A DNA stretch of 63,565 nt, filler included. It is 3 parts of 3 records of this genome, joined end to end, with 100 filler letters (N's around TTAATTAATTAA, not from the genome) between each part and the next. Parts side by side here need not be neighbours in the genome. Positions count along the whole stretch, not along the records: positions 18,124 to 47,905 come from SRR2962707_894; 2 more parts are not named here. One strand, written 5' to 3'. A model generated the notes under the pieces. That model was given only the letters and a program-made list of their open reading frames with translations. It was not told the origin of the DNA and did no database searches. Positions 1 to 63,565 of the stretch are shown here, one piece after another; position 1 is the stretch's first letter; every line of letters starts with the position of its first letter. Made by a program: the position numbers and the translations under genes.

Positions 1-10
1 CATAATCCCC

Positions 11-18
11 TAAATTTG
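11..18 (+). promoter_or_regulatory. Bacteroidota sigma-A -7 element (TAnnTTTG)
   Basis: TAAATTTG 31 nt upstream of the ATG at 49; matches the TAnnTTTG consensus. Confidence 0.55.
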
Positions 19-48
19 CGGCTCATTTCACGATAGAAGACCAAGAAA

Positions 49-429
49 ATGGCTGTAACAAGACTAGAGCGTAAAGGACGTAAAAATAAAAACAGAGCTA
101 AGAACAGAGTAGCTACCATTAAGAGACTCAATACCTTGCCTACAATCAAGAATGTAGATATAGAGGAAATCAAAGCTGAGTTCGCTAAGAAGGCAAAGGC
201 TAAGCCAGAGCCAAAAGCAGAGAAGGAAGAAGCGCCTAAGAAAGAGGCTGCTCCTAAGGCAGAAGCTGTAGAAGCACCTGCAAAAGAGGAAAAGAAAGAA
301 GCTCCTAAAAAGGCGGCACCTAAGAAAACAGCTGAAAAGAAAGAAGCTGCTCCTAAAGCAGAAAAGAAGGCTGCTCCTAAAAAGAAGGCTGCTGCGAAAA
401 AGCCTGCTGCTAAGAAAGCGGATAAGTAA
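49..429 (+). CDS. Basic conserved hypothetical protein with Lys/Ala/Pro/Glu-rich (histone H1-like) tail
   Basis: 126-aa ORF; Arg/Lys-rich N-terminus MAVTRLERKGRKNK; repeated KKAAPK/KEAAPK units; has its own promoter and terminator. Confidence 0.75.
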   Translation: MAVTRLERKGRKNKNRAKNRVATIKRLNTLPTIKNVDIEEIKAEFAKKAKAKPEPKAEKEEAPKKEAAPKAEAVEAPAKEEKKEAPKKAAPKKTAEKKEAAPKAEKKAAPKKKAAAKKPAAKKADK

Positions 430-450
430 TCCTGCTTACTTAAGAAATTG

Positions 451-487
451 AACCCTGGTACTGAATGTTCAGCACCAGGGTTTTTTT
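451..487 (+). terminator. Intrinsic terminator
   Basis: Hairpin aaccctggt-a-ctgaa/ttcag-c-accagggtt followed by a T-run. Confidence 0.75.
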
Positions 488-492
488 ATGGC

Positions 493-521
493 AAAAAAAA
501 GCACTGACTTGTAGCCAGTGC
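493..521 (-). terminator. Intrinsic terminator of the convergent lipoprotein gene
   Basis: gcactg...cagtgc stem preceded by A8 on the + strand. Confidence 0.55.
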
Positions 522-543
522 CGGGTTTAGAGTGATTGAGATT

Positions 544-1452
544 TTATTCGCCTACGATTGACTCTCTGATTCGCTTCACTTCAATAGTGATGTCTCTCAT
601 CATGTCTTTCGTCAGGACAAAGCCAGGATCATTTGCCATCTTCTCCTCAATTTCCTGCAGGTCACCTTTATACAGTCGATCCAACAGAGCTAATTCAGTT
701 CTCATCTCAGCGATGGTATCGTCAAAAGGAAGATCTTCAAGTACTTGAATGATATCAAGAAGGGCTTCTTCTTCACCAAGAACGATTTTGACCAAAGGTT
801 CTAATAACTTATTTGAAGCTGCTGAGTTGTCATAGGATTGTAAGGTGATAACGGCCTGATACAATCCCTCAACAAAAGAGCCAGTTAGGGCAAGACCTGC
901 CATCGTAAGATGATGATCTTCTTCCATCTGAACACTGGTTTCCATAAAGAGTTTACCCAACAGTTTAGAGATCTCTTCTTCGTTTTGATTTTTTACATGG
1001 CCTCTGAATTCATCCAAATGACTCTGATCATAGATCGCAGAATCACCAAGTTGTTCAGCCATTTTGTGAGAAGCTTCCAAATAACTAATGCAGTCATCTT
1101 CATGACCGTATGCTGCCAGATAACTGATGTCTGAAGCATAAATACCCATATTCAATGCCATCTTATCAGTGTTGGAAGAGTAACCCGCAATCTTATCTAG
1201 AGGATTGATATGTTGCTTATCGAACTTTGCTCCGATCGATTTTAGTGTAAATGGCACCAAAGATGGAGGAGGCATATCCTTAAGTAGTTGCTCTATATCA
1301 TGAATGGTCTGTTCTTCTTGTAGTTGCTCTTTTGATTTCTCATTCTGGTCCCCGGAGGAACTGCTACAATTAGTAAGTAATATTCCTATGACAAGTAGTG
1401 ACAGGAGTCTTCTAGGTGAATTCATGCGCTTGGTTAGTAAATTGATATTCAA
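544..1452 (-). CDS. Hypothetical alpha-helical lipoprotein
   Basis: 302-aa ORF; hydrophobic signal ending in a lipobox-like LLTNC; true start may be the second Met. Confidence 0.7.
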   Translation of the reverse strand: MNINLLTKRMNSPRRLLSLLVIGILLTNCSSSSGDQNEKSKEQLQEEQTIHDIEQLLKDMPPPSLVPFTLKSIGAKFDKQHINPLDKIAGYSSNTDKMALNMGIYASDISYLAAYGHEDDCISYLEASHKMAEQLGDSAIYDQSHLDEFRGHVKNQNEEEISKLLGKLFMETSVQMEEDHHLTMAGLALTGSFVEGLYQAVITLQSYDNSAASNKLLEPLVKIVLGEEEALLDIIQVLEDLPFDDTIAEMRTELALLDRLYKGDLQEIEEKMANDPGFVLTKDMMRDITIEVKRIRESIVGE

Positions 1453-1727
1453 GTTTAATGTTTTTTGGACGAAAAAGTCGTTTTCGATGATTCAAAAATA
1501 CTTGATGAAGAAAATTGATAGAAAATGGCCATCATTTGGGAAGTGGATCGATTGCTTGGAGAAATTCTCCTAATAAAGTCATTGGATGGTTTCTGTTCAA
1601 AATAATCCAGGGGAAGAATTAGATTGATTTTATTCAGATGTTACCTATTGTCTACCGGTTAGAGCCCTCAAAAACGCATTTCATTTGTTAATTCGCCACG
1701 GTTATTTGAATTTCTTTTCAATGTCAC

Positions 1728-1754
1728 GCAACTATTTGGAGAAAGCAGCCGAAT
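1728..1754 (+). promoter_or_regulatory. Possible ECF-sigma promoter
   Basis: GCAAC-N17-CGAAT upstream of the 1842 operon resembles ECF -35/-10 elements. Confidence 0.3.
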
Positions 1755-1841
1755 GTTGGAATATATACTCTTTGAGGTATATGCTTTAATTGTTGGTCAT
1801 GGGACTAGCAATTTGAATAACCTACAACTAAAACATAAATT

Positions 1842-2660
1842 ATGAGATCCCTAATGATTACATTAACTATTGGTTCGCTCTTGCTGTGGGCAGGGTGTTC
1901 TAATAGCAGTTCAGAAGACCCTGGAGTTGATTGCACACAGTCAGATCTTGCGGTAACAGTTGCAAGTAGTACCCAGCCGGAATGCAATGTGACTGGAAGC
2001 ATAACTGTTTCAGGAACCGGTGGTAATTCACCATATTCGTTCAGTATCAATGGAAGCGACTTTCAATCTTCAACTACTTTTTCAGATCTCTCTGCTGGAG
2101 ATTACACTATCACCGTAGAAGACAATGATGGATGCACAAGCGAAACACAATTCACCTTAAGCTCATCTGGTGCAGCAGTTTCGATTAGTGTTGCATCTAC
2201 TAATTCAGAATGTTTAAGCGATACAGGAACGATCACTGTCACAGCTTCTGATGGCGATGGTTCTTATACTTATTCACTGGATGGCGGAGCTGGACAAACC
2301 GAAAGCACTTTCAGTGAGGTAGAACCTGGAGTTCATGAGGTAACTGTCACGGACGGTACCGGTTGTTCAGCATCTATGAATGTGACCATTAGTACCAATG
2401 TGAGTTTATCGGCTGATATCATGCCGATTTTACAAGCCAACTGTTTGCAAACATCAGGTGGTGGCGGAGGATGCCATAATGGGGATAATGGGTCAGATAG
2501 AAATTGGACCAATAAAGACAATGTATTGGCGAAGGCAGCCAATATTAAAACGAGAACTTCTGGAGGAATTATGCCTCCTTCCGGTTCAGGTCAAAGTCTA
2601 ACAGCTAATGAGATAGCTCTAATTGCTTGCTGGGTTGATGATGGTGCAAAGGACAACTAA
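1842..2660 (+). CDS. Lipoprotein with SprB-like repeats and C-terminal cytochrome c-like domain
   Basis: Lipobox WAGC; two SprB-type repeats (GGNSPYSFS..GDYTITVEDNDGC); C-terminal C-X9-CH, MPP distal Met and 'WVDDGAKDN' end. Confidence 0.75.
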   Translation: MRSLMITLTIGSLLLWAGCSNSSSEDPGVDCTQSDLAVTVASSTQPECNVTGSITVSGTGGNSPYSFSINGSDFQSSTTFSDLSAGDYTITVEDNDGCTSETQFTLSSSGAAVSISVASTNSECLSDTGTITVTASDGDGSYTYSLDGGAGQTESTFSEVEPGVHEVTVTDGTGCSASMNVTISTNVSLSADIMPILQANCLQTSGGGGGCHNGDNGSDRNWTNKDNVLAKAANIKTRTSGGIMPPSGSGQSLTANEIALIACWVDDGAKDN

Positions 2661-2661
2661 T

Positions 2662-3201
2662 ATGAAATATGTATTGCTAATCTGTGGATTGCTGGTCGCG
2701 TCAGTGGCTACAGCCCAGCGATTCAAGTCTTCAGAATCGTATATAAAATTTTTCTCAGATGCTCCGCTTGAAGACATTGAGGCGGTCAATGAAGCATCTA
2801 CAAGTTTGGTTGATTTATCCAATAACGCAATTGTTATTGTTGTTCCTATCAAGTCCTTCTCTTTTAAGAAGGATTTGATGGAGGAGCATTTCAATGAGAA
2901 TTATCTTGAATCAGAGAAATATCCTAATGCTCTGTTTAAGGGGAAACTAAACAATTGGAGCAAGGCGAATGGCAAATCCACAGCAACCGCAACAGGTACA
3001 TTGGAGATGCATGGTGTGACGCAAGACATAACCATCGAGGGAGAAATTGAATATGATGGATCCATCTTGAAATTGAATACTGTTTTCCCGATTAAATTAG
3101 AAGACTATAAAATAAAGATACCAAAAGCTGTTTTCTACAACATTGCAGAGGAAGTAGAGGTAACAGCACAAATTGAATACAAACCCTATGAGAAGAATTA
3201 G
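2662..3201 (+). CDS. YceI family protein
   Basis: Signal peptide; motifs FFSDAPLEDIEA, MEEHFNENYLESEKYP, GTLEMHGVT; start reassigned to ATG 2662. Confidence 0.9.
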   Translation: MKYVLLICGLLVASVATAQRFKSSESYIKFFSDAPLEDIEAVNEASTSLVDLSNNAIVIVVPIKSFSFKKDLMEEHFNENYLESEKYPNALFKGKLNNWSKANGKSTATATGTLEMHGVTQDITIEGEIEYDGSILKLNTVFPIKLEDYKIKIPKAVFYNIAEEVEVTAQIEYKPYEKN

Positions 3202-4042
3202 TTTAATCATCGCCATGATTTGGTGCTTCAATGTTTCGGCGCAGGATGAGTTAATGGAATTGCTGGAAGGCGAAACACAAGGAAATGAAGATTATGTATC
3301 AGCGACTTTCAAAAGCACACGATTGAATAACGGCCATTCGGTTGAGGTTCGATCGAATGGGACCTTGGAGTTTGTGATTAGTCACCGTTTTGGAACTTTG
3401 AATTCCGGGTACAAGGAATTTTGGGGGCTGGATTTCTCCAACATTCGGTTGGGATTGGAATATGGTATTTCCGATAATTTCAATATCGGTATTGGACGCT
3501 CATCCTTCAATAAAGTTTTGGATGGTTTTGCAAAGTATAGACTGCTAAGACAATCTGGAAGCGCACCAGTTACCGTTACGGTCCTTGCCGGAATAGCAAG
3601 GAAAACGTACGAGGATCCTGGTTTATCGGGTACGGATCGGAATTCATATACCGGGCAATTACTAATTGCCAGAAAGTTTAGCCCAAATCTGAGTTTGCAA
3701 CTTATGCCAACGTTGATCCAGCGGAACCTGGTGCCTACCAATGATGACGATAATTTATTGATGGCCGTAGGAATTGGTGGTAGATACAAGGTTTCGAACA
3801 GAATGACGATCAATACGGAATACTATCCTCAGATATCCAATTACTCTGAATCATTTCAAAATGCCTTTGCGATTGGATTGGATATTGAAACCGGCGGACA
3901 CGTATTTCAACTTCAGTTGACCAATGCTGTTCAAATGAACGAGCAAGGGTTTATTGGTGAAACCACTGATAGCTTTTTTGATGGCGACATCCACTTTGGT
4001 TTCAATATTTCTCGGGTATTTGACCTAAAACCTAATAATTAA
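3188..4042 (+). CDS. DUF5777 family outer-membrane beta-barrel protein
   Basis: Motifs FVISHRFG, IETGGHVFQLQLTN, FGFNISRVF; usual neighbour of YceI in Bacteroidota. Confidence 0.85.
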   Translation: MRRISLIIAMIWCFNVSAQDELMELLEGETQGNEDYVSATFKSTRLNNGHSVEVRSNGTLEFVISHRFGTLNSGYKEFWGLDFSNIRLGLEYGISDNFNIGIGRSSFNKVLDGFAKYRLLRQSGSAPVTVTVLAGIARKTYEDPGLSGTDRNSYTGQLLIARKFSPNLSLQLMPTLIQRNLVPTNDDDNLLMAVGIGGRYKVSNRMTINTEYYPQISNYSESFQNAFAIGLDIETGGHVFQLQLTNAVQMNEQGFIGETTDSFFDGDIHFGFNISRVFDLKPNN

Positions 4043-4114
4043 GGTTCAGACCACTGGTGTAATCGATTAAAATGGTAAGTAGTTTTTTACGAGATTTGAC
4101 TAAAATGTCGGATT

Positions 4115-4645
4115 TTGAGTAGAAAACTACTTTCCATATTATTCTCAGTTTTACTATTTGCTCCAGCAATCCTTACATTTTCCTGGTTGCAGCTGGAAAA
4201 GATACAGGTAAGAAAAGAAGTTAAAAGGATGATTATTGACGGATTAGCTGAAGATCAACTTGTCCGATTGGCTTTTACTCATCAGGACGCTGAGAAGTTG
4301 GAATGGGAGCATTCCAGGGAATTTGAATTCAAAGGAGAAATGTACGATGTTGTCTCAATTCATTCCAAGGGAGACTCAATTGTCTATATGTGTTGGTGGG
4401 ATAATGAGGAGACTGAACTTAATCGCACACTCACAGAGCTGGTAGATCTGACAATGGGACATCACCCCGAAAAGGATAAGCATCAAAGCTCATTGCTTTC
4501 CTTTTTTAAACTACTCTATCACGGAACTAATTTTAGTTGGGAAGTAGGACATATTGAGAATACTTCGGTAAATGGTATTACCTCTTTGTCATGGTTTAAG
4601 GGACTAGAGCAAACACCCATAACGCCACCTCCACGTATTTGTTGA
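4115..4645 (+). CDS. Conserved hypothetical protein upstream of TonB receptor, C-terminal PPP motif
   Basis: N-terminal TM segment, EFEFKGEMYDVV and CWWDNEET motifs, ends TPITPPPRIC. Confidence 0.7.
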   Translation: MSRKLLSILFSVLLFAPAILTFSWLQLEKIQVRKEVKRMIIDGLAEDQLVRLAFTHQDAEKLEWEHSREFEFKGEMYDVVSIHSKGDSIVYMCWWDNEETELNRTLTELVDLTMGHHPEKDKHQSSLLSFFKLLYHGTNFSWEVGHIENTSVNGITSLSWFKGLEQTPITPPPRIC

Positions 4646-4722
4646 TTCATATCACCTAACATGTGATTTTAAGTTAATGTGTCATTTGTGGCACCATTGA
4701 TTAACTCAACAAATAACTACTA

Positions 4723-7134
4723 ATGAAATTTATATTTTCAATCGGGTTATTGTTTGGGCTATCCATTTTTGGATACTCTCAGACACTAACCATTAATGAT
4801 GCTGAGACTGGCGAGGCTATTGAGCTTGTGACCCTGCTTAGTGAAGATGGGAAAGCATTCGCAATAACCAACACTCATGGTCAGGCGGATGTTAAACCAT
4901 TTAAAGATGCAGGGAAGATTGAAGTCAGAACGCTTGGTTATAAAACTATTATGACCAGCTATGACGAGCTTGCCCAAATTGGTTTTGTGATCACCATGCA
5001 GAGCACGAGGCTGAATCTGGAGGAAGTTGTCGTATCGGCTACTCGATGGAGGCAGACATCCGATGATGTACCCTCAAAAGTGATATCGATCTCTTCAAAG
5101 GAAGTGGCGTTACAGAATCCACAAACAGCTGCTGATCTTCTAGGGATTTCCGGAAAGGTTTACATTCAGAAGAGTCAGCAAGGAGGTGGAAGCCCCATGA
5201 TCAGAGGCTTTGCAACCAATCGTCTTATCTATACGGTGGACGGTGTAAGGATGAACACCGCCATCTTTCGAGGTGGTAATATTCAGAATGTGATCAACAT
5301 CGATCCGTTTGCAGTGGAGAACACAGAAGTGTTGTTTGGGCCGGGATCAGTCATTTATGGCAGTGATGCTATTGGTGGAGTGATGAGCTTTCAAACCTTA
5401 ACACCACAGCTATCCCTGGATAATGAAGCGTTAATTACCGGGAAGGCTCTTGTAAGGAGCTCTTCAGCCAACAATGAGCGAACAACTCATTTCGATGTGA
5501 ATGTCGGCTGGAAGAAATGGGCTTTGGTGACCAGTTTTAGTTCATGGGACTATGATCATTTGAAGCAGGGGAGCAATGGTCCGGATGATTATGTGAAGCC
5601 ATATTATGTAACACGAATTGATAGCATTGATCGCGTGGTGACTCAGTCTGATCCATTGCTTCAGGTTCCTTCTGCATATTCTCAAATTAATCTGATGCAG
5701 AAGGTGAGATTCAAGCCTAATGATGAATGGGATATTCAATATGGTTTTCATTACTCCGAAACCTCTCCCTATGGTCGGTACGATAGGCATACGAGGATGA
5801 GGAATGGAACTGCACGCTACGCAGAATGGGATTATGGCCCTCAAAAGTGGATGATGAACAACTTGAATGTTTCAAAAGAATCAAATGGTGCCTTTTATGA
5901 TAAAATCATCTTGAGACTGGCGAGCCAATCATTTGAAGAGAGCCGGATCAACAGGAATTTGAATAATGATGCTCGTGAGACCAGAATAGAAGAGGTTACT
6001 GCATCTTCAGTAAATCTGGACTTGGTGAAGTCGATAGGTTCTAAACATACCTTTTTTTATGGAGTCGAATTTATCAACAACGATGTGCAGTCCTCAGGAA
6101 TTGATGAGGATATATCGACAGGTATTCAGACCGTTGGCTCTACCAGATATCCGCAATCGACTTGGAATTCCTATGCAGTATACTTGAATGATGCATTTGC
6201 TGTTTCTGAAAAACTGCATCTGCAGGGTGGTGTTAGGTATAACCAGTTCAAACTGGATGCTGATTTCACGAATAACCTTGCTTTTTACCCATTTCCATTC
6301 AACACGGCTTCTTTAGATAAGGGATCGGTTACGGGAAGTATTGGTGGTGTTTATCATGCCGAAGAGAGTCTTGTGCTTAGTGCCAATTTTGGTACCGCAT
6401 TTCGATCGCCCAACGTGGATGACATAGGTAAAGTTTTTGATTCAGAACCTGGGGCTGTGACTGTGCCGAATCCATCATTAGAAGCAGAGTATGCATACAA
6501 TGTAGATGTGGGACTTGCAAAAGTCTTTGGTGATAAAGTTAAATTGGACTTAAGCGGATACTACACGAGTTTGAGAAACGCAATGGTGCGGAGGGACTTT
6601 ACATTGAATGGTTCGGGAACGATTGTTTATGATGGTGTTTCAAGCCAGGTGCAAGCCATCCAGAATGCTGCGGAGGCCAAGGTATGGGGTATTCAGGCGG
6701 GATTAGAGGTGGTTTTGGCTGCAGGATTCAATTTCTCTTCTGATATCAATTACCAGAAGGGAGAGGAGGAGCTCGACGATGGAACGGTCAGTGCTTCCAG
6801 ACATGCGGCTCCACTTTTTGGTACCTCACGATTATCGTTTCAATCAAAACGGTTGAGTATGCAGCTTTATACCAACTACCAGGGTGAACGATCCTTTGAG
6901 GACCTAGCAGTTGAAGAACAAGGCAAAGATGAAATCTATGCTAAGGATTCTAATGGCAACAATTATTCACCCTCATGGTATACGCTAAATATCAAAACGC
7001 AATATGGACTGAATGATTCATTGAAGCTTGGAGCGGGAGTGGAAAACCTAACAGATCAGCGATATAGACCTTATAGCTCGGGTATTTCCGGGCCCGGAAG
7101 GAATTTTATTATTTCTTTACGCGCAAATTTTTAA
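4723..7134 (+). CDS. TonB-dependent receptor (haem/haemoglobin receptor-like)
   Basis: 803 aa; EEVVVSATR, plug GPGSVIYGSDAIGGV, FRSPN, ENLTDQRY, terminal Phe. Confidence 0.92.
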   Translation: MKFIFSIGLLFGLSIFGYSQTLTINDAETGEAIELVTLLSEDGKAFAITNTHGQADVKPFKDAGKIEVRTLGYKTIMTSYDELAQIGFVITMQSTRLNLEEVVVSATRWRQTSDDVPSKVISISSKEVALQNPQTAADLLGISGKVYIQKSQQGGGSPMIRGFATNRLIYTVDGVRMNTAIFRGGNIQNVINIDPFAVENTEVLFGPGSVIYGSDAIGGVMSFQTLTPQLSLDNEALITGKALVRSSSANNERTTHFDVNVGWKKWALVTSFSSWDYDHLKQGSNGPDDYVKPYYVTRIDSIDRVVTQSDPLLQVPSAYSQINLMQKVRFKPNDEWDIQYGFHYSETSPYGRYDRHTRMRNGTARYAEWDYGPQKWMMNNLNVSKESNGAFYDKIILRLASQSFEESRINRNLNNDARETRIEEVTASSVNLDLVKSIGSKHTFFYGVEFINNDVQSSGIDEDISTGIQTVGSTRYPQSTWNSYAVYLNDAFAVSEKLHLQGGVRYNQFKLDADFTNNLAFYPFPFNTASLDKGSVTGSIGGVYHAEESLVLSANFGTAFRSPNVDDIGKVFDSEPGAVTVPNPSLEAEYAYNVDVGLAKVFGDKVKLDLSGYYTSLRNAMVRRDFTLNGSGTIVYDGVSSQVQAIQNAAEAKVWGIQAGLEVVLAAGFNFSSDINYQKGEEELDDGTVSASRHAAPLFGTSRLSFQSKRLSMQLYTNYQGERSFEDLAVEEQGKDEIYAKDSNGNNYSPSWYTLNIKTQYGLNDSLKLGAGVENLTDQRYRPYSSGISGPGRNFIISLRANF

Positions 7135-7180
7135 TTTTTGTGAACCATCGGTCAATTACCGGTGGTTCATTTTTTAACCT

Positions 7181-8146
7181 ATGCCAATCACTTCCTCCTC
7201 GTACAAAGGCCGACCATGGTATTTTCCGACCTGCCATTTTGAAACCATAATTCCTTCACTTTTTTATAAGGTGAACGGTGTTGACTTTGAAAGAGAACGA
7301 TTGGAACTGCCTGATGGAGACTTCCTGGATATTGATTGGATGCGAGGCGGACACAAAAGACTTTTGATCCTTAGCCATGGCCTAGAAGGAAATTCGCAGA
7401 GACACTACATCAAACGACCAGCGAAGTTTTTCTCCGAACAGGGCTGGGATATTCTGGCCTGGAATAATCGAAGTTGCAGCGGCGAAATGAATCGATTGCC
7501 GAGATTCTACCATCACGGAGCGACCGAAGATATTGCAGCTGTGATAGACAAGGGATTGAATGGGGATTATGATGAGGTAGTACTGATGGGTTTTTCAATG
7601 GGTGCCGGCATGCAGCAGAAGTACCTAGGCGAACGAACGCCCGACTCACGAATCAAAGGAGCGATTTCTTTTTCTGTGCCTTGCAACGTGCTGGACAGTG
7701 CAGAGCAATTGGGGCTACCCGGTAATCGGTTTTATGAACGCCGGTTTGTTGGTAAACTCAAGCAGAAGATTTTGACTAAGGCTGAAATGATAGAGCTGCC
7801 TATCGATGTTGAAGAATTGAAAAAAGTAAGGACTTTTAAAGAACTCGATAGGGAATTCACACTGAAGATTCATACCGAATACAAAGACGCCTTGGATTTT
7901 TATGCAAGAATCACAAGCGATCAATTCCTGCCTAACATTGAACTGCCATTATTGATTGTAAATGCGAAGAATGATCCGATGTTAGGAGACAAGTGCTACC
8001 CATTAGAACTTGCCAAAAGCAGGGATAATATTCACCTGGAAATGCCGGAAAAGGGTGGTCATGTCGGCTTTACAATTGGCGGCAGTGAGTATTCCTACAT
8101 GGAGTATGCTGCTCAGAAGTTCATTAAAGAAATCATTGGCATCTAG
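7181..8146 (+). CDS. YheT family alpha/beta hydrolase
   Basis: DGDFLDIDW, HGLEG, GFSMG nucleophile elbow, NAKNDP, GGHVGF. Confidence 0.9.
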   Translation: MPITSSSYKGRPWYFPTCHFETIIPSLFYKVNGVDFERERLELPDGDFLDIDWMRGGHKRLLILSHGLEGNSQRHYIKRPAKFFSEQGWDILAWNNRSCSGEMNRLPRFYHHGATEDIAAVIDKGLNGDYDEVVLMGFSMGAGMQQKYLGERTPDSRIKGAISFSVPCNVLDSAEQLGLPGNRFYERRFVGKLKQKILTKAEMIELPIDVEELKKVRTFKELDREFTLKIHTEYKDALDFYARITSDQFLPNIELPLLIVNAKNDPMLGDKCYPLELAKSRDNIHLEMPEKGGHVGFTIGGSEYSYMEYAAQKFIKEIIGI

Positions 8147-8210
8147 CGCTAATTATTCTTTCATTGTTGGCCTACCTGGTCAGTGCTCTCTTTTTTAAAA
8201 ATCTATTTCC

Positions 8211-8240
8211 GTCATTCACAAAGAAGAAATGTCGTTTATG
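8211..8240 (+). promoter_or_regulatory. Possible LytTR-type imperfect direct repeat
   Basis: gtcattcac (8211) and gtcgtttat (8231) about two helical turns apart, upstream of the T9SS protein gene; a LytTR regulator lies nearby. Confidence 0.3.
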
Positions 8241-8462
8241 AAGACTGTCTTTTAATGACGGATTATAATTAGTCATTTAGAATGAAATTATTTTTTAATT
8301 CTAAAGCTGACTCACATGATTACAACCACGCATCTACCTGATTCATAATAATTATCCATCATAGGTTTCTTGGGCTTCTTGTCAGCTTTAGAAACTTATG
8401 GAAGCCTAAGAGCTCTCCCGATTCTACGGGAGAGTTATTTCTCACCACAAAAACAATTCAAT

Positions 8463-11400
8463 ATGAAAAAATTACTATACACATTAAGCGGCCTTCTCTT
8501 CGGATATTATTCCTTCGGACAAATAGAGGATGTCGATCTGGATTACCAAACCGGCGGTGGCTTTCCGACCTCCGAAGTTCATGCTAGTTTAATGCAAGCT
8601 GATGGCAAATTGATTTTCGCTGGTTCATTTTCAGAATACGCTTCTACTACCCGAAACAACATTGTTCGCATTAATACTGACGGTTCCCTGGATACATCTT
8701 TTGATCCAGGATCAGATGTATCAGCCATAGTCTATGACATTGCCATTCAATCGGATGGTAAAGTATTGGTGGCAGGGTCCTCTGGAAATATTGTGCGATT
8801 AAATACTGATGGAAGCATTGATAATACATTCACACTGGATGGAACAGGATTTTCTGGTGGCTCCAATGCTATTTATGCTATTGGGATTCAGGATGATGGA
8901 AAAGTCATCGCTGCGGGCAGCTTTTCGGATTACAACGGGACATCAATTAACAGTATCATTCGATTAGATTCTGACGGCTCGTATGACAATACATTCGACC
9001 CAGGAATAGGGCCCAATGATGTGATAAGGGATCTTGTGATTCAACCGGATGGAAAAATCGTTGTTGTAGGTGATTTCACTTCGTTTCAAGGTAATTCAAG
9101 AACAAAAATTGCCAGGGTAGACAGCAATGGCGATATAGATACAGGCTTTAGTTTAAGTTTTAGTCTGACTTTCGGTCGAATGTATGAAGTAAGGCTCCAG
9201 GATGATGGTAAAATTTTAATGGGAGGATTTGGAATAAATGGTTCAGCCAGCCTCATGTACCGACTGGAGAGTAGTGGAGTGGTAGAGTTTGGTGTGGGAA
9301 CTACCCATGGACTGGATGGAATCATTAGTGGCTTAGCGCTCTTAGATGGAGGCGATATTGTTATTTCGGCTGGTTCTACCATTGCATTATATAGTGGAAC
9401 AGATGGCTCGGTTTTGTTGGGGGCCTCCGGTATTGGAGAAGGATTTGATGGGCCTATTGGAACTATCATTACTGATTCGGATGGCAAACTGGTTGCAGCA
9501 GGTACTTTTGATCATTTTGATGGTTTTCAACAAGGAGGAATTGCACGTCTTCAAAAATGTTCATCCATAGAATTCACAGATTATATTGATAACGATGAAA
9601 GAATTGGATGTGAAAATGAAGATGTCACACTTACAGTAGCAGCAACAGGCACGAACCCTGTCTATCAATGGCAGGTAAACACCACTAGTGGAACTGGTCT
9701 ATATACCGACCTCTCTGATGATGCAACCTACTCAGGGACTTCAACATCTACGCTCCTTATTATGAATGCCACAAATGCTGAAATGACTGGCAAATCATTC
9801 AGGTGTAAGGTGACGGATGATAATTGTCAGACGATCTCCAACGAATTGGCTGTACTAATCGATCCCATTCAAACCATTACACTTCAACCTTCTAGCACGG
9901 ATGCATGCGAATCGTCCTCTGCTCAATTTACATTTAACAATGATGGAGCGAACAGGGATTACCAATGGCAGGTAAATGACGGATCCGGTTTTGTTGATCT
10001 TGTAAGCGATGGTATCAATATCAGCGGTTCTGCTAGTAAAACGCTAACACTTTCAAATATCACGTTAGACATGGATGGAAACACCTATCGTGCAGTACTC
10101 TCGGGCTGCAATACACCTGTCTTTAGTGATGAGGCCACTCTGACAGTCAAGCCTCAGGCTGATATAGCTGAGGAGGAAGAACGCATTACTCTTTGTGTTT
10201 CAGGTGATGCTGATTTTACCGTTGATGCGACTGGAACGGGCCTCACGTACCAATGGCAATACCGAACTGGGCCCGGGTCACCGATTATTTACGCGGATCT
10301 TCCGGATGGCGGAGAGGTTTCAGGAGCACAAACTTCCACGCTAACGCTGACAGGCGTTGATAACACTTTTACTAATATGTATGTCGTGGAGTCGGACGGA
10401 TCCGCTGCAGCGCAATTCAGATGCAAAGTGTTTCAGGATGGTTGTGAAGTTGTCACTACTTCCAATAAGGTTTTAATTGTCAATCCTGTTGCTGAAATTT
10501 TTGTTCAGCCAGTTGCTGAAACAGGGTTATGCGATAGTGGTTCAGGGGTTACTACGTCATTTTCAACCAATGCGACCGATGGTGATGGGTCATTTCAATG
10601 GCAGGTCAACGATGGTAATGGTTTTATTGATGTTGTTGATAACGCCATCTACTCAGGAGCAAACAGTTTGACATTGAACCTTACTGACGCACCGTCGACA
10701 ATGGATGGTTATGTTTTCAGATGTGCGGTTGGCGGTTGTTCGCCAGTTATTTATACAGATGAGGTTACACTATCAATTGGTGAAACCCCGTCTATTACAT
10801 CACAACCTGTACTTACAGATGTATGTGAAGGAACGGATACAGAATACAGTGTTACTGCCACAGGTACGAATGTACTTTATCAATGGCAGGAGAGACAGTC
10901 AGGAGGTTCATTTGTGGATTTGGTTGACGGAGGTATTTATTTCGGAACATCCAATAGCACCCTTCAGCTCTCAGGGGTAACTACAGGAATGCATAATAAT
11001 ACCTATCGTTGTATTGTTTCAAGTGGGGATTGCGAAGCAACCTCAGCCAGTGCACTACTAAGAGTAAGAGTAGAGCCTACCTTCAATGCAGCACCAGTAA
11101 GTAAGACGGCATGTGAGGGTGAGGCAACCGTCTTTTCAAGAACCGCTGTGAATTTCTCAGCAGCAAACACTTATCAATGGCAAGAAGCTTTTGCAGGTTC
11201 GGATATATTCGCGGATATAACAGACAATGAGGTCTTTAGCGGTGCTACCACTTCGCAACTAGATATCAGTACTACCACCGCTGTGATGAATGGAAACAGG
11301 TACCGATTGAAAGTAACAGGTTGTACCAACGATATCCTTTCAGATCCGGCTACTTTAACAGTGATTGGTGAACCTATTATTTCAGAAGGCCCTGTTCCGA

Positions 11401-12434
11401 CTACCGTCTGTAATGATGATATTGTTAATTTCAATGCTGCAGCAATCGGTTCCGACCTTATTTACCAATGGTTTGCTGATGATGGTAGCGGATCGTTTCA
11501 GGCAGTGACCAATCCAAGTGATATTGGTGAATACTCATTCCAGGCATCTTTAGATCAAGATGGTTGGAAATACAAATGTGTTATCACGCCTCCTTCACCA
11601 TGTTCTTCGTTTACAGTTGAAACCAGTGAAGTAACACTTACAGTGAATGATGATCCCGCGGTGGTGGAGAATATCACAATAAGTTCGTTCCCAATATGCG
11701 AAGGAGAGAGTCCGGAAGCACAGATCACTTTGGTTGAAGGCACACCAACCGTGCAATGGCAGGTAGACGATGGAACAGGATTCGTTGATGTAACTGATGG
11801 AGATGATTATTCAGGCGCAACTACATTAACCCTTCAGATCGTGACACCTACAAGTGATATGACTGGATACCTATATCGGGGTGTTCTTTCCGGAAACGGA
11901 TGTGAAGTCATTACTCCATCTGTAGAGTTGAATGTCTATCGACAATTTGAACAACCAACGATTTCTGCGGATGAATCGAATGCTGACAGTCCTGTACTGA
12001 GTATTTCAAACTTGCCTGATTTCTTTGACGAGGTAAGTGGTATTGTTTATTGGTATAGGGACGATGAATATTATACTGAGTCCAGGACATTGACTTTGAC
12101 CGAATCCGGAACTTACACAGCGCAATTAGATGAATCCGGCACGGATGTAGTATGCCTGTCTATTCTATCCGAACCCTATGTGTTTGAAAAAGCCCTTGGT
12201 GTGGATGATGTCACTGTACGGATTTATCCAAATCCAACGTCTGATTATTTGCATGTTGATTTTGGAAAACCAGTTTCTGTTAGACTCATTGATTTGAGCG
12301 GAAAGGTGGTTGAAGCCAAGCATAATCTCGAAGGAAAAATGGATTTGTCATCGATGCAAAAGGGACAGTATATCCTCCAGGTATTTGATGGGCAGAGGTT
12401 GATTTCAAACGAAAAAATCATTAAAGTAAACTAA
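8463..12434 (+). CDS. T9SS type A sorting-domain protein with delta-60 repeats and tandem Ig-like domains
   Basis: Signal MKKLLYTL (start 8463); QxDGKI/LDTSF delta-60 repeats; about 8 repeats of YQWQ..YRC; C-terminal IYPNPTSD..KIIKVN. Confidence 0.9.
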   Translation: MKKLLYTLSGLLFGYYSFGQIEDVDLDYQTGGGFPTSEVHASLMQADGKLIFAGSFSEYASTTRNNIVRINTDGSLDTSFDPGSDVSAIVYDIAIQSDGKVLVAGSSGNIVRLNTDGSIDNTFTLDGTGFSGGSNAIYAIGIQDDGKVIAAGSFSDYNGTSINSIIRLDSDGSYDNTFDPGIGPNDVIRDLVIQPDGKIVVVGDFTSFQGNSRTKIARVDSNGDIDTGFSLSFSLTFGRMYEVRLQDDGKILMGGFGINGSASLMYRLESSGVVEFGVGTTHGLDGIISGLALLDGGDIVISAGSTIALYSGTDGSVLLGASGIGEGFDGPIGTIITDSDGKLVAAGTFDHFDGFQQGGIARLQKCSSIEFTDYIDNDERIGCENEDVTLTVAATGTNPVYQWQVNTTSGTGLYTDLSDDATYSGTSTSTLLIMNATNAEMTGKSFRCKVTDDNCQTISNELAVLIDPIQTITLQPSSTDACESSSAQFTFNNDGANRDYQWQVNDGSGFVDLVSDGINISGSASKTLTLSNITLDMDGNTYRAVLSGCNTPVFSDEATLTVKPQADIAEEEERITLCVSGDADFTVDATGTGLTYQWQYRTGPGSPIIYADLPDGGEVSGAQTSTLTLTGVDNTFTNMYVVESDGSAAAQFRCKVFQDGCEVVTTSNKVLIVNPVAEIFVQPVAETGLCDSGSGVTTSFSTNATDGDGSFQWQVNDGNGFIDVVDNAIYSGANSLTLNLTDAPSTMDGYVFRCAVGGCSPVIYTDEVTLSIGETPSITSQPVLTDVCEGTDTEYSVTATGTNVLYQWQERQSGGSFVDLVDGGIYFGTSNSTLQLSGVTTGMHNNTYRCIVSSGDCEATSASALLRVRVEPTFNAAPVSKTACEGEATVFSRTAVNFSAANTYQWQEAFAGSDIFADITDNEVFSGATTSQLDISTTTAVMNGNRYRLKVTGCTNDILSDPATLTVIGEPIISEGPVPTTVCNDDIVNFNAAAIGSDLIYQWFADDGSGSFQAVTNPSDIGEYSFQASLDQDGWKYKCVITPPSPCSSFTVETSEVTLTVNDDPAVVENITISSFPICEGESPEAQITLVEGTPTVQWQVDDGTGFVDVTDGDDYSGATTLTLQIVTPTSDMTGYLYRGVLSGNGCEVITPSVELNVYRQFEQPTISADESNADSPVLSISNLPDFFDEVSGIVYWYRDDEYYTESRTLTLTESGTYTAQLDESGTDVVCLSILSEPYVFEKALGVDDVTVRIYPNPTSDYLHVDFGKPVSVRLIDLSGKVVEAKHNLEGKMDLSSMQKGQYILQVFDGQRLISNEKIIKVN

Positions 12435-12463
12435 GGAAGCTGTTTTAGCTAAAGCAGCAATGT

Positions 12464-12489
12464 GCACCTCGGCAGGATGTCGGGGTGTA
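12464..12489. terminator. Hairpin between convergent genes
   Basis: cacctcggca / tgtcggggtg stem with G-U pairs. Confidence 0.4.
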
Positions 12490-12490
12490 T

Positions 12491-13207
12491 TTATTTTTCA
12501 CCTACTTTCTTAAATATCCAGATAGGTAGATAGATTATAAAGAAGTATGGGATAAGTAGAAAATCCATCCATATGATGTAATATGGCCAACCTCCCAATA
12601 AATCAAGTAATGATCCATGCTCAGGCTTCATGTTAAGGAATAAATAGTTGGAATCCAATATCCAATTCACTAAAACAATTAGCACAACATATATCTGGAC
12701 ATAAACAAAAGTTCTAAGTATCCCTTTGGATGTGGGCATTTTTTTGAATGCGATCATTTCAAAAAGAATGAACACAATGAGGCCTACATGGACCATCCAG
12801 AATTTGATAAACTCATAATGTGGGAAATTGAATTTTAGTCCTGGTGTAATAATGGCCTGAATGGCGCCTGCTAAAATCAAGAAATACAGAATCTCAAATA
12901 GAACCTGATTTCTTCGATAGTAATAGATAGGAAGGAGTAGCGCTACCAGGTTGCAAAAGATCAAAGGAAGATCTGTTTCTAAATAAAATCGACCAAGGAC
13001 CACTTCGATAACAGCCCAGATGATGATGAGTGAAGAAAGTGTAAATGATATCCACTTGATTGTGGTGAGCTTGGCAACATCATCCGCACTCATTCCCTTC
13101 CGGATGATGATGAATCCTGCCAATGCTAGCGTGAGTAAAGCGATAAAGTACTCCAAGCTGTATTTCTCAAAACCTGCAGGCCCATAAAATACGTCGCGTA
13201 AACTCAT
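12491..13207 (-). CDS. TIGR02206/YwaF-family integral membrane protein
   Basis: LPLIFCN, AIQAIITP, NYLFLNMKP, SLLDLLGGWPYYI motifs. Confidence 0.85.
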   Translation of the reverse strand: MSLRDVFYGPAGFEKYSLEYFIALLTLALAGFIIIRKGMSADDVAKLTTIKWISFTLSSLIIIWAVIEVVLGRFYLETDLPLIFCNLVALLLPIYYYRRNQVLFEILYFLILAGAIQAIITPGLKFNFPHYEFIKFWMVHVGLIVFILFEMIAFKKMPTSKGILRTFVYVQIYVVLIVLVNWILDSNYLFLNMKPEHGSLLDLLGGWPYYIIWMDFLLIPYFFIIYLPIWIFKKVGEK

Positions 13208-14979
13208 AATTCGTTGATTAAATGATACTCTTTCAAGATAATATCGATGGTATATCCTTTTGGTGTTATGGATCTAACCAAACTTCCATTCATAGTTGAT
13301 AAGATGCTTTTGATAATGGTATATCCCAATCCCTCCGACTCCAGGTTTGTGCCAGGCCCATTATCATAAATGGTCAGGTGAAGGTCTGTCTCTTTTTCAA
13401 TCAGTGAGATACCTAATTCAGGTTGCGGCTGATCCAGTAGACCATATTTCAAACTGTTGGTGATCAATTCATTGATGATTAGTCCAATTGGGATGGTGGT
13501 TTGGATATCAGCAGATAGATTGTCAATACTTATTTCAACAGCTATTGGTGATCCCTTATGCAATGAATGAATAATCATTTTAGTCAATTGCTCGATGTAG
13601 CCTTTTAATCCTACTTTATTGAAGTCTTCATGTGTATAAAGATGCTCATGGATCATCGCCATGGATTTGATCTTGTTCCTTGTTGAGATCAATACGGTCT
13701 GGAGCTCTTCCGATGATGACCTTCTTTGTTGCATATTGAGCATACTGGTGATCATTTGCAGGTTATTCTTGACACGATGATGGACTTCTTTGAGCAGCAT
13801 CTCGTTTTCTTCATTTCTTCTGGAAAGTGATTCGGTGCGCTCAAGTACCTTATGCTCCAGTTCATCAGTGTATTTTTTCTGCAAGTCTTCATTCACTTGC
13901 AATTGGTGAATGAGTTTACTCTGAGCTTGAATTTCAGCTTTCTGGATTTCGTTGACTCTTGCACCTAAACCAAGGGCTAGAATAAAAACCTCCAATACCA
14001 GGCCGGACTGAAAGATATAATTGAAATCTGTAGCACTCTGGTTAACTGAAAGCCACTGACCAGACATAGTGATGATAAAAAGCAGGAAAAATCCAGATAA
14101 ATAGTACACCTTAATGCGATAAGGGTGTTTGAATATCCTTGTAATAAACCAAACTATCAGTCCAAATTCAATTAATAGAAATGGAGCCTTGTATGCCATC
14201 GAATGCTGGACATCTATGTTTAAGAGATAAAGTGAGATGGATATTAGAAAAAATGATACGATAAAGATGATCGCTACTTTAATAAGAAAATATGAGAATT
14301 CATCATGTTGTCGCAGATCAAGAAATTCTACACTAAACAGCAGGTAAAACAATGTGATCGTGAAACCGAAGAACCACACCCATATTGGTGGAATATCATT
14401 GAAGAATCCCAGCACGTTTCCCACCAAGCCATATTGGTATCCAAAGAAAAACATGGTGGAGAGAATGTAGAGCGCATAAAATATGTATACTCTCTGGTTG
14501 TTGAAAAAGTAAAAGAAGATGGCTACAAATACTGGAAAACTTAGGACAGATTGGTAAATGAGCTGATTTGTTCTTAGATTATTCCTATGGCTGATAAAGT
14601 CTACTTCTTCGTAAATATTGATGGATAAGAGGTTCTTGTCTTTTTCATCTACAAAGGGATAGTAGAGGTAGAATGTCTTATTTTGTTTAGCAGTGGCTTT
14701 AATGCTGATATAGTTACCAATAGAAATTAGATTCTTGCCTTCATCATAGAATGAGATTCGTTGCATGTTAGGTTGTCCGCCAGATAGGATAAAGGTGCCG
14801 GCTGTATCAAGTTGCACTTCAACTTTCGCCCAGTAAGAAGTCCTGATTTTTAAGTGTTCAAGAGTTTGAAGGGCTACATATTCTTCTGGTATTTCATGGA
14901 TGGCACCCTCTGCAACTGAAACAGAAGTTAATTGACACTGGAAGAGTAGCGCAATAATAGATGCAGAGATCAGGGACAT
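13204..14979 (-). CDS. 7TM-DISM sensor histidine kinase (HisKA_2 type)
   Basis: About 7 TM helices; LLKEVHHRVKNNLQ H-box; NELITNSLKY; DNGPG. Confidence 0.9.
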   Translation of the reverse strand: MSLISASIIALLFQCQLTSVSVAEGAIHEIPEEYVALQTLEHLKIRTSYWAKVEVQLDTAGTFILSGGQPNMQRISFYDEGKNLISIGNYISIKATAKQNKTFYLYYPFVDEKDKNLLSINIYEEVDFISHRNNLRTNQLIYQSVLSFPVFVAIFFYFFNNQRVYIFYALYILSTMFFFGYQYGLVGNVLGFFNDIPPIWVWFFGFTITLFYLLFSVEFLDLRQHDEFSYFLIKVAIIFIVSFFLISISLYLLNIDVQHSMAYKAPFLLIEFGLIVWFITRIFKHPYRIKVYYLSGFFLLFIITMSGQWLSVNQSATDFNYIFQSGLVLEVFILALGLGARVNEIQKAEIQAQSKLIHQLQVNEDLQKKYTDELEHKVLERTESLSRRNEENEMLLKEVHHRVKNNLQMITSMLNMQQRRSSSEELQTVLISTRNKIKSMAMIHEHLYTHEDFNKVGLKGYIEQLTKMIIHSLHKGSPIAVEISIDNLSADIQTTIPIGLIINELITNSLKYGLLDQPQPELGISLIEKETDLHLTIYDNGPGTNLESEGLGYTIIKSILSTMNGSLVRSITPKGYTIDIILKEYHLINEL

Positions 14980-14982
14980 TAC

Positions 14983-15699
14983 TTATGAAATCCGCTGAAG
15001 AACTTTGTTTACCTCTTCTCTATAGCTTCTACTGATAGGCAGGGCTTCATTGTCAATAAAGACATGATCATTGTCCATTCCGGTAATGCAATTGATGTTG
15101 ACCACAAATGAGCGGTGTATTCTAAGGAAGGAGGGATTGTTCATTTTTTCAGAGATGGTATTAAGATTTCCTGAAAGCGTATATTCTTTTTCAGTGGTCA
15201 CAAACCTGGTATAGCTCCCGTCAGCTTTTAAGAAATGAATTTTCTCGAGGGAGATTTTTTCAAAACGATTTCCGGATTTTAAAAAAATAAATGGAAGGTT
15301 ATTGCCTGTTGGTTGCCGTAACATTCTATTGAAATGGTTGTTAAAGGCCAATTCCAAAGCAATAATTACATCCTTGTCATCATAAGGCTTGGTTAGGTAG
15401 GACGCGGGATTTGTTTTCAGTGCCTTATCTACAGTTTCTTTGTCAGAATTAGCCGTGAGGTATACCACAGGCAGTTTATGATGTGTATTTACCTCAGATA
15501 CCAAATCGATCCCACTATCTCCGTCTTTGAGATTGATATCTACCAACAGTATGTCTGGATGTTGGCTATCAACCAACTGTAACGCCTCGGCTTTATTCTT
15601 AGCCGTTCCAATCACATGCATATCACTTTCCTGAATGATTTCTTTCAGGTCTTGTGAAGTGATGGGGTCATCTTCAACAATCAACACTTTGATGTTCAT
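14983..15699 (-). CDS. LytTR family response regulator
   Basis: REC domain (IVEDD, LVDINL, KP); LytTR FLRIHRSFVVN and LPISRSY. Confidence 0.93.
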   Translation of the reverse strand: MNIKVLIVEDDPITSQDLKEIIQESDMHVIGTAKNKAEALQLVDSQHPDILLVDINLKDGDSGIDLVSEVNTHHKLPVVYLTANSDKETVDKALKTNPASYLTKPYDDKDVIIALELAFNNHFNRMLRQPTGNNLPFIFLKSGNRFEKISLEKIHFLKADGSYTRFVTTEKEYTLSGNLNTISEKMNNPSFLRIHRSFVVNINCITGMDNDHVFIDNEALPISRSYREEVNKVLQRIS

Positions 15700-15778
15700 T
15701 TAGCTGGTTTTAAGGCAATTGGGTTATTAATCTAACGAACAGATATGATAATTGAAAATTCAGATTGTAATCAATTGG

Positions 15779-17563
15779 TTAATAGGTCTCACAAGGTTCT
15801 ATTTTTGATCCTTTTAATGCAACCCTTACAGTGAAGCCTTCTTCCCCAGTCAGGTATTCAATTTCACCATCATGATTTTCAAGTAACGCCGAGATGATGA
15901 TGTTGCCAAACCCTTCCGGATTGCTAAGCTCCTCCATGCCATTGCCGTTATCTTGGACTGATAGTATCAGGAGATTATCCGTCCCGTAAATCTTTATTTT
16001 AAGAAAAGGGCTATTTGAATGGCTGAAAGCATATTTGATACTATTCGTAATTAATTCATTCAGGATCAGCCCGACAGGCAATGCTGTTTCGATATCAGCC
16101 ATTAAACTATCTACTTCAATAACTGATTTTATCTTCTTTTGTCCTTTATGTAGGGAATCTATTAAAATGAAACACAGCTCCTCAGTATAATCCCTGAGAT
16201 TGATTCGGGAGAAGTCATCATGCTTATAGAGATGTTCATGAATAAGACCAATAGATTTTACTCTGTTTTTTGTAAGCCTTAAGGACTCTTTGGCTTCCTT
16301 TTCTTTCAGTCTCCTTTGCTGCATATTGAGTAGGCTAATGATCATCTGAAGGTTGTTCTTAACCCGATGGTGCACTTCCTTCAATAGGGTGATATTTTCC
16401 TTATTCCTTTGATTCAGGGCAGATGTACGTTCCGTTACTTTAGATTCCAGCTTCTCCGTATACTCCAGTTGCAACTTTTCATTCACCTTCATCTGACTGA
16501 TTAGCTTGATTTGTGCTTCATTTCTTGCACGCTGGATCAGGTCCACCCTGACAGAAATTCCAATGGATAGAATAAAAACATCAAGCAACAGTCCGATTTG
16601 TACCAGTTGATTGGTTTCATATTGTAGTTTGAATGTAGAAGCAACCTGACCGGTAATAGTTGTCATGACCAGGACCAATGCTCCGATGAGAAATATATTA
16701 CTCAGGAGGGTACCTAGTCTGAAAATACGATAGGTGAATATCACCATTAGCACCAATTGAATACCAATGACAAGTATTTTGTACCATAATTGGTGAAGAA
16801 TGTCGAATTGGAGTAGGTACGAGATCGTTTCAATGACAACAACAAGCGTGATATACACGAGTCCCCAGTTGCTTATTTTATAGTTGAATGGGTCTACCTT
16901 TTTAAGTTGCAGGAAGGATTGCGCAAATAGCAAATAACAAAACGATAGTGAAGCAGAAAAAATCCAGGCATAGGTTGGAGGCATGGTGTTTACTACCGGG
17001 ATAATGCTCCCTAGTAACCCATATTGATAAGAGAAGAAAATTAATATGGAACTAAGGTAGAGCCCATAATGGAGGTAGGTTCTGTCCCTGCTTCGTAAAA
17101 CAAAGAAGAATGATACCAGTATCAGAAATAATAAAATGGCGTGAAACGCACTCTGAAATACGTCATTTTGTCTTTTGAGATTTAAAAATGCAACTTGTTC
17201 ATGTAGGCTGATGGTGAAGTAATCGGGATCTTTTTCATCATGGAAGGGATAAAAAAGATAGTAGGTTTTAGGGTCATTTGGCGTAATCAAGATCGAGTTG
17301 CCAGTATTGATCAACTCGAATTCTTCAGTGTAAAAGTGAATATTCTTCATGTACCAATTACCTCCCCGGAGTACGAGGTTCTTGTCCATTACTAGATTAA
17401 TATCAACTTTCGCCCAATATGATTTACCTATTGAGATTGATTTAGCTGAGTCAATATGCTCCCAATTACCTGGCAATTCAACTTTTGAACCTTCAGAAAT
17501 ATGTATGTTCATATTATCTGAAGGTGCATACAATAGCGTTAGCCAGATGACGAGCTTTAGCAT
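15779..17563 (-). CDS. Second 7TM-DISM sensor histidine kinase (paralog of 13204-14979)
   Basis: Same architecture, EVHHRVKNNLQ; start reassigned to MLKLVIW at 17563. Confidence 0.88.
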   Translation of the reverse strand: MLKLVIWLTLLYAPSDNMNIHISEGSKVELPGNWEHIDSAKSISIGKSYWAKVDINLVMDKNLVLRGGNWYMKNIHFYTEEFELINTGNSILITPNDPKTYYLFYPFHDEKDPDYFTISLHEQVAFLNLKRQNDVFQSAFHAILLFLILVSFFFVLRSRDRTYLHYGLYLSSILIFFSYQYGLLGSIIPVVNTMPPTYAWIFSASLSFCYLLFAQSFLQLKKVDPFNYKISNWGLVYITLVVVIETISYLLQFDILHQLWYKILVIGIQLVLMVIFTYRIFRLGTLLSNIFLIGALVLVMTTITGQVASTFKLQYETNQLVQIGLLLDVFILSIGISVRVDLIQRARNEAQIKLISQMKVNEKLQLEYTEKLESKVTERTSALNQRNKENITLLKEVHHRVKNNLQMIISLLNMQQRRLKEKEAKESLRLTKNRVKSIGLIHEHLYKHDDFSRINLRDYTEELCFILIDSLHKGQKKIKSVIEVDSLMADIETALPVGLILNELITNSIKYAFSHSNSPFLKIKIYGTDNLLILSVQDNGNGMEELSNPEGFGNIIISALLENHDGEIEYLTGEEGFTVRVALKGSKIEPCETY

Positions 17564-17675
17564 GTCATTAAAGATAAGTGTTTGTTGACAAGGAATATTC
17601 GAAAGAATTCTTGAATGAGGGGATAAACTTTGTGAGTAGCAATGGTAATTTGTATGCTTATTTCTAAATTCAGGT

Positions 17676-18023
17676 GTGCCATTAATCAATCAATCTTCAT
17701 ATAAAAAACCATGGTATTTTTTTAATACCCACCTCGAAACCATCATTCCGTCGGTATTCAATAAAGTGAAAGGTGTACACTATTTACGGACCCGAATTGA
17801 ACTGGAGGATACGGATTTTCTGGATCTTGATTGGCTCAAAAACAACAATGACAGGTTAATGATCATAGGTCATGGTCTTGAAGGAAGTTCCGAAAGGCAC
17901 TATGTGAAGCGTCCGGCAAAATATTTCCATGAAAGAGGATGGGATATACTGGCATGGAATAATCGAGGTTGTGGTGGAGAGATGAACCGGCTTGCCCGCG
18001 GCTATCATCACGGTGAAACAAAG
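17676..18023 (+). CDS. YheT family hydrolase, second paralog, truncated by contig end
   Basis: HLETIIPS, DFLDLDW, HGLEG, GWDILAWNNR shared with 7181-8146. Confidence 0.85.
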
Positions 18024-18123
18024 NNNNNNNNNNNNNNNNNNNNNNNNNNNNNNNNNNNNNNNNNNNNTTAATTAATTAANNNNNNNNNNNNNNNNNNNNN
18101 NNNNNNNNNNNNNNNNNNNNNNN
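18024..18123. other. Artificial contig spacer (Ns plus TTAATTAATTAA)
   Basis: N-run with six-frame stop linker at 18068-18079; apparent taxonomy changes across it. Confidence 0.97.
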
Positions 18124-18155
18124 GTCCTCCTTAAAATATTTTAAGGAGGACTTTT
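18124..18155. terminator. Perfect 28-bp palindrome, likely intrinsic terminator
   Basis: gtcctccttaaaat|attttaaggaggac followed by tttt, just past the GGDEF gene stop. Confidence 0.6.
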
Positions 18156-18167
18156 CAAGCCAACCAA

Positions 18168-19280
18168 TCACACGCAGATATTGTTTCTACCAGCGTCTTT
18201 TGCTTTATATAGCAAGCTATCAGCCGCCTTCAAAGCCAGAGCCAAAGGGTGATCAGTTCCTAATGGAACGATACCAAAGCTGGCGGTGATGCGTATCTCT
18301 TGCTCATCGTAATTAAAATCATACCCTTCTATAGCCTGACGAATTTTCTCGGCGACTTCTATCGCTTGGCCTAAGTAAGCGTCATTAAGTGCCAGTAAAA
18401 ATTCTTCTCCTCCCCAGCGAGATAACCAAGCGCCTTCAGGCAGCTCTTTTTGTATTAGTCTGGCAAGCGAACGGAGAATAAAATCACCACAATCATGGCC
18501 GTATTGATCATTTATGTTTTTAAAATAATCCACGTCAATTAACACCAAACGCAGCTCAGCGCCTTCAGCCTCTTCTAAGCGTTGCTGCATCCCTCGCCTA
18601 TTCAATAGCTGCGTTAAAGGGTCTGTTTCAGCCTGTTCCTTAAGCTGCTTTGACGATTCATGCAAAGCTTTATTAAAACGCGACATGGAATATTCATAAA
18701 TAGTCGACAAGAAAAATACCACGATAAAAGATGCGATTACACGAAACCTTAGGTCTTCATCATAGTGAAAAGCAAAACCATAAACACTCGCAAAAAAATA
18801 CAGAATGACGATAAGCAGCAAGGTAAAAATGACCATCTCGATCACGCCTCGCTTTATCCCTTGAATAAACAAAGACACAGCAGGAACACAAAAAATCCAT
18901 ACATACCCTGTGCCATTAACACCACCGGTGAAAACGAGATACAGCATCAGAAAATACAGAGGATAGATGATTATATTAGCGCAGATCTCATGGTTTCTAG
19001 TTCGCCTAAGATAAAACTGGTTGATACAAAAGATGAATGCGAAACACAGCAAAACAAGGGCAAGCCAAGTATTAGAACGGTATAGCGCCGCAATACCCAG
19101 TGGGAAGGTAAAGACTATACCGACGATGGAAAACAGATTAACGAGCAAGGTGCGACGAATTTGCTCGGAAAATATCTCACCAGACAGGCCGAAATAAAAA
19201 ACGTGATGAACACAACGCTGCATCAAGTTTTTATTATCGCGCTGAGCATCAGGCTGGCAACCACGAGCTACTTCGCTCAT
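18168..19280 (-). CDS. Membrane-bound diguanylate cyclase
   Basis: About 6 TM helices, DPLTQLLNRR, DVDYFKNIND, RWGGEEF; no RxxD I-site; start 19280 has a good SD (alternative 19295). Confidence 0.9.
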   Translation of the reverse strand: MSEVARGCQPDAQRDNKNLMQRCVHHVFYFGLSGEIFSEQIRRTLLVNLFSIVGIVFTFPLGIAALYRSNTWLALVLLCFAFIFCINQFYLRRTRNHEICANIIIYPLYFLMLYLVFTGGVNGTGYVWIFCVPAVSLFIQGIKRGVIEMVIFTLLLIVILYFFASVYGFAFHYDEDLRFRVIASFIVVFFLSTIYEYSMSRFNKALHESSKQLKEQAETDPLTQLLNRRGMQQRLEEAEGAELRLVLIDVDYFKNINDQYGHDCGDFILRSLARLIQKELPEGAWLSRWGGEEFLLALNDAYLGQAIEVAEKIRQAIEGYDFNYDEQEIRITASFGIVPLGTDHPLALALKAADSLLYKAKDAGRNNICV

Positions 19281-19373
19281 TCCTCTCTCCTTCATTTGCT
19301 TACTACACTCTTAAAATACGTAGAGTTTCCCTACTGAGCAGTATTAAGACAAATTAACAGAGATTAGGGGACA

Positions 19374-20099
19374 TTAACAACCAGCAGGATACAGTCTCGA
19401 CAACAACACAGGTACGACGGTTTCTACTCTAAGAATACGATCCCCTAGGTGCACAGACTCCATCCCAGCTTCGAGCCATTTTTCTACTTCAAACTCATTC
19501 CAGCCACCTTCTGGCCCCAAAGCCAACACGCAAGGCTCTTTGATCGCCACAGGGCACGCCTTCGCTTGATATGGGTGAGCAAGTAGCCCTCGCTTATCCG
19601 CGACAATCGCAGGCAATTGGTCTTCTACAAAGGGACGAAAACGCGGGATCATGTGACACACAGGCATAATGGTGTCTTTCGCTTGCTCCAGCCCTTCCAA
19701 TAACGACTGCTGGATAGAATCCTGCTGCAGCACAGGGCTCTGCCAATAGCTTTTTTCCACTTTTGCAGAATGAATCAGATAAATTTCCTTTACCCCCATC
19801 GCACTGATATTTTGCAACGTTCGCTTGAGCATATTAGGCCTTGGTAAGGCCATCACTAACACCATAGGCAAGGCAGCGGGCGGTTCAGAATGCAAGGTCA
19901 ATGAATGAATAACACCAGGGTTTGAGTTTTCTGGCGCCTGATAAACACCTTCACCGATTCCGCCGTTGAGCAAGCCCACACGTAATACATCGCCAGTGAC
20001 CGCCTTGATAACCTTTGACACATGCAATTGTTGACGCTCAGTTAACGCATATTGTCCGCTACTGGGCTCATTATTTGGATCAAGTAAAATTAAGTTCAT
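19374..20099 (-). CDS. rsmE: RsmE-family 16S rRNA m3U1498 methyltransferase-like protein
   Basis: LGPEGGW, LGDRILRVET SPOUT motifs; LEQAKDT. Confidence 0.8.
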   Translation of the reverse strand: MNLILLDPNNEPSSGQYALTERQQLHVSKVIKAVTGDVLRVGLLNGGIGEGVYQAPENSNPGVIHSLTLHSEPPAALPMVLVMALPRPNMLKRTLQNISAMGVKEIYLIHSAKVEKSYWQSPVLQQDSIQQSLLEGLEQAKDTIMPVCHMIPRFRPFVEDQLPAIVADKRGLLAHPYQAKACPVAIKEPCVLALGPEGGWNEFEVEKWLEAGMESVHLGDRILRVETVVPVLLSRLYPAGC

Positions 20100-20130
20100 A
20101 GAAAGTAACTGGTAGGAAAGGTAAAAGAAG

Positions 20131-20160
20131 AAAAGCCGGCCCTCACAGAGAGCCGGCTTT
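20131..20160 (-). terminator. Terminator of hom-thrC
   Basis: aaagccggc...gccggcttt inverted repeat. Confidence 0.7.
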
Positions 20161-20187
20161 ATTTATCGTTAACTCACTATTGCGCGG

Positions 20188-21573
20188 CTAAATACGCTCG
20201 GCAACAAATGATTGAACCTCGTCTAAGCTGTTGTCTAGCACAGTGTAAGATTCTTCTCGCTCAAAAAGATCCTTCATATGCTCAGGCAAACTTGGCGATT
20301 GGCAACCGGCCTTTTCAACCGCTTCTGGGAACTTCACCGGATGCGCTGTTGCTAGAGTAATCATAGGCACAGATTTGTCTTTCCAACACTGACGTGCGGC
20401 TTCCAAACCAATTGCCGTATGAGGATCAAGAAGATACTGAGTAGATGCAAACACATCAGCAATCACATCACAGGTTTTCTTGTCATCCACTTTGTAACTG
20501 TCGAAATTATCTTTAACAAATGACCACGCTTGATCATTAAGGGATACATCTCCCTTGTTAAAGCGTGCCATCAAGTCATCGATTGCGACGCCATCGCGGC
20601 CATGAGCATCAAACAACAAGCGCTCAAAGTTACTCGATACCATAATATCCATGCTTGGCGACAAGGTAACGTTTAGTGACTGGCGACTCATGTCGTTTTC
20701 TGAAATCACACGGTGCAAAATGTCATTCTGGTTCGTCGCAACAACCAATTGATCGATCGGCAAGCCCATTTGTTTAGCAAGGTAACCCGCGAAAATATCG
20801 CCAAAGTTACCGGTTGGCACAGAGAAAGACACCTTACGATGTGGCGCACCAACAGACAAAGCCGATGAAAAGTAGTAAACAACTTGAGCCATGATGCGTG
20901 CCCAGTTGATTGAATTCACCGCGCCCAGCTTGGCGCCTTTCAAGAAAGATTGATCCGCAAAGCTAGACTTCACCATACCTTGGCAATCGTCAAAGTTACC
21001 TTTCACTGCGATATTGAAAACATTGTCATCAATAACCGTCGTCATTTGGCGACGTTGCACTTCAGACACTCGTTCATATGGGTGCAGGATAAAAATATCC
21101 AAATGCTCAGAATGACGGCAACCTTCAATAGCGGCTGACCCTGTGTCACCTGATGTCGCACCAAGAATCACAAGCTTCTCTTTACGCTCAGACAGAACAT
21201 AATCCATCAAACGCCCGAGCAATTGCAGTGCAAAATCTTTAAATGCCAAGGTAGGTCCACGGAATAACTCAAGTATCCATTCGTTATTGCCAACTTGAAC
21301 CATAGGCGCTACAGACGAATGATTGAAGCTCGAATACGCTTCATCGATCATACGCTTAAACGCATCCGCAGGAATGTCGCCTTCCACAAAAGGCCACATC
21401 ACTTTAAAAGCAAGTTCTTGGTAACTTAGATTCGCCCAGGAGGCAATGTCTTCTTTACTATAATGAGGTAAGGTTTCTGGCACATACAAACCGCCATCAT
21501 TCGCCAAACCAGCCAATAGCACATCGCCAAAAGACAAGGCAGGTGCTTTACCACGAGTTGAAATATATTTCAT
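20188..21573 (-). CDS. thrC: Threonine synthase
   Basis: MKYISTRG, GPTLAFKDFA, ATSGDTGSA, ATAHPVKF. Confidence 0.97.
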   Translation of the reverse strand: MKYISTRGKAPALSFGDVLLAGLANDGGLYVPETLPHYSKEDIASWANLSYQELAFKVMWPFVEGDIPADAFKRMIDEAYSSFNHSSVAPMVQVGNNEWILELFRGPTLAFKDFALQLLGRLMDYVLSERKEKLVILGATSGDTGSAAIEGCRHSEHLDIFILHPYERVSEVQRRQMTTVIDDNVFNIAVKGNFDDCQGMVKSSFADQSFLKGAKLGAVNSINWARIMAQVVYYFSSALSVGAPHRKVSFSVPTGNFGDIFAGYLAKQMGLPIDQLVVATNQNDILHRVISENDMSRQSLNVTLSPSMDIMVSSNFERLLFDAHGRDGVAIDDLMARFNKGDVSLNDQAWSFVKDNFDSYKVDDKKTCDVIADVFASTQYLLDPHTAIGLEAARQCWKDKSVPMITLATAHPVKFPEAVEKAGCQSPSLPEHMKDLFEREESYTVLDNSLDEVQSFVAERI

Positions 21574-21585
21574 GATTGTTTCCCC

Positions 21586-22887
21586 TTAAGCCAATGTTTC
21601 GACACGAATACGTTGAACAGTACCCGCAACATCTGGCAAGGCTTCAATTTCAGCAATGGCTGCATTCATAGAACGCTCTTTCACGTCATGGGTCATGACT
21701 ACCAGCGGCACAAGGTCGCTGCCTTCACGCTCACGCTGAATCAAAGACTCAATGCTAATGCCATTTTTGGATAAGATCTGAGTGATATTCGCCAACACAC
21801 CAGCGCGGTCTTGGATCGTCATATTCAAGAAGAAACCACATTCAATTTCTTCAATAGGTAGAATATTAACATCAGACAAGGCATCCGCTTGGAAGGCCAA
21901 ATGCGGCACTCTATTGGTAGGATCTGACGTCAAAGTACGCGCAACATCAATGACATCAGCCACAACCGATGAGCCTGTTGGCATAGCGCCAGCGCCCGCA
22001 CCATAAGTCAAAGTAGGACCGACCGCGTCGCCTTTTACCATGACCGCATTCATCACACCATTCACATTGGCCAATAACTGCTTATTCGAGATCAACGTCG
22101 GATGGACGCGCAGCTCAATGCCATTTTTAGTGCGGTTAGCAATGCCCAAATGTTTGATGGCATAACCTAGATCTCGCGCAAAAGCGACGTCTTCAGAGGT
22201 AATACGACTGATGCCTTCGGTATAGGTTTTCTCAAACTGCAAAGGAATACCAAATGCAATAGAGGCTAAAATAGTCAATTTATGAGCGGCATCAATACCT
22301 TCTACATCAAATGTAGGATCCGCTTCGGCATAACCTAATGCTTGCGCTTCTTTTAGCACATCATCAAAATTCCGACCTTTTTCACTCATCTCAGTCAGAA
22401 TAAAGTTGCCCGTACCATTAATGATACCCGCCAACCAATCAATGCGATTTGCAGACAAACCTTCACGAAGAGATTTGATAATAGGAATACCGCCAGCCAC
22501 AGCGGCCTCAAAGGCAACAATAACGCCTTTTTCTTGTGCTCTTGCGAATATCTCATTGCCGTGTTCTGCAATGAGTGCTTTGTTAGCAGTTACCACATGT
22601 TTGCCATTTTTGATGGCGGTTAGCACGAGCTCTTTCGCGACGGATGTGCCACCAATAAGCTCAAGAACAATATCAATCTCTGGATTATTCACGACATCAA
22701 AAATGTCGCGGGTCATGTTCACTCCGGTGGTGTCGCATGCATCGTTATCGCGACGCGCCCCTACTTGCTCAATTACGATTGAACGGCCGACACGTCGTGT
22801 AATTTCTTCTGCGTTTTTACGCAGAATATTAAAACTGCCAGAACCTACCGTTCCCAGCCCACAAATTCCGACTTTTACCGGTTTCAA
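21586..22887 (-). CDS. hom: Homoserine dehydrogenase
   Basis: GLGTVG, EAAVAGGIP, GYAEADP, C-terminal ACT domain. Confidence 0.97.
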   Translation of the reverse strand: MKPVKVGICGLGTVGSGSFNILRKNAEEITRRVGRSIVIEQVGARRDNDACDTTGVNMTRDIFDVVNNPEIDIVLELIGGTSVAKELVLTAIKNGKHVVTANKALIAEHGNEIFARAQEKGVIVAFEAAVAGGIPIIKSLREGLSANRIDWLAGIINGTGNFILTEMSEKGRNFDDVLKEAQALGYAEADPTFDVEGIDAAHKLTILASIAFGIPLQFEKTYTEGISRITSEDVAFARDLGYAIKHLGIANRTKNGIELRVHPTLISNKQLLANVNGVMNAVMVKGDAVGPTLTYGAGAGAMPTGSSVVADVIDVARTLTSDPTNRVPHLAFQADALSDVNILPIEEIECGFFLNMTIQDRAGVLANITQILSKNGISIESLIQREREGSDLVPLVVMTHDVKERSMNAAIAEIEALPDVAGTVQRIRVETLA

Positions 22888-23033
22888 AACAATACCCCAC
22901 AGAGATAATTTAATTTTTATACGATGTTCATTTCCAACATCTAAGCCTTGCCATTATAGCGTCAGAGTGAATTAAACCCAACGAAGAATACCCTGAACAC
23001 GGCTCATGTTTAGTGGAATATTTCGCGATAAAG

Positions 23034-23753
23034 CTATAACCCAAGCTCTTTCGCTAATTCATTCGCAGGCAAATAGCCAGGAATCAACTGACCGTCTTGC
23101 AAGACAATCGTTGGAGTACCACGAACGCCAATGGAATTCCCTAGGTTATAGTCATCTGCAACTGGGTTTACACAGGTGTTTTCTGGTATCGCGTCACCTT
23201 CTTTGGCTTTCGTTAACCAACCTTTAGGATCATCAGAACACCAGATGCTAACCATTTTTTTGTAGGAGTCAGAACCAAGGCCAGCACGAGGGTAAGCCAA
23301 ATAACGTACCGTAATGCCCATTTCATTTAGCTTAGGAACTTCTTTGTGCAGCATACGGCAATAGGCACAATCTACATCCGTAAACACTGTGATATGCGCT
23401 TTTTCCTTAGCGGCTTTAAAGACAATCATTCTAGAAACAGGTAACGCTTCTATCTCGGCAAGCTTCGCTTTCTGGGTTTCGTTTTCTACGGCCGTGCCAT
23501 TGATATGATAAATATCCCCCGTAGTGAAATATTTTCCATCGGCAGTAACGTGCAAAGCCGGTCCATCTTTTAAGGTCACCGTGTATAAGCCTGAACCAGA
23601 ATGAAGTTCAATATTTTCTATACTGTATTGAGGTAGCGCCTGTTGCACAGCGGCATCTACTTCCGCTTTACCAGCAAAAGCAAGAGAGGAAAATAAAACA
23701 GGGAGGGAAGTGATTATTGCGTATCGAGAAAAGAGCTGAAAGAAGGGCGTCAT
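23034..23753 (-). CDS. dsbC: Thiol:disulfide isomerase DsbC
   Basis: VFTDVDCAYC, GVRGTP; SD-supported start at 23753. Confidence 0.9.
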   Translation of the reverse strand: MTPFFQLFSRYAIITSLPVLFSSLAFAGKAEVDAAVQQALPQYSIENIELHSGSGLYTVTLKDGPALHVTADGKYFTTGDIYHINGTAVENETQKAKLAEIEALPVSRMIVFKAAKEKAHITVFTDVDCAYCRMLHKEVPKLNEMGITVRYLAYPRAGLGSDSYKKMVSIWCSDDPKGWLTKAKEGDAIPENTCVNPVADDYNLGNSIGVRGTPTIVLQDGQLIPGYLPANELAKELGL

Positions 23754-23815
23754 TGATAACCTCAAGCAAATAAGAGTAATCAACATTAGGCCACAACCCT
23801 AGGAGGAAGTTCCAT

Positions 23816-23845
23816 AAAAAAAGGCGACTTTCGTCGCCTTTTTTT
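23816..23845 (-). terminator. Terminator of the rpsP-rimM-trmD-rplS operon
   Basis: aaaaaaaggcgac-tttc-gtcgccttttttt. Confidence 0.8.
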
Positions 23846-23857
23846 AACACAGAAAAA

Positions 23858-24220
23858 TTAACGTTTAGCCAATTTCTCTTTAATACGTGCTGATTTACCA
23901 GAACGCTCGCGTAGGTAGTAGATCTTAGCCTGACGCACGTCACCGCGACGTTTAACTTCGATGCTTTCAACAATTGGGCTATATGTTTGAAAAGCACGCT
24001 CAACACCGATACCGCTAGAGATTTTACGAACGGTAAATGCTGAGTTAAGACCGCGATTACGCTTAGCAATTACAACACCTTCATAGGCCTGTAGACGCTC
24101 GCGTGAACCTTCTTTAACTTTAACTTGAACAACAACAGTGTCACCAGGACCGAAGGCTGGGACTTCTTTTGTCATCTGTTCAGCTTCAATTTGCTGAATC
24201 AGTTTAGTTTTATTACTCAT
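23858..24220 (-). CDS. rplS: 50S ribosomal protein L19
   Basis: [27 protein letters not shown]; start 24220. Confidence 0.98.
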
Positions 24221-24288
24221 GGATGTGACTCCTAATGATATGGTTTCTTGCCAAGCGAAGGTTCTTCTCTTTGACAAGCTCGTAATTC

Positions 24289-25041
24289 CTACTCTGCCGA
24301 GGTTGAATCTTCAGTTTCACGAATAAACTCTTCTAACAGCTTCTGCTGTTCCTTGTCCAACTCAAGGTCTTGCAGAAGGTCTGGCCGGCGTTGCAAAGTT
24401 CTTCCGAGCTTTTGCTTTAATCGCCAGCGTCTAATCTCCTCATGGTTGCCACTAAGCAGTACAGAAGGGACAGATTCGCCATCCAACACTTCTGGTCGAG
24501 TATAATGCGGGCAATCTAACAAACCGTCTGCAAACGAATCTTCGTCCGCAGAAGCCTGCTTTCCTAGCACTCCAGGAACCATACGAAGTACCGCATCCAT
24601 CAGCACCATAGCCGGCAACTCGCCACCACTTAGAACAAAGTCGCCAATCGACCATTCTTCATCAATCTCAGATTGAATTAAACGCTCATCAACGCCTTCA
24701 TAACGACCTGCTACCAGAATAAATTCTGCTTGTTTAGCAAGCTGTTGCACACCTTCTTGCGTCAGCGTACGCCCTTGAGGGGATAGATAAATAACTTTTG
24801 CGTTCGGCACCAATAACTTGGCGCTTGTAATCGCATCTTTGAGAGGCTGAACTTTCATCAGCATCCCAGGACCACCACCATAAGGTCGATCATCCACAGT
24901 TTTATGTCTGTCATGGGTGAAATCTCGAGGATTAATAAAATCCATCGACACTAAACCAGACTTAATGGCTCTGCCCGTTACTCCATATTGGGTAATGGCT
25001 TGAAACATCTCCGGAAAAAGCGATATAACACTGACCTTCAC
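24289..25041 (-). CDS. trmD: tRNA (guanine-N1)-methyltransferase
   Basis: [31 protein letters not shown]. Confidence 0.98.
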
Positions 25042-25062
25042 GTTATGACTCCAGCTTTACGC

Positions 25063-25608
25063 TTAAAATTCTGGATCCCAATCAACCACCATTTCCTGCT
25101 GTTCTAGATTAATATCTACAACATAAGACCCTGGCGCATAGGGGATCAAGCGTTCTTCGCGATCAAAACTGCCTTCACACGCACGGACAACGACAACATC
25201 ATTCGCACCGGTTTCCATAAGCTGAGAAACCTTCCCCAAGAGGACACCCTCTTTGGTAATAACCCTAAGACCTTCCAGCTGACTCCAGTAGTAATCACCT
25301 TCCTCTAACGCTGGGAGCTCTTTGCCATCAATGTAGATGTCCATACCGCAGATTTCTTTTACAAGATCTCTGTCGCTATAACCTTTCACTGATGCCACCA
25401 AACCACGACCTTGCAGTCGTCCTTGGCTTAATTCAACGGTCTTCCACCCACTAGGAGTTTTCAACCACCAATGCTTGTAATCAAAGATTCCTTGCATTGG
25501 GTCGGTGTGTGAATATAACTTCACCCACCCTTTAACACCGTAAACCGATGTAATGCGTCCAACCACAAGGGCTTGCTCAGGAGCGGCCGCTTGTTTTAAT
25601 TCAGACAT
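25063..25608 (-). CDS. rimM: Ribosome maturation factor RimM
   Basis: YGVKGWVK, ETGANDV, VDWDPEF; operon position. Confidence 0.97.
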   Translation of the reverse strand: MSELKQAAAPEQALVVGRITSVYGVKGWVKLYSHTDPMQGIFDYKHWWLKTPSGWKTVELSQGRLQGRGLVASVKGYSDRDLVKEICGMDIYIDGKELPALEEGDYYWSQLEGLRVITKEGVLLGKVSQLMETGANDVVVVRACEGSFDREERLIPYAPGSYVVDINLEQQEMVVDWDPEF

Positions 25609-25623
25609 AGCATTACCTCAGTA

Positions 25624-25872
25624 TTAAGCGTTTTTGCTAGCATCTTTTACAAGCTGCGCAGCACGGTCAGAAAGTTGAGCGCCTTGGCTAACCCAGTGGT
25701 TTACGCGATCTAGATCGATGCGTAGACGTTCTTCTTGACCACGAGCTACAGGGTTAAAGAAACCCAAACGCTCGATGTAACGACCATCACGTGCACGACG
25801 GCTATCAGCCACGTTCAAATGATAGAATGGGCGCTTTTTAGAGCCACCACGAGAAAGACGAATAGTTACCAT
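25624..25872 (-). CDS. rpsP: 30S ribosomal protein S16
   Basis: [17 protein letters not shown]. Confidence 0.98.
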
Positions 25873-26049
25873 ATTATTGGTTCCTTATTGCTTAACGAAA
25901 CGCCTCTTGCCGAGTCGATTTTTGACTCATACTACAAGAGGGCGGCATATTCTAGTCGATTAACCAGAAAAACAAAAGGGCGAATTGCTCGCCCAGACAT
26001 TAAAAACGACAGTTTTTTAACTGCCGTTAATAAAAACAACAAGATACGG

Positions 26050-27432
26050 CTATAGCTTAGGGAATCCACCGCCACCTGGCATACCACCACCTGGCATCAT
26101 TCCACCCAAACCACGCATCATTTTTTTCATTCCGCCTTTGGCCGTCATTTTTTTCATCATCTTCTGCATTTGCTTATGCTGCTTCAAAAGACGATTCAAA
26201 TCTTGAATCTGTAAACCGGCACCCTTGCTAATACGTTTTTTACGAGAACCGTTAATCACATCCGGATTACGACGCTCCGCTGGCGTCATTGAATTAATCA
26301 ATGATTCCATTTGAACGAACATATTGTCGTTCACCTTGTCTTGAATATTACCCAGCTGCCCCATTCCAGGAAGCTTATCTAACATGGAACTCATGCCGCC
26401 CATGTTTTTCATTTGCTGAAGCTGTTCTTTAAAATCTTCTAGATCGAAGCCTTTGCCTTTTTTCAGCTTGCCCGCAAGCTTCTCGGCTTTTTCTTTATCG
26501 ATCTTTTGCTCAGCTTCCTCAATTAGGGAAAGCATGTCGCCCATACCAAGAATACGAGACGCCAAACGATCTGGATGGAAAGGTTCAAGCGCGTCGGTTT
26601 TTTCACCCACACCCAAGAACTTAATTGGCTTACCGGTAATGTGACGAACCGATAGTGCTGCACCACCGCGAGCATCACCGTCTGTTTTGGTTAGGATGAC
26701 ACCGGTTAAAGGCAATACATCACCAAACGCTTTCGCCGTGTTCGCCGCATCCTGACCTGTCATTGCATCGACAACGAACAAGGTTTCAATCGGATTAATC
26801 GCACCATGAAGCGCTTTGATTTCTGCCATCATGGCATCATCAATGGCCAAACGGCCTGCCGTATCGACAATCAATACATCTTTATGTGCTTTACGCGCAT
26901 AATCGATCGCGTTGTTCGCAATGTCGATTGGCTTTTGAGAAATATCACTAGGAATAAAGTCAACGCCGACTTCACCCGCCAACGTCTCAAGCTGTTTAAT
27001 CGCCGCTGGACGATACACATCCGCACTGACAACCGAGACGGATTTTTTCTCACGCTCCGTTAAGTATTTCGCCAGTTTCGCCGCCGAAGTGGTTTTACCC
27101 GCCCCTTGCAGACCAGCAAGCAAGATAACCGCTGGACGAGCCACACGAAGGTTTAACCCATCGTTTGCTTCACCCATGACTTTTTCAAGTTCTTGCTTAA
27201 CGATTTTTAAGAAAACTTGGCCAGGGCTTAAGCTTTTTGTAACTTCGGTTCCAACCGCACGCTCTTTGACAGCGGCGATGAAATCCTTAACAACAGGCAG
27301 CGCAACATCGGCTTCAAGAAGTGCCATACGCACATCACGAAGCACATCTTTAATATTGTCTTCTGTTAATTTGGCGCGACCTCGAATACGATCAAGCGAG
27401 GAAGTTAAGCGATTCGATAAATTGTCGAACAT
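26050..27432 (-). CDS. ffh: Signal recognition particle protein
   Basis: GLQGAGKTT, DTAGR, GDARGG, Met-rich M domain. Confidence 0.98.
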   Translation of the reverse strand: MFDNLSNRLTSSLDRIRGRAKLTEDNIKDVLRDVRMALLEADVALPVVKDFIAAVKERAVGTEVTKSLSPGQVFLKIVKQELEKVMGEANDGLNLRVARPAVILLAGLQGAGKTTSAAKLAKYLTEREKKSVSVVSADVYRPAAIKQLETLAGEVGVDFIPSDISQKPIDIANNAIDYARKAHKDVLIVDTAGRLAIDDAMMAEIKALHGAINPIETLFVVDAMTGQDAANTAKAFGDVLPLTGVILTKTDGDARGGAALSVRHITGKPIKFLGVGEKTDALEPFHPDRLASRILGMGDMLSLIEEAEQKIDKEKAEKLAGKLKKGKGFDLEDFKEQLQQMKNMGGMSSMLDKLPGMGQLGNIQDKVNDNMFVQMESLINSMTPAERRNPDVINGSRKKRISKGAGLQIQDLNRLLKQHKQMQKMMKKMTAKGGMKKMMRGLGGMMPGGGMPGGGGFPKL

Positions 27433-27562
27433 ATTGCCCTCAAATTTTTTGTCCTATATGGAAAAAACCGACTTTCACGGTTTATCCAAGGTGAAATTCC
27501 CCCTATTATAACGGATAAATGATTGTCACCCTATACCTTTACTCTATGGATCCTTTAGTTTC

Positions 27563-28330
27563 ATGACTCAATTATCGCTTTGGCTCGCTTGTTTTGCTTG
27601 TATAGTGGCTAGTTTAGCCTACTACTTCCGCCCTCAAGCCCGCTCAACACAACTGTTCGGTGCCGCAGCGATAGCATTGCACACCCTGTCTTTGAGCCAG
27701 ACATTATTTAGCCAAGATGGTTTTAACTTTCTTACCATTGGGTTATTGATTGCCGCTATTGGTAATGCTTTTCTTTGGCTAAGCAATAGAGACAAAGACT
27801 TATCACTGCTCATTGCCATTGCCTTTCCTTTAACCGCCATCATTATTGCACTCAATGCCATTGAGCCTTGGAACCTAAAACAGCTGCACAGTGAATCGTG
27901 GGGGACCAGCGTTCACATCCTTATTGCGTCGGTCGCTTATAGTTTATTTACCGCGGCCTGCGGCGTCGGCATACTGCTCGCAATCCAAGAGTACCAACTC
28001 AAACACCACCGCTTAAAACAGCTGCTACGAGTACCACCATTACAAGTACTGGAGCGCCTGATGTTCGAATTCATTTGGGCCGCCTTCATTCTTTTAACCG
28101 TAACCATTGCAACTGGCTTCTACTTTATTGAAGATATGTTTGCTCAGCACCTTGTGCATAAGACATTTTTCACTATCGCATCCTGGTTTGTGTTTGCAGG
28201 GCTTTTGTTAGGACGTCATTTTGCTGGTTGGCGCGGCCAATTGGCGGTTAAACTGACCATCAGCGGATTCTTTTTGTTGATGCTTGCCTATTTTGGTAGC
28301 AAGATTGTCTTACAAATTTTACTCCATTAA
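27563..28330 (+). CDS. ypjD: Inner membrane protein YpjD (CcsA-like)
   Basis: 8 TM helices; FAQHLVHKT, GWRG, LAYFGSK; divergent from ffh. Confidence 0.88.
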   Translation: MTQLSLWLACFACIVASLAYYFRPQARSTQLFGAAAIALHTLSLSQTLFSQDGFNFLTIGLLIAAIGNAFLWLSNRDKDLSLLIAIAFPLTAIIIALNAIEPWNLKQLHSESWGTSVHILIASVAYSLFTAACGVGILLAIQEYQLKHHRLKQLLRVPPLQVLERLMFEFIWAAFILLTVTIATGFYFIEDMFAQHLVHKTFFTIASWFVFAGLLLGRHFAGWRGQLAVKLTISGFFLLMLAYFGSKIVLQILLH

Positions 28331-28412
28331 TTCATGATGCATGAAAGTCGTTTGACAGCGACTTTTTAAGCACTAATAATCCGTTTATCTAAACAGTTGA
28401 GGCAATCCCTTT

Positions 28413-29669
28413 TTGAACGATGTTCCCTTAGGTATTCTTAGTGGAATACTGGTTTCTCTTATCTTTCTTTCTGCGTTCTTTTCCAGTTCTGAAACTGGCA
28501 TGTTATCGCTGAATAAATATCGACTAAAGCACTTGGTAAAGAGCAAGAACCGCTCTGCCATCAAGGTCAGCACGTTATTAGAAAGACCTGATCGCTTAAT
28601 TGGTTTGATCCTAATCGGAAATAACTTCGTTAATATCCTAGCGTCGGCCATTGCGACTATTATTGCCGTGCGTATTTGGGGGGATGCTGGGGTTGCGATT
28701 GCAACAGCGGCACTGACGGTGATCGTCTTGATCTTCGCTGAAGTGACGCCAAAAACTCTGGCCGCCATCCATCCAGAGAAAATTGCCTTTCCTGCCTCTT
28801 GGATTCTGGCGGTATTGCTCAAAGTTTTTTATCCCGCTGTGTTCTTTATTAACATGCTGTCAAACGGGCTACTAAGATTGGTCGGCGTCAATGCCTCACA
28901 ACGCAATCATGACACGCTGGATTCCGAAGAACTCAGAACCGTGGTAAATGAAGCCAGTGGCCTTATTCCTGCGGCTCACCAAGAAATGCTGATCTCTATT
29001 TTGGACTTAGAAAAAGTCTCAGTAGAAGACATCATGATCCCACGAAATGAAGTGGTCGGTATCGACATTGAAGACTCTATTGAAGAGATCATCGAACAAA
29101 TATGCCAAAGCCGCCACACACGCATGCCTGTCTATAACGGCGAAATAAACAAAGTCATTGGTATTTTACACGCGCGTCATGCGGCGGTTTTCTTACGCGA
29201 GCAAACACCCTCTAAAGCGGCGCTATTAAAAGCCACCGTTGAGCCTTACTTCATTCCAGAAAGTACGTCATTAAACACAGTGCTATTGAACTTCCAAAAA
29301 GACCACCAGCAAATGGGCATAGTGGTTGATGAATACGGTGATGTTCAAGGTATTGCTGCGCTGGAAGACGTATTAGAAGAAATCGTTGGGGAGTTCACGC
29401 CGCCAACTCAAGAAGAAGAAGACGAAATACAGCCATTGGATGATGGTTCATTCAAAGTGGACGGCTCCACTCACATTCGAGACATTAACAAAACCCTTGA
29501 ATGGCATCTGCCAACCGATGGACCAAAAACGCTAAACGGACTCATCATTGAAACACTGGAATTCATCCCAGAGCACCCAATTAGTCTGCAAGTAGGCCAT
29601 TACCTCATTGAGATCCAAGAGATTGAAGACAAGGTTGTGAAGTTCGCCAAACTAAAGCTAAAACACTAA
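28413..29669 (+). CDS. corB: HlyC/CorB (CNNM/CBS) transporter YfjD
   Basis: SAFFSSSET, EVTPKT, CBS pair VVDEYGD, CorC domain. Confidence 0.88.
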   Translation: MNDVPLGILSGILVSLIFLSAFFSSSETGMLSLNKYRLKHLVKSKNRSAIKVSTLLERPDRLIGLILIGNNFVNILASAIATIIAVRIWGDAGVAIATAALTVIVLIFAEVTPKTLAAIHPEKIAFPASWILAVLLKVFYPAVFFINMLSNGLLRLVGVNASQRNHDTLDSEELRTVVNEASGLIPAAHQEMLISILDLEKVSVEDIMIPRNEVVGIDIEDSIEEIIEQICQSRHTRMPVYNGEINKVIGILHARHAAVFLREQTPSKAALLKATVEPYFIPESTSLNTVLLNFQKDHQQMGIVVDEYGDVQGIAALEDVLEEIVGEFTPPTQEEEDEIQPLDDGSFKVDGSTHIRDINKTLEWHLPTDGPKTLNGLIIETLEFIPEHPISLQVGHYLIEIQEIEDKVVKFAKLKLKH

Positions 29670-29679
29670 GGACATCGTC

Positions 29680-30225
29680 ATGAGATTTTGCCCACAATGC
29701 GGCCACGCAGTAGACATGATTATTCCTGAAAACGACAACCGAGTTCGTGCCGTTTGTCCGAATTGTGAGCACATTGACTATGACAACCCGCGCCTAATAA
29801 CCGGCACCATTCCTATGTACCAGGGCAAACTATTACTTTGCCGCAGAAACATAGAGCCGAGATTTGGCTATTGGACTTTGCCAGCCGGGTTCATGGAAAA
29901 CCAAGAAACCACAAGCGAAGGCGCCCTCAGAGAAACACTGGAAGAAAGCGGCTCTCACGCCATTTGCCGACAAGCTTTCAGCATGATCAGCATTCCTCAT
30001 ATCAATCAAATACATTTATTTTATTTGGCCGATTTGCAAAAGGATGATTTTCACGCCACATCAGAAAGCTCAGAAGTCGCACTGTTTGAACTGTCTGATA
30101 TTCCTTGGGACGAGTTGGCGTTCTCTAGCGTTACGAAAACACTAGAGCTCTTTATTGAGGATCATAAAACAGGAAATTATGGCTTCCATGAAGACACCCT
30201 GATCATTGACTCTGTATCTGAATAA
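29680..30225 (+). CDS. Zn-ribbon NUDIX hydrolase
   Basis: CPQCG..CPNC; Nudix box GFMENQETTSEGALRETLEE. Confidence 0.9.
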   Translation: MRFCPQCGHAVDMIIPENDNRVRAVCPNCEHIDYDNPRLITGTIPMYQGKLLLCRRNIEPRFGYWTLPAGFMENQETTSEGALRETLEESGSHAICRQAFSMISIPHINQIHLFYLADLQKDDFHATSESSEVALFELSDIPWDELAFSSVTKTLELFIEDHKTGNYGFHEDTLIIDSVSE

Positions 30226-30514
30226 AGTGATAAGCAACTTCCTCATAAGGGTGAGCACTGAGCAGCGCCCTTGTAACTTCCGCTTTCACGTCATCCTTAA
30301 GCACCATTTCCACTCGATACTCTTCTACTTTTTCTAACGCGCCCACTTCACCAAGAAAAGGGTTTGCATTCAGATTAGGACGAAATTGCCCTTCGCCTCT
30401 CACTTGCCAACAACACTGATCGTAATCGCCAATTGAGCCAGCACCAGCCAAAAACACCGCCGTTTTCACTGCCTCTAGATGCGTTTCTGGAACATAAAAC
30501 ACCAACGAGTACAT
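30203..30514 (-). CDS. YqfO/NIF3-related small PII-like protein
   Basis: FYVPETHLEAVK, GAGSIGDY, HPYEEVAY. Confidence 0.85.
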   Translation of the reverse strand: MYSLVFYVPETHLEAVKTAVFLAGAGSIGDYDQCCWQVRGEGQFRPNLNANPFLGEVGALEKVEEYRVEMVLKDDVKAEVTRALLSAHPYEEVAYHFIQIQSQ

Positions 30515-30683
30515 TGCGCCTTCTCCTGTTAATTTCACTTTTACTTTTCACTTCACTGCTTGCCTATTTAATGCCAAACAACGAACAAATCATAGGCGAA
30601 GACGATGGCAGCGAAAGAAGAAAAGCAAAAAAAAACGGCCAGCACCCTAAGCACCGACCGTCACACCAAGAAAGAAAAAGAGC

Positions 30684-31415
30684 TTAGTCCTCTGCATCAA
30701 GACCTAACGCTTCACGCACAATCGCATGCGCCAACAACTCAGAGGCATCGTATACCGGCAGAGACGTTTTTAACTGATCGCCAATTACCGACAATTCAGT
30801 ACACGCCAACACCAAACACTCAGCACCTTGCGCTTCTAAATCTTCCGCAGCTTGTTGGTAATTTTGCAATTGTTCTGGCGTCTGCCGCTTCGCTTTTACT
30901 GCGCGAATCAAAGCCATAACCTGCTGTTGTTTTTGTGACTCTGGATAAAGAACCTCGGCACCGTACTTGGCACACCAAGGCTCATACAGATGAATAATTT
31001 GCAGCGCCGAAGACGCCAATAAACCCACTTTCGTTAGATTAGGGTTCATCGCTTTCGCATGCCCAGCAGTCAGTTCAATCAAATTAAACACAGGCACATC
31101 AACCGCGGCGGCGATTTGAGGGTAATAATGGTGAGCCGTGTTGCAAGGAATGACCAAAAAGTCCGCTCCTTGCTTCACCAGCCCCTGTGCCATACCAATC
31201 AAACAAGGTACAGGATCTTCTCCACCACCTTCAATCAATGCTTTAATGCGAGACGGGATTTTCGGGTTATTGTCTACCAGCACATGAATGTGATCCACAT
31301 CATCGGCCGCCGGCGTCAGGTCAATAATGCGCTGCATTAAATCCACTGTTGCCTCAGGCCCCATGCCACCAATAACACCGACGACCTTCTCTTTACCCGC
31401 ACTTGCTGTCGCCAT
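30684..31415 (-). CDS. Asp/Glu racemase family enzyme (candidate cysteate racemase)
   Basis: GVIGGMGPEAT; two catalytic Cys in PCNTAH and ACTELS. Confidence 0.85.
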   Translation of the reverse strand: MATASAGKEKVVGVIGGMGPEATVDLMQRIIDLTPAADDVDHIHVLVDNNPKIPSRIKALIEGGGEDPVPCLIGMAQGLVKQGADFLVIPCNTAHHYYPQIAAAVDVPVFNLIELTAGHAKAMNPNLTKVGLLASSALQIIHLYEPWCAKYGAEVLYPESQKQQQVMALIRAVKAKRQTPEQLQNYQQAAEDLEAQGAECLVLACTELSVIGDQLKTSLPVYDASELLAHAIVREALGLDAED

Positions 31416-32605
31416 TATTCACACTCTCCTATTACTTCAACGATAATCTCAGCAATCAAGGCGCAATCCTCTTCACTAAAGGTCAATGGAATTCGCATGT
31501 CCAACAAGGAAGCCAGAATCTGCTCAGTTTTAGGCAACTTGGGTATATCTTCAAGATAACGCCAACTGTCATAACGGCTCGTGTAATCTTTCGGTTCGGC
31601 GTCACCAAACCACTTCAGCACCACCCCACGCTCGCCACAACGCTTAACGACATCAAGCATTTGGGGAGCACCGAATGAAGGCAAAGAAAACTGAATGGAA
31701 CTACCAACAAAGGCTTCCGCGGCCGGCCGCTCAGGAAGCAAAATATCAGCACAAGGCGTCAAAATAGCTTCAATCACACGATAACGACAACTCCAGCGCT
31801 CACATTGGGCATCTAAGTTCGCAATTTGAGGTCGTAAAATAGCCGCACGAAGATTGTCCATGCGACCACTGTAGTTCGGCGTATCAAATCGGATTTGTTC
31901 AAAGGCTTCTTTTGGCGGTGCTGCAAAGTGACGCTCATACAACATATAAGACCCAGAATACATAATGGCGCGCGCCATCACATCACTATGACGAGTGGTT
32001 AAAAAGCCACCTTCACCAGAATTGACATGCTTGTATGTTTGCGCACTAAAACACGCAATATCGCCAAATGTGCCGCTTTTCTTACCATTCCAACTGGCGC
32101 CCATGGTATGGGCACAATCTTCAATTAAAAACAAATGGTAGCGTTCACAGATCGCCATAATACGATCCATATCTGCCAAGTGCCCGCGCATATGAGAGAG
32201 CATAAAAAACTTAGCACCCGAGCTGGCAGCCTTCGATTCAAGGTCTTCTAAATCAATGCAATAATCATCCGCTACATCGACAAACACAGGCACTGCGCCA
32301 CTGTTATGAATAGAACCTGGAACAGGTGCCAGCGTAAAAGCGTTACACAAGACCTTATCGCCAGATTGCACGCCTGCGGCACGCATTGCGACATGCAGAG
32401 CGTAGCCACCAGAGGAGCAAGCCAAACAATAAGGCACGCCCTGATATTCCGCGAACTCGATTTCTAATAAATCTGTTTCGCTTTTTTCATCAGGAAGCGT
32501 GTTATAGCGATGCAATCGACCTGAACGCATCACATTAAGCGCCGCCGAAATGCCTTCTTCAGGGATCGCTTCCTGCTGAGTAAAGGGTTTATTGAATACT
32601 TTCAC
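31415..32605 (-). CDS. DegT/DnrJ/EryC1/StrS-fold PLP-dependent enzyme
   Basis: IEDCAHTMG, FSAQTYKHVNSGEGG; GTG start 32605 with GAGGAG SD. Confidence 0.88.
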   Translation of the reverse strand: MKVFNKPFTQQEAIPEEGISAALNVMRSGRLHRYNTLPDEKSETDLLEIEFAEYQGVPYCLACSSGGYALHVAMRAAGVQSGDKVLCNAFTLAPVPGSIHNSGAVPVFVDVADDYCIDLEDLESKAASSGAKFFMLSHMRGHLADMDRIMAICERYHLFLIEDCAHTMGASWNGKKSGTFGDIACFSAQTYKHVNSGEGGFLTTRHSDVMARAIMYSGSYMLYERHFAAPPKEAFEQIRFDTPNYSGRMDNLRAAILRPQIANLDAQCERWSCRYRVIEAILTPCADILLPERPAAEAFVGSSIQFSLPSFGAPQMLDVVKRCGERGVVLKWFGDAEPKDYTSRYDSWRYLEDIPKLPKTEQILASLLDMRIPLTFSEEDCALIAEIIVEVIGECE

Positions 32606-32615
32606 CGGCCACTCC

Positions 32616-33929
32616 TCAGTCGTAACGCTTCTGATCGTAGACAGTGAAGCCCCACTCTTTTTCAGGGAAGAATTTACGAAGTCGCCAATCACAAGCGCGG
32701 GCATGACCTTCCATACCTTCGGTACGAGAAATTCGTGAGCCTGCGCCACTGAACGCCAAGTTAGCCTCTTCATCCAACTCTTGATAGGTCAGCACTTTCA
32801 TAAACTTCTGTACGTTTAGACCACCACTGTAACGGGCGGCTTTTTTCGTTGGTAGAATATGATTGGTGCCTGAACACTTATCACCTTGGGTCACTGTGCT
32901 GCCTTCCCCTAAAAACAGAGAACCATAATTATTCAGATTGTTTTTCCACCAATCGAGATCCTGCGCCAAAATCTGCAAATGCTCACAGGCATATTCATCA
33001 CTAATGCGAACCAATTCATCACGATCATCAGCCAAAATCACCACACCATGATCACGCCACGCCGCTTCACAGACATCCGCATTGGGCATGTCTGCAATCA
33101 CATGAGGCATGATTTCAATGACTTTCTCGCCAATTTCACGACTGTCGGTAAATAGCCAAACCGGTGAGTTAGTTCCATGTTCCGCCTGTGACACAAGATC
33201 CACAGCAATGGTCATCGGGTCCGCTGTTTTGTCGGCAATAATGGCGGACTCCGTTGGTCCAGCAAACACATCAATGCCGACAGAGCCAAAGAGCATGCGC
33301 TTTGCTTCTGCCACATAGGCATTACCAGGCCCTACCAGAATGTCGGCTGGTTTCCCTGTAAATAAGCCTTTCGCCATAGTGGCAACCGCATGGACCCCAC
33401 CCATTTCGAGAATAACATCCGCCCCTGCGACGTCCATCGCATAAACCACAGCGGGGTTAACACTGTCACCACGTGGCGGTGAACAAGCCACCACAAAAGG
33501 CACACCAGCGGCTTTTGCCGTCGCCACACTCATTAGCGCAGAAGCGGCATGGGCATAACGGCCACCTGGCACATAACAGCCAGCGCATTGAACAGGAATA
33601 ACACGTTGCCCTAAGCGAACACCAGGCTCTGTTTCAATTTCAAAAGAAACCAAACTATTACGCTGAGCTTCAGCAAAACGCTTAATTTGACGGTGGGCAA
33701 AATCAATATCGTCTTTTACACTTTGTGGAACGCTGGCAATCAATGCCTGACGTTTTTCATCACTGAGAATGAATTCCCCCTGCCAGTTATCAAACTGCAG
33801 AGCATAGGCTTTAACAGCCTCTTCACCCTCTTCTTGAATTCGATGTAGCATGGTTTTTACTGCCGCTTGGATTTTTTCATCTTCATCCGCAACGACAGCA
33901 CCAGATACCGCATTTTTCAAATATTCCAT
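32616..33929 (-). CDS. HpsN-like (histidinol dehydrogenase family) sulfonate-alcohol dehydrogenase
   Basis: CYVPGGRY, VGPGNAYVAEAKR, DLVSQAEHG, GTNHILPT, EGMEGHARA; HpsN-type rather than HisD-type motifs. Confidence 0.82.
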   Translation of the reverse strand: MEYLKNAVSGAVVADEDEKIQAAVKTMLHRIQEEGEEAVKAYALQFDNWQGEFILSDEKRQALIASVPQSVKDDIDFAHRQIKRFAEAQRNSLVSFEIETEPGVRLGQRVIPVQCAGCYVPGGRYAHAASALMSVATAKAAGVPFVVACSPPRGDSVNPAVVYAMDVAGADVILEMGGVHAVATMAKGLFTGKPADILVGPGNAYVAEAKRMLFGSVGIDVFAGPTESAIIADKTADPMTIAVDLVSQAEHGTNSPVWLFTDSREIGEKVIEIMPHVIADMPNADVCEAAWRDHGVVILADDRDELVRISDEYACEHLQILAQDLDWWKNNLNNYGSLFLGEGSTVTQGDKCSGTNHILPTKKAARYSGGLNVQKFMKVLTYQELDEEANLAFSGAGSRISRTEGMEGHARACDWRLRKFFPEKEWGFTVYDQKRYD

Positions 33930-34085
33930 AAAGCACCTCTCACTGTTCTGAGGACCCTTTAGCGCCGCTCAATTGGCTCGCATGCTAGGGCTATACTCAA
34001 GACCAAACGCCTCTTTGTAACCCAATCAAATGGGTTACCACCTATGTAATCAGAGAAATTAAATTCGTCGCACCGTGTTCTGATA

Positions 34086-34163
34086 CTAATGAGGCCTTGC
34101 CGTTGGCTCAAAGAACCTTGTTAGCAGAACAAAATAGCATCGAAAGAAACTGGGAAGCTGCAT
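34086..34163 (-). CDS. Possible 25-aa leader peptide MQLPSFFRCYFVLLTRFFEPTARPH
   Basis: AGGGG SD 7 nt before ATG; lies between the predicted promoter and the dehydrogenase gene. Confidence 0.3.
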   Translation of the reverse strand: MQLPSFFRCYFVLLTRFFEPTARPH

Positions 34164-34229
34164 TGCATTACCCCTATAGATTTATTCTTATATGTTTGAA
34201 TACAGATATTCTTCCTTGAGTAAGCCTTC

Positions 34230-34297
34230 ACCTTAGAGATTTACGCAATCCGAGACCAATGCCTTTTTTGATCGCGATCGGTTACTTTTTCGCATAG
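34230..34297 (-). promoter_or_regulatory. LysR-type operator plus promoter of the dehydrogenase operon
   Basis: CTATGCGAAAAAGTAACCGA..GCATTGG, then TTGGTC-N18-TAAGGT; duplicates the element upstream of cuyA. Confidence 0.7.
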
Positions 34298-34556
34298 GGT
34301 AATGTGCCGTGCTGGACGCCTTTTAAACGCGCTTAAAAAACCTATTCTGAAGATTTTTAGCCTTCAAAAACAAAAAGATAGGCTATTAACCACCCTCTTC
34401 CTCCAGAGTTTTTTAAGCCCTTAAAGTCGCCACGCCTTTCTGACCTCTGAAAACCCTCCAGCAATTAGGCGGATGATCACTTGTGTTTGCACTTAGTATG
34501 GTAAAAAAACAGGCAGCAGGACGCTCATCTTTGATGAAAATGCCCCTCTGAAAACA

Positions 34557-34584
34557 AAAAAGGCGTCATTTATAGTGACGCCCT
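34557..34584 (-). terminator. Terminator of the LysR gene
   Basis: aaaaaaggcgtca-tttatag-tgacgcc. Confidence 0.65.
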
Positions 34585-34592
34585 TCTGATAC

Positions 34593-35498
34593 TTAACACG
34601 CAGATTCATACAGCGTTGAAAGGTAATGCCAAAAACGTTCCGAAAAGTCGGAGTGTTTGCCTTTAAATCGGTAAATATTGATATCGAGATCGATCGATTT
34701 AAGAGGGGACTCCAGCACCGCCATACGATTTTCATCCAATTCGTTTTGAACTAAAGACTCAGGCAGCCAAGCGACCCCATAACCTTTCGCAACCAAAGCC
34801 TTTAACCCTTCAGCCAATGCATTTTCACATACCTTGTTGAGCGTCAGCTCACTGCCGGGTTCCGACAAACATTCGGGAGTTAGTAAACTGCCTAAAAACG
34901 ATTCTTTAGGGTAAGTAAGCCACCTTAGACTCTCTTGCGTCACACTATAAACCGGATCGCCGTCAGGCTTGACCGCCGTGACAGGCACAATACGATCCGT
35001 GGTAATTTGGATCGTCTCTATGTCATCTCGATCCAATTGTCTAAAAATATCGGGGGAAGAAAAGCACAATAGAAAGTCGCCCGCACCGGCCAAAAAAGAC
35101 TCCAAAGAATCGTGCAAGTTGTCCGTATTAACTCGAATCAGCGAGTCACCAATAAAAGGCTCGATTTGTTCTAACCAATCTGGGACGAAGGAAACGGCCA
35201 ACGAATGCTGTGACATAACGACCATCTCTGCCGTATCGTTCACCAAAGACGTTAAATGGTTGCGCGAGGCGTAAATTTGTTTGGTTAGGCTTTCTGCCTG
35301 CTCTAAAAAAGCCGAGCCCGCCTCCGTAAACGTAGTGGGATATTGAGTGCGATCGACCAAGCTCACACCGAGCCAATTTTCCAACGATCGAATGCGCCGA
35401 CTAAATGCGGGCTGAGTCACAAAGCGCGCTTCTGCGGCCTTCGAGAAACTGCCATTTTTGGCTAACGCCAGATAATCTTCTAACCACTTTAGCTCCAC
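34593..35498 (-). CDS. LysR family transcriptional regulator (CuyR-like)
   Basis: ELKWLEDY..SFSKAAEARFVTQPAFSRRIRSLE; divergent from cuyA. Confidence 0.92.
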   Translation of the reverse strand: MELKWLEDYLALAKNGSFSKAAEARFVTQPAFSRRIRSLENWLGVSLVDRTQYPTTFTEAGSAFLEQAESLTKQIYASRNHLTSLVNDTAEMVVMSQHSLAVSFVPDWLEQIEPFIGDSLIRVNTDNLHDSLESFLAGAGDFLLCFSSPDIFRQLDRDDIETIQITTDRIVPVTAVKPDGDPVYSVTQESLRWLTYPKESFLGSLLTPECLSEPGSELTLNKVCENALAEGLKALVAKGYGVAWLPESLVQNELDENRMAVLESPLKSIDLDINIYRFKGKHSDFSERFWHYLSTLYESAC

Positions 35499-35541
35499 GG
35501 GACACCCTTTCTAAAACTGCCTTTTTTCGATGTTAGCATTG

Positions 35542-35608
35542 CTATGCTGAAAAGTAACCGAGACAAGATAAAACAGCATTGGGCAGTAGAAAATGGAGCC
35601 TGTAATCT
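35542..35608 (+). promoter_or_regulatory. LysR-type operator plus promoter of cuyA
   Basis: CTATGCTGAAAAGTAACCGA..GCATTGG, TTGGGC-N18-TAATCT. Confidence 0.7.
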
Positions 35609-35648
35609 CTAAATCAACTTAACGTCATCCCTTTATGGAGATATACCT

Positions 35649-36659
35649 ATGCATCTTTCTCGCTTCCCTCGATTACATTTTGCCCACTTAGCCACCCCCC
35701 TTGAGCCAATGACACGATTAAGCGAACACTTAGGCGGCCCTAAGTTATGGATTAAGCGCGATGACTGCACTGGTTTAGCGGGTGGCGGCAACAAAACACG
35801 TAAACTGGAATTTCTCATGGGAGACGCCATCGAAAAAGGCGCAGACACCATTATTACTCAAGGTGCGACCCAATCTAACCACGCTCGCCAAACCGCGGCC
35901 ATTGCCACCAAAATGGGCATGGCGTGTGAAATTCTGTTAGAAGACCGTACCGGCAGTAAGGACGTGGATTACAACTACAATGGCAATGTGTTGCTCGATC
36001 AACTGTTTGGCGCCACGCTCAGTAAATACCCAGCGGGCACCGACATGAATCAAGCCATGGAAGAAGTGGCTGAAAAACTGCGTAAAGCAGGCAAGAAGCC
36101 ATACATTATTCCAGGGGGTGGCTCCAACCCAATTGGCGCACTTGGCTACGTGAACGCCGCGCTTGAATTGCTAGCTCAAGCCAATGACATGGGACTCAAA
36201 ATCGACCGTGTGGTTCATGCAACAGGCAGCGCAGGCACACAAGCAGGTTTGGTCACCGGCTTGGTGGCCACCAACAGTCTAATTCCAGTATTGGGCATTG
36301 GGGTGCGTGTACCGCAAGAAACCCAAGAAGCGAATGTATTTCGCTTGGCTGAAAAAACCGCAGAATATTTAAGCATTCCTGGTGTAGTGAAGCGCGAAGA
36401 CGTGGTGGCGAATTGCAACTACGTGGGCGATGGCTACGGCATCCCAACGCAAAGTGGGTTAGAAGCCATTGAGTTATTTGCGCAGTACGAATCTATCTTG
36501 CTGGACCCTGTGTATTCTGCGAAAGGCGCCGCAGGCCTAATTGACTTGATTCGCAAAGGCGAATTTGGCAAAGATGAAAACATCGTCTTCCTACACACAG
36601 GTGGCAGCCAAGCGTTATTTGGTTACCGAGAAGCCTTTGATTTTAAAGATTATTGCTAA
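35649..36659 (+). CDS. cuyA: Cysteate sulfo-lyase (D-cysteine desulfhydrase/ACC deaminase family)
   Basis: [50 protein letters not shown], matching CuyA as I recall it; sulfonate gene context. Confidence 0.8.
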
Positions 36660-36683
36660 TTACGCCTCCCCTTCGTATTAAGC

Positions 36684-36722
36684 AAAAAAGCGCCTTCTTG
36701 CTAAAGAGGCGCTTTTATTTTT
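36684..36722. terminator. Bidirectional terminator
   Basis: aaaagcgcct...aggcgctttt flanked by A and T runs. Confidence 0.75.
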
Positions 36723-36729
36723 TAAGCTG

Positions 36730-37593
36730 CTACCACAAACTCGCTTGCTCTTGGCTTTGGGGAAGCTGAAGCGACGGCTGATAATCGCCACACAAGCGCT
36801 GAACTCTTTGATCTAATGTGGCCGCCAATGTCGGCGCTGCAATGTTATCAGATGAATGCACAAACACCGTTGGTGTTAATTCTGCCGCTAACCATTGAGC
36901 CAACTTCACCGCCCACTGATCCAACCATTTGTCATTTAGCGGCAAATCCGGATGCCCTATAAAGCGCACCACAGGATGAGACGAGGTTGCAACAGGATGG
37001 CAAGGCACTCTTGGCTTCTTCTTTTGCGCATCCACCAAGCTGTCACAATACGCTTGCGTAGAAAAAACGGGGCGTGAATCCATAATCACCCGATTCACCC
37101 CTTTTTCCGCCAGCCCTTTTAATAACAAGGACTCATGACCTGTTTTATCAAAATACGCCAGATGTCGTGTCTCCACGGATAAAGGAGCAGACAAATCCCA
37201 CAAATCGCAAAGCAACATTATGCGCTCTAGCAAGCGTTCATCACACGCGGCAGGAAATTGCAGCATGGTCGGCCCAAGCTTGGACTGCAAAGGTTGCAGC
37301 GACGCCATAAAAACACACCAGTCTTCAACAATGTCACGCCATGGCCGATCAAATAATCTATGGGTGACCGTTTGTGGTGCTTTAAAAGCAAAGCGAAAAT
37401 CATCAGATACCACGGAATACCAACGCAACAGTTGCGCTTGGTCCACCTTAGTATAAAAAGTGCTGCCCACTTCAACCGTAGAAAAAACCTGAGAATAGCG
37501 CGCAATTCGTTCGGCGGCAGGCAAAGATGATGGGTATAACCAATTTACCCACGCCGGATGCTGCCACTGGGCCATGCCATAATAAATTTTCAT
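36730..37593 (-). CDS. DUF72 (YecE-like) protein
   Basis: STVEVGSTFY, FAFKAP, VVRFIGHP; ATGA overlap with greB. Confidence 0.88.
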   Translation of the reverse strand: MKIYYGMAQWQHPAWVNWLYPSSLPAAERIARYSQVFSTVEVGSTFYTKVDQAQLLRWYSVVSDDFRFAFKAPQTVTHRLFDRPWRDIVEDWCVFMASLQPLQSKLGPTMLQFPAACDERLLERIMLLCDLWDLSAPLSVETRHLAYFDKTGHESLLLKGLAEKGVNRVIMDSRPVFSTQAYCDSLVDAQKKKPRVPCHPVATSSHPVVRFIGHPDLPLNDKWLDQWAVKLAQWLAAELTPTVFVHSSDNIAAPTLAATLDQRVQRLCGDYQPSLQLPQSQEQASLW

Positions 37594-38099
37594 GCTGCTG
37601 GCGCACGGTACTCTATGGTGTCGATTACATAACATTTCTCGCCAGCGGCTAAGCGAATCAGTACCTCGTCACCTTCTTCCTTTTTAAGCAGCGCACGCGC
37701 AACTGGGGAGTCGATGCTAATGTAAGCAGGGTTATGGTCTAACTCATCCGCGCCGACAATACGATATTCTTTTAAGGTGCCATCTTCGTCCTCAAGCGTT
37801 ACCCAAGCACCAAAAAACACTTTTGACTGATCCGCAGGAAAACGATCGACCACAGTACACACATCCAGACGCTTTTCTAAATAACGTACGCGACGGTCGA
37901 TTTCTCGTAATTGCTTCTTACCATAAATGTATTCGGCATTCTCAGAGCGATCGCCTTGTGCTGCCGCTTCACGAACGGTTTCTGTCACCGCTGGACGCTT
38001 TTCTTTCCACAAATATTTTAGCTCCGCCAATAAAGCTTGAGCGCCCTCTTGTGTGATGTAGGCGGATTTTGGCGGGGAAGGTGGACGATACCGAGTCAT
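37590..38099 (-). CDS. greB: Transcription elongation factor GreB
   Basis: AAAQGDRSENAEYIYGKKQLREIDRR, ISIDSPVARAL. Confidence 0.95.
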   Translation of the reverse strand: MTRYRPPSPPKSAYITQEGAQALLAELKYLWKEKRPAVTETVREAAAQGDRSENAEYIYGKKQLREIDRRVRYLEKRLDVCTVVDRFPADQSKVFFGAWVTLEDEDGTLKEYRIVGADELDHNPAYISIDSPVARALLKKEEGDEVLIRLAAGEKCYVIDTIEYRAPAA

Positions 38100-38133
38100 T
38101 AATAACAACCTATTTAGTACAATGATAAAAATA

Positions 38134-38174
38134 AAAAATGCCGCCAAGCAATGTTAATCACTTGGCGGCATTTT
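38134..38174 (-). terminator. Terminator of mscS
   Basis: aaaatgccgccaag...cttggcggcatttt. Confidence 0.75.
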
Positions 38175-38194
38175 GAAAGCAATAATGCGAGTAA

Positions 38195-39025
38195 TTAAGA
38201 CTCTTGCTTATGCAGATGAACATCCATTTGAGGGTATGGAATACCAACACCGCGTTCATCAAAGGTGTATTTAATCTTTTCTAGAAGATCCGCTCTGACC
38301 GCCCAATAGTCCGCTGCTGCCACCCAAGGGCGAAGGTTAAAATTAACGGAGCTGTCTGCAAGCTCAGAAACCGCGATTACCCAAGCTGGATCTTTTAACA
38401 CCCGCTCATCGGCAGCCACAATTTCTTCCATAATACTTTTTGCCAGACGAATATCAGCATCGTAACTAATACCAATAACCAAATCTAAACGACGTGTTTT
38501 CTCACGCGAAAAGTTGACAATAGAGCCATTCATTATCGCTGAGTTCGGCGCAATAATAATGCGATTGTCCGGTGTTCTCAGGTAGGTATGAAACAGTTCG
38601 ATACGGTCTACCGTACCCATTTGACCCGCAGCATCAATAAAATCACCTGATTTAAATGGGCGTAATACAATGATCAGTACGCCTGATGCAAAGTTAGACA
38701 ATGACCCCTGTAAGGCCAAACCAACCGCCAAACCAGCCGCACCAAGAATGGCGATGAAGGAAGTGGTTTGTACACCGACTTGCCCAAGCGCCATTAAGAT
38801 AACACCGGCAAACATCAAGGCATAAAGAATGCTAGAGCAGAAACCGGCTACCGCTTTATCAACCGACGCTTTAAGCATTCTATGCTCACACCAATGAGCC
38901 ACTTTATGGGCAATAAACCGACCGACAAAGAAAATCACAATGCCGATTAATAAGTTAATTGCCATTTCTGAGATCCAAGGCAGTAGTTCAATGCCCTTAT
39001 CTACTAATTGTTCCATATCGCTCAT
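38195..39025 (-). CDS. mscS: Small-conductance mechanosensitive channel
   Basis: GAAGLAVGLALQGSLSNFASG, GIPYPQMDVH. Confidence 0.95.
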   Translation of the reverse strand: MSDMEQLVDKGIELLPWISEMAINLLIGIVIFFVGRFIAHKVAHWCEHRMLKASVDKAVAGFCSSILYALMFAGVILMALGQVGVQTTSFIAILGAAGLAVGLALQGSLSNFASGVLIIVLRPFKSGDFIDAAGQMGTVDRIELFHTYLRTPDNRIIIAPNSAIMNGSIVNFSREKTRRLDLVIGISYDADIRLAKSIMEEIVAADERVLKDPAWVIAVSELADSSVNFNLRPWVAAADYWAVRADLLEKIKYTFDERGVGIPYPQMDVHLHKQES

Positions 39026-39066
39026 GTGCTTTAATCCTTAATCTAACGTTAATAAGATATAAGCCG

Positions 39067-39438
39067 CTAAGCGGCATAATGTACTTTATGTCGCCACTCA
39101 TCCAACAAAGAGGCCAATTGCTTCACCCCGGCTTTGCTAAACCGAACATACAGTTTCCCACCAATAAGCTGGGCTCCCTTTTTATGTTCATCATCAATCA
39201 TAAGACAAACTTCCCGCAACCGCTCAAATTGTTCGTTGTCTCGAATTGTCATGCCAATAAAAACATTCCAATCATATTCGAGCAAGACGCCATTTACTGC
39301 TTTTTCCAATAGCGCAGTACAATCGCTCTGATTCAGTCGATAATAAGGCACTTTTGATTTGTGCTTTAAATAAAACACCATCAAGGAAACCAACAAGCAA
39401 AAACATAAAAAAACAGAAAGAACAAACTGTAAAATCAT
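39067..39438 (-). CDS. Hypothetical membrane-anchored protein
   Basis: N-terminal TM segment; coupled to the upstream ORF by ATGA overlap. Confidence 0.65.
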   Translation of the reverse strand: MILQFVLSVFLCFCLLVSLMVFYLKHKSKVPYYRLNQSDCTALLEKAVNGVLLEYDWNVFIGMTIRDNEQFERLREVCLMIDDEHKKGAQLIGGKLYVRFSKAGVKQLASLLDEWRHKVHYAA

Positions 39439-39899
39439 GAATCAAAAGAATAGACCAACAAAGCGGCTTTAGCACGCTTCAAATGCTCAAGATATTCCGT
39501 TTCGTAACGCGTCATCTCATTGCTGAACTTAGCCCGCGCATCTTTTGGTAAACTCTTCCATTGTTCGTGCGTCGGAATATGCTCAGTTTTTTCAGTGATA
39601 ATATAAAAAGCCGAAATGTCATCGTGTTGCGATAGATCTACGCTCAACTGATCGAGTAAGTTTTTCACCCGTATGCTGGTTTCGATCCAGGTAAGTTTTT
39701 CATCCGTACCAACGGCTTTTAATAAAATTTGAATGCTATCAATTCGCTTTTGTCGCTCTTCCGCCACAAAAGATTCTCCGGCACGGATTCTCTCTTCACG
39801 TAAACGGTTCACCTTTAATTGGCGGGCAATAAACCAGAGAGACGCAGATATAACCGCAATACAGCCGATAATCAGTATTATAAAGACAGTAAAAGACAT
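39435..39899 (-). CDS. DUF2489-like protein
   Basis: N-terminal TM segment; ETSIRVKNLLD, HIPTHEQWKSL. Confidence 0.7.
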   Translation of the reverse strand: MSFTVFIILIIGCIAVISASLWFIARQLKVNRLREERIRAGESFVAEERQKRIDSIQILLKAVGTDEKLTWIETSIRVKNLLDQLSVDLSQHDDISAFYIITEKTEHIPTHEQWKSLPKDARAKFSNEMTRYETEYLEHLKRAKAALLVYSFDS

Positions 39900-39982
39900 A
39901 AAAATCCAATATTAATCATGAGAATTAACTCATCATTCACTTAATTTAAGAAAGTTGGCTCAAGTACCCCAGTGGCATCATA

Positions 39983-40780
39983 CTAATCCACGGCCAACAC
40001 TTGTTGCATCGCATCATATAATGATGGCGCACAAACCAATAACGAATCACCGTTAATCTCCAATGGCCAGGCAGATTCAACCTCATCATAGCGCCCTAAG
40101 ACAGCGCCTGCCTCTACAGCAATCAAGGCTCCTGCCGCCATATCCCATGGTTTTACGGATTCATAATAAGCCTGTAATCGCCCTGCCGCGACCCAACATA
40201 GATCCAATGCTGCGGACCCATTACGTCGCACATCCTGACATTGATGTAATACATTTGAAACCCGTTTAATCAGCTTTTCGAGCGCATTTTTTTGGTAGGG
40301 AAACCCAGTGGCCACTAACGCATTGCGTAAGCTAACCCCATCGGCAACCCACAAACGTTCACCGTTCAAATACGCACCTTGACCTTTAATGGCCCAGTAA
40401 CATTCGTCTAGGAAAGGAGCATACACGACCCCTAACAAGCGCTGACCGTCAACGTATAAACCAATAGACACAGCAACATGACGATGATGGTGCGCAAAAT
40501 TCACCGTGCCATCAATAGGGTCTATCACCCATGTCGGCACAGCATCCAAAGACAAATTAGGAGAAGACTCTTCTGAAAGAATACGATGATCAGGATAGGC
40601 TGCGATAATTTCTTGGCATAAATAATGATCGATCGCCAAATCGGTTGATGTCACCAACTCATGATCCGCTTTGTAATCGGCAGAAAAACCTTTCTTCTCC
40701 CTCGCCTCCACCATGATAGTGCCAGCGTGGGAGGCAATCCGTTTAGCGAATGCCAACAACTTGTCTGTGTTCAGCGTCAT
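39983..40780 (-). CDS. Inositol monophosphatase family protein
   Basis: WVIDPIDGTVNF, RRNGSAALDL, KPWDMAAG. Confidence 0.92.
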   Translation of the reverse strand: MTLNTDKLLAFAKRIASHAGTIMVEAREKKGFSADYKADHELVTSTDLAIDHYLCQEIIAAYPDHRILSEESSPNLSLDAVPTWVIDPIDGTVNFAHHHRHVAVSIGLYVDGQRLLGVVYAPFLDECYWAIKGQGAYLNGERLWVADGVSLRNALVATGFPYQKNALEKLIKRVSNVLHQCQDVRRNGSAALDLCWVAAGRLQAYYESVKPWDMAAGALIAVEAGAVLGRYDEVESAWPLEINGDSLLVCAPSLYDAMQQVLAVD

Positions 40781-40809
40781 CTTGCTCTCCTTTTGTTAAC
40801 CCAACCAAC

Positions 40810-41478
40810 TCAAGCTAAACGAGCGTGCAACCATGCAGAAATATCAGCAATCTGTTCCGGACAAACAGAATGAGGCATCTCATAGGTTTTATACTCAACA
40901 TTAAACCCTTGATCCGTTAACGCTTTTTTCGCGTCCAATGCCAAGCTAGGGGCCACCACAGGATCTTGAGATCCATGATGAATCAAGAAAGGAGTTGTAC
41001 CATTGTGGCTGCCCGCCGCCGCAGGGACATCAGATTTATTCGCCAGGTAAGTAGATAATGCCATCACTCCTGCCAGTGTATGCTCGGTGGTTAACGCTAG
41101 CTGATAAGCAATCACGCCGCCTTGTGAAAAACCGGCCAGAATAATACGAGAAGCATCAATTCCCGATGCGATTTGCGCTTCGATTAAAGCACTGATTTGC
41201 TGGCAAGATTCTTCAATATTCAACATATCTACTTTGCGTTCAAGCGTCATTTCATAAATATCATACCAAGCTCGCATCACCATACCGCCATTGACCGTCA
41301 CTGGGCGCTGCGGTGCATGGGGAAAAACAAAACGCCACTTTTGATCAGGGCGAATTTTTAATGCCGGTACTATGGATTCAAAATCATGCCCATCTGATCC
41401 TAATCCATGCAGCCAGATAATCGCTGCATCCGCTGTTTCTGCCGTCTCTACTAATACACAAGGCAACAAATCTGTCAT
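40810..41478 (-). CDS. Carboxylesterase/phospholipase (EstB type)
   Basis: WLHGLG, MRAWYDI, GFSQGG, HGSQDPVV. Confidence 0.92.
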   Translation of the reverse strand: MTDLLPCVLVETAETADAAIIWLHGLGSDGHDFESIVPALKIRPDQKWRFVFPHAPQRPVTVNGGMVMRAWYDIYEMTLERKVDMLNIEESCQQISALIEAQIASGIDASRIILAGFSQGGVIAYQLALTTEHTLAGVMALSTYLANKSDVPAAAGSHNGTTPFLIHHGSQDPVVAPSLALDAKKALTDQGFNVEYKTYEMPHSVCPEQIADISAWLHARLA

Positions 41479-41665
41479 TCTTTACTCCAATAAATACAGG
41501 CCCAAACAGTACAGGCAAAAAATAGGCTATAAGGTTAAAAAAAAGCGAACGAGCAGTCTAAACTCGTTCACTTCTTTTTTTAAGCAATGGCCTATTATAT
41601 CGACAAATATTTATTGTAGATAACTCTTTACTATGACAACTCGACGAGATTAACCCGCCACAGCG

Positions 41666-42646
41666 TTAATGCTCGGTTGGAAAACGCAAGCCCGTCACCT
41701 CTTGCTGATGATTAAGGCGAAACACAACATCAGATCGTTCAGACATGGTAGCCATAAGGTGGCGAGTAAGACGTTCGTAATATTGCATAAAACCTTTCAG
41801 CGCTTCTGGCGACATCACTTTGATATCAAGCGTGTCTAATACACCACCATGAATATCATGCAGATGCGCCTCCAGCATGCGCTCTTGTTTATTACGCCAT
41901 TGATAAACAACATCATAGTCTGGCGCTTCCATCCACATCATAATGCCGATATTCGCGAACAAGTCTTTATAGCCTTCTTGTAAGTGCTGATTAATAAGAC
42001 TTCGCCACACCCCATCTTGATCTTTGTCTTTTTCCAAACGGTTCATTGGTTGATCCAGTCCATCTCCTAACGCCGATGCGCCAACACACCAGCCTTCAAG
42101 AAAGATAACGTCCACTGGACCTTGTACTTCACTCCACAAATGCACCGGTTTTCTATCGTCTAGGGATTTATCAAACGCTGGTAGCTTCATGATTTCGCCA
42201 TCTTTCAGCGTTCGTAACCGCTCAAAAAGCATCAAGGCCATATCAATATCATGAGTACCAGGCACTCCTCGCGTAGCAAATAGAGGGTGCATGGTCTGCG
42301 CATAATGAAGCCGATCTTTGCGCGTTCTGTATAAGTCATCCAAACTGACCACAATACTCTTTATGTCAAAGCCTTTACAAAGCACACGGCTCACGACCCG
42401 ACTAAAGGTCGTTTTGCCTGACCCCTGCGGCCCGCCAAGACCCACCACTAACGGGCCATTGGCCGACTTCACTTTACTGCTTAACCAAGTTGAGAAAGGT
42501 AAGTACAAAGCACCTAATTGATCTACTAACGCATCGCTGGCGTACAAACTTTTTAGAGTTTGCTCAACCTCAAAGCGTAAACGCCCCGCTAACGAGTCTG
42601 GCACCTCATGCTTCCAGCCATTTAATAATTTGGGATTTCTATTCAT
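41666..42646 (-). CDS. P-loop kinase, GLYK-type (D-glycerate 3-kinase-like)
   Basis: GPQGSGKTT, SLDDLY, TRGVPGTHD, EGWCVG; GGAGG SD at 42646. Confidence 0.75.
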   Translation of the reverse strand: MNRNPKLLNGWKHEVPDSLAGRLRFEVEQTLKSLYASDALVDQLGALYLPFSTWLSSKVKSANGPLVVGLGGPQGSGKTTFSRVVSRVLCKGFDIKSIVVSLDDLYRTRKDRLHYAQTMHPLFATRGVPGTHDIDMALMLFERLRTLKDGEIMKLPAFDKSLDDRKPVHLWSEVQGPVDVIFLEGWCVGASALGDGLDQPMNRLEKDKDQDGVWRSLINQHLQEGYKDLFANIGIMMWMEAPDYDVVYQWRNKQERMLEAHLHDIHGGVLDTLDIKVMSPEALKGFMQYYERLTRHLMATMSERSDVVFRLNHQQEVTGLRFPTEH

Positions 42647-42714
42647 AAGACAGTACCTCCGCATTACTTCAGTAACTATAGCAGCAAGATAACAATGCGG
42701 TTATTTTTTAAGCA

Positions 42715-43782
42715 CTACTCAAACATCATATCAAGCTGCCGGGGCGCGGGAGCGGACAAACGATAGCCCACTCCAATCAGCCGCACTGGACGAGATTGCC
42801 TTTGGTAGGCACGCGTTAACAAAGCAACAAAGACCTCTTTCGAAAACCTACTTTGAATCGCTTGCTCTATCGTTGTTTGCTTAAAATCGTTAAATTTCAA
42901 TTTGAGGTAATACTTGCTCACTTGGGCATCAAAACCACGACCAGCCATGCGCTGATCGAGACTCGCGAGCAACTCAGGCAATTGCGCCAAACACGACTCC
43001 AAGGATTGCAGATCTTCGGCAAACGTATGTTCCACAGACACACTCTTCCTCTCACGGGAAGTTTGCACAGGCCGATGATCAATACCAAGGGCATATTGAG
43101 ACAAGCGAAAAGCCATGCTGCCAAAGTTTTTTTGCAAAATAGAGAAATCGACTTTCTGCAGGTCTGAGCAAACAAACACCCCTAACGCCGCAAGCCGCTC
43201 TTGAGAGACCTTGCCAATACCTGAAATGCACTTAACCGGTAATTGCGAGACAAATTCAAACTGTTGGTCTGGGGGAATAGTGGTTAGGCCGTCTGGCTTT
43301 TGCCAATCACTGGCGACTTTTGCAATGAATTTGTTGGTCGCCACGCCAGCGGATACAGTGATACCAATTTGCGCCAAAACTTGCTGGCGAATTTGCTCAG
43401 CGATTCTCGTCGCACTGCCTTGGCAGGCGTCAGAATCCGTCACATCAAGGTAGGCTTCATCCAAAGAAAGCGGCTCAATAATGTCTGTGTACTGGCGAAA
43501 AATGGCATGCATTTGCCGCGAGGCAAGGCGATATTTTTCCATGTTCCCAGGCACGACTATTAAAGCCGGGCACAATCGCTTTGCCACCGCCGTTGGCATT
43601 GCAGAGCGAACACCGAAAGAGCGCGCGATATAGTTAGCGGTACTTAATACGCCTCTGGTTTGGGAGGAACCACCAATCGCCAATGGCACTTGGCATAAGC
43701 TAGGATCATCGCGCATTTCAATGGCGGCATAAAAGCAATCGGCATCAATGTGAATAATTTTACGTGGGTTAGACATAGTCAC
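42715..43782 (-). CDS. dinB: DNA polymerase IV
   Basis: HIDADCFYA, SLDEAYLD, AKVASDWQKP; upstream SOS box. Confidence 0.96.
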   Translation of the reverse strand: MTMSNPRKIIHIDADCFYAAIEMRDDPSLCQVPLAIGGSSQTRGVLSTANYIARSFGVRSAMPTAVAKRLCPALIVVPGNMEKYRLASRQMHAIFRQYTDIIEPLSLDEAYLDVTDSDACQGSATRIAEQIRQQVLAQIGITVSAGVATNKFIAKVASDWQKPDGLTTIPPDQQFEFVSQLPVKCISGIGKVSQERLAALGVFVCSDLQKVDFSILQKNFGSMAFRLSQYALGIDHRPVQTSRERKSVSVEHTFAEDLQSLESCLAQLPELLASLDQRMAGRGFDAQVSKYYLKLKFNDFKQTTIEQAIQSRFSKEVFVALLTRAYQRQSRPVRLIGVGYRLSAPAPRQLDMMFE

Positions 43783-43795
43783 GCTCAGGAAAACA

Positions 43796-43811
43796 CTGTA
43801 TATAAAAACAG
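43796..43811. promoter_or_regulatory. LexA (SOS) box
   Basis: CTGTATATAAAAACAG (CTG-N10-CAG) directly upstream of dinB. Confidence 0.9.
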
Positions 43812-44110
43812 TCTACACACTTAGCAAAGCAAAACAACCTAGCGCAATCGAGCCATTGTGCTACCACACCGCTTAAGGTAAAAAAGAAAAAACCAAGAGA
43901 AAGTATAGATTTCCCAAAAGAACAGCAGAAATTTGCTTATTTACACCAGCAAACATGGACGCTAACAAGCAAAATAGTTTACATTTTGCATCGTATAAAA
44001 TGCATCAAAGCAAGCCGTGGCCTGCTTCTTGCTTCTTTACACCATTAAATGCACTTTTATACCGTAGAATTATCATGATTTTTTATATAAAACACGACAG
44101 GGACACCATT

Positions 44111-44728
44111 ATGACATCAGGTTTTAAATTATTTTCCATCGCCATAATGAGTATAGCGCTTGCGGGTTGTCAGAATTTATTCCAAAGAACAGGCGAAGAG
44201 TGCAACACAGTTGGACCTTGTAACGGCAACACAGTCGACGTTGGTAATAACGGCCTGATCAACACCAACACGCAAAGCCAAGTTCGCCGCGTCGTGAAGC
44301 AACCCCCAATTATTGTTAACGCAACCGGTTATGCTGCGGTAAGCACCAGTAAACGTTTTTCTAAGTCTCAGGCTCGCCTTATGGCGCTGCGCAGCTCCAC
44401 TCTTGATGCTTACCGAAACCTTTCTGAACGTGTCTACGGTTTGAAATTAGACGGTTCAAGCTCCTTGAATAATATGGTGCTACAACACGACGAATTGCGT
44501 TCTTACATCGACTCCTACCTTGTAGGCGCTAAGGTCGTGTCTCAGCGTGAACACGAAGATGGCACCTTTGAAACAGTGGTTGAAATGGCATTACAGGAAA
44601 ATTTCCGCGAATGCGTTAGCTCGCCAAGCAATATTGCCAATAACCCACAATGTCAGACACACCAAAATTACAAAACAGTGAACGCCTCTCGCTCGAATTC
44701 CACTGCTAATTTCTATACGATTGAATAA
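44111..44728 (+). CDS. flgP: Flagellar lipoprotein FlgP (LPP20 family)
   Basis: Lipobox ALAGC; ATGYA, LDAYRNLSERVYG; upstream of flgT. Confidence 0.78.
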   Translation: MTSGFKLFSIAIMSIALAGCQNLFQRTGEECNTVGPCNGNTVDVGNNGLINTNTQSQVRRVVKQPPIIVNATGYAAVSTSKRFSKSQARLMALRSSTLDAYRNLSERVYGLKLDGSSSLNNMVLQHDELRSYIDSYLVGAKVVSQREHEDGTFETVVEMALQENFRECVSSPSNIANNPQCQTHQNYKTVNASRSNSTANFYTIE

Positions 44729-45918
44729 TGTCTTTCACACGTAAGTATTGTCTGTTTATCGCGCTCTCGGTGCTGTCCATCGCACCCAGCTTTGCGCAAT
44801 CGGTTACCGCAACCGGGAAGGCCATTGTCTATAATGACGATGTAGACGATGCACGCTATCGAGCAACGCAACAAGCAATCAAACAAGCCGTTCTGCAATC
44901 CAGCTCTAGAGTGAGCGTGAATGATCGACTAAAAAATGGCGATTTGGATTCCGACATACAAATTCGCAGTGCTGGACGCGTTCAACAAGCTAAAATCCTC
45001 CATGAAGAGCGCAAAGGTGACTTTCTTACGGTTGTCGCTCGCGTCAATGTCACACCCGATTCTCAGTGCGGCAATGGAGCGACCAACTTCTATCAAAAAT
45101 CCGTCGGCGTGACGGGCTTTAAACTTCAAGACCCAGAGCAAGCCAGCTTAGGGCGACTCAATAATATTTCTAGGGAGCTTCCTAGAGATCTAGCCAATGC
45201 GATCAACAAACAAGGCTTTCTTCGGGCTTTGAACGCAACCAATGTCGCCATTTACCCAGATCTTATTAATGCACCATCGGCGATCAACGACGAAGGCGCG
45301 TTAAGCAATGTCACTCGTATCGGCCAGCAGCTGGGCGTACAATATATTATCAGCGGCGTCATTCGTGACATTAGCCCGCTGTATTTAAGAACACCCGATA
45401 GTCCCTCTGACAATCAAGAGGATGGTATCCAAAAAGAACGAAACTTCGTCCTAGATCTATACATCTATGACAGTTTCAGCGGCGCACTCTTTTTCCAAAA
45501 ACGCTACAGCGAAATTGGTGAGTGGGACATCGCAGACAATGCACGTGTAGGCTTTGGCAGTGCCAAGTTCTGGACGGTTCATTACGGTAAAGTGGTCCGA
45601 GAGATCTTAAGAGAAAGTGCGATTGATACCAGTGAGAAACTACGCTGCCAACCTTTTATTGCCAGCATATTCCGCACCGAAGGCAACCGCGTTCATATTT
45701 CTGCCGGCTCTTTATCTGGAATTAAACAAGGCGATAAACTAAGCGTCTATCGTCGCTTTGAAATCCACAATCAAAACCAAACAGCGCAGACACAACTGAA
45801 TAATGCCAATATCAATGTTACTATCAAGCAAGTGCAACCCAACTTTTCCATTGGTGAGCTTGCCGTTGACGCTCAGATATTAAATGTTCAGCAACAAGAT
45901 GTTGTGATTGCTTGGTAA
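44728..45918 (+). CDS. flgT: Flagellar assembly protein FlgT
   Basis: ATGKA..ARYRATQQA, QYIISGVIRD, FWTVHYG, CQPF. Confidence 0.82.
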   Translation: MSFTRKYCLFIALSVLSIAPSFAQSVTATGKAIVYNDDVDDARYRATQQAIKQAVLQSSSRVSVNDRLKNGDLDSDIQIRSAGRVQQAKILHEERKGDFLTVVARVNVTPDSQCGNGATNFYQKSVGVTGFKLQDPEQASLGRLNNISRELPRDLANAINKQGFLRALNATNVAIYPDLINAPSAINDEGALSNVTRIGQQLGVQYIISGVIRDISPLYLRTPDSPSDNQEDGIQKERNFVLDLYIYDSFSGALFFQKRYSEIGEWDIADNARVGFGSAKFWTVHYGKVVREILRESAIDTSEKLRCQPFIASIFRTEGNRVHISAGSLSGIKQGDKLSVYRRFEIHNQNQTAQTQLNNANINVTIKQVQPNFSIGELAVDAQILNVQQQDVVIAW

Positions 45919-45974
45919 TTTTCACACTAACGCTATTTTTATAAAGCGATTTTATATACTTTAGGATAAACACA

Positions 45975-46205
45975 ATGAACAACGAATTACTTCACCACCT
46001 AGAACAACGCATTAACGAAGCTGTTGAAGAAATCTCTTCTCTACGTCAGAAAATTTCTGAACTAGAAATGCAGAATTACGAGCTAAGCGAAGGCAAAAGT
46101 GAATTAGAAACCATGCTAACTCAAAAATCTGAACAGCAATCAAACTGGGAATCATCTTTATCTGAGATGCTAAACCGTCTTAACCAATTGGATAATAAAC
46201 AATGA
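45975..46205 (+). CDS. zapB: ZapB-like coiled-coil protein
   Basis: ELLHHLEQRINEAVEEI..WESSLSEML. Confidence 0.65.
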   Translation: MNNELLHHLEQRINEAVEEISSLRQKISELEMQNYELSEGKSELETMLTQKSEQQSNWESSLSEMLNRLNQLDNKQ

Positions 46206-46678
46206 GATCTTTACTCTTTGCCACTTTAGTTTTCTTCTGCGGAAGCGCAATTGCTGAAGAAGGACAAGTTGCAAGCTTATTGAGCTTTGAAGCAACGGCC
46301 GCTCGTCCTTCAACAGACAATGATACCGGCAGCACAACCTCTATTCTGAGAACCATGATGGAATTCACAACACCATCTAACTTCTCTATGTACGGTGGTT
46401 TTGCTTTTTCATTGGGTGATGACCCTGAAAGTGCGATTGCTTTAGGTGGCCGCTACTACAGCGCCACCCCTGCATTCCAAATAATACCAGGCTCTCCAAT
46501 GTGGTCTTATATTGGCCTTGGTGTCGACTTTTTTGACGACAATGTTTATTACCCAGAAGCAGGGTTTCGCATTGCAACATCGAATACAAGTCGATTGGAT
46601 GTCTTTGTAAAACTGTTAAACAGTAGCAGCGCCAAATACGATCAACACGTGATGGTCGGAGCTGGACTTACTTTCTAA
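46202..46678 (+). CDS. Small outer-membrane beta-barrel protein
   Basis: Signal peptide, amphipathic strands, ends VGAGLTF. Confidence 0.65.
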   Translation: MRSLLFATLVFFCGSAIAEEGQVASLLSFEATAARPSTDNDTGSTTSILRTMMEFTTPSNFSMYGGFAFSLGDDPESAIALGGRYYSATPAFQIIPGSPMWSYIGLGVDFFDDNVYYPEAGFRIATSNTSRLDVFVKLLNSSSAKYDQHVMVGAGLTF

Positions 46679-46860
46679 GCAATATGAAATTAATGTCTAG
46701 CTTATTTATCTGCTTATTGGCTGCCTCTGCTTTCATATGGCATAAAAGTAATCCGACTATCTCGGTCGTTCAGCCGAATGATACTCAACGGCAAGAAATG
46801 ATTGGAGTGAAAAACACCCCAAGCATTCCATTAACACCGTTATAGAATTGAGCCTTGCGT

Positions 46861-47823
46861 ATGGAACAATTAATCGCCAAACTCGAAGCTGAGGTCGACC
46901 AGCTTATCGAAAAGCTAAAAGCCGCCAACGAGGAAATCGCACAACTGAAAACGGAGAATGCAAATTCACCTGACAGCAGTAGCGCCTCAATGGATCTTTT
47001 ACAGAACATGGTATCGCGTTCGACTGAAGATCAATTACAATTGTATATTGAAGACTCTTTAGATCTTCTCGTACCGGCTGACACAATAAATACCCCAGCA
47101 CCGAAAAGCGAAGTGGAAAATCAACTGAGCTTTGACTTGCTGAACTCTCTTGCTGAAACCAGCATCACAACCACGACAACAGAACAGACTGATTACATGA
47201 CAATACAACAACCAGAGCTTAACGGCTTGCCAGAAGTACAAGACGAAATCCAAGTGGAAACCACCACAAACGATGTACAACCAGCAAGTGAAAGCACGCA
47301 AGAAGCAGCGACACTGACGCCAGAGCAAAAGAAGCGCCAGAAGAATCAAAAAAATAACCGCCGCCTAATTAAGATGCTAGAAGACCGTTATCCAAAAGCG
47401 TTTGATTGGAACCAGCCTAAACCTCTGAAGGTCGGTATCGATAAAGACATGGTTCTTGATGATGACTTCAATGCCAGCAAGCAGAAACGCGCCCTAGCCG
47501 CTTACACTCGCTCTGACAGGTACAAAAAATGCCTATTGTCAGGACAACCTCGCATTGACCTTGAAGGCACCCCTGTTAACAACGAGCCAGCATTGCCTGA
47601 GTCGATGATTCCTAAAAAGGAAAAAACCACCTTTAATCGTCCTAAGAGCGACAGAACACCACGTTCAAAGGCAAAAGCGCCAGCCAGCAAAAAAACCGCT
47701 AGCAAGCCGAACAACAAGCCTAAAAATGCACCTAGCCCACAAAAACGCCAGGATGACGCATACGATAATCTGTCTCCTGAAGAGCGTATGAAGGCAAAAC
47801 TTGAAAAACTTCTTAATAAATAA
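46861..47823 (+). CDS. ProQ/FinO-domain protein with N-terminal coiled coil
   Basis: YPKAF..PKPLKVGIDKD, ALAAYTRSDRY, RIDLEG. Confidence 0.8.
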   Translation: MEQLIAKLEAEVDQLIEKLKAANEEIAQLKTENANSPDSSSASMDLLQNMVSRSTEDQLQLYIEDSLDLLVPADTINTPAPKSEVENQLSFDLLNSLAETSITTTTTEQTDYMTIQQPELNGLPEVQDEIQVETTTNDVQPASESTQEAATLTPEQKKRQKNQKNNRRLIKMLEDRYPKAFDWNQPKPLKVGIDKDMVLDDDFNASKQKRALAAYTRSDRYKKCLLSGQPRIDLEGTPVNNEPALPESMIPKKEKTTFNRPKSDRTPRSKAKAPASKKTASKPNNKPKNAPSPQKRQDDAYDNLSPEERMKAKLEKLLNK

Positions 47824-47833
47824 GAAAAAAGTG

Positions 47834-47871
47834 TTTACACGATGATGCGCGGCATATAATATATGCCGCGC
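47834..47871 (+). promoter_or_regulatory. Stable-RNA promoter of tRNA-Tyr
   Basis: TTTACA -35, TATAAT/TAATAT -10, GC-rich discriminator. Confidence 0.65.
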
Positions 47872-47877
47872 TGCTGT

Positions 47878-47905
47878 GGAGGGGTTCCCGAGTGGCCAAA
47901 GGGAG
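47878..47905 (+). tRNA. tRNA-Tyr, 5' fragment truncated by contig end
   Basis: GGAGGGGTTCCCGAGTGGCCAAAGGGAG is the acceptor stem and D-arm typical of tRNA-Tyr; anticodon not visible. Confidence 0.8.
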
Positions 47906-48005
47906 NNNNNNNNNNNNNNNNNNNNNNNNNNNNNNNNNNNNNNNNNNNNTTAATTAATTAANNNNNNNNNNNNNNNNNNNNNNNNNNNNNNNNNNNNNNN
48001 NNNNN
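47906..48005. other. Artificial contig spacer
   Basis: N-run with TTAATTAATTAA at 47950-47961. Confidence 0.97.
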
Positions 48006-48050
48006 TTTGAATTCCCGAAGATCGTCTGTGGTAATGATACTTGTTGGCAT
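48006..48050 (-). CDS. Excisionase-like HTH protein, N-terminal fragment
   Basis: Translates MPTSIITTDDLREFK, a typical N-terminus of Bacteroidota ICE HTH_17 proteins; downstream of rteC. Confidence 0.7.
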
Positions 48051-48173
48051 AATAGAACGGTTTTAAAAGAAAGAGGCTACCAAATTGCTTTAAGCTAATT
48101 TGATAGCCCCTCGCAGGATTTGACTTTCGTTCTACAAATTTGGATATGTTTATTGGATTTTATTCCCCATTAC

Positions 48174-48326
48174 GACCGTAGTACGGTCAAAATTTAACAT
48201 ATTGAAATTTGATTGATTATGGTGGTTTTTGAGGCCTGTTTGAGGAAGACAATAGATTAAAAGATGCCAAATTAAATGGAGAATCTTAAAAAAGTAGAAT
48301 TTCGGTAGGTCGTCCGTAGTACGGTC
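48174..48326. promoter_or_regulatory. Two copies of palindrome G(A/T)CCGTAGTACGGTC (candidate RteC sites)
   Basis: 48174-48188 gaccgtagtacggtc and 48312-48326 gtccgtagtacggtc. Confidence 0.6.
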
Positions 48327-48360
48327 TTATTTTAACAGACTCTGAAAAGATGTGGAAAGG

Positions 48361-49194
48361 TTATTCTTCGCTCTTGTCCATCCCAAAAAGAAGAGAGGTC
48401 GCCATTTTGTCAAGAAATATAGTCCTGCTGTGTTTCCGGTTCTTCATATCCCCGAAGCTTTTATATATATCTGTGGATTCCCGATCAAATATTTCCTGAA
48501 GCTTTTGCGACACCTGAATGATGCTCAGACCTTTTTGCCTCAGACCGGTAAACCATAGAGCATAAATTAATTCCGCCCAATCCATATTCGAAAAAGGCCA
48601 GGGAATTTTTTCCGTAGGAGTATCATAAAGTGTTTTTCCGTTGGAATTGTTTTTAATACAGGACATTCGCTTATCCAAATAAACAACTAGGGAATTATAC
48701 GCTTTAAATCTACCTAAAAGCATATCTCTTGGTGTAGAAAAATCAGGATCTTGAAAATAGAAATTTGAAGTGGTTATATAGTAGGTGTCGAGATATTTCC
48801 GGGTGTAATATTCTTTATCAAAATGAGTAGCGTTAGAGTTGATATATTGCCCGAAATCAATGTTATACAGGAAGAATCGGTTAAGCCTTTTAATTTTCTT
48901 TTTTATGAATTTTAATTGGGCTTTTTTATCGGCTTTCGGAAACTGAATTTCTAAAGAGTGGATTTCTGAGAAGTAAATAAGCTGTACAAGGGGGACTTGT
49001 TTGATATTTTTGAAGAAATCTATTTCTTCTTCCTGAGAGTTAAGGCCATGTAATATTATTTCTTTTTTGAGCTTATGTAGTAAGTTGCGGCATAATTCAA
49101 TGGAATGATAGGCCCTGCTCAAAATATTTTCATTTTGGAGCTTCAATTCATGCAATTTCTGAATGAGTATTTCCGATTCCAACTGTAAATCCAT
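48361..49194 (-). CDS. rteC: RteC-domain transcriptional regulator
   Basis: EEEIDFFKNIK, LIYFSEI, W..S.MDWAELIYAL, KNRKHSRTIFLD. Confidence 0.88.
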   Translation of the reverse strand: MDLQLESEILIQKLHELKLQNENILSRAYHSIELCRNLLHKLKKEIILHGLNSQEEEIDFFKNIKQVPLVQLIYFSEIHSLEIQFPKADKKAQLKFIKKKIKRLNRFFLYNIDFGQYINSNATHFDKEYYTRKYLDTYYITTSNFYFQDPDFSTPRDMLLGRFKAYNSLVVYLDKRMSCIKNNSNGKTLYDTPTEKIPWPFSNMDWAELIYALWFTGLRQKGLSIIQVSQKLQEIFDRESTDIYKSFGDMKNRKHSRTIFLDKMATSLLFGMDKSEE

Positions 49195-49320
49195 TACCAA
49201 TCATTTTACAGGTTATTTTTTGAAAAAGTACCATTTCAGGCATGTACAGCTTAGAAAAGCAAAAGCGGCAGCCTTACTTCTAAGGTAATTTCACCAATAC
49301 AGAATTCTTGAAATATATTG

Positions 49321-49355
49321 CGTATTTAGCTACGAAAAGTCCGTATTTATGTACG
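49321..49355. promoter_or_regulatory. Tandem CGTA-N6-TACG boxes upstream of rteC (candidate LuxR sites)
   Basis: cgtatttagctacg and cgtatttatgtacg, 21 bp apart. Confidence 0.55.
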
Positions 49356-49437
49356 GAACATAAGGAGGGAATACTTTAATTGAGGTTTTTATCGCTACTT
49401 TGTTATCAGAGTTTAGAAAAAACCGGGTTGTTGTATA

Positions 49438-50352
49438 TTATGGGTTTTTGTGGAAGCGTGATAAAAATTCTTTTCTGCCATTTACTCCCGTTTTCTTAAA
49501 GATGTTGGAGGCATGTTTAGATACAGTGCTCTCGGCGATATAAAGATCTTTGGCAATTTTTTTATAGGAAAGATTATTTAAAATCGATACTGCAATCTCG
49601 ACTTCCCTTCTGGTTAAATTCTGATAGATAATTTTTGTATTAATTGGATCATCTTTTTGCCCTTTATTAAATGCAAAAACTTCATATACAATATTTTTAT
49701 TTTTTAGGAAATATAGATATCTATTGATCTCAATGGCTGTTATTGCATAAAATGCCAGATTCATTACCGAAAATGTCAGCCATTGGTAATCCCCAATTAC
49801 GGTCAAAATAGGTAAGAGTACAATACAGCTAATACTTATTAGCGCCAATTTTTTTCGCTTTGAAAAGAATGTATTGGAATCCTTTAGGTTTGAAATCCTT
49901 CTATAAAACAGCCCGAGGAAGATAAATGCTATGATTGATATGGGAATAGTAAACAAGATTCTGGCAGAATTCAAGGAATTTGTTAGAAAATAGGGGATTA
50001 AAAATAACAGGATAAAACTGCTAATTACCAAAATGGCTATATTTATAAAAGACGCACGGAATTTCAAAAAAATAATATCATAATCTTTGAACAGGTAATA
50101 AATCATATATAGGCATAATGCAATGGCAACCCCATAAGTAATAATGTACTGGAGAATAAGTGGATCGGTTAAATTTTCAATAGGCAAAAATCCCCCGGTG
50201 GCATTGTAAGCGATGTACAGGAGGCCGAGAATTATATATCTGTGGAAACTAAGGTGCTTAAGATTAATGTTTGCAATGGTAGCAATAACTACAATAAAAG
50301 TATCTATCAGCAGGTAAAAAAAGGTGGTCCAATGTATTGAGGTGCCGAACAT
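49438..50352 (-). CDS. Membrane-anchored (about 7 TM) LuxR-family regulator
   Basis: Hydrophobic N-terminal 210 aa; LTRREVEI..YKKIAKDLYIAESTVSKHASNIFKK HTH. Confidence 0.9.
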   Translation of the reverse strand: MFGTSIHWTTFFYLLIDTFIVVIATIANINLKHLSFHRYIILGLLYIAYNATGGFLPIENLTDPLILQYIITYGVAIALCLYMIYYLFKDYDIIFLKFRASFINIAILVISSFILLFLIPYFLTNSLNSARILFTIPISIIAFIFLGLFYRRISNLKDSNTFFSKRKKLALISISCIVLLPILTVIGDYQWLTFSVMNLAFYAITAIEINRYLYFLKNKNIVYEVFAFNKGQKDDPINTKIIYQNLTRREVEIAVSILNNLSYKKIAKDLYIAESTVSKHASNIFKKTGVNGRKEFLSRFHKNP

Positions 50353-50354
50353 TT

Positions 50355-50846
50355 TTATTCATTTTTAGGCTCAAACTTGTTTGATTCCAGATTTTTGGTA
50401 ACATTGCTCCAATGAAAAATCCTGCCATTCATAACCACATAAACATCAGGTTTTAAAAATTGTAAAGCGCAGATTGCATAGCCTAAATTGAATGGAGCAT
50501 CGGTGTTTGCAGATGATCCTAAAATAAAGGAGCCGACAAGGACGATAGTCTTTTTAAGTTCTTCCTTTCCAAAATAAGTCGCGGTATCTTCCATAGTAAA
50601 AGTCCCATGGGTTATTAAAATTTTTTCTGCATTGGAAGCTTTTATTTTTTTTAACAAAAAATTCCTGTCTTCATCGGTAATTGATCGGCTATCCTTAGAA
50701 AATGCCCTTTCGATAATATAGGGAAACGAGACATTGGCCAGGTCAAGAAATTCTCTAATCGCTATTTCGCTTTGCTCTGTTTTATTTTCTTGGTTTTCAT
50801 AATCCAAGCCTTCAATGGTTCCTCCTGTTCTAATAATATGTATCAT
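50355..50846 (-). CDS. Short asparaginase-domain protein
   Basis: TGGTI and ITHGTFTM motifs; N-terminal domain only (163 aa). Confidence 0.85.
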   Translation of the reverse strand: MIHIIRTGGTIEGLDYENQENKTEQSEIAIREFLDLANVSFPYIIERAFSKDSRSITDEDRNFLLKKIKASNAEKILITHGTFTMEDTATYFGKEELKKTIVLVGSFILGSSANTDAPFNLGYAICALQFLKPDVYVVMNGRIFHWSNVTKNLESNKFEPKNE

Positions 50847-50866
50847 AATTTTATTTTTTATAGAAA

Positions 50867-51034
50867 TTAATGTTTATGGATATTCCCTTTTAACACAAAA
50901 TAATAAAGCAGAAATGAAGCAATAAACAGAAGAATAAGGACAATAATTGCCTTGACCTTTTCCTTTTTTGTGAATTGTTTTTTAGATGGGTTTTGATTTT
51001 TTTTCTTTCTTCTGTTTCTTCTACTTAGAGACAT
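50867..51034 (-). CDS. Small basic membrane protein (55 aa), not in ORF track
   Basis: MSLSRRNRRKKKNQNPSKKQFTKKEKVKAIIVLILLFIASFLLYYFVLKGNIHKH; co-oriented, 20 nt upstream of the asparaginase-like gene. Confidence 0.55.
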   Translation of the reverse strand: MSLSRRNRRKKKNQNPSKKQFTKKEKVKAIIVLILLFIASFLLYYFVLKGNIHKH

Positions 51035-51287
51035 CCTGTTGTACTATTTTTAATTTATTTTCTATAAACGGATTGCTTTGAGAACGGCCAAGAAAGCTAC
51101 GCCCACATTGGCAAATACGGTTTTAAAAAACCACCTAAGACTTAAAGCCGAATGGCAGAGTTATATTGTACCAAAAGCCACCTAGTTTTTCTGAAAAGAT
51201 CCACTTTTAGAAATTTGCTAATTTTTCAGAAAATAACTTTCCAGGGTATTAAAATCTAGTATATTTCATTAAAAGTTATCTCTACCA

Positions 51288-52109
51288 TTATTTTAAAATA
51301 AGTACAGGAACTTCTGATTTGAAAATCATTTTCCGTCTCAGCCCTAGTTCAGTTAGTTTTTCTATAAAGTCATGTTTCCTGTAAAGTAGCGCCAAAATAT
51401 CTATGGTATTATCTTTCAAAAAACCGGTTATTTTATCTTCAGTTTTCCCTTCGGAAAAAAGGTGAACAGAAATATTCTGCAGATTAAAAAACTCCTCATA
51501 ATAGTTTTCTATCTCCTGTTCTTTAATAACTTCATCTTTACTTTTAGCAAAATGAAATATAAAAAGGCGTGCGTTAAATGCCTTTAGTAGATCAGCCAGA
51601 ACCTTTAGTTCCCTATCAGGTTTCAGATTATCTGAATCCAGCGCCAGACAAATTCTTTTTAAACCAAAAGTTTCTAAATCTTCAGGTACAACCAGCACAG
51701 GGCAGGGTACATCCTTGCTCACTTTTTCACTGGTAGTTCCTGCAAGGTAACCTTCTACCTCACCTGCACCTTCTGTCCCCATAATTATCAAACTTGCTTT
51801 TTCTTCTGTTGCTAATTGATAAATTATATCTGAAGGTCTTCCTGGGGCTACCATACTCTTATATTTTATTGTCGCCAGACGTGGAAAATTTTCGAGAAAT
51901 TCCAGCATTTTTTCTTTGTACAATTTCTGATAAGAACTAAAGTTGTCGGGAACCGGATAAACTATAGCCCCATATCCGGCATATTGATAACCTTCAGAAT
52001 AGGCATGAACAAAGATAATTTCTGAATTTAAAGATTCGGCCACCTTTGTGGCATACTCAACTCCAATTTTGGAACTTTGACTAAAATCAATTGGAACTAT
52101 TATTTTCAT
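51288..52109 (-). CDS. Universal stress protein (two USP domains)
   Basis: IIVPIDFS, LIIMGT..GTTSEKV..CPVLVVP. Confidence 0.92.
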   Translation of the reverse strand: MKIIVPIDFSQSSKIGVEYATKVAESLNSEIIFVHAYSEGYQYAGYGAIVYPVPDNFSSYQKLYKEKMLEFLENFPRLATIKYKSMVAPGRPSDIIYQLATEEKASLIIMGTEGAGEVEGYLAGTTSEKVSKDVPCPVLVVPEDLETFGLKRICLALDSDNLKPDRELKVLADLLKAFNARLFIFHFAKSKDEVIKEQEIENYYEEFFNLQNISVHLFSEGKTEDKITGFLKDNTIDILALLYRKHDFIEKLTELGLRRKMIFKSEVPVLILK

Positions 52110-52165
52110 GGTTTTTTAATTTAATTATACATTCAGTTTTTTAATTAATTATTTAAATAAAAGGT

Positions 52166-52522
52166 TTATTGTTTAATCCACTTTTTGGCAATTTCCTTTT
52201 CCTCTAAGTCAAAATATTTTACTTCAGCATTGGTAAAAGGTTTCATGAACTTTGTAATCCAGTCCTGCCATTTTTTATCACCTACCATGGCGATTTTTTC
52301 ATAATCTTTTGCGTGGGCAGTATCCATTTTTAGATCTTCCCACAGGCCTGGAAAATCCCAGCCGGTAAAATTCTCCATTTCAAAATACCAGCGTACGTTT
52401 AATCCTTTGTCCAAAATAGCATGAATAATGGGATGTACCTTCTCAATATCCATTTCGGATAAATCTCCCGATGCTCTGGTTGCAATAATATTATCTCCTG
52501 AAATCTCTATAATTTGTAACAT
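52166..52522 (-). CDS. SpoIIAA-like (STAS/SEC14) protein
   Basis: FEMENFTGW..LWEDLK, KIAMVGDKKWQ, AKKWI. Confidence 0.85.
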   Translation of the reverse strand: MLQIIEISGDNIIATRASGDLSEMDIEKVHPIIHAILDKGLNVRWYFEMENFTGWDFPGLWEDLKMDTAHAKDYEKIAMVGDKKWQDWITKFMKPFTNAEVKYFDLEEKEIAKKWIKQ

Positions 52523-52540
52523 ATCTATTTTTATTAATTA

Positions 52541-52717
52541 TTAACCGCCTAAATCGTAAAACCATTCTTCAGCTTTCATAATTCCTTCTTTTATGGCATT
52601 TCCCTTAGTATAATTCTTTTCTATAACCAGACTTTTAGCAATTTCCAGGGCTTTTTCCTTCACTGCAGGATGGAGGCCATCCAAACTGGTTTTAAATTCT
52701 TCAAAGGTCCATTCCAT
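52541..52717 (-). CDS. Small helical protein (58 aa), not in ORF track
   Basis: MEWTFEEFKTSLDGLHPAVKEKALEIAKSLVIEKNYTKGNAIKEGIMKAEEWFYDLGG; fills the gap between co-oriented genes. Confidence 0.75.
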   Translation of the reverse strand: MEWTFEEFKTSLDGLHPAVKEKALEIAKSLVIEKNYTKGNAIKEGIMKAEEWFYDLGG

Positions 52718-52726
52718 AGCTTCATT

Positions 52727-54043
52727 TTAATGGTTGAACAGTTCTTTTTCTTTTTCGGGATCCATCTCATTCTTTGACTTTTTGTCCAAAAAATAATCCA
52801 GCACGATGCCCACTATAATTGCTCCCACAAAAGCAACATACACCTGCCAGTTAAACTGAACTACCAGAGACAGGCTAATAATTATGGCCAAAATGGGTAG
52901 GATAGGTACTTTCCCTATGGAAAGGGGAACTTTAAAAGGTCTTTCTTTGTCAGGTGCTTTATAACGCAAAACGATGAGTGCAATATTCACAGCTACAAAA
53001 ACGAGTAACGCCCCTAAAGAGGACATTCCTGCGACAATTTTAATATCTCCCAATAACAAAAATGCCGCTACCGCAGCCATAACCACCAGTGTAGTTACCC
53101 AGGGTACTTTCTGTGCATTGGTCTTGGTCATAAATTTTGGAAGCTCGCCCACGCTTGCCATACCGAAAAGCAACCTGCTAATGGAAATAATGCCACTAAA
53201 AGCCGCATTAGCCGTAGCAAAAAGTGCCGCAACTGCCAGGGCTACGGGCAACCAGGAATTTAAATTTGAAGCGGCCAGCGACAATGGGGAATTTACCTTT
53301 GCTATTTCTGCGGGGTCACTTATATTGAGTACCGTAAAAGATATTAGTAGGTATATAATTGTGGTAAACACCATTGTCAATAAAAATGCCCTCGGAATCG
53401 TCTTGCCCGGATTTTTTACCTCGGAACCCAATGCTGCCATATGCTCAAAGCCGGTATAAACAAAAAATAAGGTAGCAGTCGCTGCCAGGGTGCCGGAAAA
53501 GGACTCCACTTTAAAAAATTCTGATTTTGGTGGTCCTGTTTCCAAAAGTCCGACCGCAATAAGAATAAACAATCCCAATAGCTGAATACTGACCATAATG
53601 ATATTGGCGGTAGATGATTTTTTGATGCCCGTAATGCTTATCAATGCAAGAATCAGTAGCACAGCATAGCTAACCAGTAAGGAAGGGATGTTAAAAAACG
53701 TATTGAAATACCCTGAAAAAGCAAGTAGCACCGCGGCGATGGTGGCCGAACTGTGAAATGCAATCGTCCAACCTGTTAGAAAAGATGGAATGTCGATTTT
53801 TGGAAAAGCTTTCCGTACAAAAATGAATTCTGCACCGGCATTAGGATAGGTAGAGGACAGCTCTGCATACGACATTGCCGAGACACTGGCCGCAATGGCG
53901 GCAAAAATAAAACTCAACCAAAGGTCTGTTCCCGCCTGTCCAGCGGCTGCACCAATTACAGTATATATTCCAGCACCAACAATGGTACCTACACCATAAA
54001 AAGTAAGGCGAAGAGTACCCAGAGATTTTTTTAATTCTGCCAT
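52727..54043 (-). CDS. APC-family amino acid permease
   Basis: GTIVGAGIY, YAELSSTYP.AG, GFE, EVKNPGKTIPRA. Confidence 0.92.
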   Translation of the reverse strand: MAELKKSLGTLRLTFYGVGTIVGAGIYTVIGAAAGQAGTDLWLSFIFAAIAASVSAMSYAELSSTYPNAGAEFIFVRKAFPKIDIPSFLTGWTIAFHSSATIAAVLLAFSGYFNTFFNIPSLLVSYAVLLILALISITGIKKSSTANIIMVSIQLLGLFILIAVGLLETGPPKSEFFKVESFSGTLAATATLFFVYTGFEHMAALGSEVKNPGKTIPRAFLLTMVFTTIIYLLISFTVLNISDPAEIAKVNSPLSLAASNLNSWLPVALAVAALFATANAAFSGIISISRLLFGMASVGELPKFMTKTNAQKVPWVTTLVVMAAVAAFLLLGDIKIVAGMSSLGALLVFVAVNIALIVLRYKAPDKERPFKVPLSIGKVPILPILAIIISLSLVVQFNWQVYVAFVGAIIVGIVLDYFLDKKSKNEMDPEKEKELFNH

Positions 54044-54061
54044 AATACTATTAGTAATATA

Positions 54062-54247
54062 TTATCCATTTCTATCTAAATTCCTTTTTTCCATCTCTGC
54101 CTTTACGATGCCACGCTCAATAGCCTCTTCTTTTGAACAATTTTTGTTCAAATAGAAATCCGTCGCATATTTTAATGCTACTGCTCTAATATTTTCATCC
54201 AGCACATTTAGCCTCTCCTGGTAATCCTTAAATAAGTCCTCCTTCAT
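54062..54247 (-). CDS. Small helical protein (61 aa), resembles 52541-52717
   Basis: LDENIRAVALKYA..SKEEAIERGIVKAE. Confidence 0.7.
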   Translation of the reverse strand: MKEDLFKDYQERLNVLDENIRAVALKYATDFYLNKNCSKEEAIERGIVKAEMEKRNLDRNG

Positions 54248-54250
54248 TTT

Positions 54251-55249
54251 TTAAAATAGTTTTAGAACAAAAAACACCATAGTTAAGAGATATACAATAT
54301 ACGCTGCATCGAAAACGAATATCTGCCATCTGCTGAACCCGTGAAGTTCCTTGCTTTGATGAACAAATACCGAATATAAAAGCGGCATCAAGCCCACAAA
54401 CGCGAGATTGACCCAAAACAACTGGAAATCTTCGATAGGGGTAGTAACCAGCGCCAACGGGAAAAATGCCACCGTCATGGTAACAGCATTATCGGCAATC
54501 ACACTGGTGGTGCCCGCGGTCACTTCACCTCCTTTTACCACACTCCAGGTTTTAAATACTTCTGGGGCAGTCGTCATTATTCCGGTAATAAACAGCCCTC
54601 CAACAATTTCGGAAATGTTCAACACCGAAACAATATTTTCCGTAGCCTTAACAATAAAAAAAGCACCCACGGCTATAGCCATAGCTCCGGCCACTGATAA
54701 CCACACTTTCTTCTTATCCCACTCCACACTTTCCCCTTTTTTCCTGCCTTTTATAATGGCATGCATTAAAAAAGCCGCATAGGCCGCCAGCATAATCCAC
54801 CCATCAATGGGTTGTAACCCACGCCAGGCTTTTGGAAGGGTTAGTATAGCTACCAAAGCAATGATTGCCAGATAGGGGATGGACAATACCGAGACAGAAC
54901 GTTTGTTCAGGGCCAGCAGGTTGGTATCCAAATGTTTTTGATGTTCCTTATTGTTTTTAAACTGCCTTCTGGAAGCGAAATAGGCGATGGTTACCATGAG
55001 TGGGATGGAAATTATATTGGAACCAAGCAAATTTCCTAATCCGATATCAGATACACCACGGGCAGCACTTGTAATATTTATCGCCACTTCCGGGCTCGCC
55101 GTTACAATAGCTAGGAAAGCTGCTCCTGCAGAAGCTGTAAGCCCCCATTGCTTACGCAGCATTTTTAAAGGGGTAAGGAGTTGGTCCGCGCCCCAATGAG
55201 CAGCCCAAGCTGCCAATCCCAATACTACTACCCAGAGCCAAACGTTCAT
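54251..55249 (-). CDS. Sodium:calcium exchanger (CaCA family)
   Basis: Alpha repeats TASPE..GNLLGSNI and TTAPE. Confidence 0.88.
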   Translation of the reverse strand: MNVWLWVVVLGLAAWAAHWGADQLLTPLKMLRKQWGLTASAGAAFLAIVTASPEVAINITSAARGVSDIGLGNLLGSNIISIPLMVTIAYFASRRQFKNNKEHQKHLDTNLLALNKRSVSVLSIPYLAIIALVAILTLPKAWRGLQPIDGWIMLAAYAAFLMHAIIKGRKKGESVEWDKKKVWLSVAGAMAIAVGAFFIVKATENIVSVLNISEIVGGLFITGIMTTAPEVFKTWSVVKGGEVTAGTTSVIADNAVTMTVAFFPLALVTTPIEDFQLFWVNLAFVGLMPLLYSVFVHQSKELHGFSRWQIFVFDAAYIVYLLTMVFFVLKLF

Positions 55250-55260
55250 AACTAATCGAT

Positions 55261-55968
55261 TTATATAATTGTCCTGTTACTTTCAGTATATTTCAACTTT
55301 TTCTTATCCGATATTTTCTGGTCTTTTTTTTGTTGGCTTTGAAAGATCAGGAGTAAAATCACTCCCGTGCTAATCCAAACATCTGCGGTATTGAATACAG
55401 GATCGAAAAAAGTAAATTCATTGCCTCCCCATAATAGCATCCATTCCGGAAGCCTTGTTTCAATAATTGGAAAGAACCACATATCCACCACATTGCCATT
55501 TAAAAATCCGGCATAACCACCGCCTGAGGAGAATATTTCTGCAATATTGCGAAGTGTGGGATCACTTTTTTCAAAAATCAGTCCGTAAAATGCACCGTCA
55601 ATCAAATTGCCCAATGCACCTGCGTATATAGATGCGGCACAGATTATAAAGACTTTTGCATATCCTTCACGTATCATCTTTTTGATATAAAAGGTCCCCC
55701 AAATAACGGCTACGAAGCGAAATAGTATTAAAACAAATTTGGCCAGATAACCTTCGCCAAATTTAAAGCCCCAGGCCATGCCGGCATTCTCCAAAAAATG
55801 TAAGCGAAACCAATCCAGGCCAAACACAAAATATTCCTCGCCATAATAAAAATGGGTCTTCACATAAATCTTTATGGCCTGGTCTATTACCAACAACAGT
55901 AAAATTAATAATGCTACACTACTTTTATTCATAATTTCCTTATTGTTGCCCAACGTCTTGTGCAACAT
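55261..55968 (-). CDS. lspA: Lipoprotein signal peptidase II (accessory copy)
   Basis: DQAIK, ENAGMAWG, GALGNLID, VVDM, FNTAD. Confidence 0.9.
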   Translation of the reverse strand: MLHKTLGNNKEIMNKSSVALLILLLLVIDQAIKIYVKTHFYYGEEYFVFGLDWFRLHFLENAGMAWGFKFGEGYLAKFVLILFRFVAVIWGTFYIKKMIREGYAKVFIICAASIYAGALGNLIDGAFYGLIFEKSDPTLRNIAEIFSSGGGYAGFLNGNVVDMWFFPIIETRLPEWMLLWGGNEFTFFDPVFNTADVWISTGVILLLIFQSQQKKDQKISDKKKLKYTESNRTII

Positions 55969-55977
55969 ATATTTGCA

Positions 55978-56778
55978 TTATTTAGATAATTTTAAAATTC
56001 TTATGGCGCCCCGCATTACAAACGTGAAAACGATGCCGCCAATTACCAAATCGGGCCATTTGCTATTCAGAAAATAGACCAGCACCCCGGCCAGTATCAC
56101 CCCGCCGTTTACGATGATATCATTGGACGTAAAAATAGCACTGGCCTGCATATGCGCCTCCTTACTTTTGGCCTTATTTATCAACCAGAGCGAAATAAGG
56201 TTCCCCAGTAAGGCTAAAATGGAAACTATGATCATCCATTCGAACATTGGTGTTTCACTACTTGTAAAAAACCTTCTTAATACCTCTGCAAAACCAAGTG
56301 TTGCCAATGCAATTTGAAAGTAGCCGCTGAATTTTGCCACCTTCTTTTTTCTGGAAATGGCACCACCTACTGCAAATAAACTTAGCGCATATACTATCGA
56401 ATCTGCCAGCATATCCAAAGAATCTGCAATTAGGCCCATAGAAGAAGAAATCCACCCCGTGGTCATTTCGATAATGAAAAAGCCGAAATTTATCCCCAGG
56501 ACCCACCAAAGGATTGTTTTCTGTTTGGATTGGTCTTCTATTACGGGAGGCTCGGCTTCTTCGGTCCCCATAAATTTATCACCTAATTTTAATTCTGAAA
56601 TCGAGGCTTTGATTTCCTCATTCCCTTCAAGGTGATATACTTCAAGTTTTCGATTGGGAATATCAAAATCCAAATATTTCACTTGAGCATAAGATTCCAA
56701 TTTCATCCGGATCATCTGTTCTTCTGAAGGACAGTCCATTTGACTTACTATAAAGGTACTTTTGTTTATTTCCCCCAT
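55978..56778 (-). CDS. CDF-like cation transporter with N-terminal HMA-like domain
   Basis: MDCPSEE; IADSLDMLAD; FTSNDII. Confidence 0.88.
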   Translation of the reverse strand: MGEINKSTFIVSQMDCPSEEQMIRMKLESYAQVKYLDFDIPNRKLEVYHLEGNEEIKASISELKLGDKFMGTEEAEPPVIEDQSKQKTILWWVLGINFGFFIIEMTTGWISSSMGLIADSLDMLADSIVYALSLFAVGGAISRKKKVAKFSGYFQIALATLGFAEVLRRFFTSSETPMFEWMIIVSILALLGNLISLWLINKAKSKEAHMQASAIFTSNDIIVNGGVILAGVLVYFLNSKWPDLVIGGIVFTFVMRGAIRILKLSK

Positions 56779-56779
56779 A

Positions 56780-58129
56780 TCACTTAACTATATTTTTCCT
56801 TCCTTTATTGGAAGTTAATAAGAGAATTACCGCACCGCCAATAGCTGCAAGTAATGAAGCTATCAAAATGCTTATTTTCGAAATTTTAATCAATTCCTGA
56901 TCATTAAATGCGAGATTGGTAATAAAAAGGGACATGGTAAAGCCAATTCCCGCAATCATACCAATTCCAATTATATGTTTCCAGTTTAGTGTAATATGTA
57001 ATTCGGAAACTCCAAGCTTTTGCCCGATCAATGTAAAAATACCAATCCCTGTTACTTTCCCAATAGCTAATCCCAAAAGGATCCCCAGCCCTAAAGAACC
57101 GGAAACAACCTCAATTAAATTTACATCGAGCTTTACTCCCGCATTCGCGACTGCAAAAATTGGAATGATAAAGAAAGCATTGAAATCAACAAGGGAATTT
57201 TCCAGTTTGAGCAAAGGAGGCCTTGAATTCTCAGTATCTGTTTTAATAGCTTTTAAAATTATTTGTTGTTTTTTATCCTGAAGAGGATTTAATTTTTCCA
57301 GCTCTGTTTTCTCAAGATTAGTAACGTTTGTAGCAGTCCTTTCTTTTAATATTTTACTGTCTAATTTGGGCACTATTGGAATGGTAATGGCAAAAAGTAC
57401 CCCCGCAATAGTTGGATGGATCCCTGAATTAAGGAAGCAATACCATAAGATGATCCCTATAATAATATACCAAATCAAATTTTTGACCCCAGTCCAATTC
57501 ATTAATAATAATACCCCAAATACACCCATACCCGATCCAAGGTATATCCAGCTCAACTCGTTGCTATAAAACAATGCTATCACCAATATGGCACCTATAT
57601 CGTCAGCAATAGCGAGGGCTATTAAAAATGTTTTTAACTGCCTGGGAACATTTTCCCCCAGTAGGCCAATGATCCCTAGTGAATATGCGATATCGGTAGC
57701 CATAGGGATGCCCCAACCCTTTATATTTTCAGTGTCTAAATTTAGGCTGATAAAAATGAGGGCCGGAACTGCCATGCCACCTAAAGCTGCCAACAATGGG
57801 GCTGAGGCTTTTTTAATTGAAGATAATTCCCCCACCATAACCTCCCTCTTCAATTCAAGCCCGGCAACCAAAAAGAAAATTGCCATTAGGCCATCATTGA
57901 TCCACTCTTCAATTGTTAGCCCAAAACTAAGATGCTCGGAAAATTCAAAAAGCAATTCATCGCCAAGAAAATGATGATAGGCTCCTGCCCAATTTGAATT
58001 AGCTAAAAGAAGGGCTACTATAGTAGCAATTATTTAAAAAATCCCCCCAGCTGTTTCCCTGTCGAGGAACTTTGTTGCCGTTGCCCTAATATACCCAATA
58101 GTGGATTGATTTCGAACTGATTGCCCCAT
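56780..58129 (-). pseudogene. nhaA: Na+/H+ antiporter NhaA interrupted by an in-frame TAA at codon 32
   Basis: MGQ..ETAGGIF*IIATIVALLLANS is in frame with WINDGLM..ATDIAY..AIADDIG; stop at 58034-58036. Confidence 0.85.
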
Positions 58130-58226
58130 TTTATCTTACTTATTTTTTGAGTTAATTACCTAAACTTTAATATTTTCAAAAAGCCCGGCAACGCCTTATT
58201 TTTGAGAACTTGCTGTTAGGCCAACA

Positions 58227-59636
58227 TTAAATATGTAGCGCCCTGTCTTCGGTGGCTGCCAGACACGCCTCCTTAAAGGTCTCGGAAAATGTGGGGTGCC
58301 CGTGTGACATTCTTGCAATGTCTTCGGCAGCTGCCCTAAATTCCATCGCTACCACCGCTTCGGTGTAGCTGTCTGCAATGCGAGGGCCTATCATATGCAC
58401 GCCCAGTATCTCATCGGTCTGCTTATCTGCGATTACCTTGATAAAACCGTCGGTGTCCATACTTATTTTCGCCCTCGCATTTGCCTTGAAAGGAAAGGAG
58501 CCTGTTTTAATACTTCTTCCTGCTTCTTTCAATTCTTCTTCGGTTGATCCTACCCCGGCCACTTCGGGCTGGGTATAAATGATATTGGGGATAAGGGAAT
58601 AATTGATATGTGGCTTTTGACCTGCTATCCTTTCGGCTACAAAAACGCCTTCCTCACTGGCTTTATGGGCAAGCATTGCCCCTCGGATTACATCCCCAAT
58701 GGCATACACACCCTTGACGTTGGTTTCAAGGTTTTTATCTACCGTTATCTGTCCTTTCTCATTGGTTTCCACGCCAATGTTTTCAAGGCCTAAGTTGGTG
58801 GTGTACGGTTTCCGGCCAATGGCCATAAGACAGTAATCGCCATCTAAACTCATTTCTTCTTTATCGGAAAGGTTTTCCGCTTTCAATTCTACTTTGTTAT
58901 CTGTTGCTGTTGCATCGGTTACCTTATGTTGTAAATAAAATTCAATTCCCTGTTTTCTTAGGGAACGGTGCAATTGATGTCCCAGTGCGCCGTCCATAGT
59001 GGCGATAAGGCTATCAAAATATTCTACTATGGAAACCTTTGAACCCAAGCGGGCGAATACGGAACCTATCTCCACACCGATAACGCCACCCCCAACGACC
59101 ATTAAGTGCTTAGGGATTTCCTGTAGGGCAAGGGCTTCGGTAGAAGGGATGATACGCTTTTTGTCTATTTTAATATTGGGCAATGAAGCGGGTTTGGACC
59201 CCGTGGCAATAATGATTTTATCGGTTGTTATGGTTTCCGTTTTATCTTCGCCCTTAATTTCAATCGTGTTTTTCTCCTTGATGGTGCCATGACCTTCATA
59301 AACGGAGACCTTGTTTTTTTTCATCAGATAATCAACGCCATTGATGATTTCCTGTACCACATCCTGAACCCTTTGGTTCATTTTCAGAATATCGACATTG
59401 GCCTCTTTAACATCAATCCCAAAATTTTCGAATTGATGTTTGACTTTGTAATAATGCTCAGAGGCTTCCAACCAGGCTTTTGACGGGATACAGCCCACGT
59501 TTAGACAGGTACCGCCCAACGTGCTGTACCTTTCAATAATGGCTGTTTTTAATCCCAATTGGGCGCAACGGATGGCACTTACATACCCGCCCGGGCCAGA
59601 CCCTATAATAGTTACATCAAATTTTTCCATATTCAT
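58227..59636 (-). CDS. lpdA: Dihydrolipoamide dehydrogenase
   Basis: GSGPGGY, GGTCLNVGCIPSK, MLAHKA, HPTFSE. Confidence 0.92.
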   Translation of the reverse strand: MNMEKFDVTIIGSGPGGYVSAIRCAQLGLKTAIIERYSTLGGTCLNVGCIPSKAWLEASEHYYKVKHQFENFGIDVKEANVDILKMNQRVQDVVQEIINGVDYLMKKNKVSVYEGHGTIKEKNTIEIKGEDKTETITTDKIIIATGSKPASLPNIKIDKKRIIPSTEALALQEIPKHLMVVGGGVIGVEIGSVFARLGSKVSIVEYFDSLIATMDGALGHQLHRSLRKQGIEFYLQHKVTDATATDNKVELKAENLSDKEEMSLDGDYCLMAIGRKPYTTNLGLENIGVETNEKGQITVDKNLETNVKGVYAIGDVIRGAMLAHKASEEGVFVAERIAGQKPHINYSLIPNIIYTQPEVAGVGSTEEELKEAGRSIKTGSFPFKANARAKISMDTDGFIKVIADKQTDEILGVHMIGPRIADSYTEAVVAMEFRAAAEDIARMSHGHPTFSETFKEACLAATEDRALHI

Positions 59637-59667
59637 ATTTTTTTTAAGGTAGTTACGGTGGAAAAAA

Positions 59668-59709
59668 CCTTAAGCTTGACCATTGGGGGCTGGGATTCAG
59701 GCTTAAGGT
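59668..59709. terminator. Hairpin between the Fur-like gene and lpdA
   Basis: ccttaagcttga...tcaggcttaagg inverted repeat. Confidence 0.35.
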
Positions 59710-59720
59710 ACTCCCACCTA

Positions 59721-60149
59721 TTATTTTTTGCTACAATTTTTACATATCCCTTTTAATACCAGGTTCACATCGTTCACTTCATAATCGTCCGGCAAGCTCT
59801 CTTCCGATATTTTATTTGGCAGACAGATTGTTTTCTTACAATCGATACAATGAAAGTGCATATGTAAATCTGTACTGTGTTTAACATTGGTGTTTTCATC
59901 AGAAAGCGCATATTTTGCAAAAGCAGTTCCATCGTCAATTTGGTGCACCATGCTTTTTTTCTCAAAGAGCTTTATCGTCCTATAGAAAGTGGTCTTATTG
60001 GCTGTTTTGATATTTTTATGGATAAAGACTTTTTGCATTTCATTTAAACTTACCGCATAAGTTTTCCTTTTGAGGTATTTGTAAATTTTCAACCTCATTT
60101 CAGTGGAACGTATCCCTTTGGACGATAATTTTTTTTCCGTTTTTGTCAT
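59721..60149 (-). CDS. Fur-family metalloregulator
   Basis: TTFYRTIKLF, HMHFHCIDC, GICKNC. Confidence 0.88.
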   Translation of the reverse strand: MTKTEKKLSSKGIRSTEMRLKIYKYLKRKTYAVSLNEMQKVFIHKNIKTANKTTFYRTIKLFEKKSMVHQIDDGTAFAKYALSDENTNVKHSTDLHMHFHCIDCKKTICLPNKISEESLPDDYEVNDVNLVLKGICKNCSKK

Positions 60150-60187
60150 TTTATATTCTTTCGAAAAACAGTCTAAGTCCGGATTTT

Positions 60188-62740
60188 CTATTCTTTTTTA
60201 TAAGCCAAAAGCCTTAACGCATTAAAAACCACCAGTAGTGTGGAACCTTCATGGATTACAACCGCCATTCCAATATTTGCCAAGCCGAATATGGTTGAAG
60301 GTATAAGTAGGGCAACAATACCAAGGCTTACCCAAAGGTTCTGTCTGATAATCGCCTTTGCCTTCCTGCTTAAGCCTATGGCAAAGGGCAGGGTTTCCAA
60401 CTTGTCGGCCATTAGCGCAATATCCGCCGTTTCCAGGGCCACATCACTTCCAGCAGCACCCATAGCTATTCCTACAGTGCTGTTTGCCATGGCAGGGGCA
60501 TCATTAACGCCATCGCCCACCATTGCCACCTTGGATTCCTTTTCTTTTAATTCTTTTATAGCATCCACTTTTTCTTCCGGCAATAGGCTCCCCCAGGCAT
60601 CGGTCAATCCTATTTCTTCTGCTACAGCGTCTGCTACCTTCTGGTTATCACCGGTAAGCATGATCATTCGTTTAATGCCGATTTCTTTTAATTTTTTAAG
60701 GGTTCCCTTGGCGGCTTCACGAGGGGTATCCATTAATGCAATGATGCCTATATATTCTTCATTTTTTCGTATAAGCATTGTTGTATTTCCACCACCTTCA
60801 AGACCACGCACTTTCGTAGCTATTTTTTCGGAAGGTGTACTCTCATCAAGCCCTTCGTACAGGTCGAGGTTACCTATATAGATTTTATCATTGCCAAATG
60901 ATGCTTTAATCCCTTTACCCAGAACTGCCTCCAAATTAGAGGCATTTGGGATTTCCTCGCCTTCCAGACGCTCTTTTCCATCACGAACTACAGCTTTGGC
61001 CAGGGGGTGATCACTAAGACCTTCCACGGCTACTGCTATTTTGAGAAGTTCGTTTTCAGAAATTTTTCCAAGTGGCACCACTTGGGTAAGTTTTGGCTTT
61101 CCTTCCGTTAGAGTTCCGGTTTTATCAAAGGCGAGGGCGGTAATAACCCCCAGGTCCTCCAGAGGGCGCCCTCCTTTAATTAATACCCCGCCACGGGCAG
61201 CTCTGGCCACTCCACTTAATACAGCACTTGGGGTCGAGATTGCCAACGCACAGGGACTTGCAGCTACCAGTACCGCCATTGCCCGGTAAAAGCTCGCGCT
61301 AAAGGGTTCGTCAATAACTAAAAAAGCGAACAAAAGAATCCCGACCAAAATAAGGACGGATGGCACAAAATATTTTTCGAATTTATCGGTGAGCAACTGG
61401 GTAGGCGATTTTTGAGTCTGAGCTTCGTTAACCAGTTTCACCAATCGGGAAAGCGTTGAATTTTTGGCTGCTTTGATCACTTTAATTTCCAAAGTATTAT
61501 TCCCATTGATCGTTCCTGCAAAAACGCGGTTTTCATCTTTAATATCATCTACCTCTGAGTAATCCTTCTCAACATCTTCTACGGGAACTTTATCTACCGG
61601 TACACTCTCACCGGTTATTGGAGCCTGGTTAACGCTACTCTGCCCATCTACCACTACGCCATCTGCAGATATTTTACTATTTGGTTTCACCACAATGATA
61701 TCACCAATATTGAGTTTTTCGATACCAACTTCTTCCGTCTTACCATCTTTTTTGAGCAAGGCTGTTTTTGGCGCCAGTTCTGCCAATGCGGCTATAGATT
61801 TTCGTGCTTTGTTCATTGCATAATGCTCCAGGGCATGTCCCAGGCTAAAAAGAAATAATAACAAGGCACCTTCAGCCCATTCTCCTAAAATAGCCGCTCC
61901 AATCGCTGCGACCAACATGAGAAAATCAATTTCAAACCCGCCTTTGGCTACGGTTTCCACAGCTTCTTTAGCAGTATAAAACCCTCCAAAGAAATAGGCT
62001 CCAATATAAAGGGAAAGACTAACCCATTGCGGAACTGATTCTACAAAGGATAGTCCAAAACCTATCCCCAACAAAACCCCACAAATAATGGCAAAAATAA
62101 GCTCTGTATTTTTCCCAAAAATACCTCCGTGGGCGTGGGAATTTTCTTCCCCGGCCCCGTGGCTATCCGCTTCTTTATGATTCTGGACATCGGTATCTTT
62201 ATGCTTTTGTTCTTCTTTATCCTTTACCTTTTCTTTATTTAAATTTTGAGGATTCTTTTCGGCAGATTTAAAGCCTTTATTTTCAGCAGAGGAGCTTTTA
62301 TTAACTTTTATGTTTTCTTTTTCTAACTTTGCACTTATTTCATCAAAACTGGTCTCACGCTTATCATATTCTAAACGGATCATTCCTCCCGCATTGGCGG
62401 AAGCTTCCAAAACACCATTGGTATTTAGCAGACTCTTTTCTATAGTTCTTGCATGCCGGGTATGCCTAATCCCCTCAACCTCTATAAGAAGATGTCCATA
62501 TTTCTCGGTAATTTCAGCCCCGGTTCTTTCTGCCAATGATTGAATGCGGTCAATAGAAATTATATCCGGATCGTAATGAAAGCACAATTGTGGCACCGTA
62601 TCTTCCTGATCATCCGCTATGTGGACTTTTTCAAGGCCATTTTCGGCTTCCAGTTCCTTAATTAGCCTTTCCACACAAGCGTCTTTTTCATTAGGTACCT
62701 GTGGAAGGATTACGGGAATTTTGATTTTTAGTTTTTTCAT
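60188..62740 (-). CDS. Heavy-metal (Zn/Cd/Co-type) P1B-ATPase
   Basis: TGES, SPC, DKTGTLT, SDHPL, GDGVNDAP, HEGSTL; His-containing N-terminal region. Confidence 0.93.
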   Translation of the reverse strand: MKKLKIKIPVILPQVPNEKDACVERLIKELEAENGLEKVHIADDQEDTVPQLCFHYDPDIISIDRIQSLAERTGAEITEKYGHLLIEVEGIRHTRHARTIEKSLLNTNGVLEASANAGGMIRLEYDKRETSFDEISAKLEKENIKVNKSSSAENKGFKSAEKNPQNLNKEKVKDKEEQKHKDTDVQNHKEADSHGAGEENSHAHGGIFGKNTELIFAIICGVLLGIGFGLSFVESVPQWVSLSLYIGAYFFGGFYTAKEAVETVAKGGFEIDFLMLVAAIGAAILGEWAEGALLLFLFSLGHALEHYAMNKARKSIAALAELAPKTALLKKDGKTEEVGIEKLNIGDIIVVKPNSKISADGVVVDGQSSVNQAPITGESVPVDKVPVEDVEKDYSEVDDIKDENRVFAGTINGNNTLEIKVIKAAKNSTLSRLVKLVNEAQTQKSPTQLLTDKFEKYFVPSVLILVGILLFAFLVIDEPFSASFYRAMAVLVAASPCALAISTPSAVLSGVARAARGGVLIKGGRPLEDLGVITALAFDKTGTLTEGKPKLTQVVPLGKISENELLKIAVAVEGLSDHPLAKAVVRDGKERLEGEEIPNASNLEAVLGKGIKASFGNDKIYIGNLDLYEGLDESTPSEKIATKVRGLEGGGNTTMLIRKNEEYIGIIALMDTPREAAKGTLKKLKEIGIKRMIMLTGDNQKVADAVAEEIGLTDAWGSLLPEEKVDAIKELKEKESKVAMVGDGVNDAPAMANSTVGIAMGAAGSDVALETADIALMADKLETLPFAIGLSRKAKAIIRQNLWVSLGIVALLIPSTIFGLANIGMAVVIHEGSTLLVVFNALRLLAYKKE

Positions 62741-62993
62741 ATCCTTAGTTATTTGTATCCAGTTTTTTGCTTGTTCCTTATCCTGAAGGTCAAAATATTT
62801 GACTTCTGAACCGGTAAAGAAATGAGTAGCTTTAACGACCCATTCCTGCTATTTTTTTCGCCTACAAATTTTATGACTTTTTTCGATGATATTGTGGATT
62901 AGCGGATGGATTTTTTATATCCTTCTTCGTGATTCTACCATTGATTTTAGCAGCAATCAAGTTTTCTTTTTCTATGTCCAATACCTATATCAT
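62741..62993 (-). pseudogene. Degraded SpoIIAA-like gene
   Basis: MI*VLDIEKENLIAAKING..(frameshift) HPLIHNII..(deletion) *QEWVVKATHFFTGSEVKYFDL..AKNWI; aligns by eye to 52166-52522. Confidence 0.75.
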
Positions 62994-63017
62994 TTTTTCA
63001 ATTTTATAGGGTTTATA

Positions 63018-63563
63018 TTAATTTAAGTGTATCTCCAAATACTCCAGAGCCTCAGGCATATCCAACTCACGGGTACCATTCCCGGTTCTGATAAAGAAAT
63101 GCGAACGGTCAATCAAATTCAAATACACAGGTTTTTGTGCTTTGTGAACCCTTACATAACAGATATCCTTTTCTTCGAATTGGTAAAAGGCCACTTTAAC
63201 CAAAGGGCAAAAATGAGTGCCGAACTTGAGGGACACCAATTGCATTATATATTGCTCAAACCCGTCCTTGCCAGGTTTTTTTAAAGTACCGCAATCCTGT
63301 TCCAGCCCCAGAATACTACCTTCATCATCAACTCCGATAATTAAATGCCCTCCTTGGGTGTTCATAAACCCGGCAATTGTTTTTGCTATTACGCCTTCCA
63401 AAGTCTTATTCGGTTTAAACTGCCTCAAATCCCATCTCAAGGTAGATTTAAATTCTACTTGCTGGTTTTCTCCTGCCGCAATCAGCTCCCTGATCTCCTC
63501 CAGCTTATCTCTTCTTCCGGTCAATTGAAATATTCTTTGCCTGACCATAAACATAAGCGACAA
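63018..63563 (-). CDS. Schlafen/AlbA_2 domain protein (5' truncated by window end)
   Basis: GENQQVEFKSTLRWD, IAGFMNTQGGHLIIGVDD, FIRTGNGT. Confidence 0.85.
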   Translation of the reverse strand: MSLMFMVRQRIFQLTGRRDKLEEIRELIAAGENQQVEFKSTLRWDLRQFKPNKTLEGVIAKTIAGFMNTQGGHLIIGVDDEGSILGLEQDCGTLKKPGKDGFEQYIMQLVSLKFGTHFCPLVKVAFYQFEEKDICYVRVHKAQKPVYLNLIDRSHFFIRTGNGTRELDMPEALEYLEIHLN

Positions 63564-63565
63564 GG

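Follow-up and report, generated by a model that had tools for sequence, protein, structure and literature searches.

The cluster of five genes at positions 30684-36659 of the window (the whole stretch of 63,565 nucleotides that was analysed) very probably holds, judging from its sequence, the full enzymatic core of the published D-cysteinolate degradation pathway in a Marinomonas copy. This pathway, consisting of CuyC, HpsN, CuyB and CuyA, was described by Liu et al. (J Biol Chem, Dec 2025; PMC12814064), was demonstrated with purified enzymes from Bilophila sp. 4_1_30 and yields pyruvate, ammonia and sulfite from the algal sulfonate D-cysteinolate. The idea was in print before this analysis and the locus is a Marinomonas instance of a known pathway. 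The original prediction, which had proposed conversion of cysteinolic acid to cysteate and sulfite with stereo-inversions, agrees with the published route, four window proteins match the families of that route, and its suspicion that a related route might already be reported was correct (PMC12814064).

Organization of the cluster

The ORF list and Pfam searches recovered all five genes where they had been predicted (Table 1): a minus-strand operon hpsN-cuyC-cuyB, and an adjoining LysR gene divergent from the gene of a CuyA-like lyase. Tight coupling within the operon was borne out, as the cuyC stop codon and the cuyB ATG overlap by one base (31415); cuyA is its own transcription unit and hpsN-cuyC-cuyB the second. 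In the ORF list the DegT frame extends over 31415-32773 on the minus strand and overlaps the dehydrogenase frame by 158 nt, which we regard as an artefact of the list because a GTG start at 32605 fits both a preceding GGAG and the lengths of homologues (393-415 aa). This GTG, with GGAG ahead of it and 10 nt past the hpsN stop, is most likely the start of cuyC.

The surroundings are housekeeping genes, as originally described, with Ffh, CcsA-like, CorC and Nudix proteins encoded on one flank and DUF72, GreB, MscS, IMPase and DinB proteins on the other (Pfam). The ORF and Pfam survey of the cluster found no SuyAB, SlcC/D or ComC-type genes, in line with the predicted absence of sulfolactate enzymes, and there was no importer, sulfite exporter or sulfite oxidase in or beside the cluster. 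A Marinomonas-like genome is also plausible: among named homologues of the DegT-fold protein the best is from Marinomonas pollencensis (88%), and one congeneric locus is from Marinomonas phaeophyticola.

Table 1. Features of the cluster and its non-coding regions, in window positions.
Feature	Position	Strand	Description
Terminator-like hairpin	30634..30662	-	13-bp stem, T-run; 22 nt past cuyB stop
cuyB, cysteate racemase	30684..31415	-	243 aa; PF01177 Asp_Glu_race; NF052483
cuyC, candidate PLP-dependent cysteinolate racemase	31415..32605	-	396 aa, GTG start; PF01041 DegT_DnrJ_EryC1
hpsN, HisD-family four-electron dehydrogenase	32616..33929	-	437 aa; Histidinol_dh
Non-coding promoter and leader region 5' of hpsN	33930..34592	-	663 bp
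18-nt element copy 2, TATGC-N-GAAAAGTAACCG	34279..34296	-	about 350 nt upstream of hpsN ATG; candidate LysR operator
Terminator-like hairpin	34557..34587	-	12-bp stem, T-run; directly 3' of lysR stop
LysR-type transcriptional regulator	34593..35498	-	301 aa; PF00126 HTH and PF03466 substrate domain
18-nt element copy 1	35543..35560	+	89 nt upstream of cuyA ATG, 45 nt upstream of lysR GTG; candidate LysR operator
cuyA, predicted D-cysteate sulfo-lyase	35649..36659	+	336 aa; PALP; NF052482

Assignment of the enzymes

For CuyB the NCBIfam equivalog NF052483 scored 289.4 bits (cut-off 190), compared with 52.6 bits for the aspartate/glutamate racemase equivalog (cut-off 417). The predicted two-Cys Asp/Glu racemase is recognizable in its PF01177 domain and in the motifs PCNTAH and ACTE, which match both Cys motifs of the Pyrococcus aspartate racemase 1jfl in the alignment; the aligned Cys residues of 1jfl are the catalytic pair of that enzyme.

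CuyC belongs to PF01041 (193 bits), and no NCBIfam equivalog reached its cut-off on it, the best being PseC (128.9 vs 423.5). The residue K192 in the motif KH-x-N-x-GEGG, presumably the Schiff-base (PLP-binding) lysine of the DegT family, was invariant in 12/12 aligned CuyC family members down to 41% identity. Identity was 55-61% to hpsN-adjacent homologues in seven Desulfobacterota loci (L080, L096, L100, L104, L110, L118 and L120) and 55.5% to the copy in a Leisingera plasmid cluster; these served as proxies for comparison with the Bilophila CuyC cluster of the published sequence similarity network, which was delimited at E-values up to 1e-110, about 45% identity (PMC12814064). The Desulfobacterota homologues are cluster-encoded in sulfate reducers. 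CuyC, of which the published study lists 911 sequences, is operationally defined as a PF01041 protein no more than five ORFs from HpsN, CuyB or CuyA (PMC12814064), and here cuyC is located directly between hpsN and cuyB and two genes from cuyA. HpsN and CuyC also occur as natural fusion proteins (P0130, 826 aa, and P0157). By analogy with the published orthologues, the DegT-fold enzyme is a candidate for the first racemase of the pathway rather than an aminotransferase.

HpsN was rightly predicted to be the HpsN-like branch of the HpsN/HisD family: among PDB sequences it scored 516 bits with C. pinatubonensis HpsN (8v35) and 250 bits with the best true HisD (4g07). It is 56.7% identical to CpHpsN, the comparable figure for the assayed Bilophila HpsN being 55% (PMC12814064). 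His126, which recognizes the sulfonate, is present in DHPS dehydrogenases and missing from HisD, and is accompanied by Glu318, His319 and Asp352 (PMC11382572); H127 (in GRYAH), E316-H317 and D349 of the window protein align with these residues. The assayed HpsN of Bilophila sp. 4_1_30 converts L-cysteinolate to L-cysteate with NAD+ and also oxidizes (R)-DHPS with lower but real activity (PMC12814064), and the window protein is, by its sequence, a probable L-cysteinolate (and R-DHPS) dehydrogenase.

The CuyA-like lyase likewise held up, with 559 bits for the NCBIfam equivalog NF052482 (cut-off 450), while the D-cysteine desulfhydrase (DcyD) models (333.4 vs 429, 298.8 vs 610 and 294.3 vs 469) and the ACC deaminase equivalog (266.4 vs 392) all remained below their cut-offs. 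The protein is 69.7% identical over 333 residues to the characterized CuyA of the R. pomeroyi DSS-3 megaplasmid, compared with 46.5% to E. coli DcyD. In the alignment its motifs GGNK, QSNH, DPVY and HTGG are the same as in 4d8t/4d97, and the active-site residues named for StDcyD (Asn50-Lys51, Ser78-Asn79, Tyr287 and Thr315; PMC11193023) are kept. D-cysteate is the specific substrate of CuyA (PMC11193023); family membership supports a CuyA-type D-cysteate sulfo-lyase, for which a preference for D-cysteate is predicted.

Proposed pathway and alternative readings

In the published scheme, CuyC (PF01041) racemizes D- to L-cysteinolate and CuyB supplies the D-cysteate that CuyA cleaves, and a CuyC orthologue exchanged the alpha-proton of cysteinolate and let HpsN use the D-isomer (PMC12814064). 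By analogy, the Marinomonas enzymes are expected to have the same substrates as these orthologues. Algal D-cysteinolate would be imported by a transporter encoded outside the locus and epimerized by CuyC (DegT-fold, PLP) to L-cysteinolate, the alcohol group of which HpsN (Zn/NAD+, HisD family) would oxidize in a four-electron step, giving L-cysteate; CuyB (two-Cys racemase) would then convert L- to D-cysteate, from which CuyA (PLP) would eliminate sulfite, leaving pyruvate and ammonia. This scheme refines the original prediction in that the two-Cys racemase would work on cysteate, CuyA would take D-cysteate and the DegT-fold enzyme would be the first racemase. The activities were established elsewhere, for orthologues from Bilophila, B. 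wadsworthia and R. pomeroyi, and the present analysis contributes the family membership of the four enzymes, the gene order, the coupling, the repeat of the candidate operator and the insertion.

A different starting substrate is conceivable although unlikely, namely the DHPS route proposed for R. pomeroyi, in which HpsN makes sulfolactate from (R)-2,3-dihydroxypropanesulfonate, sulfopyruvate follows, a DegT-fold aminotransferase makes cysteate, and CuyB and CuyA cleave it. The identity and common motif with the DHPS enzyme CpHpsN, the (R)-DHPS activity of the Bilophila enzyme, the predominance of aminotransferases in PF01041 and the induction of CuyA on DHPS in R. pomeroyi (PMC13335735) are in its favour, but the cluster encodes neither a sulfolactate dehydrogenase (SlcD/ComC type) nor HpsO/HpsP, and the proton exchange catalysed by the CuyC orthologue argues against it. 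The adjacency and fusion of hpsN and cuyC moreover point to sequential action on one molecule, and a second HisD-family paralogue in the near-identical genome G001, beside an SDR gene and a LacI regulator, has GKYPM in place of GRYAH and no sulfonate His. Somewhat less probable still is a division of the cluster, with sulfonate use confined to cuyB and cuyA (L-cysteate) and with hpsN and cuyC serving some other amino alcohol. The separate transcription unit of cuyA would suit such a division, as would the lack of known specificity residues for cysteinolate and the survey of 80 cuyC loci, 56 of which had none of the three partner genes within the fetched flanks. Against it, translational coupling ties cuyB to cuyC and hpsN, the same candidate operator precedes both units, HpsN has kept the sulfonate-binding His, and cuyA-hpsN-cuyC-cuyB form one co-directional block in four other Marinomonas species.

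Public records label close homologues at face value, and as had been anticipated (hisD/degT/dcyD) the 80-84% identical plasmid copy is annotated as hisD, aminotransferase, D-cysteine desulfhydrase and amino acid racemase. It is very improbable that these labels are literally right and that a spare histidinol dehydrogenase, sugar aminotransferase, aspartate racemase and D-cysteine desulfhydrase share no pathway: HpsN does pass the NCBIfam hisD 'equivalog_domain' model TIGR00069 (420.5 vs cut-off 243.8), but the lyase passed the CuyA equivalog and none for D-cysteine desulfhydrase, and the same set of genes is conserved in different phyla and occurs on plasmids. HpsN as the HisD of the histidine pathway was rejected, as a distinct hisD with a higher score is present in G001 (567.8 vs 435.2 bits on PF00815; 33% identical to HpsN) and HpsN has the sulfonate His and is located in an accessory insertion.

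Candidate regulatory elements

With up to 3 mismatches allowed, the window contained just two copies of the 18-nt element (mean of 0.32 in shuffled sequences), and genome-wide searches of G001 and G028 at up to 1 mismatch returned the two cluster copies only. It adjoins a LysR gene in 12 of the 89 loci scanned, in several genera. The element is a candidate operator that would be bound by the LysR protein, which would probably activate cuyA and hpsN-cuyC-cuyB through the one copy before each. The copy upstream of hpsN is unusually distant from the start codon (about 350 nt). No NCBIfam equivalog passed on the LysR protein, which shares 52.7% identity with its counterpart in the pMPC6 cluster and only 26% with the LysR encoded beside cuyA in R. 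pomeroyi.

The lysR-cuyA intergenic sequence shares 93% identity with its G028 counterpart, and G028 was the only genome in which the region 33930..34592 was partly conserved. In this region there was no ORF above 50 aa, no protein remnant and no Rfam match; it contains a perfect inverted repeat of 8 nt (34017-34038). By its gene-end position only, the hairpin at 30634..30662 is the probable end of the hpsN-cuyC-cuyB transcript; promoter and terminator scans of the whole region were not above chance (6 terminator-like sites vs 7.1 expected in shuffles).

Distribution and insertion

A 6.5-kb insertion that separates the Nudix and DUF72 genes makes up the cluster, at a site that was empty in 5/5 relatives tested; the cluster is carried by 6 of 64 Marinomonas species genomes. 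Aerobic marine Gammaproteobacteria including Oceanospirillaceae are named as carriers of the pathway by Liu et al. (PMC12814064). The same gene set together with TRAP and YeiH-type transporters is found on plasmid pMPC6-328K of Pseudomonas sp. MPC6 and in Vibrionaceae; the window version is without the TRAP importer and YeiH-type exporter of these fuller versions. G001 had no close homologue of the cluster-linked TRAP binding protein (best 31% identity), no SuyB homologue with CpSuyB as query and no Xsc match above the family cut-off.

Comparison with known systems

The hpsN-cuyC-cuyA-cuyB cluster known from Bilophila sp. 4_1_30 and from Desulfovibrio litoralis (PMC12814064) unites the same PF00815, PF01041, PF01177 and PF00291 families, with cuyC directly after hpsN as in the window. 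The window differs in having two transcription units under predicted LysR control, no transporter and an aerobic Marinomonas host, in which sulfite would therefore be a waste product and not a respiratory electron acceptor. The C. pinatubonensis DHPS cluster hpsRNOUP-suyAB (PMC11382572) encodes a similar HpsN with GRYAH and the catalytic Glu-His and Asp, and in addition a LacI regulator, HpsO/HpsP, an MFS importer and SuyAB, all absent from the window, but no PLP enzymes. In the cuyR-cuyA-cuyZ locus of the R. pomeroyi DSS-3 megaplasmid a LysR gene is likewise divergent from cuyA, and the CuyA proteins are close whereas the LysR proteins are not; CuyZ, a putative exporter of the YeiH type, is encoded there with a TRAP system next to it, and hpsN, cuyC and cuyB are absent.

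The closest full relative found was the uncharacterized cluster on pMPC6-328K, a conjugative plasmid (NZ_CP034782). Unlike the split window version it is a single block, lysR / cuyA-cuyZ-hpsN-cuyC-dctPQM-cuyB, with a TauE exporter and a sulfite oxidase with cytochrome c nearby, which the window version lost or never had. Its proteins are 80.6% (CuyA), 83.5% (HpsN), 65.3% (CuyC) and 64.6% (CuyB) identical to those of the window, and an exact match to the 18-nt element lies upstream of its cuyA, as in the window.

Organization of the gene cluster

The ORF list and Pfam searches placed the five genes of the organosulfonate cluster where the original prediction had located them (Table) and confirmed their setting among housekeeping genes, with Ffh, RimM, TrmD, CorC and Nudix on one side and DUF72, GreB, MscS, IMPase and DinB on the other. 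The DegT ORF overlaps that of the dehydrogenase by 158 nt, but this is an artefact that arises when the first in-frame start is chosen. Starting from the GTG at 32605, located 10 nt past the dehydrogenase stop and preceded by GGAG, the DegT protein has 396 aa, and its homologues were 393-415 aa long at identities of at least 72% (best 120 of a word-index search). One base (31415) belongs to both the DegT stop and the ATG of the racemase, and terminator-like hairpins were found directly 3' of the racemase and LysR genes. Sites in the terminator scan overall were no commoner than in shuffled sequences, so that only the hairpin positions carry weight. Based on gene coupling and these positions the transcription units are therefore hpsN-cuyC-cuyB, lysR and cuyA.

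Table. Coordinates of cluster genes and neighbouring features in the window.
Feature	Position	Strand	Source
Asp_Glu_race (racemase, cuyB)	30684-31415	-	ORF list + Pfam
DegT_DnrJ_EryC1 (cuyC), first-start ORF	31415-32773	-	ORF list + Pfam
Histidinol_dh (hpsN)	32616-33929	-	ORF list + Pfam
LysR (HTH_1 + LysR_substrate)	34593-35498	-	ORF list + Pfam
PALP (cuyA)	35649-36659	+	ORF list + Pfam
Hairpin 3' of cuyB	30662-30634		Terminator scan
Hairpin 3' of lysR	34587-34557		Terminator scan
111-aa ORF	30203-30538	-	
8-nt inverted repeat	34017-34038		

The 663-bp gap upstream of hpsN was searched by tblastn using all stop-to-stop frames of at least 80 residues from ten related loci as queries; no trace of a pseudogene was found, the matches being at chance level only (best E-value 0.014). 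The Rfam search of the entire window returned no match. The 111-aa ORF, which had no Pfam match, marks the edge of the insertion described below and separates the cuyB terminator from the Nudix gene.

Identity of the encoded enzymes

The lyase scored 559 bits against the NCBIfam equivalog for D-cysteate sulfo-lyase CuyA (cut-off 450) and fell below the cut-off of every NCBIfam equivalog for D-cysteine desulfhydrase and ACC deaminase. It was 69.7% identical to the characterized CuyA on the megaplasmid of Ruegeria pomeroyi DSS-3 and 46.5% identical to E. coli DcyD, and it retained the active-site residues listed in PMC11193023. The structure 7ysk, deposited in the PDB as "D-cysteine desulfhydrase", scored 448 bits to the window CuyA versus 279 bits for Salmonella DcyD, and by this sequence comparison may in fact represent a CuyA-type enzyme. 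The racemase exceeded the CuyB equivalog cut-off of NCBIfam (289 versus 190 bits) and contained both Cys motifs.

The dehydrogenase scored 516 bits to the crystal-structure sequence of Cupriavidus pinatubonensis HpsN (CpHpsN; 56.7% identity) and 250 bits to the best true HisD. It carries the catalytic Glu-His and Asp as well as the His of the GRYAH motif, which according to PMC11382572 separates DHPS dehydrogenases from histidinol dehydrogenases. The DegT-family protein matched no NCBIfam equivalog (best PseC, 129 bits versus a cut-off of 423), and its nearest solved structures were sugar aminotransferases at about 127 bits.

Other sulfonate routes were sought in G001, the near-identical Marinomonas genome, which has the same locus as the window at 98.6-100% protein identity. 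With the C. pinatubonensis SuyB as query no SuyB homologue was obtained, and no match to Xsc scored above the cut-off of its family; as far as those two queries reach, this genome therefore yielded no known sulfo-lyase other than CuyA. A third HisD-family gene of this genome (G001:C4:745205-746464; L009 9197-10510), 46% identical to the window HpsN, is clustered with genes for sugar-type ABC permeases, an SDR and a LacI regulator. This gene was considered as a DHPS-oxidizing HpsN and rejected, as it has GKYPM in place of GRYAH, thus lacking the sulfonate-binding His, and is 45% identical to CpHpsN.

Distribution and genomic context of CuyC

For the comparison of CuyC sequences, proxy homologues were used in place of the assayed Bilophila sequence. 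All 12 aligned members, the most distant at 41% identity, share the lysine of the KH-x-N-x-GEGG motif. An exhaustive search of representative sequences returned 393 cluster representatives at E-values up to 1e-30; among the 10 looked up, the only named entries were a Ruixingdingia/Xinfangfangia protein and a MAG. Two metagenomic representatives, P0130 (826 aa) and P0157 (673 aa, partial), are natural fusions of an HpsN-like Histidinol_dh domain with a CuyC-like DegT domain, and this architecture supports a putative direct metabolic hand-over between the two enzymes. Two further metagenomic proteins were a HAD-hydrolase fused to a CuyC-like domain (P0125) and a CuyC-like protein with a 360-residue N-terminal extension to which no domain was assigned (P0124).

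The locus survey included one genome per species and used the 80 top-ranking loci out of at least 596 confirmed matches. Partner genes were called by local tblastn at a query coverage of at least 60% and identities of at least 50% (HpsN), 55% (CuyA) and 40% (CuyB). Within the fetched flanks of these best 80 loci, HpsN was present in 18, CuyB in 11 and CuyA in nine, and all three in four. None of the three was found in 56 of the 80, with flanks of up to 8 kb per side and several shorter; these partner-less loci were alphaproteobacterial almost throughout, a predominance also given in PMC12814064. In seven Desulfobacterota loci (L080, L096, L100, L104, L110, L118, and L120) hpsN lies directly upstream of a CuyC homologue that is 55-61% identical to the window CuyC, which exceeds the threshold of about 45% used in PMC12814064. 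The 80 top-ranking loci of this species-level scan (at least 596 matches) included other Desulfobacterota and none from Bilophila.

Within the genus Marinomonas CuyC was detected (E-value up to 1e-50) in six of 64 species genomes, or six of 61 high-quality genomes. The Nudix and DUF72 genes are adjacent in all five CuyC-lacking congeners examined, and the cluster is therefore an insertion of about 6.5 kb, common at this site to the window lineage and the Marinomonas genome G028. Flanking repeats and an integrase were looked for as signs of a mobile element, and the insertion borders showed only short repeats at chance level. The cluster occupies other sites in the remaining four Marinomonas carriers: in G064 and G049 it is co-directional (lysR-cuyA-hpsN-cuyC-cuyB), and in G025 and G056 a different LysR gene (44-45% identical) is divergent from cuyA-hpsN-cuyC-cuyB. 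The hpsN match of G025 (L019 8457-9765) consists of two overlapping pieces in different frames, the result of a frameshift in the gene or of faulty assembly.

A candidate operator of the LysR regulator

The two promoter regions of the window cluster are joined by a 20-nt inverted match with the 18-nt core TATGC-N-GAAAAGTAACCG. When up to 3 mismatches are allowed, this element has only two copies in the whole window of 63.5 kb (mean in mononucleotide shuffles, 0.32), one located 89 nt upstream of cuyA and the other about 350 nt upstream of hpsN, each oriented toward its gene. In G001 and G028 the two copies in the respective cluster were the only matches genome-wide at up to 1 mismatch. Among 89 other loci scanned, the element (0-2 mismatches) was found beside the LysR gene in 12, namely in G001, G028, G064, G049, a Pseudomonas plasmid, Amphritea, Pontibacterium, Aliamphritea, Neptunomonas, Arenicella, Grimontia, and Enterovibrio; in Arenicella it precedes both units. 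It was absent from those of the scanned loci with a more divergent LysR (G025, G056, and Vibrio brasiliensis). From this distribution we infer that the element is a candidate operator of the cluster's LysR regulator and that the window arrangement would be a split operon kept under common control. The perfect inverted repeat listed in the Table (GTAACCCA/TGGGTTAC, 6-nt spacer) is situated some 90-110 nt ahead of the start of hpsN and has GTAAC in common with the 18-nt element.

Candidate genes for cysteinolate import and sulfite handling

The most complete version of the cluster was found on pMPC6-328K, a conjugative plasmid of the Antarctic Pseudomonas sp. MPC6 (L030, NZ_CP034782.1, 249132-268136), in the order lysR, cuyA, YeiH-type exporter, hpsN, cuyC, TRAP dctPQM, cuyB, with a TauE exporter and a sulfite oxidase with cytochrome c nearby; the annotation of this copy reads hisD, aminotransferase and D-cysteine desulfhydrase. 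The order cuyA-cuyC-cuyB-hpsN-cuyZ occurs on a mobilizable plasmid of Leisingera, and a TRAP system as on pMPC6-328K was present in three Vibrionaceae and three Desulfobacterota loci among the best 80 of at least 596. Unlike these fuller versions, the window cluster contains no transporter genes.

No close homologue of the TRAP binding protein encoded on the plasmid was present in G001 or G028 (best 30-31% identity; 31% in G001), and the genome-wide operator scan, in which an importer was sought, revealed no additional site with 0 or 1 mismatch, 2-mismatch sites being as common as in a reversed-pattern control. In G064 (L017 4549-8381) the cluster is directly preceded by genes for an SDR and for TctCBA, a tripartite transporter, with a copy of the 18-nt element between tctA and lysR oriented toward tctA, and TctCBA may be a cluster-associated transporter in that species. 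As a general importer TctCBA was rejected as not diagnostic: G001 has a copy 75% identical to the G064 system, this copy also occurs in G025 and G028, and G056 lacks it. For sulfite handling, the candidates in G001 were ten matches to the TauE family, a single match to Oxidored_molyb and one member of the YeiH family with 34% identity to CuyZ of the plasmid; none of them is linked to the cluster.

We tentatively propose, at somewhat less than even confidence, that the LysR protein and its 18-nt operator would constitute a dedicated cysteinolate or cysteate sensor circuit, which does not figure in PMC12814064 and would be common to Marinomonas, Oceanospirillales relatives, Vibrionaceae and the conjugative Pseudomonas plasmid. 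On this proposal the operon was split in the Marinomonas lineage and co-regulation was kept because the operator was duplicated, and the version without TRAP and CuyZ would need a kind of importer new to cysteinolate.

Comparison with the described cysteinolate pathway

The conversion of cysteinolic acid via cysteate to sulfite, which the original prediction had read from these genes, is supported by our results and is already in print, as the prediction had allowed (Liu et al., J Biol Chem, December 2025; PMC12814064); the full-text literature search yielded no other paper on a cysteinolate degradation route. The study sets out from the identical association of an HpsN homologue, a PF01041 enzyme, CuyB and CuyA. 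Among the purified proteins of Bilophila sp. 4_1_30, HpsN oxidized L-cysteinolate best and also (R)-DHPS, and did not oxidize D-cysteinolate; the PF01041 enzyme, CuyC, exchanges the alpha-proton of D-cysteinolate and makes the D-isomer usable by HpsN, and D-cysteate is cleaved by CuyA. The article also reports respiration with D-cysteinolate by Desulfovibrio litoralis, lists 911 CuyC sequences in the extended data, describes cysteinolate as among the most abundant marine sulfonates and states that experiments are still required to validate its use by marine bacteria that are aerobic. The words "regulator" and "transporter" do not occur in PMC12814064.

The biochemistry of the pathway has so far been based only on enzymes of anaerobic sulfite and sulfate reducers, and among aerobes a Marinomonas that can be cultivated and has one compact, single-copy cluster would serve conveniently as a model. 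Such an operator candidate provides a handle for reporter assays and for the re-annotation of genes labelled hisD, degT and dcyD. The window cluster leaves the picture of the pathway unchanged, being an additional, slightly rearranged example; specific to it are the place of insertion, the division into two units, with the candidate operator in duplicate, and the lack of those importer and exporter genes that accompany the fuller clusters.
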